A stretch of DNA of 64,000 nt, from positions 62,558,001-62,622,000 of the forward strand of contig OX597822.1 in assembly GCA_951406725.2 (NCBI GenBank), in the 5' to 3' direction. Of the stretch, positions 1 through 64,000 are shown one piece after another. Made by a program: the position numbers and the translations under genes. The notes beneath the pieces are model-generated. The model made no database searches. It saw nothing but the letters and a program-made list of their open reading frames with translations, and was not told the origin of the DNA. Position 1 is the stretch's first letter. Each line of letters begins with the position of its first letter. This DNA comes from Octopus vulgaris (taxonomy: Eukaryota).

Positions 1-889
1 CCAACTTCTCTATCGAGGTTATAAATGCATATCTGTTCCAATAATAATTGCCACACTTGATTTTGTGAGGAAATGCCTAAATGTCAACCTAGGCAAGTTA
101 GGGTTTTCAAGAAAAAATACAACTACTTAATCAGTAAGTGAAACAGTAAAAATATGCAAGATTCTTCTCAAGTTTAAAATACGAATTTGTGTTTGTTATC
201 TAGATTCCAACGATGGAGCTTTGTCTTTGTAAGAAACCAGCTCCTTTCTCTCAGGAAGATTTCAAATAATACTAGAACATATATACATGTAGAGACACTG
301 ATAAACAGAAATACATAAATTCAGTCATTTATCATATATGAATAATCTCATGCGCACGTTTCAGTATATGAGAAAAGAATGATAAATAGTTTATTTGAAA
401 GAGAAAGGGATTGATTTTAAAAAGGACAGATAAATAGACTAGAACACATATACATCCATTTACGTGAGGATGCATTGAAATACGTATAATTATATATGAA
501 ATATTAAAGGTTCAGCATATATATGTTAAAAGTATATTGTTTATTTGTACACTGTTTACACGGAATTATGCTGTCTCATATTTTATCTCTTAGCAGAATT
601 TCTAATTGCTTCTGCCATCTCTTCCAGTAACAGGCATACTTCTCATACTCCCAACTACTTTTTTTCTACCTCTCTACCACATTCTATCTTGCCTCTCTTT
701 TCTGTATGAACCACTTCATCTTTCGTGTTCCGATAGTGCAGTAATCGGATGTAATAGTGTTGCGTACCGTGCAAAAAAACCATCACTCTGCGAGGAAAAA
801 AAAAATTAATCAATTAAAAAAAGCGAGAGAAAAATATGAAGGGGTAAAAAAGGAGCAAAACGTTGTTTCCCCTTTAAACCATTATATAA

Positions 890-1661
890 TATTCCTTTCT
901 ACAATAGGCACAAGGCCTGAAATCTTAGAGGAAGTGGATAGTTGATTACATCGACCCCAGTGACTCTACTGGTACTTATTTCAATGAACCCAAACGAATA
1001 AAGGAAAAAGCCGAATTTCGAATTTGAACTCGGAACGTTAAGACGTGCGAAATATCTATTTCTTTACTACCCATAAGGGGCTAAACATAGAGAGGACAAA
1101 CAAGGGCAGATAAACGGATTAAGTCGATTACATCGACCCCAGTGCGTAACTGGTACTTATTTAATCAACCCCGAAAGGATGAAAGCAAAGTCAACCTCAG
1201 TGGAATTTGAACTCAGAACGTAGCGGCAGACGAAATACCTATTTTTATCTCTTTACTACCTACAAGGAGCTAAACGCAGAGAGGACAAACAAGGGCAGAC
1301 AAACTGATTAAGTCGATTATGTCGACCCCAGTGCGTAACTGGTACTTATTTAATCAACCCCGAAAGGATGAAAGCAAAGTCAACCTCAGTGGAATTTGAA
1401 CTCAGAACGTAGCGGCAGACGAAATACGTATTTCTTTACTACCCACAAGGGGCTAAACACAAAGAAGACAAACAAGGACAGGCAAACGGATTAAGTAAAT
1501 TATATCGACCCCAGTGCGTAACTGGTAATTAATTTATCGACCCCGAAAGGATGAAAAGCAAAGTCGACCTCGGCGGAATTTGAACTCAGAACGTAACGGC
1601 AGACGACATATCGCAAAGCATTTCGCCCGGCGTGCTAACGATTCTGCCAGCTTGCCGCCTT
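890..1661 (-). mobile_element. SINE-A head-to-tail array (4 bodies, one tRNA-like head, three tail-A units)
   Basis: Minus strand starts GGCGGCAAGCTGGCAGAATCGTTAGC (A-box-like) with B-box GAGTTCAAATTCC; a ~185-bp body repeats, with junctions at ~1056, ~1239 and ~1428. Confidence 0.9.
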
Positions 1662-1954
1662 TGAACCGATACTATACTGCCATAAGCGAAAGTGTACATA
1701 TCTTCCGTTTAAGTGCCGTGACTATTTTAAGAGGTGGTGTATATGAAGATAAACGATAAATGTAGCAGAAATCGAAGTCCTAGTAGATGCTCCTTCCAGT
1801 GTTGAAAGGAGCAGACAATTTGATTTTAGAGCGAATGAAATATATACCGTTACTTTCTGGCAGTAAATTAACAAGTCCATTGTAGATATGTGGCCAATAT
1901 AGGTGTTCCATTAAATGTTAAATCAGCAGTGTGGAATTCTAATCCAGCGTCAGT

Positions 1955-2554
1955 AATATTGGTCTCAAAGTTTGGTACCAGGACAGCAATGTTGAGGGAG
2001 CGGGGCAAGTCTATTGCATCGATTCCAACGTCCAACTGCTACTTATTTAATTGGTCGCGAAAAGGATCAAAGGCTATAGCGACATTGGTGGAATCTCAAC
2101 TCCGAACCTAAAGACGGATGAAATGCCGATAAGTATTTTGACCGGCGGCTAACGATTCTTTTCTACTCTAGGCACAAGTCCCGAAAATTTTGAGAAGGGG
2201 GAAATTCTATTGCATCAACCCCAGTTTGCAACTGGTATTTAATTCATCGACCCCGAAAGGATGAAAGGCAAAGTCGACCTCGGCGATATTTGAACTCAGG
2301 AGGGAAAAACAGATGAAATACCTATTTCTTTACTACCCACAAGGGGCTAAACATAGAGGGGACAAACAAGGACAGACAAACGGATTAAGTCGATTACATC
2401 GACCCCAGTGCGCAACTGGTAATTAATTTATCGACCCCGAAATGATGTAAGGCAAAGTCGACCTCGGCGGAATTTGAACTCAGAACGTAGCAGCAGACGA
2501 AATACCGCAAAGCATTTTGCCCGGCGTGCTAACGTTTCTGCCAGCTCGTCGCTT
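1955..2554 (-). mobile_element. SINE-A cluster: older monomer plus a dimer joined at the tail-A junction
   Basis: Same body (ATCGACCCCGAAAGGATGAAAGGCAAAGTCGACCTCGGC on +); junction GAAATACC|TATTTCTTT at 2322/2323; head ends ~2552. Confidence 0.88.
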
Positions 2555-2667
2555 TTCGTGATATTAATATTAAACCATGAAAATTTTCGAGGCGTTACCA
2601 TAGCAGAAAATTGCATATTCAGATTATAATGAAGGGTCACGATATGAAAATGATTGAATGTTTCTTC

Positions 2668-2826
2668 AATATAGTGACTTGACTCCAATTTCAACACACA
2701 AAACATACAATTTTATTCAATTTAATATAGGGTCCTGACTCCAATTTCCATTTATAAGATGTACAATTTTTTATTCACTTTAATACAGTGACTTCATTTT
2801 CAATTCAATAAATTAAAATATACATT
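2668..2826. repeat. Degenerate tandem repeat, ~57-bp unit x3
   Basis: AATA(T/C)AG(T/G)G..(C/T)TGACTCCAATTTC...TACAATTTT recurs three times; the third copy is more diverged. Confidence 0.65.
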
Positions 2827-2869
2827 GTTTATTCTCTGCAAAACTATATAGGAAACAAAAATGTTATAA

Positions 2870-3081
2870 CAATGAAATTAGAAGCACGGACAGCCATTTC
2901 GAGGATGGCAATGAGTCGATTACATCGACTTCAGTACTCCACTGGTACTTATTTTATCGACCCTGAAAGAATGAAAGGCAAAGATGACTTCGGCGGAATT
3001 TGAACCCAGAATATAGAGACGGACGAAATGCCGGTAAGCATTTTGCCTGGTGCGGTAACGATTCTACCAGCTCGCCGCCTT
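2870..3081 (-). mobile_element. SINE-A monomer
   Basis: SINE-A body plus head ending CCAGCTCGCCGCCTT on +. Confidence 0.85.
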
Positions 3082-3099
3082 AATAATAATAATAATAAC

Positions 3100-3183
<84 letters not shown>
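3082..3183. repeat. (TAA)n/(TGA)n microsatellite
   Basis: Seen directly. Confidence 0.97.
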
Positions 3184-3184
<1 letters not shown>

Positions 3185-3590
3185 GCTAATAAACCGGATA
3201 TTATTATAAAAGATCAGACAAAAAAGGTGTGTTTATTAACTGACATAAGTATTCCTTGAGATCACCGTATAGCAACAAAAGAATTTGACAAGATCAGTAA
3301 ATATAAAGACTTGCTAATAGAAATTGAAAAAAATGTGGCATCTCAAGGCGACTACAGTACCAGTGATTGTAGGATCTCTAGGAATGATAAAAAAAAGGTA
3401 CTGAAACCTATTTGATACCAGGCTTACCATCCCTACATGAAGTGCAAAAAACGACTCATGCACTGAGAAGAGCTTTATCGCTGTGAAAACAACATCCATT
3501 CATGAATTTATTTATTTATTTATTTTAAATACATATTTTACCTGTGAATGAGCTTTTCTGCCCTAGGTGTACGGAAAACACAAAATTTGA
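3185..3590 (+). mobile_element. 5'-truncated R4/Dong-clade non-LTR retrotransposon: restriction-like endonuclease fragment and 3' end
   Basis: Translates ANKPDIIIKDQTKKVCLLTDISIP*DHRIATKEFDKISKYKDLLIEIEK, then after a frameshift MWHLKATTVPVIVGSLGMIKK (PD..D..KE..K..KY pattern); flanked by (TAA)n/(TGA)n upstream and (TAA)n downstream. Confidence 0.85.
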
Positions 3591-3825
3591 ATAATAATAA
3601 TAATAATAATAATAATTAATAAATCTCCGAATGAGATGTAAACAGTAACCGCTCGACAACGTAAAGTGTACTAGCCATCTGAATGTGGCTAGCCACTGGG
3701 GGCGGGTGTTACTGAAGCTTTTTGGCCCCAGGAGATCGTCGTCTCCAGCTGGCTTTAGACACAATTTCAGTGCCCTTCTGATATTTGCAAAGGGAGGTCA
3801 TCCCCTCTCGAAAACCTAAGTGATA

Positions 3826-3870
3826 CATACGGACTATAGTTTCGAGGTTTTTGCCTCTCGTCAACGTATG
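3826..3870 (-). ncRNA. Minimal type I hammerhead ribozyme fold (C3U variant)
   Basis: Minus: CATACG TTGACGA GAGG-CAAAAA-CCTC GAAA C-TATA-G TC CGTATG; 6-bp stem I, 4-bp stem II, palindromic stem III. Confidence 0.75.
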
Positions 3871-3874
3871 GTAA

Positions 3875-4405
3875 ACATTTTATTTGCTACCATGGCGAAG
3901 GATGGGGGGGACAATACAAAGATAAACATAAAGTATTGGGGGTTTACATTTAATGAAATGATAGAAAAAAGGTCAAGTATACACAGTATGAAATGGACAG
4001 GAAGAAACACATACATGGTATACAAAGGTTTCTAATAAAACGGATAGAAATGTAGCCCTCCTGATACAGGATGATCTCAAGGGATAATCGAGGATCTCCA
4101 CTGTCCGAGATTTTCCGGAACGCCAAGAGCAAGTACCCTCTCCAATTCCTTCTCTCCGACTCACAGGTCTACACTTAGAAAGGTACCATCTACTCTCGCC
4201 ATTTTCGCAACTTTCAACCACTTTTCAATAAACTGATTGAGGACAGCACTTCCCTCTCCATTCTCAATTTCCTTTTCAAGTGAAGTTAGGGGAAGTCAAT
4301 GGGAGCTCTACCAAAGAGGAATGTGTCTGTCCTCATACCTTTCAACCATGTCCACTAAACAACCTTTTTCGTCACAACCACCAGGCAAAGGAAAACTACC
4401 TTGGT
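3875..4405 (-). mobile_element. Tx1/L1-like LINE 3' fragment (ORF2 C-terminus and 3' UTR)
   Basis: Minus translation VFLCLVVVTKKVV*WTWLKG...LHLKRKLRMEREVL...FIEKWLKVAKMARVDG resembles the C-terminus of the 35519-36283 ORF (CFLAVVAIVKEAVWKTRVKG...YHLKRKVRGER). Confidence 0.7.
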
Positions 4406-4470
4406 GAGTGATTGAAAGAGGGCGGCGGGGCAATCATAACTACAGACTCGGTCGATAAACGGATCCGTCA

Positions 4471-4534
<64 letters not shown>

Positions 4535-4548
4535 TGATGATGATGATA

Positions 4549-5020
4549 TTGATGGAGTACCAGGCTGTAGCTCTCATGGTTTGTGATCTAAAGTGATTGG
4601 AAGTGTTATCATGTACATTGTTTTGTCATGGTATAAAAGATGAGCTACAGCAAATATTCTGCTCAATACCACAGATTTGCTTGAAAGCTGTTTGATCATA
4701 ACCAGTTAAGCATGTCCCTTAGTGGCTGACGATATGTGCATCTGTGATCACGAGCAGAAGTATTGGGGGAGTATGATAGCCATGTGTTGATAGGGATTCT
4801 TTGGGGTCTGAATAATTCACCTTAAACAACCCTTATTCAGGGATCTTTTGAGTGGGCTCCACCTGCAAGGTCATGTGCTGTTTATCTTGATATGAGATCA
4901 CTATGTCACGCACATATGGTTATGATGCATGTGCCTGGTATACTTTTACCGGACGGTTAGTCATGATGGGTATACTTGGCTTCGTATATTTTTACCTCAG
5001 TGTCTTTCTCACTCAATAAT
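4549..5020. repeat. Unclassified dispersed repeat between trinucleotide tracts; partial second copy at ~20695-20862
   Basis: AGCAAATATTCTGCTCAATAC.ACAGATTTGCTT...CCCTTAGTGGCTGAC.ATATGTGCATCT...GGGATTCTTTG is present at both loci. Confidence 0.7.
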
Positions 5021-5025
5021 ATCAA

Positions 5026-5077
<52 letters not shown>

Positions 5078-5093
5078 AATAATAATAATAATG

Positions 5094-5176
<83 letters not shown>
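5026..5176. repeat. (TTA)n abutting (TAA)n microsatellite
   Basis: Seen directly; explains the poly-L/I/N ORFs at 4929-5268. Confidence 0.95.
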
Positions 5177-5609
5177 TGTATTGTATTGTATTGGCATCCT
5201 TTCTGTCTCGGAAGACAATGGAGTTGCGCATGAAGTAGTCTAGTCCGGCTTTTATATTTCATGTCCAAAATAATAATAATAATAATAATACAACTACTCG
5301 TAAATATAATTCCAGAATGTTTAAATCAATAGTTTCTTATAAACGTTCGAAATATATCAATGAAACAATACTTGAATGTGTATTTGGAAGGACAATCTTT
5401 CTATTACGTAAAAATGTTGGTAACAATGATGCATTTGCCCAGAAAACAAGAGAGACTTCAAGTTAACCTTCATAAATGTTAAATATCTCAAAAATGCTTC
5501 TGTTGGGTTGTCAGATAAAATCGTTCGGTTTCTTTTTTAAAAACTTTAATCCTCATCTAACTACGTTTTGAACAAAAAGTCTCGCAGGCTTGTTGGAGAG
5601 GACCGACCT

Positions 5610-6200
5610 TTTCATCAACAATTTTAAGAAATCTATATTCTCTTTCAGTGTTCATGAATTCTTGCCAACGCTCCACCTGCCTTTCATTGCCAGAAATGAC
5701 GCGGTAAAGAATTTTATTTACGAGTAACCAGGAGTTGAATGAGTAAACTATAGGTGACAGAGGAGCGTTAGACTTTGCTTTTTGTACAGAGTGTGTGGCA
5801 CCCATGCACCAAGTATTTGGACCCTACCCATAGACTGAAGGTGACAGGAGATGGTATCTTGAGGGCATACCATCTGCCGGGCCAATTCCCTTGTGGATTG
5901 GTGTGGAACCTTGTTCAATTGTTTCTCATTGAACTAAACATGTCGGCCTCAACGCGGTAAGTCGCTGAGTTCGAATTTCTCCACTTCGAAGCGTGAAAAC
6001 CATTTCTTTCCGTAATAACAACTTCTTTTTATACAGCACCAATATTTTGAGCAATTTTGTCAGCTTTGGAAAACATGATTGAATGCGAGAAAAATAATCG
6101 AAAATCCTCATAATTCTACTTGGCACTCCATCAACATTTGTTCGAAAAGAGACAGTTTATTCAAATTTAAAAAGCGATTAAACAAACGCTGTAGGATAAG
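5610..6200 (-). mobile_element. Degenerate, internally deleted mariner transposase
   Basis: Minus: MECQVE start at 6131; TRELARQMVCPQDTISCHLQSMGRVQILGAWVPHTL (WVPHEL motif, + 5787-5813); C-terminal VERWQEFMNTEREY. Confidence 0.85.
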
Positions 6201-7659
6201 AATAGAATTACAAAAATCAAAGTAAACACTACGATAAGAATATATTTCGTGTTAATTGAAATAGCATTGGAAAGAAATGAACCAATTTATCAGAGAACTC
6301 AATATATTAAATAGAGCCTACAGAGTTCATAACAGCAATTGTTGCGATAAATACATACTGAAATATTCAATGAATATCGAAAGCTCTGGAGAATAAAAAC
6401 ATACAAGGGTCATTTTATTCATTTCATTTTCTTTCTTAAACTTACTGAATCTTGCCAATTTTCTGGTTGATTTTGAAGCAATTGCTTTGCTATTGTTGTT
6501 GCTTTGCTTACCGGATGTCGGAAATAGCCAAGTCTTTTTGTTTTGGCTTCGTTCATTTATTGCCAAAACTGAAGTCAACATTTTGACTGAAAAACATCAT
6601 TTGTTGCAAACGTCTCACTTTGTATACATTTTTTTTTTACTTTTGTTACATTATTTACACTATAATCTGTTTGAATTTAATGGTTGGTTGGAATGGGGGT
6701 AGGCAGCAGAAGTTTTAAAATTTAAATGGTAAGGTGAGTAGGAAGTTTATGCCTCAATCTGAACACGGATAGTTTTCTTTTCAAAAAAAAAATTTAAAGT
6801 TTTCGGAAAGGAAAATTGGAACTTTCAAATTGAGTGATGACGCCATAAAAAATACAAAACAAAAGTAACCAACGACACACAACAACTTTACATCAATTTC
6901 CTTAACTGATGCTGGAAAAAAAAGCTGATAAATCAAATGTTAGGAAGTAATCAGACAATATGTGATTGATTACTAATATATAACTTTGGTGATATAAGGA
7001 CAAGAGCGAATGGCACATAGACAGTGACGCAGTAACAGAGAAAGATGGAGAGATTAATGAGAGACAAGAGGGAACCATACATTGACATACATCACACAAG
7101 ACGCTAATGACAATCGGTTGGTTTGAACAACCGAGACTGCTACTCATCTCATGATGGCTAGAGATACGCACATTCATTCTTTCGAACTACCATCTACACA
7201 CAACCACATAAGCTGCCCAACTGGGTCATTTATAAGAACACATTCTCTACTTCTTGTTATTTTCCTTGGAGCCACGTTATTTAATGACCACATATAGAAT
7301 CGGGCGATAATCTCATTGTAAAAAGATGCAGACAGGGAGAAACGTTTCTTCCTTTTGCAGAATATATTTACTGGCAAATCTTCAAACAAACTTTTTTTTT
7401 TTGCTGTCATGGACTCACCTAAGTTTATTGCCTGACCTAAGTCTTCAAGGTAATGATGTAGCTATATGCTGCATTTGCCACTGTTAAGTTACAACCCACT
7501 TAAACTGCAATAGTTTCTACGTTCCCCCATTTTACACCCGCTACACTATCAATGATGAGCTAGGCTTGACTGTGAATAATGAGCGAGAAAGAACAATGTT
7601 TTATAATCTCAGTTGCAAGGGATCTGATACTCAGTGAGCTCGTTAACAATCTGGTTAAG

Positions 7660-7757
7660 TTTATACAGTTGAAGCAGACGATAGATACATTTTACAAGTA
7701 GAAGCAGACAATTTACAGATTTATACAGTTGAAGCAGACGATAGAAACATTTTACAT
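7660..7757. repeat. Direct duplication (~37 bp) with a partial internal copy
   Basis: TTTATACAGTTGAAGCAGACGATAGA.ACATTTTACA occurs twice. Confidence 0.8.
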
Positions 7758-8481
7758 TTATAGAAAGAGATTTGGACAAGACACTGCCTGTGATTTAAGA
7801 AATAAATTATATGTATATACATACATATATTCGTAAATATGTAGATACATATATGCGTGTGTATGTATAGATATATATGAGAAAATGGTTTCAGAAATTT
7901 TTCATGGATAAAAGCAAGAGAATATTTACATGCTTATCCAAATACGCTACTGATTCCAATCACTTTAAAGAAAATTAATCATACTGAAATAGAAAGATGT
8001 TAGATTGAAATAACTTTTATTAATCCTTCGCGATATCAGTCCTGGAAGTTGATGGTTTTCTTACCAAAATCTCATGGTGCTTGCGTTTCGTCTCCTGGTT
8101 TTTGCTGGATCGTGTTGGTAGCAACAGCAGCCGCTCCACGCACACAGACGTACATCCCCCCCCATATATATACACACACATGCTCACACTAACAGGTAGG
8201 CAGACAGACAGGCAAACAGACAGACAGACGTATATGTGGATGCTTGTCTGTTTCTATGTATATCATTTATGTATGGTAAATACAAACTTATTCATTCCAC
8301 GGAAAATGTAACGATAAGTAATTTATATTTGTTTCCGACATCCTGTGTGACAATGGAAAATGTAGACTCCATAAGGGAAAAGGGAAAACTTAAAAGGAAT
8401 TTTACCTAACATGGCAAACAATAAGATGCTAATCCAATTACCTCTACAACCAAGTATGTACGTATGTATGTATGTTTATGT

Positions 8482-9030
8482 CAGGTTACTTTCGAGTGCT
8501 ACTGGTAACATGTAACCCAGTACAACTTGTTGCATGGTCGGGTCGTCGGCGACTAAACCGGCAACACCACCAAGCTTGCTTGGTGAGGAGGGTGTTTATT
8601 GGACACCCTGCGGGATGAAAAACAAAACCCGTCAAAGGGCGGAGGAACTCTTGAGAGTCAACGGCCATCCAATAAATGTCTTAAGGCTGTACCATGCGCG
8701 GGGACATAGAAATAATCGGACTGAATACCCGATCGCGCGGTTAAACCATTGGGAGTGAAGGACTCCTAGCCTTTGTTAGGGCATCCTTCTAGGAGAAGGT
8801 AACTCAGGTAATTGGGATAACTCTGACATAAAACCTGCGGCTCAGTGGTTACTGATGATGTTGACTTGTTCTTCTTTTCGGATTATGGCTGCTGTTGCTT
8901 AGTGAGTGGGATTGACTCAGAGCACAGCCTTTCCTCACTTTAAAAAAATCTTCTTGCACAGGCATTGCACGATAACAACATTGATTAAGTTTCGTGCAAT
9001 GGCCATACTCGATAACGAGGGGTAGCCACC
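8482..9030 (+). mobile_element. Non-coding, GC-richer element, probably a non-autonomous RTE derivative, within (ATGT)n
   Basis: Contains GGGCATCCTTCTAGGAGAAGGTAACTC...AAAACC, resembling the RTE 5' UTR motif; several hairpins; (ATGT)n on both sides; no RT ORF. Confidence 0.55.
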
Positions 9031-9054
9031 ATGTATGTATATATGTATGTATGG

Positions 9055-9455
9055 CATTCTTCAGTTTATTTCAAGATTTCTTGCCAATAGAGAAAGAACT
9101 GGTTTCTAACCTAGATTCAAGGCTTCTTCATTGGAATTTCAACATCAACAACAGGGTATTTTTGTATGTATGTATGTATGTATGTATGTATTTATGTATG
9201 TATGTATGCATGCATGCATGTATGCATGTATGTATGTATGTATGTATGTATGTATGTATGTATGTATGTATGTATGTATGCATGCATGTATGCATGTATG
9301 TATGTATGTATGTATGTATGTATGCATGTATGTATGTGCAGATTTGTATGTATGTATGCATGTCATTATTCAGTTTATTTCAAGATTTCTTGCCAATAGC
9401 GAAAGAACCGGTTTCTAACCTAGATCCAGGGCCCCTTCATTGGAATTTCAACATG
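9055..9455 (-). repeat. Two ~90-bp copies of a retroelement 3' end separated by (ATGT)n
   Basis: TTCAGTTTATTTCAAGATTTCTTGCCAATAG.GAAAGAAC.GGTTTCTAACCTAGAT...TTCATTGGAATTTCAACAT at ~9060 and ~9369; (ATGT)n at 9164-9360. Confidence 0.8.
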
Positions 9456-9555
9456 TATGTATGTGTGATTATATAAAACACGTCAAAATCTTATGAGTGG
9501 ATTCGTCAGGCAGAAACTGAAAACCCGTAACGTATATTATTTTACTTTTTTTTGT

Positions 9556-9765
9556 TTTTACTTGTTTCAGTGATTTGACTGCGGCCATGCTGGAACACCG
9601 CCTTTAGTCGGACAAATCGACCCCAGGACTTACTCTTTTAAGCCTACGACTTATCCCATCGGTCTCCGTTGCCGAACCGCGAAGTTACGGGGATGCAAAC
9701 ACACCAACATTAGTTGTGAAGTGATGGTGGGAGGACAAATATATACACACATATATATATATATG

Positions 9766-9823
<58 letters not shown>

Positions 9824-9982
9824 AGACGGACTCCTTTCAGTTTCCGGCTAACAAATCTACTCATCAGGCTTTGGTTGTCCCGAGGCTATAGTAGAAGACA
9901 CTCGTCCAAGGTGCCACACAGTTGGACTGAACCCGAAACTATGTGGTTGGGACGCAAGCTTCTAAGCACCCAGCCACGCCTT
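9556..9982 (-). mobile_element. SINE-B (tRNA head, CORE-like segment, internal TA/GT microsatellite, CR1-like tail)
   Basis: Reverse complement of the 12827-13260 copy over its full length. Confidence 0.9.
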
Positions 9983-9983
9983 C

Positions 9984-10205
9984 GTGTGTGTGTGGGGGTC
10001 GTGTCTGTCTCTCCACCCCTTGACAACCGGTGTTCATTTGTTTACGTCCGCGTAACTTTGTGGATCGGTAATATAAACCGATAGTACCACACTTGAAAAT
10101 GTATTATATATATATACATTGGTCGATTTTTTCGATTAAAACCTTTAAAGCTACAGTGTGGCCGTAGTCTAATGACTGAAGAGAGTAAAAGATAAAAGGT
10201 AAAAG
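9984..10205 (+). mobile_element. SINE-B 3' half, diverged
   Basis: CTTGACAACCGGTGTT...TTTACGTCCGCGTAACTT...TGGCCGTAGTCTAATGACTGAA...TAAAAGATAAAAG. Confidence 0.7.
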
Positions 10206-10514
10206 GGGTCTGCATTTACATGTTCAGATACATGGTCGATATGACCGACGGAAGCGCCCCATACCTAGAGGAAGAAAAGATGTACCAACGACCTTTTTTA
10301 TTGTTGTTTTAGAAGGAAAGCGACGAAAGCGCCAGAACTCTGTAACTGGTTTCTTGTAAAAGAGACACTTGTACGTTTGTATATGCACGCGTAAATGTAT
10401 CTATTTTTGTATGCGTATATATGTGCATGTATGAATTTATTCATACATACATGTGTATACATGTATGCGTGAATTTATTCATGCATAAGTGTGTATACAT
10501 ACGTGTGTATGAAT

Positions 10515-10828
10515 TTATTTATTTATTTATTTATTTATGCGCCCTTTTCAAGCCTAGCCAGGCTCATGGGCCCGGTTTCTCGGTTTCTGTGGCGTATGTG
10601 TTCCGCAACTGGACGAGACGCTAGTCCATCGCAGCGTTAGTCAAGAAACAGGAAGAAAGTGAGAGAAAGTTGGGACGAAAGAGTACAACAAGGGTCGCCA
10701 CCACCCCCTGCCGGAGCCTTGTGAAGCTTTAGGTGTTTTCACTCAATAAACACACACTACGCTCGGTCTGGGAATCGAAACTGCGATCCTCCAACCGCGA
10801 GTCCGCTGCCCTAACCACTGGGCCATTC
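10515..10828 (-). mobile_element. tRNA-headed SINE (family C)
   Basis: Minus head TGGCCCAGTGGTTAGGGCAGCGG...GTTTCGATTCCC; tail CATGAGCCTGGCTAGGCTT...(TAAA)n, shared with the 22790 copy. Confidence 0.8.
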
Positions 10829-12537
10829 ATGTATGAGTTACTGCAGTAATTATTTTTTTGTTGTTCAATCCTCATCAGGTACGCCTATGATCAGTTGCTT
10901 TCCAACCGAGGCATCCAATTTTTTTATCAGACGCAAAGGTTATTTACAGGACTACATTATTTACGTAAGTTCTCTCTCTCTCTCTCTGGAAAGGAGAGGA
11001 CATAGCTTGACGATGGTGAAACTACTATATTATAAGGTAGTGACTATGTAGGTACTCTCTTTGCTAACGATTAGGGCTAACTTTTGAATCCTGCACATTA
11101 ATGGAAATCTCCCTCATCCATACGAATACAGTGATCACTCGGCTTGGGCATTTCTCTACCTCTTAGACAAATATCTGAGGATTTTGTTTTGTTTCAATAT
11201 CCCACCCTCCTAACAACTTGCGAACCACGAATTTTATTCCTTCTGGGACAAAATTGTTTCAATGCCCAACGTCAGATAACTCTTTTAGCTACTAACCTAT
11301 CTCCCTCACTTTTAACATCTCGGAGTTTGATATAAACACTTTCAAAACCACACTAATTTTTTTTTCACGTCATTTACTGTTACGGTTTTCTTAGAATTGT
11401 ATCTACTAATACTTGCCTTGGCTTCATGCGTTGCCATTGAGAACTTTGACGAAATATATAATGTTGCTCTTAACACAAGAAAACCATCAGCCATAAATAA
11501 TATAAACATTTTTCTCAAAGTTTCATATGTTTGATAACATATGGATGAAACCCAGACTTCTGCATCCTGCACATCATATGTTGCGAATATATCAATGATT
11601 CACAATTTTGTGATTTTTTATATACCAAGTTTTGATTATGTTTCGCCAAAACTTTTTAATTAATTAATAGCTTAATTAATTAACTAAATAACTAATTAAT
11701 TAATAATTATCAAGGCTGTCATATTAGTCTAACAGTATCGGGTTCTACTACTTTTTAGGCCGGCACGCTAATATGTATGTTTTAATTTGGGCTGTGTTGC
11801 TTTTACTTGAAAAAAAAATTATCTATAATCTTCGTTTTAATTTTATTTGAAAATTTAAATTAGGGAAAAGTTAAATTAAGTTTGCATGCCCTATTCATGT
11901 TGTATTATGAACGCAAAATCTCCGAAAAAAGCATATCGCGGAGGCATTATAATTTTGGAATGAAATGACTTGGTTCAGTAATTTACCAATGCAGTCCATT
12001 AGAGCAAGTGGTACAAATTGTAAAGAGCCAATAACGTGTAATTCAACTTAATTTTACTTAATAAATTTATTGCATCATTGATAATTTCATGTCAAATACG
12101 TTCTATAATATCTCCTACAACGCTACGAATTACATATTCTTAGCAAATTATTCAAGAAATAATTACATGTGCATGTTAATATGTTTAAATGTTATTTTCG
12201 TTCATTAATTCAGTGTAAAATTTCAGTATTGCTTAAAATTAATTTGAACTCGAAATATTTTGATAATTATAAATAATATATTGTAATGATTGAATCCAGG
12301 ATTGAAAGACTGACGAACTGCCGTTACTGGTAACAATGGTTGCAGGTGTTTATTAATAAATTGTTGTTAGCGTTAACACGGTATCCTAAAGATAGTAGGT
12401 TATCTAATATTTTTGAACATCTTTAATCCAATGTCTTAATTGAAAGGTTTTAGATCGGCCAGGCGTAAATGTGTGTATGGCGGAGGGGAGATATTTTGCT
12501 GTTATTTCAAGCATTTTGATAAACTACATCGTGGGAT

Positions 12538-12744
12538 CTTTTACTCCTTTACTTGTTTCAGTCATTTGACTGCAGCCATGCTGGAGTACCGTCTTTAGTC
12601 GAGCAAATCGACCCCAGGACTTATTCTTTGGAAGCCTAGTACTTATTTTATCGGTCTCTTTTTGCCGAACCGCTTAGTTACGGGGACGTAAACACACCAC
12701 CATCGATTGTCATGCGACGTTGGAGAACAAACACAGACACACAA

Positions 12745-12830
<86 letters not shown>

Positions 12831-12993
12831 GCAGGAGTGGCTGTGTGGTAAGTAGCTTGCTAACCAACCACATGGTTCCGGGTTCAGTCCCACTGCGTGG
12901 CATCTTGGGCAAGTGTCTTCTGCTATAGCCCCGGGCCGACCAATGCCTTGTGAGTGGATTTGGTAGACGGAAACTGAAAAGAAGCCCGTCGTA

Positions 12994-13044
<51 letters not shown>

Positions 13045-13427
13045 TTGTGTGTCTGTGTTTGTCCCCCTAGCATTGCTTGACAACCGATGCTGGTGTGTTT
13101 ACATCCCCGTCACTTAGCGGTTCGGCAAAAGAGACCGATAGAATAAGTACTGGGCTTACAAAGAATAAGTCCCGGGGTCGATTTGCTCGACTAAAAGGTG
13201 GTGCTCCAGCATGGCCGCAGTCAAATGACTGAAACAAGTAAAAGAGAAAAGAGAAAGAGAGTATAACGGGATTCTTTCAGTTTCCGTCTACCAAATCCAC
13301 TCACAAGGCTTTAGTCGGCCCGAGGCTATAGTAGAAGACACTTGCCAAAGGTACCACGCAGTGGGAATGAACCCAGAACCATTTGGTTGGTAAGCAAGCT
13401 ACTTACCACACACCCATTCCTGCGCCT
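12538..13427 (-). mobile_element. SINE-B host copy split by a nested, oppositely oriented SINE-B
   Basis: 3' half at 12538-~12780 and 5' half at ~13263-13427 (ends CCTGCGCCT on +), flanking the + copy. Confidence 0.88.
12827..13260 (+). mobile_element. Full-length young SINE-B
   Basis: GCAGGAGTGGCTGTGTGGTAAG...GGGTTCAGTCCC (A/B boxes), CTTGGGCAAGTGTCTT (CORE-like), internal (TA)n(GT)n, tail GGTGCTCCAGCATGGCCGCAGTCAAATGACTGAAACAAGTAAAAGAG. Confidence 0.93.
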
Positions 13428-13469
13428 ATTGCTATTAAAAAAAGAAGAAAAAGAAATAAGCTCAGAGTA

Positions 13470-14030
13470 GCAAATCTTTATATAAATTGTGATTTAGCAA
13501 GGCATGTTCCTTCGGATAAACATAAAAAGAATGGTGTTGTAATAAACTCAAATTCGCAACTACCCAAGTCAGTTTTTTTTACCAATAAAAACATAACATA
13601 GTTAAAACTATAGTTAGCAGGAATTCTGTATTTTGTCATGCAAGCATTTGTTGATCGATTAGCAGAATATGTTAATCAAGAAAATCCTTCATCATAAAGA
13701 TCAGCTGATTTGAAGCTGCAGAGAACAAAATATGTGACACATAAAAATGTCATATTCCATCCTTATTCAACGAACAAATTGAATACGATTACGTTAAGTA
13801 ATAACGTGTTCCCTTTGATTTCGGAAGAGTGTATCACATATTCCGTATAAAAGCATTCAGATATGTCTTTACGAATATGAATGTCACAATAAAACTGTAT
13901 CACACATTCTAAGATTAATTACTCTTGCAAAACCTACGACTTTATATTGTACCAAGTCATAAAGAAATGCACAAGTGATGTTGAAAGGACTATTGCTGTT
14001 TATCATAAGCACAGAACCTCGAATTTTGAG
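13470..14030 (+). mobile_element. Highly degenerate hAT-family transposase relic
   Basis: Fragments DLARHVPSDKHKKN, VDRLAEY...ADLKLQRTK and LSNNVFPLISEECITYSV*KH resemble the hAT Zn-finger end, RTK motif and FSL.IDESTD region; many stops. Confidence 0.55.
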
Positions 14031-14034
14031 GAAA

Positions 14035-14436
14035 TGCGTTATCGATTATATCGACCTCAGTATAATTACGTGATAATTTTCATCGCTCTCGTATAGATGA
14101 CAGACAAAGTGGATCTCAACAGGAATTGAACTCAGAACAGCTGCAATTGAATATCACAAAACATTTTTACCACTTATTCTTGATTCGGCCAGTCTATTTA
14201 CCCGATGTTATAATTAATATTGATTTCAAATTTTGGCAAAAGGCCAGTAATTCCGGAGTAGGGGGTACATCGGTTGCATCGATCCCAGTGCTCAACTGGT
14301 ACATATTTTATGGACCCCGAAGGGATGAAGGGAAAATTTGACCTCGGAGGAGTTTGAAATCAGAACGTAAAGACAGACAAAATACCGCTAAATATTTTAC
14401 CTTGCGTGCTCGTGATTCTACCAACTCGCTGCCTTA
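14035..14436 (-). mobile_element. Two adjacent diverged SINE-A monomers
   Basis: SINE-A body motifs at ~14040-14200 and ~14215-14436; the latter has tail-B TTTCAAATTTTGGCAAAAGGCC on +. Confidence 0.75.
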
Positions 14437-15034
14437 AAATTAGAATTGATGTTAGAAGAGAACTTGTTAGTGCAACTGGCGAGGCTTCAAAGCTTTGCAG
14501 CGTTAATAATTCTATGTTTACTTCAATGAAATTGAATAAGCTAAACTTTTATCTTATAAAATGCATTTGTCATTCTCTATTTAACATGTTGCCATAGTGC
14601 TGTGAGTGTTTGTGTGTGTTTGTGCGAGCGCGCTCGTGTAGGCGAATGAACAATGCTTGTTATATTTCTTTTAGCCACAAGAGGGTTAGAAAGTAGCAGG
14701 TGTGTAGAATGGATTCCTAGACTTCGTAATTCATAAACTTTACATTTTCAAACGGCATCTAGGTGTGAAAAGTATAATCCAAAGGAGTTACATGCGGTTC
14801 ACTCAAATAAAACTAATGCACTTAAATATTCATACCACTTGTTGAGTGAATTAAATAATAATAATTCTACGGCTCCAAAATGACATATCATTGAATTATA
14901 TTATACATTTTCCAACTTCGATATGTGAATCGGGAAACAAATTTAGGCATTGAATGGCAGTGAATGTCGTGTGAAAATAGTTGACACTCGCTAGAAATCG
15001 ACACATTCGAAACATTCATGAATAAAATTTCATT

Positions 15035-15708
15035 AGGAGTGGCTGTTTGTTAAGAGACTTGCTTCCCAACCATATGGTTCCGGGTTCAGTCCCACTGCGT
15101 GACACCCTGGGCAAGTATCTTCTACTATAGCCTCGAGCCGACCAAAGCCTGGAGAGTGGATTTGGTAGACGGAAACTGAAAGAAGCTCGTTATATATATA
15201 TATATAATTGTTAAACATCGAACGTTGATATGTTCGCGTCTATTTCTTTGGGATGTCTACTATATCATAATTTTAACCCACAGGATTTCATGCTCTGGTT
15301 TCTATAACTTCGGTAAATTGAACTATGAACTTTTATTCTTCTTTTTTCTTCTTTCATTCCATCTCCTTATACTTTTACTCCCTTCCTCTATGTTCTCATT
15401 TTCCCTATTTTTCCCCTATTTGTCTCTGGTGATGGAATATCACATACTCGGGGTTATACCAGAAACGGTTGTAAGATTTTGAATTTCATCCTATAATAAT
15501 ATTGTATATGATTTGAGATATTTGCCTTGCCTTAATGTTTGCCGTCCTCTTTAACAATTATATATCCGCTGCAATGGCTCCATAACTACCGTCTCGGATA
15601 TAACCTTGGAGATCCAGTAATCCGTTACAGCACTTACCTAGCGTACCTAATCGTTTAGATCACCCGTGTACTAAACCCCCATAATTTGTATATATATATA
15701 TATATATG

Positions 15709-15748
<40 letters not shown>

Positions 15749-15842
15749 TGTGTGTGTATTTGTGTGTCTGATTTTCCTCCACCATCGCTTGACAACTGAT
15801 TTGGTGTGTTTACGTACCCGTAACTTAGCGGTTCGGCAAAAA
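15035..15842 (+). mobile_element. SINE-B interrupted in its internal microsatellite by a ~490-bp insertion
   Basis: 5' half at 15035-15190; (TA)(GT) tract and 3' segment resume at ~15690-15842. Confidence 0.8.
15203..15688 (+). mobile_element. Penelope-like terminal-repeat fragment with hammerhead fold (15422-15477)
   Basis: GTCT CTGGTGA TGG...CCA GAAA CGGTTG TA AGAT (A6G-mutated core); inverted 15-mer TATATAATTGTTAAA (~15201) / TTTAACAATTATATA (~15550). Confidence 0.6.
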
Positions 15843-17499
15843 TTTCAACACATGCATTCCTACATTAATCCTTAATATATACACTTCCTTAATCCTTTGC
15901 GGTACACTGCTTCTTTCAATCTACCATGTGCAGCACTGTAATAATGATTTCTAACATAGGTATAGGCCACACATCTTGGAGGAAGGATCAGTCGCAGAGA
16001 TCGAGTCCAAGTATTAGATTTATCGACTCTAGAAGCATGAAAAATTTAGTTGATTTACGAGGGATCAGAAGAAACGAATGTGTAGGTACACAACAAAATA
16101 CCGCAAGGCATTATATCTCTGGTTCTACTGACTCTATCTCAAACGGTAATGGCAATTCTGTGTAAGCTTGAAGTTGTAAATCAACAGTTCGTGTACTGTA
16201 TGATGCTCTTAAACACCGACATATCTCTAGGTCTAGAAAAAGAAGAAATCAATTGAGGAACCCTCGTGACACGTTGGGAGTGCGTAATTCAATGTGACAT
16301 TTTGTGTCAAGTCGACATGTTTTTTTTTCTTTTTCAGGGTCAGAAGTCTCTGTTTATCGCATATGCGAGAGTTACATAAAGAATGGAAATAATATGATAG
16401 CAGCAGCCATTCTACACAATGGTTATAGATATATTAATATCCTCTTTTGCTTCGATGGAAGAGTGTAACAGAGCACGATTCAATAAAGCAATACCAACAA
16501 TGTAATATTCAATTGTTACAAGAGAATTGATAGCTAGAAACTATTACAAGTTATGACCTTATATATATGCTTAAGCAAACACCAATATGAGTGTGCGTGC
16601 GCGCGCGGGTGTGTGAGTGTGCGTGTATGTGCGCGGGCGTGTGAGTGTATGTGTGTATGCGCACTCGTACGTATATATGTATATACATATGTATGCATAC
16701 ATTGTATGTACACATAAATACATGAACACATGCCAAAAGGCGGTCACACGTATATACATATGCATACATAGATGTATCCTGTATGTGTGTAAAAACAGAA
16801 AAAGAAAGGAAGCCGAAATGATCAAGTGGAACAGTATGAACACACATGGTTACAGAAGTATGTAGCTATGCAACTCATTTGCATATATTTTAAATATCAA
16901 CCTCTAACTCAACATTAAGAAGCTTGAAGTCAAGTCGTCCTATTTTAATTGAATGACTCCAACCTTCTTTTAAACTGTCTCCACCGTTGACATTGCCTAC
17001 AGGTAAGTTTCAACTCCGTTTTTATTATATGTGACTCGAAAATGGTACCTCATATAGAACCGTCATTGATGCCTGGGTATTTGGAGGGGATATGTTAAGG
17101 CTGTGGAAAAGTGATGAATTGGTATCATCCGTAAAGCATCGGAGAAAAATGCCTTGAGAGATTAAGCTGTCTCTCTACAGTTCTAAGTCGAATCTCACTC
17201 ATTTCGGACGACTTTCATTTTCAACGTTAACTGATGTCGATGAAAATAGTACCACTTAAATACAGGTAAGTGAGCGTGATAACATAAGCACCTGTAAAAA
17301 AGAAATGGATCTGAAATAATAGTTCGGATTTTGGTGTCTCTGTGCACGACATTGTCTCCAGAAGATGGGGAGAGAATGGGTTATAGAACACACACATACA
17401 CACACACATATATGTATGTGTGTATGTATGTATCTATGTATGATACATGTATGACAGGAATGAGCAACGTCCCATCTCGTGTATGAATTTTCCGTTTGT

Positions 17500-17700
17500 T
17501 TTTATTCTTTTATTCTTTTTACTTGTTTCTGTCATTTGACTGCAGCCATGCTGGAGCACCGCATTAAAGACCCCAGCACTTATTCTTTGTAAGCCTAATA
17601 CTTAATCTATCGATCTCATTTGCCGAGCAACTAGGTTACGGGGACATAAACACATCAGCATCGGTTGTCAAGCGAAGGCGGGATGGGATACAAACAAACA
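17500..17700 (-). mobile_element. SINE-B 3' half
   Basis: TTTTACTTGTTTCTGTCATTTGACTGCAGCCATGCTGGAGCACCGC...CATCGGTTGTCAAGCG. Confidence 0.85.
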
Positions 17701-17711
17701 CATACACACAA

Positions 17712-17761
<50 letters not shown>

Positions 17762-17789
17762 ACACACACATATATATATATTAATAATG

Positions 17790-17864
<75 letters not shown>

Positions 17865-18870
17865 TGACAACAAAAGGATGAATGAGACCTGGATATTATG
17901 TAAATAGAGGAATTTATCTATAATATAATAGGTCACAATTAGTCGGTTGCCATAATGAAACTCAGAGTTTCGGATATCGGGGCGGAATTCTGCTCTGGCA
18001 TCTCGTCAGTTATTAAGACAAACAAAAATGCAATGAAAATGACCGTTAAATAAAGGGAATTTACCCAGATTGGGAGAAACTAAAAATACACCAAGAAGGT
18101 AAACCCACGCTCATAGAATCCACGTATGTGCGCATGTACATACACATGCGACACGCACACCTACGCACATGCACAAATATGAAGGGTGAAAGTTAATGTA
18201 CAAAAAAACAATATATAAAAATATATAAAGCAATAAAATATATAAAAATATATGTAAAAATATTTATAGATATATATGTAAGAAATGAAATACTTGTACG
18301 TGGACACAATATAAAAAGCAGGTTCTATCTGTGATCTTGGGGTGACCAAAAACGTAACAAATATTTAGCCATATGTGGACATGTTCCAAAAAGTTCAGTT
18401 CTTAAATTTAGACATGTAGCGGTGTCTAAGCTGCTTTTCCAGATGAACCATCTTTCCATATCACAAAGACCGCACTTTCCACTGCCGTTGGTGTAAGGCT
18501 TACACTTGGGTAAGATCTTCCAATGGACATTATAGTTGACACCTTTTTCTTTTAAGGATCAAATATAACTGGATAAGTTGGTTGTTTTACTTTTTTCCCA
18601 GTGTCTGAAGCTCAAGGTGTGATTGTTGAACTTGTCTTTGAAATTCCCCTCTGTTAGACCCACATATTTCTTTGACGAAGCTATGTTTTTAGTGGTTTTA
18701 GAGTCTACGGTGGCTTCATAAATGAAGGTCTCGGGCATGCAAGCTCCATTTTGCTAGCACAAATTTTTATCCCTGTATGAACAGCTGGTTTCATTTTGTT
18801 GTTTTTGTGTGTTGTGTGCAACTATATTATTAAAATTAGTAGTTGAGCTAGTGAAACGTATAGAAATGAG
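17865..18870 (-). mobile_element. Penelope-like element 3' portion: GIY-YIG endonuclease pseudogene plus downstream terminal repeat
   Basis: Minus: SCSYRDKNLC*QNGACMPETFIYEATV...YVGLTEGNFKDKFNNHTLSFRH...TNLSSYI*SLKEKG...WKIL...PYTNGSGKCGLCDMERWFI...LNLRTELFGTCPHMAKYL. Confidence 0.88.
17951..18016 (-). ncRNA. Type I hammerhead ribozyme with canonical core
   Basis: Minus: TAATAA CTGACGA (imperfect stem II) GAAA CTCTGAG TT TCATTATG; ~350 bp downstream of the GIY-YIG remnant. Confidence 0.75.
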
Positions 18871-19559
18871 TAGATGGGTAAACAGAAGGAAAACAAGAAA
18901 AGAAGTAAGTGTATTAATGAGGTGAATCGATATATAGCTGGTGAGGGTATAGGAAAGAGGAAGGATTGAATGGCCCAGGAAACAGTGGAGAGGGGGGCAA
19001 AGTGTCAAGGATAGGACGAGGCTGTAGGAAGGAGAAGGAGAAAGATAAGGCTGCTAATCGTGCGTTAGTGTAAGATGGCCACTATTCGACACAAGCGTTA
19101 TAAACAATAACTATAAAGCTAAGTAATGAGAGAGATTCGGTAAACAGACTAGTTGAAAAGAAACCCATTAATCATCTTAAACCGGGGATGTATCAGAAAT
19201 AAATATATGAATGCAATCGTATCAATGTATGAAAAAAAGCATTGTAGAGTGTGGCGTCACTTCAAGCACAAGTATCAGATATAGCGGAGGGGTATTTGAA
19301 AGTAGGAGATGTAAGAGAAAATGAAAAAGAGTACGAGAGAAGGGAGAGGGCAGTGGCCTGACTTTAAATTTAAATTTAAATTTAAATTAATACGTTTTCT
19401 AACCGGTAAGGGCCACTGCAATAAAGTATTATCTGCAGCACCAGTTTTTATGCAAATTTAGCGCGCCAAAACGAGGACATTTTAAATAGTAACCACGAGT
19501 GTAACGGGTAGGACTGTCTTACAAGTCTGACTTTGTGCGGACGTCATAGTATGCAGTCC

Positions 19560-19800
19560 TGCAAATTATATTCATCTGGACGGTCGCACCGATGATCTAC
19601 GGACATTTATGTAAGTAAAATTACGTAATATTTTAATAGTGAAACATGTATGCGAATAATCCATGTTTTTATTGCTTTTTCTTTTGTCTTGCTCGATTAC
19701 GTTTTGGTTGTTTTGCTATACTTTTCTTGAGAACATTTCTTAGTGGTAAGACCATAGCGGATCTATTTCTAGCATAAGGGTGTCCACATAGTGGTTTCCC
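19560..19800 (+). mobile_element. Hammerhead-bearing dispersed repeat, copy 1 (fold at 19584-19655)
   Basis: TCGCA CCGATGA ...long insert... GAAA CATG TA TGCGA; downstream TTTTCTTGAGAACATT...CTTAGTGGTAAGACCATAGCGGATCT...CTAGCATAA is shared with ~49670-49731. Confidence 0.7.
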
Positions 19801-19823
19801 TCTAATATGTATGTGTATATATA

Positions 19824-19888
<65 letters not shown>

Positions 19889-20874
19889 TCACATACTTAT
19901 GTATCTTTCTGTGTGTATGTAAACGTGTTTTTGTACGTATACATTTGTATATACGTGTACTTTTGTGTATATATGTAGTTGTGTATTCACGTATATGTGT
20001 ATCAGTATAAGTAAACAGATATACATGTACGTGAGCGTGCGTGTAAGTGTGTGTACATAATCCTCATAAAATTAAAATTTTTTAAAAGAAAAAGATCGCT
20101 TTGTGTGATGTTATAATTCAACAAAAACGCGTCTTACATACGAAGACGAGCTAAATAATCTAGTATATTGCCTTCGGAAACGATTGTATGCAAAACAAAA
20201 TGTTCTTGGGGCAACAACGTGTGTAAAATAAACTATTCTTCTCGCAGTGCATAAAATAAACCTACCTAATGAATCGCTTACTGCTAAAAATTAATTTATC
20301 TGATTCACTTGTTAAGTAGCAAGTGTGGCTGATATAGCATCGTTGGCACGTTCTTACGTGAGTTTTATATGAAATAATGATGATATGCTGCAGAAGATAG
20401 TTGCTTCGATTTCTGCACTTTCTTTCTCCCATCACGTTTACACCAATTAGCATCTGCTACAACGTCATATTTGATGAATGATAACATTGTGTAACAAAAC
20501 TTTTACTTTTATTTTTGTCTTTGGCTAGTAAGTGTTATTTCCTAGTTTCTTTTATATAGAAATCAAAGGAAACGAATACTATTCTCTTCAAACCTTGCTT
20601 TTGTGATCTGAACATCAATGTTTTGAAACTGACCTATTTTCCATTACATTTCAGGCAGATTCAGCGCTGAGTTGTTGAATCAAAAATATCATTATAGCAA
20701 ATATTCTGCTCAATACTACAGATTTGCTTTTCACTTGCTTGACTTCAACTACTGGAGCATATCCCTTAGTGGCTGACAATATGTGCATCTCTGATCATAA
20801 ACACGAGTAGTGGGAGAGCATAATACCCAAGTGTTGAGAGGGATTCTTTGAGATTTGAATAAAAGTGACAAAAG

Positions 20875-22780
20875 CAAAGTTTGAAGGAAATGTCAGCCAT
20901 TCTCCATACTTTCTAGGAGTAAGCAAAGAGGGAGTAACAACTGCTACCCAGGGACAAAAATCGTGACATACAGTGTAGGGCTTCTCCTACGATTGTGATA
21001 ATGCCATCATCTATAGGTTTTGCAAGAATTAGAATTCACAGGATATCCCTACAGACTGCCTTCCTGTTTTTTTTTTTCACATTCGTTAATGTGAATTCAG
21101 TTTAGAGATGGAACATAAACTTCATATATTTGAAGCTTCATTTTCACATGTAAATCAGCTTTCATCTAATGTTCCCAAAAGTTCTTCATAGGGATCAATA
21201 GATGCACGACATGATATTGTTGTTATTATTTAGAGCCCAGAAGTATTTTGTCCGGCGTGCTAACGATTCTGCTAGCTCACCGCCTTAAACTGTACCCTAA
21301 ATAACGTAAAAATCATTGTCTGCGGTGAGCTGGCAGAATCGTTAGTATGCCGGATGAAATGCTGCGAAGCAATTTGTCCGTCTTTATATCCTGAGTTCAA
21401 ATTCCAGGGTACTAGCCGATAAAATATGTACTAGTTGAGTACAGTGATCGATGTAATTGACTAGCTCCCTGCCCACAATTTCAGCCCTTGTTCCTAAAGT
21501 AGAAAGAATTAGAGCCCAAATTTGTAATCTGGCAGAATCGTTAAGACGCTAGACAAAATGCTTAGCAGCATTTCGTCCGTCTTTACGTTCTGAGTTCAAA
21601 TTCTGCCGAGGTTGACTTTGCCTTCCATCCTTTCGAGGTCGATAAAATGCTCTTACCAGTCGAGCACTGGGGCTGATGGAATCGATTAAACAGCTCCCCA
21701 CTAAAGTTACTGGACTTGTGCCAAACTGTGAAACCATTAATTAGTCTATGAGAAACAAGATCTATGACAAACAAGGCTGGATAAAGGCCCATAGATGGGC
21801 TAAGCACTTAAAAGATTTTGGCGCTCTCCATATGTATGCAACTCAAAATATAACAATAAAGCATAAAACAATATTTTTTCAGGATGAAGCAAAACTAACA
21901 GTAAAAGGGAAAATAATGTTTACTTTTGTATACTTCCACTTTATTAATATTTGAAAAGTTTTCTCCTATTTTTTTTTAATTGCATTGCCTTTGATTAGAT
22001 CCCCACTATAGGACCATGAACACTTCGAAATTAAATGTCCGATCATATAAACCACCTCGAATACTATTTTAGCATTTACCATTTCTTCGATGCCCCATCT
22101 TCCCTTGATGCGTTAAGCACATACTTATTTTGCTTAATGGTTAATCCAGTTAATGATAATAAAGGAGATAGATTTTCTTTATCTTACATTCAGGAGGGAA
22201 TGAAGCAGTGTCCATAACAATTTACCTGGCCTGAATGCTTGTAACTGATGCTTCTAAAGGCATTCAAGATGTCAGGTTGTACTGTTAAACAGCCCAAGAG
22301 ACATAATAGTGACTACTCTTTCTGTATGTCTTCGACTACCTTTTCCCATATATTCTTCAACTCGGCTGTGGGCTGAGGGAGATTTGGACACCAGTTCTAT
22401 GCTGAGTAATCGTTTAGATATTCCATCATATATCAGTTTTTGGAAGCATTCACGACCAAATACTTTCAATTATAGCTCTCTTTTGATCCGGACTAAAATC
22501 TGTTCAAATGGCCTAGCTGTTCTAGCCGGCTCAGCAGCACAGCTTCATCTTCCTATACACGCGAAGCACTCAGATCTTTCTTAAGAATATAAAGTTTTAT
22601 ATGTGTTCACAATATTGTATTTAAGTACTGCGATTGATGCAAGCATAACTTAATTTCGAAAGCATACTTCGTCCCCATGTTACACTCCTGTTCCTTTTCT
22701 ACATTGACTTAACTAATGCTTTTGATTCACTATTTTGGTATATAAGCAAGGATGCCGAAATTTCATTTTTAATTTGTAAA
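20875..22780 (-). mobile_element. Very degenerate RTE-like LINE pieces interrupted by SINE-A copies
   Basis: Minus fragments GISKRLLSIEL and IMSLGLFNS (AP-endonuclease-like) and IITIVGEALHCMSRFLSLGS (post-RT FxYLGS-like); many stops. Confidence 0.4.
21240..21742 (+). mobile_element. SINE-A cluster: inverted head fragment (21240-21286) and two + monomers (21322-21510, 21528-21742)
   Basis: GGTGAGCTGGCAGAATCGTTAG...CTGAGTTCAAATTC; GTTGACTTTGCCTTCCATCCTTTCGAGGTCGATAAAAT. Confidence 0.85.
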
Positions 22781-22789
22781 ATAAATATA

Positions 22790-23025
22790 ATAAATGCACA
22801 CTTTTAAAGCCTAGCCGGGCTCATGGGCCCGGTTTCCCGGTTTCAATGGCGTATGTGTTCGCCAGTCCATCGCAGCGTTACTCATTTTTTCCAGCTGAGT
22901 GGACTGGAGCAACGTGAAATGAAGTGTTTTGCTCAAGAACACAACGCGTCGCTCGGTCCAGGAATCGAAACCACAATTTTACGATCATGATGCTGACACC
23001 CTAACCACTAAGCCAGGCGCTTCCA
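22790..23025 (-). mobile_element. tRNA-headed SINE sharing the family C tail
   Basis: Minus head TGGCTTAGTGGTTAGGG...GGTTTCGATTCC; centre TGTGTTCTTGAGCAAAACACTTCATTTCACGTTGCTCCAGTCCACTCAGCTG. Confidence 0.8.
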
Positions 23026-23134
23026 CATTTTTAATTTGTAGTGTCTCATATTTACAACAGTTCTGATTCTATTTTTTAAAGGCTTGAAATCTTCATCATT
23101 CAGTGTGTGAACCACATAATTAACCCCGGCTTTT

Positions 23135-23517
23135 AATAATCGTTTCTACTGTAGGCACAAGGCCTGAAATTTTGGGGGAGGGGCCAGTACACAACTAGTA
23201 CTTAATTTATCGCTCCCAAAAGGATGAAAGTAAAGTCGACCTCGGCGGAATTTGAATTCAGAACTTAGCGACGGGCGAAATACCTATTTCTTTATTACCC
23301 ACAAAGGGCTAAACATAGAGGGGACAAACAAGGACAGACATAGGTATTAAATCGTTTACATCGACCCCAGTGCGTAACTGGTACTTATTTAATCGACCCC
23401 GAAAGGATGAAAGGCAAAGTCGACCTCGGCGGAATTTGAACTCACAACGTAACGGCAGACGAAATACCGCTAAGTATTTTGTCCAGCACGCTAACGGTTC
23501 TGCCAGCTCACCGCCTT
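23135..23517 (-). mobile_element. SINE-A dimer with tail-A junction
   Basis: GAAATACC|TATTTCTTT at 23284/23285; head ends CCAGCTCACCGCCTT. Confidence 0.9.
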
Positions 23518-24515
23518 TCTTGGGCTTTTAATAATACCTTCGTTTAAGTAGTAGAACTATGTGCAAATATTTTCAGTGACTGTTTAATACATTTCAGTCG
23601 AAAAACTATGGTCAAACTGAGGCTACAATAAACGACACATTCCAAACGTTTCACGTGCTGGGATCGAACACAAAATTACAATGACAATATTTCTTTGCAC
23701 ATATACATAACTTAGTGTTTACTCAGTCAACGGGATTTGCATCTAGAGTGACTCTACCAAATCTTTGGAAATTGTCCAATTCATTTTGTATCTATTCACA
23801 AAAGAGGGTGGGTGAATAATGGCTTCTTCGAATGAATAACAGACTGACTGGGATTTATCGCTCTTTCCTTTCTACGAGAAAACAGGCGATTTAATCTCCG
23901 ACTACATCACTATATTTACAGAGTATTTTCCTTAGAGGTAAGCTGTAAATATTTATCTTCTTTACCATCCCGAAATTATGCTATCAACTCTACCAAGTAA
24001 GTTTACATTTCAGTGATTGTTTAACATTTAAAATTCTACATTCCATGTAATGTTCTTAAACGTGCATGCGAGAACAATTTTCCATTAATGCCTCTATTGG
24101 TTTTCCATTTATACTATTTATTATTACATTACTCTGTACTGCAGTCATTCACTCGAAGCGGGCTTGAATAAACATTGTATCTAGCACAAGTGTCAATTTC
24201 AACCGTAAGTTCATTGACAATAATATTTAGTTTCCCGTTTTCAACATGCTATCATTATAGGAATTATTTGTCACTGATAAACACACTTTCTGCAGTACAC
24301 TAATTAAACATATTATTCTGTGTAACATCAACAATCCAAGCAGAGAGCCTCTATGACAGAGGCGGAGACCCTTTTAGTGCAATGGAAAACTTACAAATGC
24401 ATATGTGTAGGGAAAACTAATGACTCTTATTTTGATTATTCATAGGTACACAATGCATATTAAATAACTGTTTCTTGCTTATGAATTAAACCGATCTTTA
24501 TATATGTATATACAT

Positions 24516-24883
24516 ATAGCAAAACGCCCCCCGTTAATTGGGCGGTGCTGAGTTGTCAAACATTTAAACCAAATTTTCTCGAAACAACTTGACCGACCGT
24601 CTCATAGGCCTCCCCTTTGAGAAACACTGATTTAACCTAAATTTGAGAAATCATCAAAAGAAGAAATAAAGATCGACTTTTTTTCTATTCCAAAGAAAAA
24701 CGATTTCCCACGGCTTTATCGATCGCATCCTCACCTGAAATCGATTTTTGTCATTTTTCAAAGACTTATACACGCCCTGATACCGTCGATATCTACATAT
24801 CAAATTTGAGCGCTATTGGATGGAGGATGCCTGAGATCCTAGAAGCCACACACACACAGACCGAATGGATTTTATATAAGAGA
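24516..24883 (-). mobile_element. Probable non-autonomous Helitron
   Basis: Minus starts A|TCTCTTATATAAAA, contains a short (TG)n, and ends with the imperfect hairpin CCGCCCAATTAACGGGGGGCG followed by a CTAG-like CTAT. Confidence 0.5.
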
Positions 24884-24904
24884 TTTTAAAGACTTTGTCA
24901 CTAG

Positions 24905-25095
24905 ATGTTCTCAAATGTGAACGCAGTTTGCTATGTGCATTCACTCAGTATGCTAGAAATAGCAATCAAATCTTTCTCAAATTTAAAGATGTGGGAGGGC
25001 AGGTGTTCTCAAATGTGAACGCACTTTGCTATATGCATTCGCTCAGTATGCTAGAACTAGTAATCAAATCTTTCTCAAATCTAAAGATGTGGAAG
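24905..25095. repeat. Tandem duplication, ~98-bp unit x2
   Basis: TGTTCTCAAATGTGAACGCA.TTTGCTAT.TGCATTC.CTCAGTATGCTAGAA...CAAATCTTTCTCAAAT.TAAAGATGTGG occurs twice. Confidence 0.85.
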
Positions 25096-25974
25096 GACAG
25101 CTTAAATAATATAGTCCATAGGTTCCCCACAAAGACGAAATGAACGCAGCAATTTTATCATAGATGAGGTGGATCAAGGTTATGCTGCGGCTAAGTGATA
25201 ATATATATATTTTTTTTAATATATTTCTGAGATGAGAAATAATCATTATAATATATACTGATAAATTTGAACAACTGTCATCACTTTGCTTATGGTCACA
25301 AAGTTTTCTTTTGTACCTACTGGTCCTCTTCAAGTGTCTGTCGTATTCGGAGGCGCTCTCGGAACTTTCAATGAATTCACGTAATAAAATAATTTCAAAG
25401 TTATTGTCAGTAACTTGACTCTAGTTTAAGTAACTGTATTTATATTAATTGGAATGCTTTGTGTTTGATAAATCATCTATTATAATTCACATTCAAGTAT
25501 ATATTGTGCTTTCAGATATACTTCATTGTGATAAGTTGATAGTGAAAGTTTTTTTAAGAAAGAGTTCATAAAAAGAATTAAAATATTTTCAACAGATAAT
25601 TAAACTCTATCAAAAAAGTGAATTATTTTAATGTGTAAACGTCATATGCTTGTCATCCACCTAAACATATGAAATAAAGGAAAACAGTCATAACATTCAA
25701 AATAGAAACGTAAAACTGACGAACATCTCAACTGAAAACTGTTATGAGAACATAAGCTTCTGTATTGATTAAGTGACAAGCAGACTGTTATAATTTTAAT
25801 TATTTTTGACTTTGAAAAAAAGTATGCTATTGAATTCATTGAGAACTTAGAACAACATCGAACAAGGCATAATTAACCAAAGCTTTCTTTCGGTGTAACT
25901 TATTCTTGTGAAATAAAAAGTATTTATTCTGCAAACGTTTGATCTAACCTTTCCTCAAAAGACAAATTCATTAA

Positions 25975-26017
<43 letters not shown>

Positions 26018-26914
26018 ATCTCTCCTCTATCTCTCTTTCTCTCTCCCCCCTCTCTCCCTCTTTCTTTCTCACCTACTCTTTGTTGACAGCACAAAACATT
26101 AGTTTCTTATAGTCTAGTATGTTCTTTCTAGTAACTATTGATTCATGTGCTGCGCTCACATGAATATAGTTAATTTTTGACAAATCAGTCTTTACTAGTT
26201 AGAAACATATACATATTTTAATGTGTACAAGATGACTTCACAATGTGTATATACATGTGTGTGTGAGCGCATGACCAATCTTTTTGATGTTTTTTCTATG
26301 AAAAGAAAGTAGAATATGCAATAGAAATATACATGAAATAACTCTAAGAACCTTGCTTAAAAACGAATAAATTCATAGTATTAATACTTTGTCGTAAAAG
26401 CATTCCAGAACGATAGATTTAATAATTGAGTTTTCAAGAGACCAATCCACAACCTCTCTCCAAATCATGAATATGAGCAGATAAACTAGAAACAACTGAG
26501 ATGAAGAAAAGTCGCAAAAGTTAAGCGGAAACTAATGTAGAAAGAATGAAATTTAAATAATCAATTATAAAAATCCACAGGAATACCCACAATCACACTG
26601 AGAACATTAATTAAATTTAGCAGCACCAATGAGAATTCTATGGTTATTTTGAGACCTATGATATTGTTAGAAGCTTATAGAGAACCATGAAATGCATACT
26701 TTCTTTGGAAATGGTAATTTTTTTTGTCTGAAATATTTAATTATAATGGAGTTATGTACTTACTTAATATTGGAAACAACAGCTATGAAAATTATATTTT
26801 TATTATGTTCGTCATCTCCTATATTTTTTCAGCTTTTATCTGTTATTTTTATTTTTATGCCAATAAATAAACAATTTTAACAACGAGACCAAATCGAAGA
26901 TATTACCAATCGAT

Positions 26915-27225
26915 TCTTTAACTCGTTTCAGTCATTTGAGAGTGGCCATGCTGGGGCACTGCCTTGTGGGGTTTAATCGAACAAATTCACCCCGGTACTT
27001 AAACTTTTTAAGCCTGGCACTTATTATATTGGTCTCTTTTTGTCGAACTGCTAAGTTACGCAGGCGTAATGAAAATACACCGGTTGTCAAGCAGTGTTGG
27101 GTGATAGAACAAAAACACGAAGACACACGCACATACATATATGTATGTATACCCGCAGCTATGGTAGAAGATACATGACCAAAGTACAATGCAGAGGAAT
27201 TGAACTCGGAACTATGTGGTTGCAT
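26915..27225 (-). mobile_element. Diverged SINE-B
   Basis: GTTTCAGTCATTTGAG.GTGGCCATGCTGGGGCAC...CCGGTTGTCAAGC...TATGTGGTTG. Confidence 0.75.
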
Positions 27226-27599
27226 GCTTTACAATTACGTTGGTAAAGCCTTGATAAATTTTGGTACGTTGTAGCACCTCGTTTTCATATCAGAGATAAA
27301 GTGCATATATGTGGACTTGAAACTTCAGTTCAACTAAATCACGAAAAATAACTGATCCATTAAGCATTGAATTCTAAAACAAATAAAATATGTCAGTAAT
27401 ACAGGCGCAGGTATGTTCATTTTGCAACATGTGATGTCGCCTCAACTTGACCACTGCCTGATGAGAAGCCTTATGTATGGATGAATGGATGTTTGTGTAC
27501 GTGCGTGTGTATGTGAGCGAGCTCGTATGTGTGAACGCATGTCATTCTGTATGTATGCGTGCGTGTTTGTGTGTATGTAAGGATAGTATCTATATTCTC

Positions 27600-28900
27600 C
27601 GTCTGCCCAACAATCTATCTACATTCCACTACTAAATATAGCACCTATTTTGAGCAAAATGTCCTGTGACAATGTTGTGATCAGTTCTGTCTCTTGGTGT
27701 GAATATTACTTGAATACAGTTTAAGGTTATCGACAAAAAGAGGTTCATTTTCCCCTCCTCTGCAGACCCTGTTATATAGCCTTTAAATTCCTTTAACAGT
27801 CACCCAGGAATACTATCTCAATTCTGTCGCTATTTCTGTAGACCATATTGTTCTCTATCTCTTAATAGCATCGACTACAACAGTTCAGATTTTGGTAAGG
27901 CGCGGTGGCTTTAGTATCTAAATAAAGGATTGAATCAAACGCCTTCTTATAGTCAATCTATACAGTAAGCACGCTCCTCTCTTCCTTAATTATAGTCTTG
28001 TTTATGAGACACAATTAAGCACAACCCTTGATTCCTTTCTTTCCTCCTGCTTGCACGTCAGACACCACATTTGACACTTCGCAGTGATACTAAGGAATAT
28101 ATTTAAGCACGTATATACAACTTACACATGACATTCAAACATAGTATGGGCCAGTAGTTTTTTTACTACACGCGTTCATTGTTCTTTTGAACAGCTGCCC
28201 TATGGAACGTGAACATTTTGTCAGTAACCATTCGGTAGCTTTACGAAAATCATCAGGAGTATTTCACTGCTAATATAAATTTGGAGAGAGACGTTAGCAC
28301 CGTTTAAATTACAGATCCCTTCTCAAAATCACTAGCTCATTCTCGAAAGAGGCTTTTACCGCCTTGATGGTAACACATTTCATACAGTTATGTACCGCTA
28401 GTGATTTAGTGCGAACTTACAACTAAAGGCGCTATGCCTAAAATTCTTTTTACCATGACGAAGTTTTTCACTTCCTGCTTGCAGATCACGTTTACGAGCA
28501 ATAATTTCACTCCTTAGTGTATTTTACCGACATGTTTCCGTAGACATTCGATAATTCATCAAATATGCAGCTGGCAGTTCGTAAATTCATTATTCACTTG
28601 AAAATGTTTAGGGACCATCGAAATTTGTCTGGAGAGAGATCCGTCATTTTAGTGATATGATTTTCCTTACGATCACTGTCTGCACTCCCATCTGTTGGGT
28701 ACTGGTGAATGTCACACAGTATTGTATGTTCAATATCAAAAATATAGGGAGCTTCAATTTGTGCAAGGTGCTCTTAGCAAATTGGTTGATCAACTTGATA
28801 ATATCTAGTGTGTAGTTTTTCTATCAATTCAAGTTGTATCTGGTTTTCATGTTATTGCTTAATAATTTCAACTATCAATAACCACGCTTCGTATAACTCT
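27600..28900 (-). mobile_element. Degenerate R4/Dong-type reverse transcriptase relic
   Basis: Minus motifs in order: NYWPILCLNVMCKLY, QAGGKKGIKGC, IDYKKAFDSI, LFVDNLKLY (RT domains; LFVDD-like active site). Confidence 0.75.
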
Positions 28901-29078
28901 CAGTGGTTAAGGTACCGCCTCTCAATAATGTAAATGGGGAAGTTTTGTTTGAATCTTCAGGTTAGCTGTCTTTTGAGGTATTGATAATCTGCAGACATTT
29001 CTATTTATAAGTAACGGCCGTTTGTCCGATTGATGATAACTGAAAGTGGTAAAAGAGTAAAAGAAATGTGTGTGCGTG

Positions 29079-29120
<42 letters not shown>

Positions 29121-29611
29121 TGTGTATGTGTGTGTGTGTGTTAAAGTTTTGAATTTATCACCCAATTGCCCTACGAATATTATAAATAAGGTGTACACAA
29201 CAGATTATATCTTCGATTTTGTTCCAATGTTATAGAATTTTATACATAAACAGTAGCAGAATAATAATAATGGAATTAATTAACCTTGTATTTCTAATAC
29301 TTCCAATGCTAGAACTCCTAATATGCTACAATGTATAATCTTATAAGTTTACTGAGACGTTTTGCCTTGTAACATAAAGAGAATGTTATTTTTGCTCTAC
29401 CTTGGAAAGTTCTGGGATGTTAAATTTGATTTACATTGCCGTAATTCTCAGTTGGGTCAAGTCTGATAGGCAAATGGTTCGTGCCTATATATTTTTCAAA
29501 ATTTATATAGGGTATATAAATTTTCACTTCCACAAAAATAGATATCAAAGTATTATTCATTGGGAAGCGAATAAACTCGATTTCACAGAAGCCACCAGAA
29601 GACTGCTTCTC

Positions 29612-29995
29612 CTCCGTCTTCACGTTCTGGGTTCGAATTCCGCCGAGGTCGAGTTTGCTTTTCATCCTTTTGGGGTCGATACAATTAGTATCAGTTGAGC
29701 ACTGGGGTTGATTTAATCGACTTTTCCTCTGCCCCGAAATTGTAGGCCTTGTGCCATAATTTGAAGTCACTATTAAATTTAACATTAATGCGGCGAGCTG
29801 GCTGAGTCTTTAACACGCCGGGCTAAATGCTTACTAGCATTTCGTCCGCCTATATGTTCTGATTTCAGATTTTGTAGACTTTTCCTTTCGAAGTCGCCAA
29901 ACTAAGTATTACTTAAGGATTTTAGGTATATCTAATCGTCTTGCCCCTCCACCAAGATTGCTGACCTTGTGTCAAAATTTGAAACCAATATTAAA
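29612..29995 (+). mobile_element. Two SINE-A monomers in tandem, both with tail B
   Basis: GGGTTCGAATTCCGCCGAGGTCGA...GGCCTTGTGCCATAATTTGAA; second copy GCGGCGAGCTGG...CCTTGTGTCAAAATTTGAAACCAATATT. Confidence 0.85.
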
Positions 29996-30049
29996 ATTAA
30001 CAATGTGGTAAATATTCCCAGGCATTTTCACGTGTATTGGGACTTTGCA

Positions 30050-32330
30050 CAAAAATGCAAGCCACAGTTGGACTACGGCTCTAACAAAACATATTTATCA
30101 TGAGGACTTAACCAATTCCCATGTCAAAGGCCAAATTAGTAACAGACAAATAAGAACCTGAAGTATTGAACAGAATATTTGAACAGGCCAATTATAGTTA
30201 GTTTGTTGTACCAATCTGTGATAGTCGGATATTGAGCGTCAGAGTCAAAATAGGTGTTAATTTTGAAGTCAATGTATATAAACATACTCGAGAATACGTC
30301 ATCCAATGCTATTAATTATTCCTTAAATTAAAGCGGGGAAAAGTTCCGGCGTAATTCATTTAAAAGATGCACATTTACATATGGAATTAGCAAAAGAATC
30401 ACAAATTACACGTTGTGAATAGACCTTGTGGTTTTTATAATTACAAGCGAACATTTTTCGCAATGTTTCGTGTGTGTGCCTTATTCCACTATTTTGTTGA
30501 TCAAATGTTATCTGGAATAAGACAGTGCGTGTCATATATAAACAGGATGACAGATGAACATTTGATTAACTTGGAATTAATATGTAAATGGTTACAAGAT
30601 TATGGATTAAAATGTCAAAGAAAATTGTGATTTAGTTTCCACAAAGGAACTCAATACCTTGATTATAAAATTAGTGTATCTGGAAAACGAATATCCCGAA
30701 ATATTTATGATGTTCTTAAAACATTACCAATTCCCAAAAATGTGAATGAGATATTAGCATTTGTTTCGAAATTCCTTAAGAACACGGCAAATCTTTCAAC
30801 ATCTTGGCATAATTAATGATCAACGAAGTCTTTTTTTTTTTAGTGAGTTAAAACAAGTGATTACAGCTAGAGTTAACATATTACACTGTAGCCAGTGTTA
30901 AAGCATTTTTGTGGCAACGTGATAACAGAGTTGAATCTCCATTACATTGGCTGATGCATCAAAACTATTGAATTACCATCTACGACATTCGCAACGAGAT
31001 AAAGAGGGATAAACTGTTATATTCGGTTTTCATTAATTCAATAAATTCCTATATATTGACGATTATCTGAATTAATTATTGATCACAAATCGTTAATGCA
31101 AGTACTTTCGACGGATAAAAATATACAGGTACATCTGTTTCAACAGCTGCTGAGTTATGATATGTTATTGATGCCCTACAAATATTCAATACAGTGTAAA
31201 GCTTCAATGCAACACAAAAATGATGACACCTTATCAAGACTACCTTTTGGACCCTATCATAATTTTGACAAAGGTCCTAAAAAGCATATACCATCTGCAT
31301 TCAAAATGCATAAAATCATTGATGATAGTTACTCTCAGAAATATCACATCAACCATGGAGTCTGATACTGAAATTATTCAAATTAATTCAGTGGTAAGGG
31401 ATTACAGGAAAAACTATATATTGAAGCCGATCACATAAAAGAAAAGCGAAAAAAAAAATACCAAAAACAAAAGGGATACAACACCTTATGTCACATTTCG
31501 AAGAGTAATTATTTCAAGGATATTACAGGATACAGTATTGGCTCAGTTGTATGAAAGTCAATGTAGCATGGTTTGAATGAAACAAATAAGTTATAGATAC
31601 TGCTCGTGTCTGAAAATTGAAGATGTTGTGAAAGCGTTAGTAATACATAATATACCAAATGAAAATAAAGTCAATGGTCTAGAACATTTGGATCACGAAT
31701 TCGAATACATATCGATGATGCCAGTTCAGTTTAAAATAAAATAAAATCTGGTTGATTTTTATCGATTTGGTTTCAAAATATCTAAATATTGACCTGCTGA
31801 CATCATTAACTAGAAATAAAACACTGAAAATACTCCCTAAAATTCTCGCCTTTGAAGGACACCTTGAAAAAATTTTATCCGACAATGGAATTCAATTTAT
31901 ACGTTTTAAATAGTCGCAGTTTTGCAGCCAAATGGGCATTCGGCATTTGACACAGCCTTTTTTTTTTATTCTGCTTCAAATGGTGAGGCAGAACTTTTTG
32001 TTCATTAGTGACAGGAATATCAGTCTTTTTATATTTTCATATCGTTCTGTACATCATCCACCATTGCAGGAGGTGAACACTGCAGAAACGCTCGACTGTG
32101 ATAACTACGAAAGACTATTCCATTATTATACCTTAAAGCCATGAACAAATGAATGATATATACACAGACAGTTCCAGTTAGCTATAAATAATTGACAAAC
32201 ATAATTTGATAGGGATTATCAAGGTCAGGCTGCATGGGTTTACGGGAAACTTACAGAAACACTTGCAAAAAGCAACTAAGTTCTATAGATAAGCGTCAAT
32301 ACAAAAGACATCAGAATCAGATTTGATACC
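30050..32330 (+). mobile_element. Degenerate Ty3/Gypsy pol (RT, RNase H, integrase)
   Basis: In order: LKDAHLHMEL (LDLxDAYLQ-like), DEHLINLELICKWLQDYGLKC, ADASK, IDHKSL, HKNDDTLSRLP, LYESQC, ILSDNGIQF, ASNGEAE; many stops and frameshifts; no LTR pair identified. Confidence 0.8.
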
Positions 32331-32754
32331 GATCTGTGCGTCGCCATTGTTGCTTAAATCCACATTTAATTAATTAGAAGATTGAAGCTGCGACAAAACG
32401 ATTCATAACCATCGTTTATTGCTATATGCCGATCGTAAGCTACTATATTGCTACAAACGGTGCAATAACTGCGCGACTGCGATGAACATCTGTGGGACAT
32501 GATATTAATGACTTGTTAAAGCTTGTATTTTTTTAAGTATTTATCTATAATTATCTGACAAACTGTTGAAGGGGTTAGTGTTTCGTTTCGTGTAACGCAT
32601 TTATTTTTATTAGCTTTTAATAATAATTTCATATGCACTTATACATGTGTGTCACCTATATTTATCAACAAATGCGTGAGACACTAACTTCTAAAATGTC
32701 CTCATTTGAATAAATGTAAGTTAATATACCTGCAGTAGTCATATGTTATATATA

Positions 32755-32968
32755 TATTGAATGTATGTAACAATTATGAAATCTTTATGTATATAGCATG
32801 GACTCTATTGAATGTATGTAACAATTATGAAATCTTTATATATATAGCATGGACTCTATTGAATGTATGTAACAATTATGAACTGTTCCATTATACTCTT
32901 TATGTATATAGCATGGACTCTATTGAATGTATGTAACAATTATGAACTGTTCCATTATACTCTTTATT
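32755..32968. repeat. Tandem repeat of 51-64-bp units x4
   Basis: TATTGAATGTATGTAACAATTATGAA recurs four times, three followed by TATATAGCATGGACTC; later units carry CTGTTCCATTATAC. Confidence 0.9.
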
Positions 32969-33092
32969 ATAAAAAAATTTCTTTTGATAAGGTTCGTTAT
33001 TTCAAGAACCGAAACATGTAAAATTAAAATTTATCTAATATAGTGGCATTTTCAAACTTCTTTTTTACAAAATATATATATATATATATATA

Positions 33093-34160
33093 CTAGCAGG
33101 TATACCCGGCATTGCCCGAGTTAAAGAGAATAATGAAATTTAAAAACGCTGTCTAGATTACACGGGTCTCAACTGCTAGTAGCTGAGATACCAACTTTCT
33201 ACATTAATAACTCTCCAACCCATGCCAGTATGGAATATGGACGTTAAGTGAAATGCTAGAAGAAATTTTTCTACTCATATATGTATATAAAGTAAATACA
33301 CGTGATTCAAAAACACGCTTTGTGTAGCTTATTTCGTAACCAAAAGACGGGTACAGGTTATAAACAATCAAAGGCCGACTTTGGTGATTCATTTCACAGA
33401 AGTAGTAGAGAAGCAATCCGATGATACATCTGACCTTAGATCTTGAAAGTTTGCATGAATCCTGGCTAAGTTAAATCTGTTGTGACTCCAAATGATGTTA
33501 TCTGTAGTGCAGCGTTGCAATGTCTAATTTTGTTTTGGAAGTGTTTGGAATCTTGGTCAGTTGATATCAACAGTTTCTTTAATGGATCTGGAGATTGTGG
33601 GGTTGCAGGGAGTTTAAGCTTTCCACCACTGCAGCACAGTGCAGGTGTCTCTTCAGGCCACTTCCTTGCTTTACAATGTATGCACTCAGTTGCCATTGCA
33701 CCAATGGAAACTCTAGTGTCATCTTCAAAGTGCACTGCTGGATCATAATGAAAAGCTGCTTCATAGAAGTTATCTCTCTGAGCTGTTGCAAATGCTCTTC
33801 GTTCTGCAGTGGAGATCCTATTCCTTGTCAGCCATGCATACTTCTGTTCATCACTTTGAGGTGTTCTCGCTTTTGTAGTGCACAGTCTGTTTGTTTTTTG
33901 GTATGCTTCCAATTCTGCAGCTGTCGTTCTTTCCCTGGACAGAAATATTCTTTTGGCTGGAATATAGTAGATAAATTTGATACTTTCATTCTAAGCATGG
34001 TTATATACGTATACAGAACTACACGGGTGCAGAAAATATTAAATAATGAAGTACATATAAAGTAAGTCCTTCTGCAATGACTAGTTCTAACTAAAGAGTT
34101 GCCGGCGATAATATTGTCTAGTACGATAATATTGTACTAGACAATATTATCGCCGTATAA
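33093..34160 (-). mobile_element. Internally deleted Helitron (Rep N-terminal region plus 3' hairpin/CTAG end)
   Basis: ORF 33466-33912: CIHCKARKWPEETPALCCSGGKLKLP...FQNKIRHCNAALQITSFG, continuing GFMQTFKI*GQMYHRI; minus 3' end CTCGGGCAATGCCGGG...CTAG|T at ~33093. 5' boundary uncertain. Confidence 0.88.
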
Positions 34161-34227
34161 TTTGTGTATAATTTGCAAAGAATCGTTTCAATGCCATTTT
34201 TCAGTCAAGAATAAACAATTCGAAATA

Positions 34228-35305
34228 TCAGGCTGAGTACAAAGGAAGTAACGTTTTGAAACTTGGAATTAATCACAATAAATATCAACAATACGGAAAT
34301 TTTATTCACCAAAGTAGGTACCATTACAATCAACACATTTTTGTTACAAATTTGCTTATTCCGGTAACATAGAAATCTGAAGTTCTAGAGCTGATGAACT
34401 CTTTGAACGCACATTTAGCATCGGTTTGATTTTTGAACGCCTTCTCTCGCAGGAAACCATCAAGGTTCTTGAAAAGTGGTAGTCTCTAAGGGAAAGGTCA
34501 AGGGAATAAGCTGGTTGGGGAAGAACGTCGTAGCCATGTTCTCTCAATTTCTGGAGAATTAGTGAAACGTGTGGTCGGGCATTGTCGTGAAGGATGATTG
34601 TTCTTCTGTAGACCATTCTGGGACGAAGTTGAAGCAGTTTTTCGTTCCTTTTGGCAATTTCATGGCAATATGTTTCTGCAGTTATGTTTTTTCCAGGTTA
34701 TAAGAAGTTATAGTGGAGGAGTCCAGCAGTACACTACCAAACAGTCACCGTAACCTCACAGCTCAGATTTTTCATTTTGGTCCAACTACTGCAAATAACG
34801 ATTCTTATTATTGTACAGAATCCATTTTTCACCGCAAGTTACATTACGGTCGAGAAATGGATCGGTCTGGTTATGGAGAAGCGACGAGCAAATTTCATAT
34901 CAGCGCATATTCTGGTTTCCATTCAAATCATGTGGTACCTATTTGTCGAGCATTTTTGATTTTCCGATCGCATTCAAATAGTTGCAGGCAGTTTTCTGGC
35001 TAACTTGAAGTTCCTTTGCCAGTTCTTACGTAGTTTTACGTAGATCTTTCTCAATGACGTTCTTTACTTGATCATCATCGATGACAGATGGGTTGTTCGC
35101 TACGCTCACGACATTCAAGGCTCAGGACTCCACTGCGAAATCGTTCGAACCATTTTCGAGCTGACCACTCACTGGTCATTTACACACCAAACGTTTCGTT
35201 GATATCGCGAGCAGTTTCAGCTACTTTACGTCCTTTTTTGAAGTTGAACAACAAAATTACTCGAATATCGTGCATTGACAGTTCCAGTTCACATTATTGC
35301 AACAA
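34228..35305 (-). mobile_element. Near-complete degenerate mariner transposon
   Basis: Minus: IRVILLFNFKKGRKVAETARDINETFG...WFERFRSG; LDK*VPHDL; HDNARPH; PAYSLDLSLRDYH (YSPDL). Confidence 0.9.
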
Positions 35306-35309
35306 CGTT

Positions 35310-37385
35310 TGCTTTATTGCCCACAGGGGATCAAACATAGAGGGACGGTACAAATAAGAGAGTGGTCGATGGTGTGTATTGTTTTTACGCAGAGGTGAAA
35401 AGTTAAAAATTTATATAATCGAATGATCAGCAAAACAAATACACAAACAATAAAGTTTGCCTGGCCCCTGCAAACCCCGCGCCACCATTGTAACCTTTAG
35501 TATAAACTTATAGATACACTATGTGGGTTCATTCATTCGCAACAAATTCACCACATCCTTCCATCTTTTTCCATATACATCAGGTGACAGGCAGTTTCTC
35601 TCCCCCCTTACTTTCCTCTTAAGGTGGTATATGAGGTAATGGACCAGTCCAAGGCTAGAGATGAATGTGCCTGTCACGATTCCTTTCACGCGGGTCTTCC
35701 ATACCGCTTCTTTCACTATAGCGACCACAGCGAGAAAACAAACCTTGCCTTCTATGTTAAAAGAAGGAGGAACAAGCTTTACAATTGACTCGGAAGACAG
35801 TTGTACTCTTTCCAGCCGTGACAGCAGATGTTCAACGTAAACCCACATCTCAGAGATTTTGGGGCATTGCACAATTGCGTACAAAACGGTTTCCCCGTTC
35901 TGCTCACATCTTGGACACGTGAGTGCGCAAGGGTCACTATGCCTTGCGAGTTTATCGCGAACTGGTAAGGCTCCTCGGTAAAACTGCCAAGCCAGGGATC
36001 CTCGGAAGTTATCCAAGGGTTCTGGCCCAAATGTCCTTCGGAACAGGCCAGCTAATAGACCATCATCCCCCAGAACGTCGTCATACTGCACATCTACCAA
36101 TCCTGTATAGGAAGACAATATGGAACCCCCGCCGCTGGCGTTGCCCGTGTGACAGAGAAGCTTGGATGCCTCGCGAAACTCCGCTTGCCAAGTACCCAAC
36201 TTTGGTCTACACTTGATCCAAGGTCTTAGTTCACTCAAACTAGTAAGCTCAGGAAGTAACGACCGAACGAATGGAGACCACACCTGCTCACCATCCAGGT
36301 AGAGTCACAGATGGCTCAGCCTCATCGCATGTCTGAGCATCAATAGCCAAGGCATCCCTAGCCTACCTTTTAGCGGGTGCTGACAGCAGATAGAGCACTT
36401 TACAAGAGGACTTCTACCATTCTACAAAAAGCGGAAAAGCAGCCGCTCCAACTTGATCAGTCTCGAACGGGAGCAAGGCACGACAAGTAGGCGGTAGGTA
36501 ATAACAGAAGCGATAAACATTCCTTCGACCTCCGCCCTTCCTTTCAGGGATAGCCGCCACTTAGACCAGGCCTGAGTTAGGTGGTTCACCTTGCTCGTCA
36601 CCTCGCTACAATTCTTCTCTACCTAGAGTGCTGGACTGAACAAAACCCCTTGCATTTTAACCGGCCTCTCCGTCCAACGCACTACGACATTGTTGGGAGG
36701 TATCGTTTTGCCTCTCTAGGTGCCGAGTTGCAAGCCCACTGACTTATCCCGGCTAACATTTACTCCTTCCAACGCCTCGTAGTCCTTAATGGCTTCAGAC
36801 ACGATGATGGTGATGTCGTCCGCGTACCCTGAAACCTTCCTACTGCAACCTAGACTTGCCCTTCAAGTCCTCCAACTTCCGCAGTAAGGGCTCTAGAGCC
36901 AACACACACAGAGGGGAGGAGAGAGAACACCCTTGACGAACATTGCGCTTGATGTTGAACGGCTTCAAGAAGAACCCGTTCACTCGGACGATCGATTCGA
37001 TATTGTTGTATAACACAATGATCCACCCGCTGAAGACGGGGCCGAGTCCGAACGCCGCGAGGACCGACACCAGATACCGATGTCAACCCTGTCAAAAGCT
37101 TTGGACTGGTCTAAATGGTCCAGCGCCCCACCCTTGCCAGGAGATCCATTAACCCTCTCTAAGGTGTAGTGTAGGTGGAGATTATCGTGTATGGATCTTC
37201 CAGGAACGGCACAAGTTTGTGCCTCCCCGACGACTCCAGCCACGACACACGCTAACCTTTTTGCTAACACTTTGGCCAAAATCTTAAACTCTGCGTTAAT
37301 CAGAGTGATGGCCCTGAAATTATCTATAATATCCCCCTTTTTGGGTCCTTTCTAAGCAGCGTCACCACTCCCCGGCTCACAGATC
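35310..37385 (-). mobile_element. 5'-truncated Tx1/L1-clade LINE (RT, zf-RVT, ~200-bp 3' UTR)
   Basis: NFRAITLINAEFKILAKVLAKRL, QTCAVPGRSIHDN, LDQSKAFDRVD, VRQGCSLS, YADDITI, CPRC...ETVLYAIVQCP; frameshifted. Confidence 0.92.
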
Positions 37386-37539
37386 TTGATATAATGAAGG
37401 TCGAAGCTGGACTCCACAAGGTGTGAAAATATCTTATAGAATGCCAGAACAAACGTCGCATTGCATTCTTTCGAACATTAGTACTTTTTTTTCACCGCTT
37501 CGTCGTATTAATATCAGTAATATTATTAAACATAAGTGA

Positions 37540-37758
37540 AATATTGCTTTCAAATTTTGACACACGGCCAGCAATTTCGGTGGAGGAATTGGTCGATTAG
37601 ATTGACTCCAGTGCTCGACTGATACTCATTTTATCGACTTTGAAAGGATAAAATACACTGTTAACCTCACTGGAATTTTAATTCAGGAAGTAAAGACGGA
37701 CGGAATGCTGCTAAGCATTTTACCTAGCATACTAACGAATCTGCCAGCTCACCGCCTT
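37540..37758 (-). mobile_element. SINE-A monomer (tail B)
   Basis: TTTCAAATTTTGACACACGGCCAGC...CTGCCAGCTCACCGCCTT. Confidence 0.8.
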
Positions 37759-40011
37759 AAATAGACAAGTGACATATTAAATGATTTTAACCAACTTCTT
37801 CCGAATAAATACACTCCATTTCAGTAGTAATTGCAATAACTTCTATACATTTTCTTGTTTATCTCCAATTTTAATATTTAATAGGTATTTTCCTTTAACT
37901 AGACTCTACTGTATGTACACCATACGCATCTAATATTATCCATGCGAGTTCTAATGGGTGAGATTCGATAACTTTGTATGTATTTAAACGAATGGAGTTT
38001 CCTGTGGCACCTAATTCGTGGTGTCTAATACATATTTAATCGATATATTATTGATTTCTACTGAAATGTAATATTTATCACTAACTTCTTATAAATGTTT
38101 GATGGAGATAGAACTAACTTCAATTTATTTTTATTTGATACCTATTTTCCACCGATAGACATATACTACCAATTATTTAGACTGTAATATTTACAACTGC
38201 TTCGACGTTGTTTAGTAAATTTGAAGTTATAGTTTCGAGCTGAGTTCATGCATACATTCGCTAAAAAAAAAAAACAATTTTTCCTCGTGAATTACAAACG
38301 AGTCTTTCCTTTCGTGATGTATATAATGCTTCAGATAGACTTTCCATCAGTTGTTTTAGATTTGTTTAAATGATGACTACGTGTAGCTATAAATACCTTT
38401 GTGTAATTCAATGATAATGTAAAAATGTCATTAATTTCGTTAGTTGCTAATATTATATCACTGAGTAATTGCCCAGCTTCTTTAACATGAAAAATAGGTT
38501 TGGCTACTTTATCACTGAATGACAGTTTCTCTTAAAGAGGCACGTGTTTGTCTTTGACAATTCAATTACAGTTGACAATGCTGGAGGAATTATCTTTGAA
38601 TTTACAATATCGTGTCCACGATTTCATTCCATTTACCTAATTATCGTCTCCATTACACATTACACATTAGTAAAGGTTTCCAGTAGCAAATATAATGTGC
38701 ACGTGATTTTGGAAATGTTCGGTCAATTTTTCAGGTATCATCTAATGCAAAATTGTGTCTCATTCTTCAGAATCGAATATTTGGTTTATAATGTCAGCCA
38801 TTCAATCCACGAACATAAATTTGACTTTTCCTTATCGTTGTCTTAAACTTTGTACTTAAAAGAACCATTCATTATTAATTTGCATTCAAAAAGTTATATG
38901 ACAAACCCATACTGAACAGAGATCACTAAGGTATTTTCCAAATGGAGATGTTAGTCTTTTTTTTTCAACAGTAAGAAAACACAGACGTAACTCAAATCAA
39001 GAAAATATCATCGCCTACATCCATCTAAGCGTAAGTGAGCAGCATCTAGCTTAATCCTTCAAAATTTCGCCGACTCACAGAGGGTAGCAGAAGACTGAGT
39101 GAAGTGACGAAATCTGGTTGTGACGTCAACAACGAACGCTGCAAAGACCACATGTACAAAGTATCAGAAGGAAGAACACCGACGATCTCTTCCAGTGAAG
39201 CACATTGCTAAGATAGCAAAGAGAACATTCCAACGATTGTCCCTTCCTTTCAGAACCAGTAAATACTTCAGCACCAAGCCATTATCAATACTTTAGAAAG
39301 CTCAGTTGAGACTTACAATTTAGTTCTGCTCTCACACTTGAGGTGGCGCTGCTAATTTACACACAGCCACCCTAGAACTCCAGCCTTCGGTCCCGCCAGT
39401 CTTGTTACTTTTTGTCACGGCGTTTTCTATCGCTACTATAATGGCCTCTGCTCCTCGGAGATCCTAGGCTCGGGTCACCTTTAGCTAAGCATGCATTACC
39501 TTTTCACGCTTGAGACACTTGTTCTGCCAAACGCCTGTAGGCCTCGCACTAATCACAATAAAATGGTTAGTCATTCATTCACTGAAGTCAGACTCTCTAG
39601 AATTCTCTCGCTGCCCTTATCGTCCGCGAAGCTGTTGACTTACAAAAGATCAGGAGAAACATTAATGCCATCAATTCCACCGGTGCAAGAGAATGGTAAA
39701 CACCATTAGCACTACCCTTTCCTGCAAACCCACGCATCGAGAAGCAAGTTTAAGCGCTTCCTAATTAACACGATAAAAGTCCAGTTATTGGCAGATGTAT
39801 TTGGAAACAATGTCGACCATCAACTGTTTTTCTAAAATAAAACATATTTTCTATTGTCTGTTTCACTTGTTTCTGCATTGCTAACATGCAGAGCTGTGTA
39901 TTTTCAAGCAGTTCAATGATGATAAGTACTTTCCAGCACTTGTAAGATTATTCCTGCGTCTACATTATGATACGGAACTGTGGATACTTTTCCAAGAACC
40001 ACCTTACATGC

Positions 40012-40090
<79 letters not shown>

Positions 40091-40094
<4 letters not shown>

Positions 40095-40508
40095 ATCGCC
40101 ATATTAATATGGCAGTCTTATAGATAAAAGACTAAAAGCTGTCGCTGATTAGCTCCATGAGGCCATCGCCTTAAGATAGCTATTTGACACACAAACTGTG
40201 TCCATTATAACCTTCGAACAAGGGAAGTCAGCCGCTTCACACTGCCAGTCAGACAGCTACAGACGCGTTTCAGGGTATTTGCCCTTTGTCAATGTAACGT
40301 AGTCAGACCCAGTAGGTGTCGCCACTGATCGTCTCTGTTCGAAGGTTTTATTTACCTAGTTTCGGTGGAATACATCCACTTGTTTTCAATAATAGAAATA
40401 TTAAAATTACTAAGTCTCTCTAAAAGAGATTACGGCAGCGTTACTGGAAATTAATTGTTATCGCCATATTAATAAGACTAAAAGCTGGGTCTGACTACGC
40501 TACATTGA
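40091..40508 (-). mobile_element. Penelope-like terminal-repeat fragment with hammerhead folds and direct/inverted end duplications
   Basis: Hammerhead at 40256-40298; second decayed fold at 40348-40394; TGTTATCGCCATATTAATA repeated at 40091 and 40456; 40485-40508 is the reverse complement of 40289-40312. Confidence 0.7.
40256..40298 (-). ncRNA. Minimal type I hammerhead ribozyme, U3-A8 core variant
   Basis: Minus: GTTACA TTGACAA AGGG-CAAATA-CCCT GAAA CGCG TC TGTAGC. Confidence 0.8.
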
Positions 40509-42212
40509 ATGGAGTTTGATACAGCTACTCTTATTTGCACCTCTTGCCGTGAGGTAGGTTCATCTGGGACTCTTGACAGGAGGATGTTCAGCTTTGATTT
40601 AAAAACCGCTACATCTACTTTGTGCAATTTCCTCAGACTCTTTGGGAGAATATTAAAAAGCTGTGGGCCCTTGAAACCCAGGCTGTTGCAGAAGCTGGTC
40701 CTGAAGCGTGATGGCATTGCTGGGATCTTTGGCACTATGCAGTGTCGTCCCGTTCTAGCATTGGTGTAGCTTACAATGCCAAAATTTGGCACAATTCCTT
40801 CCAGGATCTTCCAGACATATATTACTGCATACCTCTCCCGTCGTCTCTCCAGGGAGTAGAGTCTTAGCTGTTTCAACCTTTCCCAGTAGCTGAGCTGTTG
40901 CAAAGAGACGATCTTCTTTGTGAATCTTCTCTGGATTGCTTCAAGGTCCGCTGCTAATTTTACACTGGTGGGTGACCATAGCTGTGAGCAGTAATCCAGG
41001 CGACTGAGGACGAATGTCCGCCAGAATGTTCTTAGGATCCACCCAGCCAGTCGTCTGCACTTTGTCGCCATCCTGGTAATGTGCACTTGGAAAGAGGTAT
41101 CATCATTCATGTCAATACCCAGGTCCCTCACAGACTTAGCTCTGGGATTGAAATTCCCTGTGGACCGGTGTATCCTGTAAGTTTAATATTCAGTTTTGGA
41201 TGCTGGTAGCGCAGGACCTGCAATTTTTCAGCATTAAACTGCATATTATTATCCTCAGCCCATCTGTAGATTGAGTCCAACTCCTGCTGCAGGTGTGCAA
41301 CATCGCTGGGGTTCTGTATTTTCTGCGAGACTTTCGTATCGTCTGCATAGCTGGCCAGAGTGGCTATCCGGGCACTTGAGGGCATATCTAAGAGGGCCAC
41401 TATAAAAAGCAGTGGTCCCAAGACAGTGCCCTGTGGAACACCGCTCACTATTTGTGTGTTCATAGAGGTGGCTCCATTAACCACTACTGCCTGACTCCTA
41501 TCTTTCAGGAAGTCATGCAACCACACTCCAAGTTTTCCAGCTATGCCGAGGTCACGTAGTTTGTGGCATATCATACCATGATCCACCTTGTCAAAAGCTT
41601 TTGCAAAATCAAGGTTTATTACGTCCACATTTGATTTGTTGAGTAACTGCCTCAACACCCAGGCATAATGCTGTAAGAGCTGGGTCAGGCAGCTCCTACC
41701 TGGTCGGAAACCATGCTGGGTATTACTCAGCAAGTTATTTTCCTCAAGGAATGCGATTAGTTTCTTTCTGACTACCCGTTCCATGACTTTGCTGATGTGT
41801 GAAGTCAGAGAGATAGGCCTATAGTTTTTTGGCATCTGCTCTACTTCCCCCTTTATGTATTGGGCATATTATTCCCTCCTTCAGCTTGCTTGGCAGTTTG
41901 CCATTCGCAAGAAAGCTCTGGAAGAGAATCTTGAGGGGTTTTGCCAGGGCATGCTTACACGCTTTGAGGAGGATGGCTGGGAAACCGTCTGGAGCAGCAG
42001 CTGAGTTTGTGTCCACTTCATCTATGGCTAGTAGGACATCTTTTTCGCAAATGTCAATACATTCTATTGTAACCGCCTCGCTGGTTATAGGTGAGGCGGC
42101 AGAGAAGTCCACTGGTTCGTTCACTTGTCTGTGTTCCAACGGGGTGGTAAAGACACTTTTGAACTGGTCATTCAGCATCTCACTGATCATAGTTGGACTG
42201 TCTGTGAGGGAG
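40509..42212 (-). mobile_element. CR1-like LINE ORF2 fragment (RT), frameshifted
   Basis: NYRPISLTSHISKVMERVV, QHGFRPGRSCLTQL, LDFAKAFDKVDH, SGVPQGTVLGPLLF, YADDTK, RDLG, YWERLKQLRLYSLERRRERY. Confidence 0.93.
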
Positions 42213-42244
42213 CCATATATATGTATACACATTATATATATATT

Positions 42245-42286
<42 letters not shown>

Positions 42287-42853
42287 AATGTACACAATAT
42301 ATCTGATTAATAATATATGTTATGATTGTGCGGTGATGGTGGGCGATAATAATTCACCGTTCTAAAAGACCTGTAGCAGGAATAGATACATACAAACGTA
42401 CAGTGAGAGAGGTGGTTGAAGAAAGAATGATAGAGAGGCGGCAAAGCTGTCAGACGTCGTTATAGAGAGAAATTGGAGGGAAGGAAGGAAAGAGAGAGAC
42501 GGAGGAAGAGAGGGTGATATGCGAAGGGGAGAAACGATAAACACTTGTCAAGGTGTGGGTTTTGTAGCCCTAGTAACCACAGCCTTTGAGATAGGAGTTT
42601 TTAACCTAGCCCACTCACTTCATCGCCTCTTTTTACTTGTCCCTGTAAATTTTGGAGCCAATCCGACCCCATCTAGTGCCCGTTCACCCGGTTCAATCCC
42701 AAAATGAGACAAACAAACTTTTCGCATGTCAGCTTTATAGATATTGATATACATATATATAGAAATATTTTTTTATTCTCAAACGCGTGATAATGTTAAT
42801 TAAATTAGCGTGAACAGGATAAATTATCCATACATTGCAGAAAAATATGTTAT

Positions 42854-42928
42854 TGGCTAACCATGAGACTCGCACTCACATCCCTGTGATTACACGTCAA
42901 GTGGTTTACCATTAAGCTAAACTGCCCA
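42854..42928 (-). pseudogene. Degenerate tRNA-like sequence (tRNA pseudogene or SINE head)
   Basis: Minus GGCAGTTTAGCTTAATGGTAAACCACTTGACGTGTAATCACAGGGATGTGAGTGCGAGTCTCATGGTTAGCCA: A-box-like TAGCTTAATGG and T-arm-like GTGAG/CTCAT; acceptor stem poor. Confidence 0.45.
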
Positions 42929-42974
42929 GTAGCGAATTCTACTGCAATTTTGGAACTTATAAACTTAGCTATAT

Positions 42975-43135
42975 ATATAAAACAAAAAGAGTGAAAAAAC
43001 TACAGAAGGCTTTTTTATATGGTTAAAGAATATATTTAAGTCGTTATGTTAGAAATATGTTATAAAAATTTTGCATTTTCTTTAACCATATAACACAAGC
43101 CTTTCGTAGTTTTTCACTCTTTTTTGTTTTCTATA
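42975..43135. repeat. ~57-bp imperfect inverted repeat with ~45-bp spacer
   Basis: AAAACAAAAAGAGTGAAAAAACTAC...TATATGGTTAAAGAA versus TTCTTTAACCATATA...GTAGTTTTTCACTCTTTTTTGTTTT. Confidence 0.8.
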
Positions 43136-43171
43136 CGCCCAACCACGTGCTTTCACATACCAACTCTCTCA

Positions 43172-43214
<43 letters not shown>

Positions 43215-43467
43215 TGATATACATATATATATATATATGCATACCTACATACACGTACGCACACATACAAATGCACACACACACATGCGCGCATACAGGT
43301 GTGTACATACGCACAGACATACACAACAGTTTGTGTACATACATTCAGTATATTGTTCGTTGACAAAATATCTGATTTACGTTAAATTGCAAAAAAGAAT
43401 AAAATAATGTCTTCTCGTAAAAATAATCATTTTCATATATATATATGTATGTATGTATGTACTTATT

Positions 43468-43688
43468 TTACGTTGCTCCTGTTTACTCAGCTGTAGAGAT
43501 GAGTTACGTCACTGGTGGCCATTGCCTTTCCATTGGATAACATCGGTGGCGTGGAGAGAGGAGACTGGTATGCATGGGCGACAGCTGGTCTTTCATAAAC
43601 AACCTTGTCCAGACTTGTATCTCGGGGGGCATCTTTCTAGGTGCATTACCATGGTCATTCATGACCGAAAGGGGTCTTTACCCTTTTA
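43468..43688 (+). mobile_element. 5'-truncated SINE with the shared central domain and a distinct tail
   Basis: ACGTTGCTCCTGTTTACTCAGCTGTA matches the 22790/44520 centre; tail CATGACCGAAAGGGGTCTTTACCCTTTTA. Confidence 0.6.
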
Positions 43689-44517
43689 CAACATGTCGAC
43701 TCCGAAATCATAAAAGGCAAATTTGACCTCGGTGGGATTTGAACGCAAAATGTAAAGAGCCAAAATAGTTTTACTACAACTCTGCCAATCAATTGACCTA
43801 ATTTAAGAAAGAAGGCTTAACTTACCCTACACGGCGACCCGCAGCAAGGGTTAGATCTATTATTTAGTATGAGTATATTTTTTTCCATCATTAAGCAATT
43901 TCGTTTTTTAGTAAATAATTTTTTATATTTTGCTTGTGTCAGTGAAAAGATTGGACCTTACTGAAGCAACTTACAAGGGTTTTCTCAGCTGGAGTCTATA
44001 ACAGAGGACACTTGATCGATATGTCCCACCGTAAGACTGAACCCGGAAATACGTGTTTGGAAAGCAACCTTCTTATCACACAACCACACCTGAAGCTTAT
44101 CGATTTGAAGCCGAAATAGTTATTGATTATCTCAGCCGGAAAATGAAGAAGAGGGCTTTATCGCTTTTAATGTAGAAGGTTTAGGTTATAATTTCAAAAT
44201 AAATATCTCTTGTAATAAATTAAATTAATTATTTTTTCTTTAGCGACAACACATCATTTGCTGTTGGGTTGTGTCTATTTCTTCATCTGATGTCGCTTAG
44301 CTACTAAAAATAGGATCAATTAAGTTCAGTTGTGTAAATCCCCTGTATCACGTACATTTCGCCTTGAATCTGTGAATGATGTTTGTGCAAATGTGGAAGA
44401 GAGGAAGAGGAAGAGAAAGAGAGTGTGAGACTGTGTGAGAACCTGTGTGTATATGTACGTATGTTTATATGGGTTTGGTTCCCTACTTTCGTAAACAAAC
44501 ACTATATATACATGAGA

Positions 44518-44808
44518 GTATTCGACTTACGATCGTAAACTCGCGATTTCCACAGCGTGTTGTGTCCTTGAGCAACACACTTCACTTCACGTTGCTCCGG
44601 TCCACTCAGCTTGTAAAAAATATGAGCTGTACTTGTATTTCAATAGTTCAGCCTAGTCACGCTGAATTGCCCTGGGAACCAGGTCATGGTCATACGTGTC
44701 TATGGAGTGCTGAGCCACTTGCCGTTAATTTTACGCGAAGACTGTTCCGTTGAGCGGGTCAACTGGAATACTCGTCGTCGTGACCGACGGAGTGCCAGTT
44801 TATTTATT
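44518..44808 (+). mobile_element. SINE with the shared central domain and a third tail type
   Basis: TTGTGTCCTTGAGCAACACACTTCACTTCACGTTGCTCCGGTCCACTCAGCT; tail CTCGTCGTCGTGACCGACGGAGTGCCAGTTTATTTATT. Confidence 0.7.
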
Positions 44809-44992
44809 GTGTTTTTTGATTTCATATATTCGACTGTGGTGATGCTGGGCTATATGTAAGGTGAGGGTGGTCCTTGAGAACATATTTAGTAATTTAATAA
44901 AATAACTCTAATCTATTAATAAAAAGTTCCGCATATCTCGATAAGTTTAGAATTAGATTAAAATAACCCGCTGTGTATAATAATTAATGCCT

Positions 44993-45486
44993 ATATATAT
45001 ATGTATACATATGAATATATGTATATATATATATATATGTGTATGTATATGAATATATGTGTGTATGTATATGAATATATGTATGTATGTATATGAATAT
45101 ATGTATGTATGTATGTATATGAATATATATATGTATGTATGTATATATGTATATGAATATATGTATGTATGTATGTATATATATGAATATATGTATGTAT
45201 GTATGTATATATATGAATATATGTGTGTATGTATGTATATATATGAATATATGTATGTGTGTATGTATATATATGAAAATATGTATGTATATATGTATAT
45301 TTATATATGTATATATGAATATATATATGTATATATGTATATATATATATATGTATATATATGTGTATATGTATGTATGTATATATAGGAATATATGTAT
45401 GTATGTATGTATATATATATATATGTGTGTATATATATGTATCTATGTATATATGTATGTATATATATGTATCTATGTATGTATAT
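44993..45486. repeat. Complex (TA)/(ATGT)/ATGAAT low-complexity array
   Basis: Seen directly. Confidence 0.95.
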
Positions 45487-45782
45487 CATCATCATCATCA
45501 TCATCGTTTAGCGTCCGTTTTCCATGCTAGCATGGGTTGGACGGTTCTACTGGGGTCTGTGAAGCCAGAAGGCTTCATCAGGCCCAGTCAAATCTGGCAG
45601 TGTTTCTACGGCTGGATGCCCTTCCTAACGCCAACCACTCCGAGAGTGTAGTGGGTGCTTTTTACGTGCCACCCGCACAGGTGCCAGACAGAGCTGGCAA
45701 ACGGCCACGAACGGATGGTGCTGTTTATGTGCCACCGGCACGAGGGCCAGGCGAGGCTGGAAACGGACACGAAACGGGGCGG
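45487..45782 (-). mobile_element. SINE-like element with RTE-5'UTR-type motif and (GAT)n tail
   Basis: Minus GTTGGCGTTAGGAAGGGCATCCAGCCGTAGAAAC...GGAAAACGGACGCTAAAC(GAT)n; internal ~63-bp duplication beginning TTTA(C/T)GTGCCACC. Confidence 0.75.
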
Positions 45783-45954
45783 TATACATATTTATGTATC
45801 TATATATATGTAAGTCTATATGTACCAAGCGCTGCGGCAGTTTATATGTAGCCTATTTCTGGCATTACACCAAAATTTGGAACCATTACTATCATCATTA
45901 TCGTCATCATCATTATTATTTTTATTTTTCAACTTAATTTACAAGGCAAGTAAT

Positions 45955-46760
45955 CAAAATCTGCCGAAACCTTTTGCCTATACTCACTTCAGGAAATGAA
46001 TTTCGCAGTGAGTGATAATAGGTATATACTGACCATTCTTTATTATACGAGAATCTAATATCATAATTAAATCTTGTGTCATATCTTTAATCGTTTCGCT
46101 AAAGAAATTATCCCTTGAACTGTTGCAGATGTCGCAACAATTACCTCTAAAAGTTAGAAAAGTTTCATTTATCTCAAATATTACATAACTTGCCATTGGC
46201 TATTTTGTTTTGTTAACATTCAACAAACAGTAAATTCAAATGATGGCGTTTAGCTATCAACAACCATCGGCAACAGCATCTGAATATTTTTCTTTAGTAA
46301 GATGTATATCTAATATAGTGTTCTTTTCAATGAACGCCTTTAGAAGCAATGTCTCCTGCTTTGAATAAATCTTATAACTCACTCGATTGTCGACAGAAGT
46401 GATTGTTTTATTTATGGCCTATAACTATACATGTCTGTAACAGTCACAAGTTTTCTAGAAGATTTTGTTGCCGTGATATAACAGGTTGTATAAAGAAATG
46501 TTGCACCTCTGCCTTCTACACAATACCAGCATACAGGATATCAAATGAATCTCCATTACTCTCTTCGAACAAAATTTGTTTAATAATTCCAACCGTTCTC
46601 TGTCCATCTATTGATGAAAATTTAACCGTTTGCTCTGACTTTGATAAATTGTCTGTATGCTAGAATAAGAACTGGCCAAGAGGAAGGAATCCAAAAATCT
46701 CGTTTGAACTCAGCATCTAATTATACCGTTCCATAAACCAGCACGTATCTGTCTCCCCCT
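45955..46760 (-). mobile_element. Degenerate hAT (ZMYM1-like) transposase C-terminal relic
   Basis: Minus HTDNLSKSEQ...SSIDGQ...DSFDIL...QPVISRQ; LLEVIVATSATVQGIISLAKRLK (dimerisation-domain-like); a frameshifted SEYRQK.FGRF-like end. Confidence 0.6.
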
Positions 46761-47006
46761 TCAACACAAATTTTCAATGATTCGTGTAGAACTGCAATCA
46801 CTGAATCACTCAAGGGTTTATCAAAAGAAACATGGTTTATCTAGTTGCACTCAGAGCAAACATAACACTAAGTGTCACTTTTTTCTCAGTCTCCTTTCTT
46901 TTCCAGCTCATCAAGTAAATTCTTCCTCTTTGGTAAATACATATTTAGAGTTACAATCTCTTTACTATTACTCATCAGGTCAGATTGTATGTTACATTGC
47001 ATTGTA

Positions 47007-47572
47007 TTGGGTTGTCCGGAAAGTTCGTGCCGATTTTTAAAGGAAAGAAAAAGGCCAATAAAGACTTGCCATTACATTTTTAATCAACCAAATACGAAAC
47101 ATTTTGTTGCACAATGCGTCTCCATCTTTCCTTTAACTTGAAAATACCCTCTTCCAAGAATTTAGGTGGTTTCATGGCAAAGAATTCATCAAGGTCTCTT
47201 TTTACGTCATCCAAAGAATTGAATTTTTTACCTTTAAGACTATTCTGCAGGGACCTAAATAAGTGGAAATCCGAAAGAGCAATATCTGGTGAATAAGGAG
47301 GGTTGGGTAACATATCCCAGCCGAGCTGCAGCAATTTGTGTCTGGTTCCCAAAGCATCAAGTGCCGAAAATGAACTTACTTATCTTCCATTTTAAAGGGT
47401 TACAGAATTAACACAGGTTATAGGAACATAAACCTTCTTCCACGAAAAGATAGCTTAAACTGTGCTCTAAATGGAGGTGTAGTCAAATCCTATTTTATGA
47501 ACTCAACCATGTCCTAAAATAAGTCGAAATGTAAGCTACTATAAATCGGCACGAACTTTCTGGACAACCCAA
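47007..47572 (-). mobile_element. Internally deleted mariner (MITE-like) with both TIRs and TA target duplication
   Basis: TA|TTGGGTTGTCCGGAAAGTTCGTGCCGATTT ... AAATCGGCACGAACTTTCTGGACAACCCAA|TA; retains LGWDMLPNPPYSPDIALSDFHLFRSLQN. Confidence 0.95.
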
Positions 47573-47983
47573 TAGTTTGCTTCAGACTCAAGACAAAGAA
47601 TCTACTTCATGATATATGCTGAAGCCTTCGGTTAAATTCTTCCAAACGCTTTATCACTACAGATGCTTCTTGCGGCGTGGAACGCAATATGACACTTGAA
47701 AATATTGTTTCAAACTTTATGCCTAGCGAGAAATAAACTCCAAGAAATTCCCCATTAGGTTTGTCGAGTCAATGAATAATCACCATCAGTTTTTCACTGT
47801 TGGTGGCATTAGTATATTTGCTAGCAAATAATCGGAAAAAGTTTCTGCTTACTGCAGCAACTAAGTCTTCCATACCAAAATCAGCCATTACTGAGTAGAA
47901 ATTATTTTGTACGTCGCAGTTTTAGTCTTTATTTGTACCAACTGTGTTGAATCGTAATACTCCTTCTCTCATAATTCTATCTG

Positions 47984-48039
<56 letters not shown>

Positions 48040-48939
48040 TGTGAGTGTGTGTGTGCGGGGGTTGGGGTGGATGGGTGTATGTTAGATGATTCGGTAATAC
48101 TTCCATACATGGCACTTCGTAAGCAAGGAAATAGAAACACTCAATTTCTATTATGCGTTTACGCTTATAAATATTTTCTAGCAATGACATTCTACAATTC
48201 TCTGTCGTTATTGCATTTAGGAATCTATACTTCTGGTTGAAAATCAGCGCGGTGACATTCGAAGACTGGACGATCTTCAAGGTGCTAATAAGTGTTTTCC
48301 AATTATAAATGTTTCTGCTAAAAAGAAAGAAGCATATTTTCTTTATTTAACACGCACGATTGTCTACTTGGTCATAATAAAAGCAATCAAAATAAGTGGA
48401 CTAAATTGATTCAAAAGAACATTTCTATTTTCAAACTGTCTTTATCGGTTGATTTAATTAAGTAATAATAGCAAAACGGGGGCAGTTTCATTGAGATAAC
48501 GCTGCTGTTCGTTGAGATAATGGAGTAGAAACTAATGCGACAGAAAGAACTATATCTGGATGTACTTGCAGTTGTTATTGTGGTTTGATAGAACAGCTGA
48601 TGAACAAGAATCATTTGGATTTATCGACTTTTGTTGAGAGCAATTGGCATCGTTTGTTGCTTTCTATCGTTGAGCATGCACGAAATCGTTCAATAATCTT
48701 ATTAATCACAGTTTTTACTTCCCGGTAGACAGTCATTACTTCACTTGATTATATTTATCTGGCAGCTTCAATATTTTAACGGATTCGTACCTATAACAAT
48801 TATGATTATTTAAATACTTGATGTCAGAGTGAATTTGAAATCAATACCTGCATATCACGGTGTATACAGACTGCCATATTCTCTCATTATTTGATCCCTG
48901 ATTAGCTCGATATAATTTCTGTATGTTGCCGAAATGCTC

Positions 48940-49299
48940 TTTTATGCTCTAGACACAAGGCCCGAAACTTTAGTGGGAGAGGACCAGTCGATTACATCAA
49001 CCCCAGTACGCAACTGATACTTAATTTACCGACCCCGAAAGGGTGAAAGGCCTAGTCGACCTCGGCGGAATTTGAACTCAGAACGTAGCGGCTGACGAAA
49101 TACCTATTTCTTTTCTACCCACAAAGGGCTAAATACAGAGAGGACAAACAAGGACAGACAAACGGATTAAGTCGATTATATCGACCCCAGTGCGTAACTG
49201 GTACTTATTTAATCGACCCCCAAATGGATGAAAGGCAAAGTAGACCTCGGCGGAATTTGAACTGAGAACGTAGCGGCTGACGAAATACCGCTAGGCATT
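48940..49299 (-). mobile_element. SINE-A dimer with tail-A junction, head truncated
   Basis: GAAATACC|TATTTCTTT at 49104/49105. Confidence 0.9.
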
Positions 49300-49509
49300 A
49301 CCACAGACCATACTAGGTCACAAGTTCAATTTTACTGTATGATGCAGATATTTTTATATATTAAAATTTATTTTGATGATTGGCGGATATTTATTTTAAT
49401 CTAAAAAATAACAACAATAAATAAAACAATAGATAAAACTGAAAAGTGACTCCAATTGTAATTGGTAGAACTGTATACATGTTCAATCTCATGCTGACGT
49501 CTCGTGTAT

Positions 49510-49760
49510 AATTCTGCAAATTATAGTTGCTAAGACGATCTCACTGAAGAGTTTGCGGATGATTACGTAAATGATTATGTAAGCATTAACAACGAAACAA
49601 TGGTTTGTGATTAATCTATATTTTGTATCTTTTCATTTGTCTTGGTCGATTACGTTCAGGCGTTTGCTAAATTTTTCTTGAGAACATTCTTTTCTTAGTG
49701 GTAAGACCATAGCGGATCTTCTTCTAGCATAATGGTTGTTCACTTACAGGTCATCCCTTT
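49510..49760 (+). mobile_element. Hammerhead-bearing dispersed repeat, copy 2 (fold at 49538-49611, canonical core)
   Basis: ATCTCA CTGAAGA GTT...AAC GAAA C-AATG-G TT TGTGAT; homologous to 19560-19800. Confidence 0.72.
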
Positions 49761-49843
49761 CATATGTATATATATATACACATACATATATATATATATA
49801 CATATGTTCATATATATGTATTTATATATATGTATATATACAC

Positions 49844-49890
<47 letters not shown>

Positions 49891-49924
49891 TATATATACG
49901 TTTATATATATGTATGTATCTTTA

Positions 49925-49969
<45 letters not shown>

Positions 49970-50074
49970 TCTTACTCTTTTACTTGTTTCAGTCATCCGA
50001 CTGCAACCATGCTGGAGCACCGCCTTTAGTCGAGCAAATTGATCCCATGACTTATTCTCCTAAAGAAATATAAA

Positions 50075-51200
50075 AGAGCTCTAACTAGACCGCTTCAAAT
50101 CCTTTTCCAGGAGTCCCTCAGGATGAGAAAACTCCCCAAAAGACTAAAAGATAATATGCCCTATCCATAAGGGAGGAAGCAGGGCAGAGGCTAGGAATTA
50201 TAGACCTGTCTATCTGACCTTCCACCTCAGTAAAGTAATGGAGCGCATTGTCAGGAAAAGACTGATTGAGTTCCTTGAGGACAATTACCTGCTCTCTGAC
50301 AACCAACATGGCTTCAGCCCAGGAAGGAGCTGTCTTACGCAGCTTCTGCGATACTATGACTGGGTACTGAAGCAATTAATGAACTGCTCAAAAGTGGATG
50401 TGATATACCTCGACTTTGCGAAGGCATTTGACAAGGTCGACCATGGAATGATATGCCACAAATACGGCATCACAGGTAAAGTCGGAGAGTGACTGCATGA
50501 TTTCCTAAAGGACAGGAGCCAAGCTGTAACAGAGATACCAATAACGAGTGGAGTGTCATAGGGCACTGTGCTGGAGCCACTGCTTTTCATGGTAGCCCTA
50601 TCGGATATGCCATCAGTGACAGAGGCAGTCATGCTTGCCAGCTATGCCGACGATACAAAGGTCGCACAGTCAGTCAAGGAAACCTCTGATGCTACGCTCT
50701 TACAGAAAGATCTATATGCCATCTATACATGGGCTGAGGATAACAATATGCAACTGAATGCAAGTAAATTCTAGGCCCTCCGCTACCAGTTAAGTACTGC
50801 TCGGGAATCACGACATCAGTACGTTGGACCAAGTGGTACAACGATCCCAGAATCAAATAAGGTCCGTGATCTTGGAACAGAAATGAGCAACAATGCCCCA
50901 TTTCATACACATATCAACGAAATGGTGGCAGCATCCAGAAGACTGGCTGGTTGGATTCTGAGAACCTTCTGGACAAGGGACCAAGAAACTATGATGACAC
51001 TATGGAAGTAATCTATTCTTAGCCGACTGGACTACTGCTCTCAGCGATGGTCACCTTATACTATAATGACGACAGCAGAGCTTGAAGCAGTCGAACGACA
51101 TTACACAAAGAAAATTGCATCAATGGAACTATTGAGCTACTGGGACAGGCTGAAAGAGCTGTGACTCTATTCCCTGGAACGAAGGCGGGAGAGGTATGCA

Positions 51201-51267
<67 letters not shown>

Positions 51268-51676
51268 AAGATAATGGAAGGACTGGTACCAAACTTTGGA
51301 ATAAAGAGCTATACCAGTCCACGAACAGGACGTCACTATGCTGTTCCCATTGTGCCGACTGTTTCATCTCGGGCAAGGACGATGTACTACATTAGCCTGG
51401 GTTTCAAGAGCCCATAGTTGTTTAACTGTCTGCCGAAGCATCTGAGGAGCTTCCATGCAGTGGATGTAGACGTTTTCAAACGTGAATTGGACCTCTGGCT
51501 CGCTGAGATCCCGGATGGGCTAATATCTAAGCAAGAAACTCAAAAGAGGGCAGTAGCATCGAACTCCATCCGTCGCCAAAAGCCACAAAGGTGGAAAGCG
51601 GAAAGATGATTACAATGGCGGTGCTCCAGCATGGCCACAGACATTGAACTGAAACATATAAAAGAATAAAAGAATG
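50075..51676 (+). mobile_element. CR1-like LINE 3' portion (RT pseudogene and 3' UTR), with (TA)n expansion at 51204-51265
   Basis: QHGFSPGRSCLTQLL, YLDFAKAFDKVDH, YADDTK; ends GGCGGTGCTCCAGCATGGCCACAG...CTGAAACATATAAAAGAATAAAAGAAT. Confidence 0.92.
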
Positions 51677-51724
51677 TACATATGTTTATATATGTTTATA
51701 TATATGTGAATATATATGTGAATA

Positions 51725-51782
<58 letters not shown>

Positions 51783-51847
51783 TTATAAATTTGTATATAT
51801 ATATATATATGTATATATATTTATGTATATACATTTATATATATATC

Positions 51848-51968
<121 letters not shown>

Positions 51969-51987
51969 ATATTTATATATATATATT

Positions 51988-52105
<118 letters not shown>

Positions 52106-52166
52106 TGTATGTATGTATGTATGTATGTATGTATGTATGTACGTATGTATGTATGTATATGTGTAT

Positions 52167-52480
52167 TAGAAAAAATGAGGTACTCAGAAATTCGGATGGT
52201 TTTATATTTACAGATATTTATTTGTATATTACATGTTTTTATACATCATATATCATATATCAGCGCTTTCGTCCACGCTAGTGGAGTTTTCAGATTCATC
52301 TAAGTTCTTGTGGGAAAATTTGACTATTTTTATAGTGCTATTGAGTGTGTAGTTGTGGGGGAGGGATATGAAATAGCACAAGAGGGTGATGAATGGGGAC
52401 AAGGTGAGAGAAAGCATGTTTGTGTGTGCGTGTGTGTTTTTGTATCTGAAAACGGTGTTAAAGAAAAAAAAGGGAATGAA
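52167..52480 (-). mobile_element. Probable Penelope-like terminal fragment with decayed hammerhead fold (52255-52299)
   Basis: Minus ATGAAT CTGAAAA C-TCCAC-TAGC-GTGGA-C GAAA GCGC TG ATATAT; G8 and the cleavage triplet are non-canonical. Confidence 0.45.
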
Positions 52481-52618
52481 GAAATATATATGTATACATA
52501 TTTCTATATATATATGTATATATATATATATACATATATATACATATATATATATATATACATGTATATATTATATACATTTATATATATATATATAGAT
52601 ATATATATATAAAGAGCT

Positions 52619-52696
52619 ATACCAGACCACGAACAGGACGTCACTATATATATATATATATATATATATAGTGACGTCCTGTTCGTGGTCTGGTAT
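52619..52696. repeat. Perfect 78-bp palindrome built from a CR1 fragment around (TA)13
   Basis: ATACCAGACCACGAACAGGACGTCAC (TA)13 GTGACGTCCTGTTCGTGGTCTGGTAT. Confidence 0.95.
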
Positions 52697-52953
52697 GCAT
52701 GTGTACACATACATGTATACACATACATACATACATGAATACATACATACATACATAAATACATACACACACACATACATACGTACATATCATGAACTGT
52801 TACTTTCTCAGATGCAGCACGAAGTTTTGAAGTTTTGTCGCGATCTCAAAGCGACGAAAATATTTTGCCAAGTTAAATTTAAATGTTGAAGTGAATGTAA
52901 CGGTTCTGTGTATTTCTTAAATGGCTTATAAACACCTTTCAAGCTGCAATTGT

Positions 52954-52991
<38 letters not shown>

Positions 52992-53076
52992 ACGGGAAGC
53001 TTTATGAAAATAGAGAAAAGACGAAGGCAGGTGGAAAACAAACAAACAATTGTATTAGTATTATTTATATATATAT

Positions 53077-53217
<141 letters not shown>

Positions 53218-53626
53218 TTATTTATATATATATATATATTTATTATATATATATATATATATATATTTATTATATATATATACATATTTATTATATATAT
53301 ATATATACATATTTATTTATATATATATATACATATTTATTTATATAGATATATATATACATATTTATATTATATATATATATATACATATTTATTTATA
53401 TATATATACATATTTATATTTATTATATATATATATACATATATATATATATACATATTTATTTATATATATATATAATATTTATTTATATATATATACA
53501 TATTTATTTATATAGATATATATATATACATATTTATTTATTTATATATACATATTTATTTATATAAATATATATACATATTTATTATATATATATATAC
53601 ATATTTATTATATATATATATATATT

Positions 53627-53719
<93 letters not shown>

Positions 53720-53757
53720 CATACATATTTATATATATATATATATATATATACATA

Positions 53758-53825
<68 letters not shown>

Positions 53826-53834
53826 AGATATAAG

Positions 53835-53872
<38 letters not shown>

Positions 53873-54104
53873 TATATATATATATGCATACATGCATTTA
53901 TGTATGTAGGTGTTACATTATAATGTGTTTGTATGCGAAAATAAATTAGCTGAAATATTTACAAATCTAAATTGAGATATATGGACATCATACGTGACAA
54001 ATTATGTTCAAATCAAATGACAGAAAACAGGTGTGAACGAAAGTTTTGCCAAATCCTATGTTATTGTAGATTTAATTGAATATTTGCTGACTAGTCTTTT
54101 ATTA

Positions 54105-54496
54105 ATTTTATTTGTTTAATTCATTTGACTGCTGCTATTCTGGAGCACAGTCTTTAGTCGAGCTAACTGACTCTAAGAATTATTCATTGTAAGCCTAGTA
54201 CTTATTTTATCGGTGTCTTTTTGCCGACCCACTAGGTTACGAGGACGTAAACACTCAAGTATCTGTTTCCAAGTAATGTTCGTGGAACAGACGTACAAAC
54301 ACACTCACACACGCATATACACATTCATATATATTTATAGGACGGGCTTCTTTCTACCAAATCCACTCACAAGGCTTTGCTCGGACCGAGTCTATAGTAG
54401 AAGACACTTACCCAATGTGACACGCAGTTGGACTGTACCTGGAACCATGTGGTTGGGAAGTAAGCTACTTACCACCACACAACCATCCTGCGCCTA
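54105..54496 (-). mobile_element. Diverged SINE-B
   Basis: CATTTGACTGC...CTGGAGCAC...AATCCACTCACAAGGCTTTG...GGAACCATGTGGTTGG...CCTGCGCCT. Confidence 0.85.
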
Positions 54497-54557
54497 TATA
54501 TACGTTATATAAATATATTTCTATTATGTTTCTGCATTTGATATATATATATATATC

Positions 54558-55762
54558 TTGGCATAGTTGGCATAGTTGGAAAATTAGGAGAATGGCTTCA
54601 TGACTTTCTGAAGAATAGAAGTCAGGTGGTAACAGCCAATGGGGCCACTTCCATTAACACGCAAATAGTGTGCGTTGTTCCGCAGAGCACTGTTTTGGGA
54701 CCACTACTGTTCATAATGGCCCTCTCAGACATGCCCTCCCCCACGCAGAGAGCCACGATTACAAGTTATGCAGATGATACAAAAGTTTCACAGGCAATAC
54801 AGAACCCTGAGGACACTAAGCACCTGCAATGTGAGCTGGACGAAATATACAAGTGGGCTGAAAAGAATAGCATGCAGTTCAATGCTGAAAAGTTTCAAGC
54901 TTTATACTATCAGCATGCAAAACTGAATGCAATACCCAATGAATACACTGGACCCGGAGGGATTGCAATCCCAGAGGCACAATCAGTGCGTGACCTGGGT
55001 ATTCACATGAGTGATGACGCGACCTTTCATGTACATGTTGCTAAACTGGCAATGAAATGCAGACGGCTGGCTGGATGGATTCTTAGAACCTTCAGAACAA
55101 GAGAACAAGAAACCATGATGGTCCTCTGGAAGACACTTGTCCTAAGCCACTTTGACTATTGCTCTCAGCTATGGTCACCATCCAGTGTCACGATGATCAC
55201 AGAACTTGAGGCGATCCAACGAAGCTACACGAAGAAGATAGCATCTGTGCAGCATATGAGCTACTGGGAAAGACTCAAGAGATTAAAGCTCTATTCCCTG
55301 GAGCGTAGGCGAGAAAGATATGCCACAATATATATCTGGAAGATCCTGGAAGGACTTGTCCCAAACTTTGGCATCTAGAGTCACACAAATGCCAGAACCG
55401 GGCGCCACTGCATAGTACCAAGGACTCCAAATTTGCCATCAAGATGTAGGACAAGATATTGTGATAGCCTGGGCTTCAGAGGCCCACAGCTCTTCAATAT
55501 CCTCCCAAAGAACCTCAGGGACCTGCATGGTGTAGATGCGGATGTCTTTAAAGTAGGACTGGACCTCTTCCTGTCAGGTGTCCCGGATGAACCAACTTCA
55601 CGGCAGGAGGTGCAGATGAGGGCAGCTGCATCGAACTCTCTCATGCATCAGATGGCGTTTGCTAAAAAGCATCCGTGAGGTAAAATCGTGTAGCAAACAA
55701 TATGGCGGTGCCCCAGCATGGCCACAGCTCATTAGCTGAAAATGGAAAAATCAAAATCAAAA
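54558..55762 (+). mobile_element. CR1-like LINE 3' portion, relatively young (250-aa open frame)
   Basis: VPQSTVLGPLLF, YADDTK, RDLG, AGWILRTF, YWERLKRLKLYSLERRRERY; one stop at 55376-55378; 3' UTR GGCGGTGCCCCAGCATGGCCACAG. Confidence 0.93.
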
Positions 55763-55883
55763 TCATATATATACAGATAGATAGATAGATAGATAGATAA
55801 ATACATATATATACACACACACACACACACCTGTATATGTATGTATATATACATATATATTTATATATATATGCATGTATGTG

Positions 55884-55959
<76 letters not shown>

Positions 55960-55960
<1 letters not shown>

Positions 55961-56705
55961 TTTACAAAATAAGGGCAAAAGAAGTAAGTATTTCACTTAT
56001 ATCTCACGTATTTATCGCTGAAGAGGGGAACATTCTTATGAATTAACCCCGAAATTGGGACCAATGCGGTAATAACGGATTCTTTAGAAATTTCTATCGG
56101 TTTGTTTCGAGACGCATAAATTATAATGGTTACTCTTTACTCTTTTACTCTTTTACTTGTTTCAGTCATTTGACTGCGGCCATGCTGGAGCACCGCCTTT
56201 AGTCGAGCAAATCGATCCTGGGACTTATTCTTTGTAAGCCCAGTACTTATTCTATCGGTCTATTTTGCCGAACCGCTAAGTGACGGGGACGTAAACACAC
56301 CAGCATCGGTTGTCAAGCAATGCTAGGGGGACAAACACAGACACACAGACACACAAACACATATACACACACACATATATATATATACATATATACGACA
56401 GGCTTCTTTCAGTTTCCGTCTACCAAATCCTCTCACAAGGCATTGGTCGGCCCGGGGCTATAGCAGAAGACACTTGCCCAAGATGCCACGCAGTGGGACT
56501 GAACCCGGAACCATGTTGTTGGTTAGCAAGCTACTTACCACACAGCTACTCCTGCGCCTATTTTTGTCTTTTTTTCGGCATATTTGGCATTAGAATTTTT
56601 CTTTTGCCCTTATTTTGTAAATTATTTATAAATTTAACCTTTAAAGGTATTTTTTGATATGCTGGCCATTGATAAAAAATTTTTCCCGAAAAAAATATCC
56701 TACAT
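55960..56705 (+). mobile_element. Penelope-like terminal fragment with hammerhead fold (56012-56072), split by SINE-B
   Basis: TTATCG CTGAAGA GGGG...CCCC GAAA TTGG-GA-CCAA TG CGGTAA; inverted 23-mer TTTACAAAATAAGGGCAAAAGAA (55961) / TTCTTTTGCCCTTATTTTGTAAA (56599). Confidence 0.62.
56130..56559 (-). mobile_element. Full-length young SINE-B
   Basis: Near-exact reverse complement of 12827-13260 with (TTTTACTC)n tail repeats. Confidence 0.93.
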
Positions 56706-56823
56706 TAGTTATATATATATATATATATATATATATAACATGTACACATATATGTGTTTATGTGTGTGTGTGTGTGTGTGGCATGGCCGCAGCAGTCTGT
56801 AGGCTGAAACAGATAAAGAATAA

Positions 56824-57000
56824 TACGGGGTCTGATCAATAAATACCAGGAATGCTGCCATAGTAACGAAGCAAAAGGATGCAGAATGAAGCCACTTGGC
56901 AAAGATCGCCCTTGATCTCTGTTGTGCATGCGCACTACGTTCGAACGTTCTAGCTCACTTCTGCTGTTTACAGCAGTGCTTCGAAAGGAGGTTTCAGCTT
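56824..57000 (+). mobile_element. Probable mariner-type terminus fragment
   Basis: Begins TA|CGGGGTCTGATCAATAAATA, resembling mariner TIRs; no partner TIR seen. Confidence 0.4.
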
Positions 57001-58597
57001 CCTTACTATAGCAACAGTCCAGATATTTATTGATAAAACCACGTATGTATACATACCATGAAACGCTAGGAATAATGAGGGGTGAAGGTATTTATAACCA
57101 CTTAGCATTCTTAGAGTTACGACCGTTTCGCAATCTCCCTTGTAGTAAAAATTAGAAGGTAGAATTTTGTTTGCATGTTTTCAAAAATATGCATGATATG
57201 AAATTGTATGAACACAAATGAATGCAAATAAAGAAAGGTAGCTCATCAGATCACCAAAACATCGTGGATATACTAATGATGTGTGTATACTCTAAATATA
57301 CACACAAAATTTTCTCTTTACATATAAATTGAATGATGTACTAGATGAAATTAGCTTGGTATGGTCAGAAAAATTATATACATATATTGGTAGGTGGATA
57401 CGTACCGACGTACTTCATATTTTGTTTCCGTCATTGCTCCGCGGCCATACCGGGAAACTGTCTCGAAGTATTTACTTGAACATATAGTTCTAAGTTTATT
57501 TTTTTAATTTCTAAACGTGTAGTTTTTCATGCTCCCACGAAATTAAGACTAAAGAAGTTACGTGACTTTAATATTTGAAATGTATTTCAGTCAATAAGTT
57601 GCGATCATTTTCCAAGTAAAAATTGACGGCCAATCGCCATTTGTTATTTTATTTGTTTGTTTGTTTATTTATTTATATATTTATTTATTTTGAGTTACCT
57701 GTGTAAAGATGAAAAGTGATGAAATCAACATCTTTTCTTATAATAACACCGGCAATATCCAATGTAAAGAACTGGTGCCGCTGAAGTACGAATATCCTGT
57801 CTGTAGCAGATTGTCCTAAAAGAAAATAACTGATGCCATTAAAATAGCAAAAACAACCACGTGACCCAGACTGATTATCGGAGGCCTACACAACTGAAAG
57901 TCGTTTTTAAAATTTCTTTTACATTGTCCCCACTCTCATTACGAAAATCTAATTTGGATGTGTTTTAGGATCTGGAAAAGAAGAGGAGAAGGAGAAAAGA
58001 AGAAGAGAGAATGAAAGATGATAATAGAAACTGTTAGTAATGTGGAGCTATGTCAATCTGTTATTATCTGACTATCTATTTATCTATCTATCTATTTAAT
58101 GAAAGAAATTAATAATAAATACGTAACACCTTTTTAAAGCTGGAAAACATTTAATGAAAGAAAGTGAAACAATACAACGAATTAACTTACGAACAGTGTA
58201 ATTGGTAAACTACGACAATAATACCTTGTACAAATAAACGGAGTAAATACCAAAACACAATAAACTCAAATTTTATAATACATACAGGAAACAGAACAAC
58301 ATCATTGACTATGATTTCCACAAAAATGAGTTGGTAAAATTCTATTGAATATCAATGAGTTACAAAGGCAGTGATTCGTAAACATACCCGATACGTTCAC
58401 TTTGTTGTCTATAATCATCTGAAAATGTAGTAAATTGGTTATAACTGAAACAACAATATCCTTCAAATTGGATCATATTTCGAGCGAGTAAAACTGAAGC
58501 CAAAAACAGCAGCCAAACGAACATAGGAATGATACAAATGACAACGACAAAGAAAAGCTATAAATCTTATTTTAGGAATTATAAAGATTTCTAAAGG

Positions 58598-58880
58598 CTT
58601 GCCTGTGTTGTTAAGAAACTCACTTCGCAACCACGTGGTTTCTACTTAAGTTCCACTGCGCCACATCGAGGGCAATTGTCTTCTGCTATAGCCTCAGGCT
58701 GTGTGTGTGTGTATGTGTGTGGGTGCGCGCGTGTAGAACAAACGTAATGCTGGTTTGTTAGAGTGCCCGAAAGCTGTGGTCCGGCAAAACGAGAACGATA
58801 GAATAAGTACCACAACAAATTCCCCAAGACGGTGGCCCAGAATAACCGCAGTCCGATGACTGAACCAAGTAAACAATAAG
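58598..58880 (+). mobile_element. Diverged SINE-B
   Basis: CAACCACGTGGTTT...CCACTGCG...GGGCAATTGTCTTCTGCTATAGCC...CGATAGAATAAGTAC...CCGCAGTC...TGACTGAA. Confidence 0.75.
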
Positions 58881-59634
58881 TGATAATCTATTTAGTTGTG
58901 ACCACTTCTTCCTGAAAGCTGATATATCCACGAATGAATTCTTCTCCCGCACACACACATACACACACACTCACACGCACACACACACACACATAAACGA
59001 ACTCACATATGAAATGAATTTGTTCTAAATGGGTTGACTGAGACAATAACACTTACCACACAGCACCAGATAATTATCACAAAACACATATAAAAGAATC
59101 CTTATAGTTTCTTTATTATCAATGAAAAATATTTTGAAGCAGTTACCTGAAAGCTGACAAAACGTTCAAAGTTACCTCCTGTATAATATCCTTCAAGAAG
59201 AAACGATGACGCCACGTTATTCTACGCACATGTGTTCCGTCTCCCATTTCAAATCATACGAGGAAGTGTTTTGTGAGATTTAGGTGAACCTCTATACAAA
59301 TTCACAATTCTAAGTTCTATACAATTTTACCACATAAATTCTATCAGATAGAAAGTCATTAATTTCACATCATTTTACAAGATGGAAAATGACAATGGTG
59401 TATGAATGTCTACTTAGCAATGGAAAATAACTGTAATGTGGAACAATTAGCTGAAAAGATGAAGAATTAAACGAACTCGAATTTCAGGGGGAGAAAATAT
59501 AAGATATTTTGATATCGAGGTAATGTGTCCGTCATAAAATAATTGACACAATTGAAATGATACACAATGGTATTCTCAAACATCATTTATTTAACGTTGA
59601 ACATTTTCTAGGCATTTTTCCAAGATGTATTTAA

Positions 59635-61085
<1,451 letters not shown>

Positions 61086-61914
61086 GTAGCGAATATTTTT
61101 AGAAATATCACCACCAGTGGCCTAGCATGTATAAATAGTCAATCGACAATATATTCTCAATATAAAATAGTATACATTTAAGCACAAAAGAAAACTACAT
61201 TCAACAGGTAATTTTTACACGCTAGAAGACGCATTCAAATCGACCAAAACCACAATTAATAGCAATTTTCGAAGGGAATGAAAAATAAAAACTTCTGCCT
61301 TGTTATTTTTTGCGGTTATACCTAGGTTTTAAATTTCTTTAGCAAATAAAATAATTTGCTAGGCGAATTCTCATCAGTAACCGTGCCTTAACAACTAACT
61401 TATAATTCAGAGACAAATGACACGTGTCTCATCATTATATGTTATAATTTTAATGATGAGGCGCGTTGCTGTTTCTGTTGTTGATCGTAGTGGAGATTTG
61501 GTTACTTGTTCTAGCAGGTCCATGCTTTCTCGTTCTTAATACCTATGTAACTTCCAAAGGTATTATGGATATGGATATATTTATTGTTGCTATTGTTTAA
61601 GCCCAAATCAACCCTGACTGAGTTTCATCCTTATATTGTACAGAGTCGTTGTTGTAAATGCAGCTGTTAGAATTCTGCAGTTCTCTTTGTTCCAATATTA
61701 TATGTTATCACTATTACTGTTGATGAAGTTCATGTTTGAGTTGCTGTTCTGTCTATTTATATTCATTTAAGGACTTCCCTTTGCACACGTGTCTGTACGT
61801 ATCTGTGTGTTTCTATAACTATCTATCTATCTATCAATCTATCTAGCTATCTATCTTCCATCCGTCGCTCTCTCTCTCTCTCTCTCTCTCTCACTATATA
61901 TATATATCCCTCCC

Positions 61915-61961
<47 letters not shown>

Positions 61962-61964
<3 letters not shown>

Positions 61965-62123
61965 TTCAGGCGTGTCTGTGTGGTAAGAAGCTTGATTCCC
62001 AACCATGTGGTTCTGGGTTCAGTCCCACTGCGTGGCACGTTGGCCAAGCGTCTTCTACTATAGTCTCGGGTTGACCAAAACCTTATGAGAGGATTTGGTA
62101 CGCAGAAACTGAAAGAAGCCCGT

Positions 62124-62171
<48 letters not shown>

Positions 62172-62432
62172 GACATATATATGTGTATGTATATGTGTGT
62201 AATTTTGTGTGTATGTGTATGTGTGTGTTTGTCCTCCCACCATCGTTTGGCAATCGGATTTGGTTTATTTGAGTCCCCCGTAACTTAGCAGTTCGGCAAA
62301 AGAGATCGAAAGAATAAGTACTAGGTTTACGAAGAATAAGACCTAGGGTCGATTTCAACTAAAACTCTTGAAGGCACTACTCCAGCATGGCCGCAGTCAA
62401 CACCTGACTGAATCAAGTAAAAGAATAAAAGA
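61962..62432 (+). mobile_element. Full-length SINE-B
   Basis: Head CTGTGTGGTAAGAAGCTTG...GGGTTCAGTCCC, internal (TA)n, tail CTCCAGCATGGCCGCAGTC...AAGTAAAAGAATAAAAGAAT. Confidence 0.9.
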
Positions 62433-62491
62433 ATATATACCAAAGGATATACACACACACACACACACACACGCACACACACACACACATG

Positions 62492-62629
62492 TAGGAGTGG
62501 CTGTGTGGTAAGTAGCTTGCTTATGAACCACATGGTTCTGGGCTCAGTCCCACTGCGTGACACCGTGGGCAAGTGTCAATAGCATTGTGAGTAGATTTGG
62601 TAGACGGAAACTGAAAGAAGCCCGTTGTA

Positions 62630-62728
<99 letters not shown>

Positions 62729-62900
62729 TTGTGTGTCTGTGTTTGTCACCCCCAACATCAACTTAGCATTTCTGTCAAAAGAGAGCGAATAGAATAAGTA
62801 CTAGGCTTACAAAGAATAAGTCCTGGGGTCAATTTGCTCGACTAAAGGCGGTGCTCCAGCATGGCCACAGTCACATGACTGTAACAAGTAAAAGTATAAA

Positions 62901-62902
<2 letters not shown>
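62492..62902 (+). mobile_element. Full-length SINE-B with small deletions
   Basis: AGGAGTGGCTGTGTGGTAAGTAGC...GGCGGTGCTCCAGCATGGCCACAGTC...AAGTAAAAG. Confidence 0.9.
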
Positions 62903-62935
<33 letters not shown>

Positions 62936-63494
62936 CAATTATATACACACAAACGCACGCATATGTTATTGTTGTTGTTGTTGTTTTTGCTGTTGTTGTT
63001 GTTGTGGTTGTTGTTGTTGTTGCACGTGGTTGTGGCTGCTGCTGTTGTTGTCATCTTTGATTCTGTCATTGTCAGTGATGAAGTAGTCGCAGTTATTAAT
63101 GGCGTTACTGCCTTTGTTATTCCTTCTGGAACTACTTCCACCATTACTCCTGTAGCTGCTATTGTTGCGTTTATCGTCCTCTTTTGTTATTGTTGTCACT
63201 GATATTGATCTTGTTGTTGCCGTCGTTGTCTTCACTATTGTTAGTTTCTACAGTTGCTGTCTCTTTCGTAGTTGTGGCTATAAACGCAATTGCTGTTCTT
63301 GCGTAGCTCAAATTGTGCCCACTGCTGCTGCTACAATGGCAGCAACGGTGGCAGAGAAGAAAGGACGAGAAAGACAAGGGTGAGGAGGAGCAAGTTGAAG
63401 CGAAATTAGAAGAGGAAGACAAAGGTGAGAAGAAATGGGTGACAAACAACATAAAGCAACAAATAAAAAAAAAATATATATATATAAAAAGAAA

Positions 63495-63547
63495 TGAAGA
63501 AGATAAAGAAGAAGAAGAAGAAGAAGAAGAAGAAGAAGAAGATGATA

Positions 63548-63590
<43 letters not shown>

Positions 63591-63850
63591 TGATAAAGAA
63601 GAAGAAGAAGAGGAAGAAGAAGATGATAAAGAAGAAGAAGAAGAAGAAGAAGAAGAAGAAGAAGAAGAAGATGATGATGATGAAGAAGAAGAAGATGATG
63701 ATGAAGAAGAAGAAGATGATGATGAAGAAGAAGAAGATGATGATGAAGAAGAAGAAGATGATGATAAAGAAGAAGAAGATGATGATGAAGAAGAAGAAGA
63801 TGATGATAAAGAAGAAGAAGAAGATGATAAAGAAGAAGAAGAAGAGATAA
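63495..63850. repeat. (GAA)n/(GAT)n compound microsatellite
   Basis: Seen directly; gives spurious poly-E/D, poly-K, poly-F and poly-L ORFs. Confidence 0.95.
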
Positions 63851-63943
63851 CAACCAGCCTTCACAAGACGAAGAAAACAAGAGAAGACGAAGAAAACGGA
63901 GGAGACAAGAAAAGAGAGAACACAGTTAAGATTATGTATCTTT

Positions 63944-64000
63944 AATACTGGTTTCAAATTTTGGCACAGGGTCGGCGATTTCGGAGGAGGGGTAAGTAGA
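63944..64000 (-). mobile_element. SINE-A tail B, cut by the window edge
   Basis: AATACTGGTTTCAAATTTTGGCACAGGG...TTTCGGAGGAGGGG matches tail B of the other monomers. Confidence 0.7.

Follow-up and report, generated by a model that had tools for sequence, protein, structure and literature searches.

Nested copies show that a tRNA-type SINE of Octopus vulgaris with a LINE-like tail (tail A) inserts, as read from its sequence traces, at head base 50 of family members already in place. We favour, with a probability of about 0.7, targeted insertion that duplicates the target and prefers a short sequence present at base 50 of the element's own head. An L1/Tx1-type LINE is the likely mobiliser, and annealing of the copied head is a likely step. 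Because the preferred sequence lies within its own head, the element would often land in older copies of the family. A dispersed SINE would in this way become dispersed arrays through insertion and not through recombination alone, at no fewer than 24,000 junctions, with its own head as a harmless landing site that retains the promoter. A repeat library in which the dimer stood as a single consensus would assign the family a wrong age, and the order of SINE within SINE can serve as a relative clock.

The SINE and its arrays in the window

The SINE unit is 234 bases long, with a head (bases 1-49), a body (bases 50-170) and then tail A, tail B or the older tail C. We take an A-box-like motif to lie at about head bases 13-24 and a B-box-like motif at about bases 74-86, going by the general box consensus. 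The element is short, non-coding, high-copy and interspersed, has target-site duplications (mean length about 15) and shares its 3' tail with LINEs, all features of a tRNA-derived SINE (SINE2). An ARAGORN scan found no tRNA in it, and Rfam gave no match in window positions 800-3200. A search of the 2.8-Gb genome returned 50,455 exact matches to the 29-base tail A on both strands. In monomers with tail A, 32/46 duplications reach 10/13 matches, compared with 5.6% of shuffled pairs. The head folds a 7-bp hairpin just 5' of base 50 (whole-sequence z -0.81, not significant), and 0/4 pairs of the tail hairpin are compensatory across six sequences. The central domain presumably resembles the Meta type, a 66-bp domain that follows the head. 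A search for the Meta-domain motif in the supplements available for the MetaSINE/MESC paper gave no match.

One variant of the tail-A head, at bases 45 and 50, is present in a third of A monomers and alters the letter with which the element's own target site begins. It was absent among free B and C copies. It may possibly be a form of self-protection against the element's own insertion.

The window, by which we mean the whole 64,000-nucleotide stretch analysed, contains four arrays, all on the minus strand. Array 1 opens with its sole full head (bases 1-49, with the A-box-like motif; 1613..1661). This is followed by unit 1, a body from base 50 with tail A (1429..1612), by units 2 (1240..1428) and 3 (1057..1239), both with tail A, and by a terminal unit with an old body and tail B (888..1056), which is the likely host copy. 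A tail in array 1 carries a 5-letter insertion at 1240. Units 2 and 3 have a 1-base deletion and two substitutions in common and so come from one source, likely by local duplication. Array 2 has a head and tail-A unit (2323..2555) and a terminal tail-B unit (2158..2322), after which an older headless copy (2002..2157) starts at about head base 17. Array 3 consists of a head and tail-A unit (23285..23517) and a terminal tail-B unit (23135..23284), and is flanked as a whole by a duplication of about 13 bases. Array 4 has a tail-A unit with a 5'-truncated head (49105..49299) and a terminal tail-B unit (48935..49104), both of which carry one variant at body base 12.

The original prediction, made from the letters of this window, described an invariant junction in these arrays. 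Its six junctions, at 1056, 1239, 1428, 2322, 23284 and 49104, are exact, and each lies at element base 50. The register is constant but the letters are not, with ATA followed by CGTATT at 1428 and by GATATT at 1056. The outermost unit of array 1 was rightly described as far more diverged than the nested ones (17.1% vs 2.0%). The comparison of outer with inner units that had been proposed gives the same direction in the other three arrays (15.9% vs 3.6%, 7.2% vs 3.6% and 6.0% vs 1.2% in arrays 2, 3 and 4). As had been stated, tail B is found on free monomers of the window, but some of them have the older tail C. These tail-B/C monomers are potential hosts; one lies at 14224..14435 (minus strand) and others near 2914-3081, 21529-21722, 29622-29755 and 37540-37758.

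The window also holds an inverted pair of a different abundant short repeat (13002-13195 and 56198-56391, 93% alike). A 174-aa open frame on the minus strand (33466-33990) presumably resembles a Helitron protein.

Self-insertion and the preferred target

The pattern of site, gap and head that marks nested full-length copies was found 325 times genome-wide. Two control sites in the same SINE unit gave 14 and 52 matches, some of which come from tandem clusters. Among the first 30 of the 325 nested loci, the first tail of the insert is tail A in 29. Upstream of the insert, 17 have a host head and 9 a tail A, while 4 score as neither. Where a host head is present, 11/17 inserts repeat non-consensus host letters in the duplicates on their 5' and 3' sides, and the body that continues 3' of the inserted tail is an old B or C one. 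Within these 30 loci, three (L127, L132, L139) have no matching duplicate, one (L143) has no tail, and L141 and L142 are one locus. A clean nested case, L022, was met without selection for nesting, and 32 A..B arrays include one clean nested copy and two more possible ones. The excess over the control sites, the varied hosts and the duplications point to independent insertions that prefer one fixed site in another copy of the repeat. These nested copies support the predicted insertion of tail-A copies into existing heads at one fixed base, as do older terminal units with free-B letters, but the predicted strict specificity is not upheld. At L141/L142 (G000:C1:194001252-194001351) the head and duplication occur twice, with 65-base spacing, before an array.

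Tail A had been thought always to join the same nucleotide, and never unique DNA. The latter is true inside the window. Genome-wide, the exact junction octamer follows 18,836 of the 50,455 exact tail-A matches. We tabulated the 3' letters of 183 tail-A ends, exact or near, which were drawn from the first 100 matches and their surroundings regardless of their 3' side. SINE body follows 105 of the 183 and does not follow the other 78, about three of which are degraded SINE bodies. Of 122 sampled arrays, 74 have a terminal tail A that borders unique DNA (single copies make up 42 of these), 30 close with a B or C unit, 7 end in truncated or partial units and 11 were unparsed. Ends in unique flanks, which the original prediction named as evidence against itself if numerous, are indeed numerous and count in part against it. 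They rule out strict specificity for base 50 and indicate a strong preference.

In unique DNA, too, the tail boundary is the exact end of the tail-A element. Duplications in unique flanks were detected in 48/94 arrays; 23 of them begin right at this boundary and 42 no more than 2 bases from it. The upstream (5') duplicate reads G17 G17 T23 A25 T19 at positions +1 to +5 (n=32), which gives (G/T)(G/A)TAT as the target in unique DNA, and head base 50 starts with a matching motif. Since the motif is present in the 5' duplicate, it was already in the target before insertion. Only 328 exact tails precede four letters that are all unlike the motif.

Head base 17 is a second fixed self-target site, and the choice between the two sites goes with the tail variant. 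Of the exact matches with a GGGCAAT tail, 1,448 join base 17 and 560 join base 50. For GGGTAGT tails the counts are 154 for base 17 and 24,011 for base 50 (odds ratio 403). The variants also differ in unique DNA, where the GGGCAAT tail is followed by A in 13/20 and the GGGTAGT tail by G or T in 61/64. Tail B of array 2 in the window likewise joins base 17 of the older copy. Tail variants three letters apart that hit two bases of one head are a natural experiment in non-LTR target choice.

LINE relatives and the choice of site

A broken, 5'-truncated L1/Tx1-like LINE lies in the window at 35310..37351 on the minus strand, with an RVT_1 domain and a zf-RVT domain just below the cut-off. The last 50 columns of its end match tail A at 37/50, and it is related to what is likely the tail donor and partner. 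Its end joins a mariner-type transposase fragment with HTH_48 (34900..35309, minus strand). In its family, 14/27 ends join one site just before the start of the mariner-type transposase (L277-L317), in a search whose query held about 12 flank letters and in which one of the hits is the window itself. Exact matches at this mariner site have non-SINE, LINE-type sequence upstream in 12/12 cases and never the SINE.

LINE relatives carry RVT_1, Exo_endo_phos and zf-RVT domains. Among solved structures, human L1 ORF2p comes closest (1.9e-50) to a related ORF that looks intact, with R2 at 2.3e-22. The nearest named relatives of a LINE protein from the genome are from Argonauta and a cuttlefish. The closeness to L1 ORF2p indicates L1-group affinity, with the Tx1 clade as a candidate placement. 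A young family with 1138-aa open frames (L319-L347) ends at (CT)n microsatellites, like Kibi. Another, with frames of 1140-1150 aa, ends at one base of the head of another abundant SINE in 5/5 copies read (L348-L350, L354, L355; e.g. G000:C1:9675040-9675560), and has a 26-letter exact stretch in common with tail A. A third LINE family carries the same hairpin as tail A. A radiation of LINEs with similar ends thus goes to other fixed sites. LINE ends at head base 50 or 17 were seen in 0 of the 27 + 25 + 18 read among the top hits, and two pattern searches returned no LINE with an exact tail A. On the evidence of these relatives, an L1/Tx1-type LINE likely mobilises the tail-A SINE.

Some LINE copies with 1130-1132-aa frames stand in tandem at a spacing of about 5.2-5.3 kb (G000:C22:14228489-14244948, C27:32957896-32985160, C30:10439669-10451015), and their 3' ends carry the tail-A hairpin. 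The window also contains two fragments of another RVT_1 LINE in inverted orientation (40478-42319 and 54542-55378), which we take to be CR1-like. The end of this LINE has no likeness to tail A.

In the standard view the site of a Tx1 element is chosen by the endonuclease of the partner. Site choice by the SINE could be made by such an endonuclease, or be aided by pairing of a read-through RNA with the target. In the second case the SINE RNA would read through its tail into the flank of the source copy and pair this extension with the next target, a proposal that we hold tentatively and rate well below an even chance. The association of tail variant with head site and the LINE-only mariner site would both fit such a memory of the target, but partners with different endonucleases fit equally well. 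A search for letters templated by RNA in the 3' duplicates gave 11 changes towards the motif and 3 away from it among 32 rows, to which we give no weight: about half of these cases lie in microsatellite rows whose register is ambiguous, two rows are from the nested set and one array is counted twice. If the proposal were true, a copy that landed in a SINE head would send its offspring to SINE heads, a self-feeding loop that yields arrays with promoters. One LINE machinery would then serve differing heritable targets set by RNA. The tail variants make the question of endonuclease or RNA pairing directly testable, and it bears on RNA-templated gene insertion tools.

The closest precedent for targeted insertion by the octopus SINE, in the portions of the papers available, is SINEU-3/Tx1-Mar of crocodilians. 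There 313/347 near-full-length copies of SINEU-3 have Mariner-N4_AMi as their flanking sequence, and a Tx1 partner is credited (PMC4494074, Kojima 2015). Tandem copies are attributed to sequential insertion, and separate partners are proposed for each site (PMC4494074). Like SINEU-3, the octopus SINE strongly prefers a repeat target, and a LINE family here is also found at one site of a mariner element. Unlike that of SINEU-3, its target is its own tRNA-type head, its tail is common to a LINE group, and two tail variants use two head sites, with tens of thousands of junctions. SINEU-3 leaves two copies around a duplication, whereas the octopus joins are mostly seamless with one head. Target-specific LINEs of the Tx1 clade include Tx1 in Tx1D, Keno in U2, Kibi in (TC)n and Koshi in (TTC)n (PMC4494074). 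The octopus LINE families resemble them in ending at (CT)n, a mariner site and a SINE head.

The MetaSINE/MESC superfamily combines a tRNA-type head, a central domain and exchangeable LINE-derived tails (PMC4824008, PMC4758252). The octopus SINE appears to have the same organisation. Self-targeting is absent from the descriptions of the superfamily in the portions available (PMC4824008, PMC4758252). The octopus SINEs OK/OR1/OR2 belong to the same comparison. Target-preferring SINEs carried by Tx1 elements and one-head multimers of a single family were thus already known. What appears to be new is targeting of the element's own head with variant-specific sites, for which the portions of the literature searched, including cephalopod repeat papers, contained no account; Repbase and Dfam lay outside this search and may name the family.

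Origin of the seamless arrays

As nested copies are a small share, the seamless majority has to be explained by inference. We used 99 A..B arrays, that is, the sample plus 90 added loci, 70/99 of which were chosen by an exact match to the A-B pattern in the B unit. The exact A-B pattern has 2,716 matches genome-wide. In 38 pairs the outer unit is 8.0% and the inner unit 3.6% diverged (outer higher in 28, lower in 7). Across the 99 arrays, divergence from the own-class consensus is 7.9% in terminal and 3.5% in inner units (81 vs 18), and CpG decay is 0.193 vs 0.109 (52 vs 17, p 1.4e-5). Terminal units bear the diagnostic letters of free B monomers. By these comparisons terminal tail-B and tail-C units are, as dated by divergence, older than inner units, and they belong in kind with the free monomers. 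CpG decay is lower in terminal B units than in free B (0.193 vs 0.297), and the terminal ones are thus the younger of the two. The outer duplications are not clearly older in A..B arrays: mismatch is 6.6% there, 6.8% and 4.3% in tail-A-ended arrays and 10.2% in free B, and neither contrast is significant.

The seamless 5' join had been predicted to form by homology inside the host head. Simple retention of the host head is ruled out as a rule by the A-only head variant, which is present in 25/99 A..B arrays and 23/69 A monomers but in 0/54 free B monomers. The heads of seamless arrays thus appear to be mostly of tail-A type and not of host type. A hidden host-type duplication opening the first unit is not general either: first units show A-type letters there, and first and terminal units have rare variants in common in 9/99 arrays only, scattered along the body. 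The copied head likely anneals to the host head and replaces it, which would make most joins seamless and leave one head per array. The A-type heads would follow from such annealing or, equally, from recopying of whole dimers. Head sequence is weakly linked to both neighbouring units (Mantel r 0.027 and 0.030).

A parallel exists in R1 of the Drosophila melanogaster group. For R1 RNA whose 5' end matches the upstream DNA, cDNA annealing that yields precise junctions was proposed (PMC2718515, Stage and Eickbush 2009); R1 without the 5' match duplicates upstream sequence (PMC2718515). In the portions of that paper available, the precise and duplicated junctions parallel the seamless and nested heads of the octopus SINE. 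Unlike the SINE, R1 is autonomous and resides in rDNA, and its precise joins involve an upstream top-strand cut with a 9-bp deletion (PMC2718515).

Dimeric or multimeric master genes (head-A-B, head-A-A) copied whole would need self-insertion only to found the masters and the rare nested copies. The tail-A look of the heads in A..B arrays is what such masters would transmit, and a single duplication encloses the whole array in 57/80, about as intact as in A monomers. Terminal units, however, fall into different kinds (C as well as young and old B) and are more CpG-decayed than the adjacent unit. First and last units have similar loads of singleton mutations (0.82% vs 0.93%; 33 vs 31, p 0.35), as masters would predict, but inner and outer divergence correlate weakly (rho 0.19) and no A-B haplotype link was detected (Mantel r 0.011, p 0.21), in a comparison of low power whose positive control was itself weak (r 0.029). 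On balance the view that most seamless arrays were copied whole from a few such masters is fairly unlikely. Under the targeted insertion that we prefer, insertion would come first, and whole arrays, each keeping a promoter, would then be recopied.

A dimer could also form in one insertion if reverse transcriptase started on tail-B RNA, halted near base 50 and jumped to the 3' end of tail-A RNA. This would yield an A-type head, a B-type end and a single outer duplication, as observed, but base 50 would then call for a reason of its own, whereas the genomic duplications of unique-DNA insertions and those of nested copies have one and the same starting motif. It also predicts equal CpG decay after insertion unless the templates were old copies, and we regard it as very improbable.

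Unequal exchange or slippage at the GAAAT homology, at the DNA level, might have formed and extended all arrays, as was proposed for similar clam arrays in the portion of the paper available (PMC11481361). Of 125 adjacent A-A pairs, 65 have at least one rare variant in common (37 at least two, 28 one), units 2 and 3 of array 1 are such a pair, and long regular arrays exist, with 10 units at G000:C1:4676257-4677962. The other 60 pairs have none in common, and their agreement at seven diagnostic sites (0.64) is slightly above random (0.54). About half of A-A neighbours would accordingly share a source, having been duplicated locally or copied together, and the other half look independent. Unequal exchange cannot yield nested full heads with duplications, nor the association of tail variant with head site. 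As the sole cause it is very unlikely and largely refuted by the nested copies; it is a real secondary process and not the origin. Targeted self-insertion would seed the arrays, and local duplication with whole-array copying would extend them.

Tandem multimers of one SINE family are described in the blood clam (PMC11481361) and SINE-derived satellites in squamates (PMC10702118). In the portions of these papers available, the arrays resemble those of octopus in having a complete head in the first unit only and one duplication around the array. Recombination was invoked for those arrays, whose inner units end in truncated tails, whereas the octopus inner units have a complete, different tail and nested insertions are demonstrated.

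Least credible of all is rolling-circle reverse transcription of an RNA of unit length, circularised after a cut within the hairpin of bases 38-57. It can appeal to the non-significant 7-bp hairpin just before base 50, but no ribozyme family matches (Rfam, 800-3200; an undescribed ribozyme is possible). A base-50 circle would lack the full head with which arrays usually open, and does not fit the older B or C unit with which they often close or the many neighbouring units that differ at diagnostic sites. Among the alternatives that the original prediction had listed, local duplication therefore operates (units 2 and 3), whole-array copying probably does, and rolling-circle copying gains no support from the DNA sequence.

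Comparison with relatives gives one hint in favour of targeted insertion. In a relative about 7-8% diverged in the flanks, tail A is 20-40 times rarer relative to the body: the ratio of tail-A to body depth is 0.006 there and 0.22-0.30 in three close relatives (positions 1462 and 1528), contig depth being distinct from copy number. L259 is a seamless dimer whose head carries the A-only variant. There, contigs of the diverged relative from both unique flanks of the orthologous locus nevertheless enter the head and tail B for about 14-25 letters, which at this one locus is below the 31-letter bridging rule. Where we looked for an empty site at window positions 200-2900, contigs of the relatives break within the SINE.

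Tandem SINE 5' parts with a period of 90-121 bases occur at G000:C11:81438137-81438781, C22:276904-278560 and C3:20297198-20297468, and have the appearance of seeds of SINE-derived satellites.
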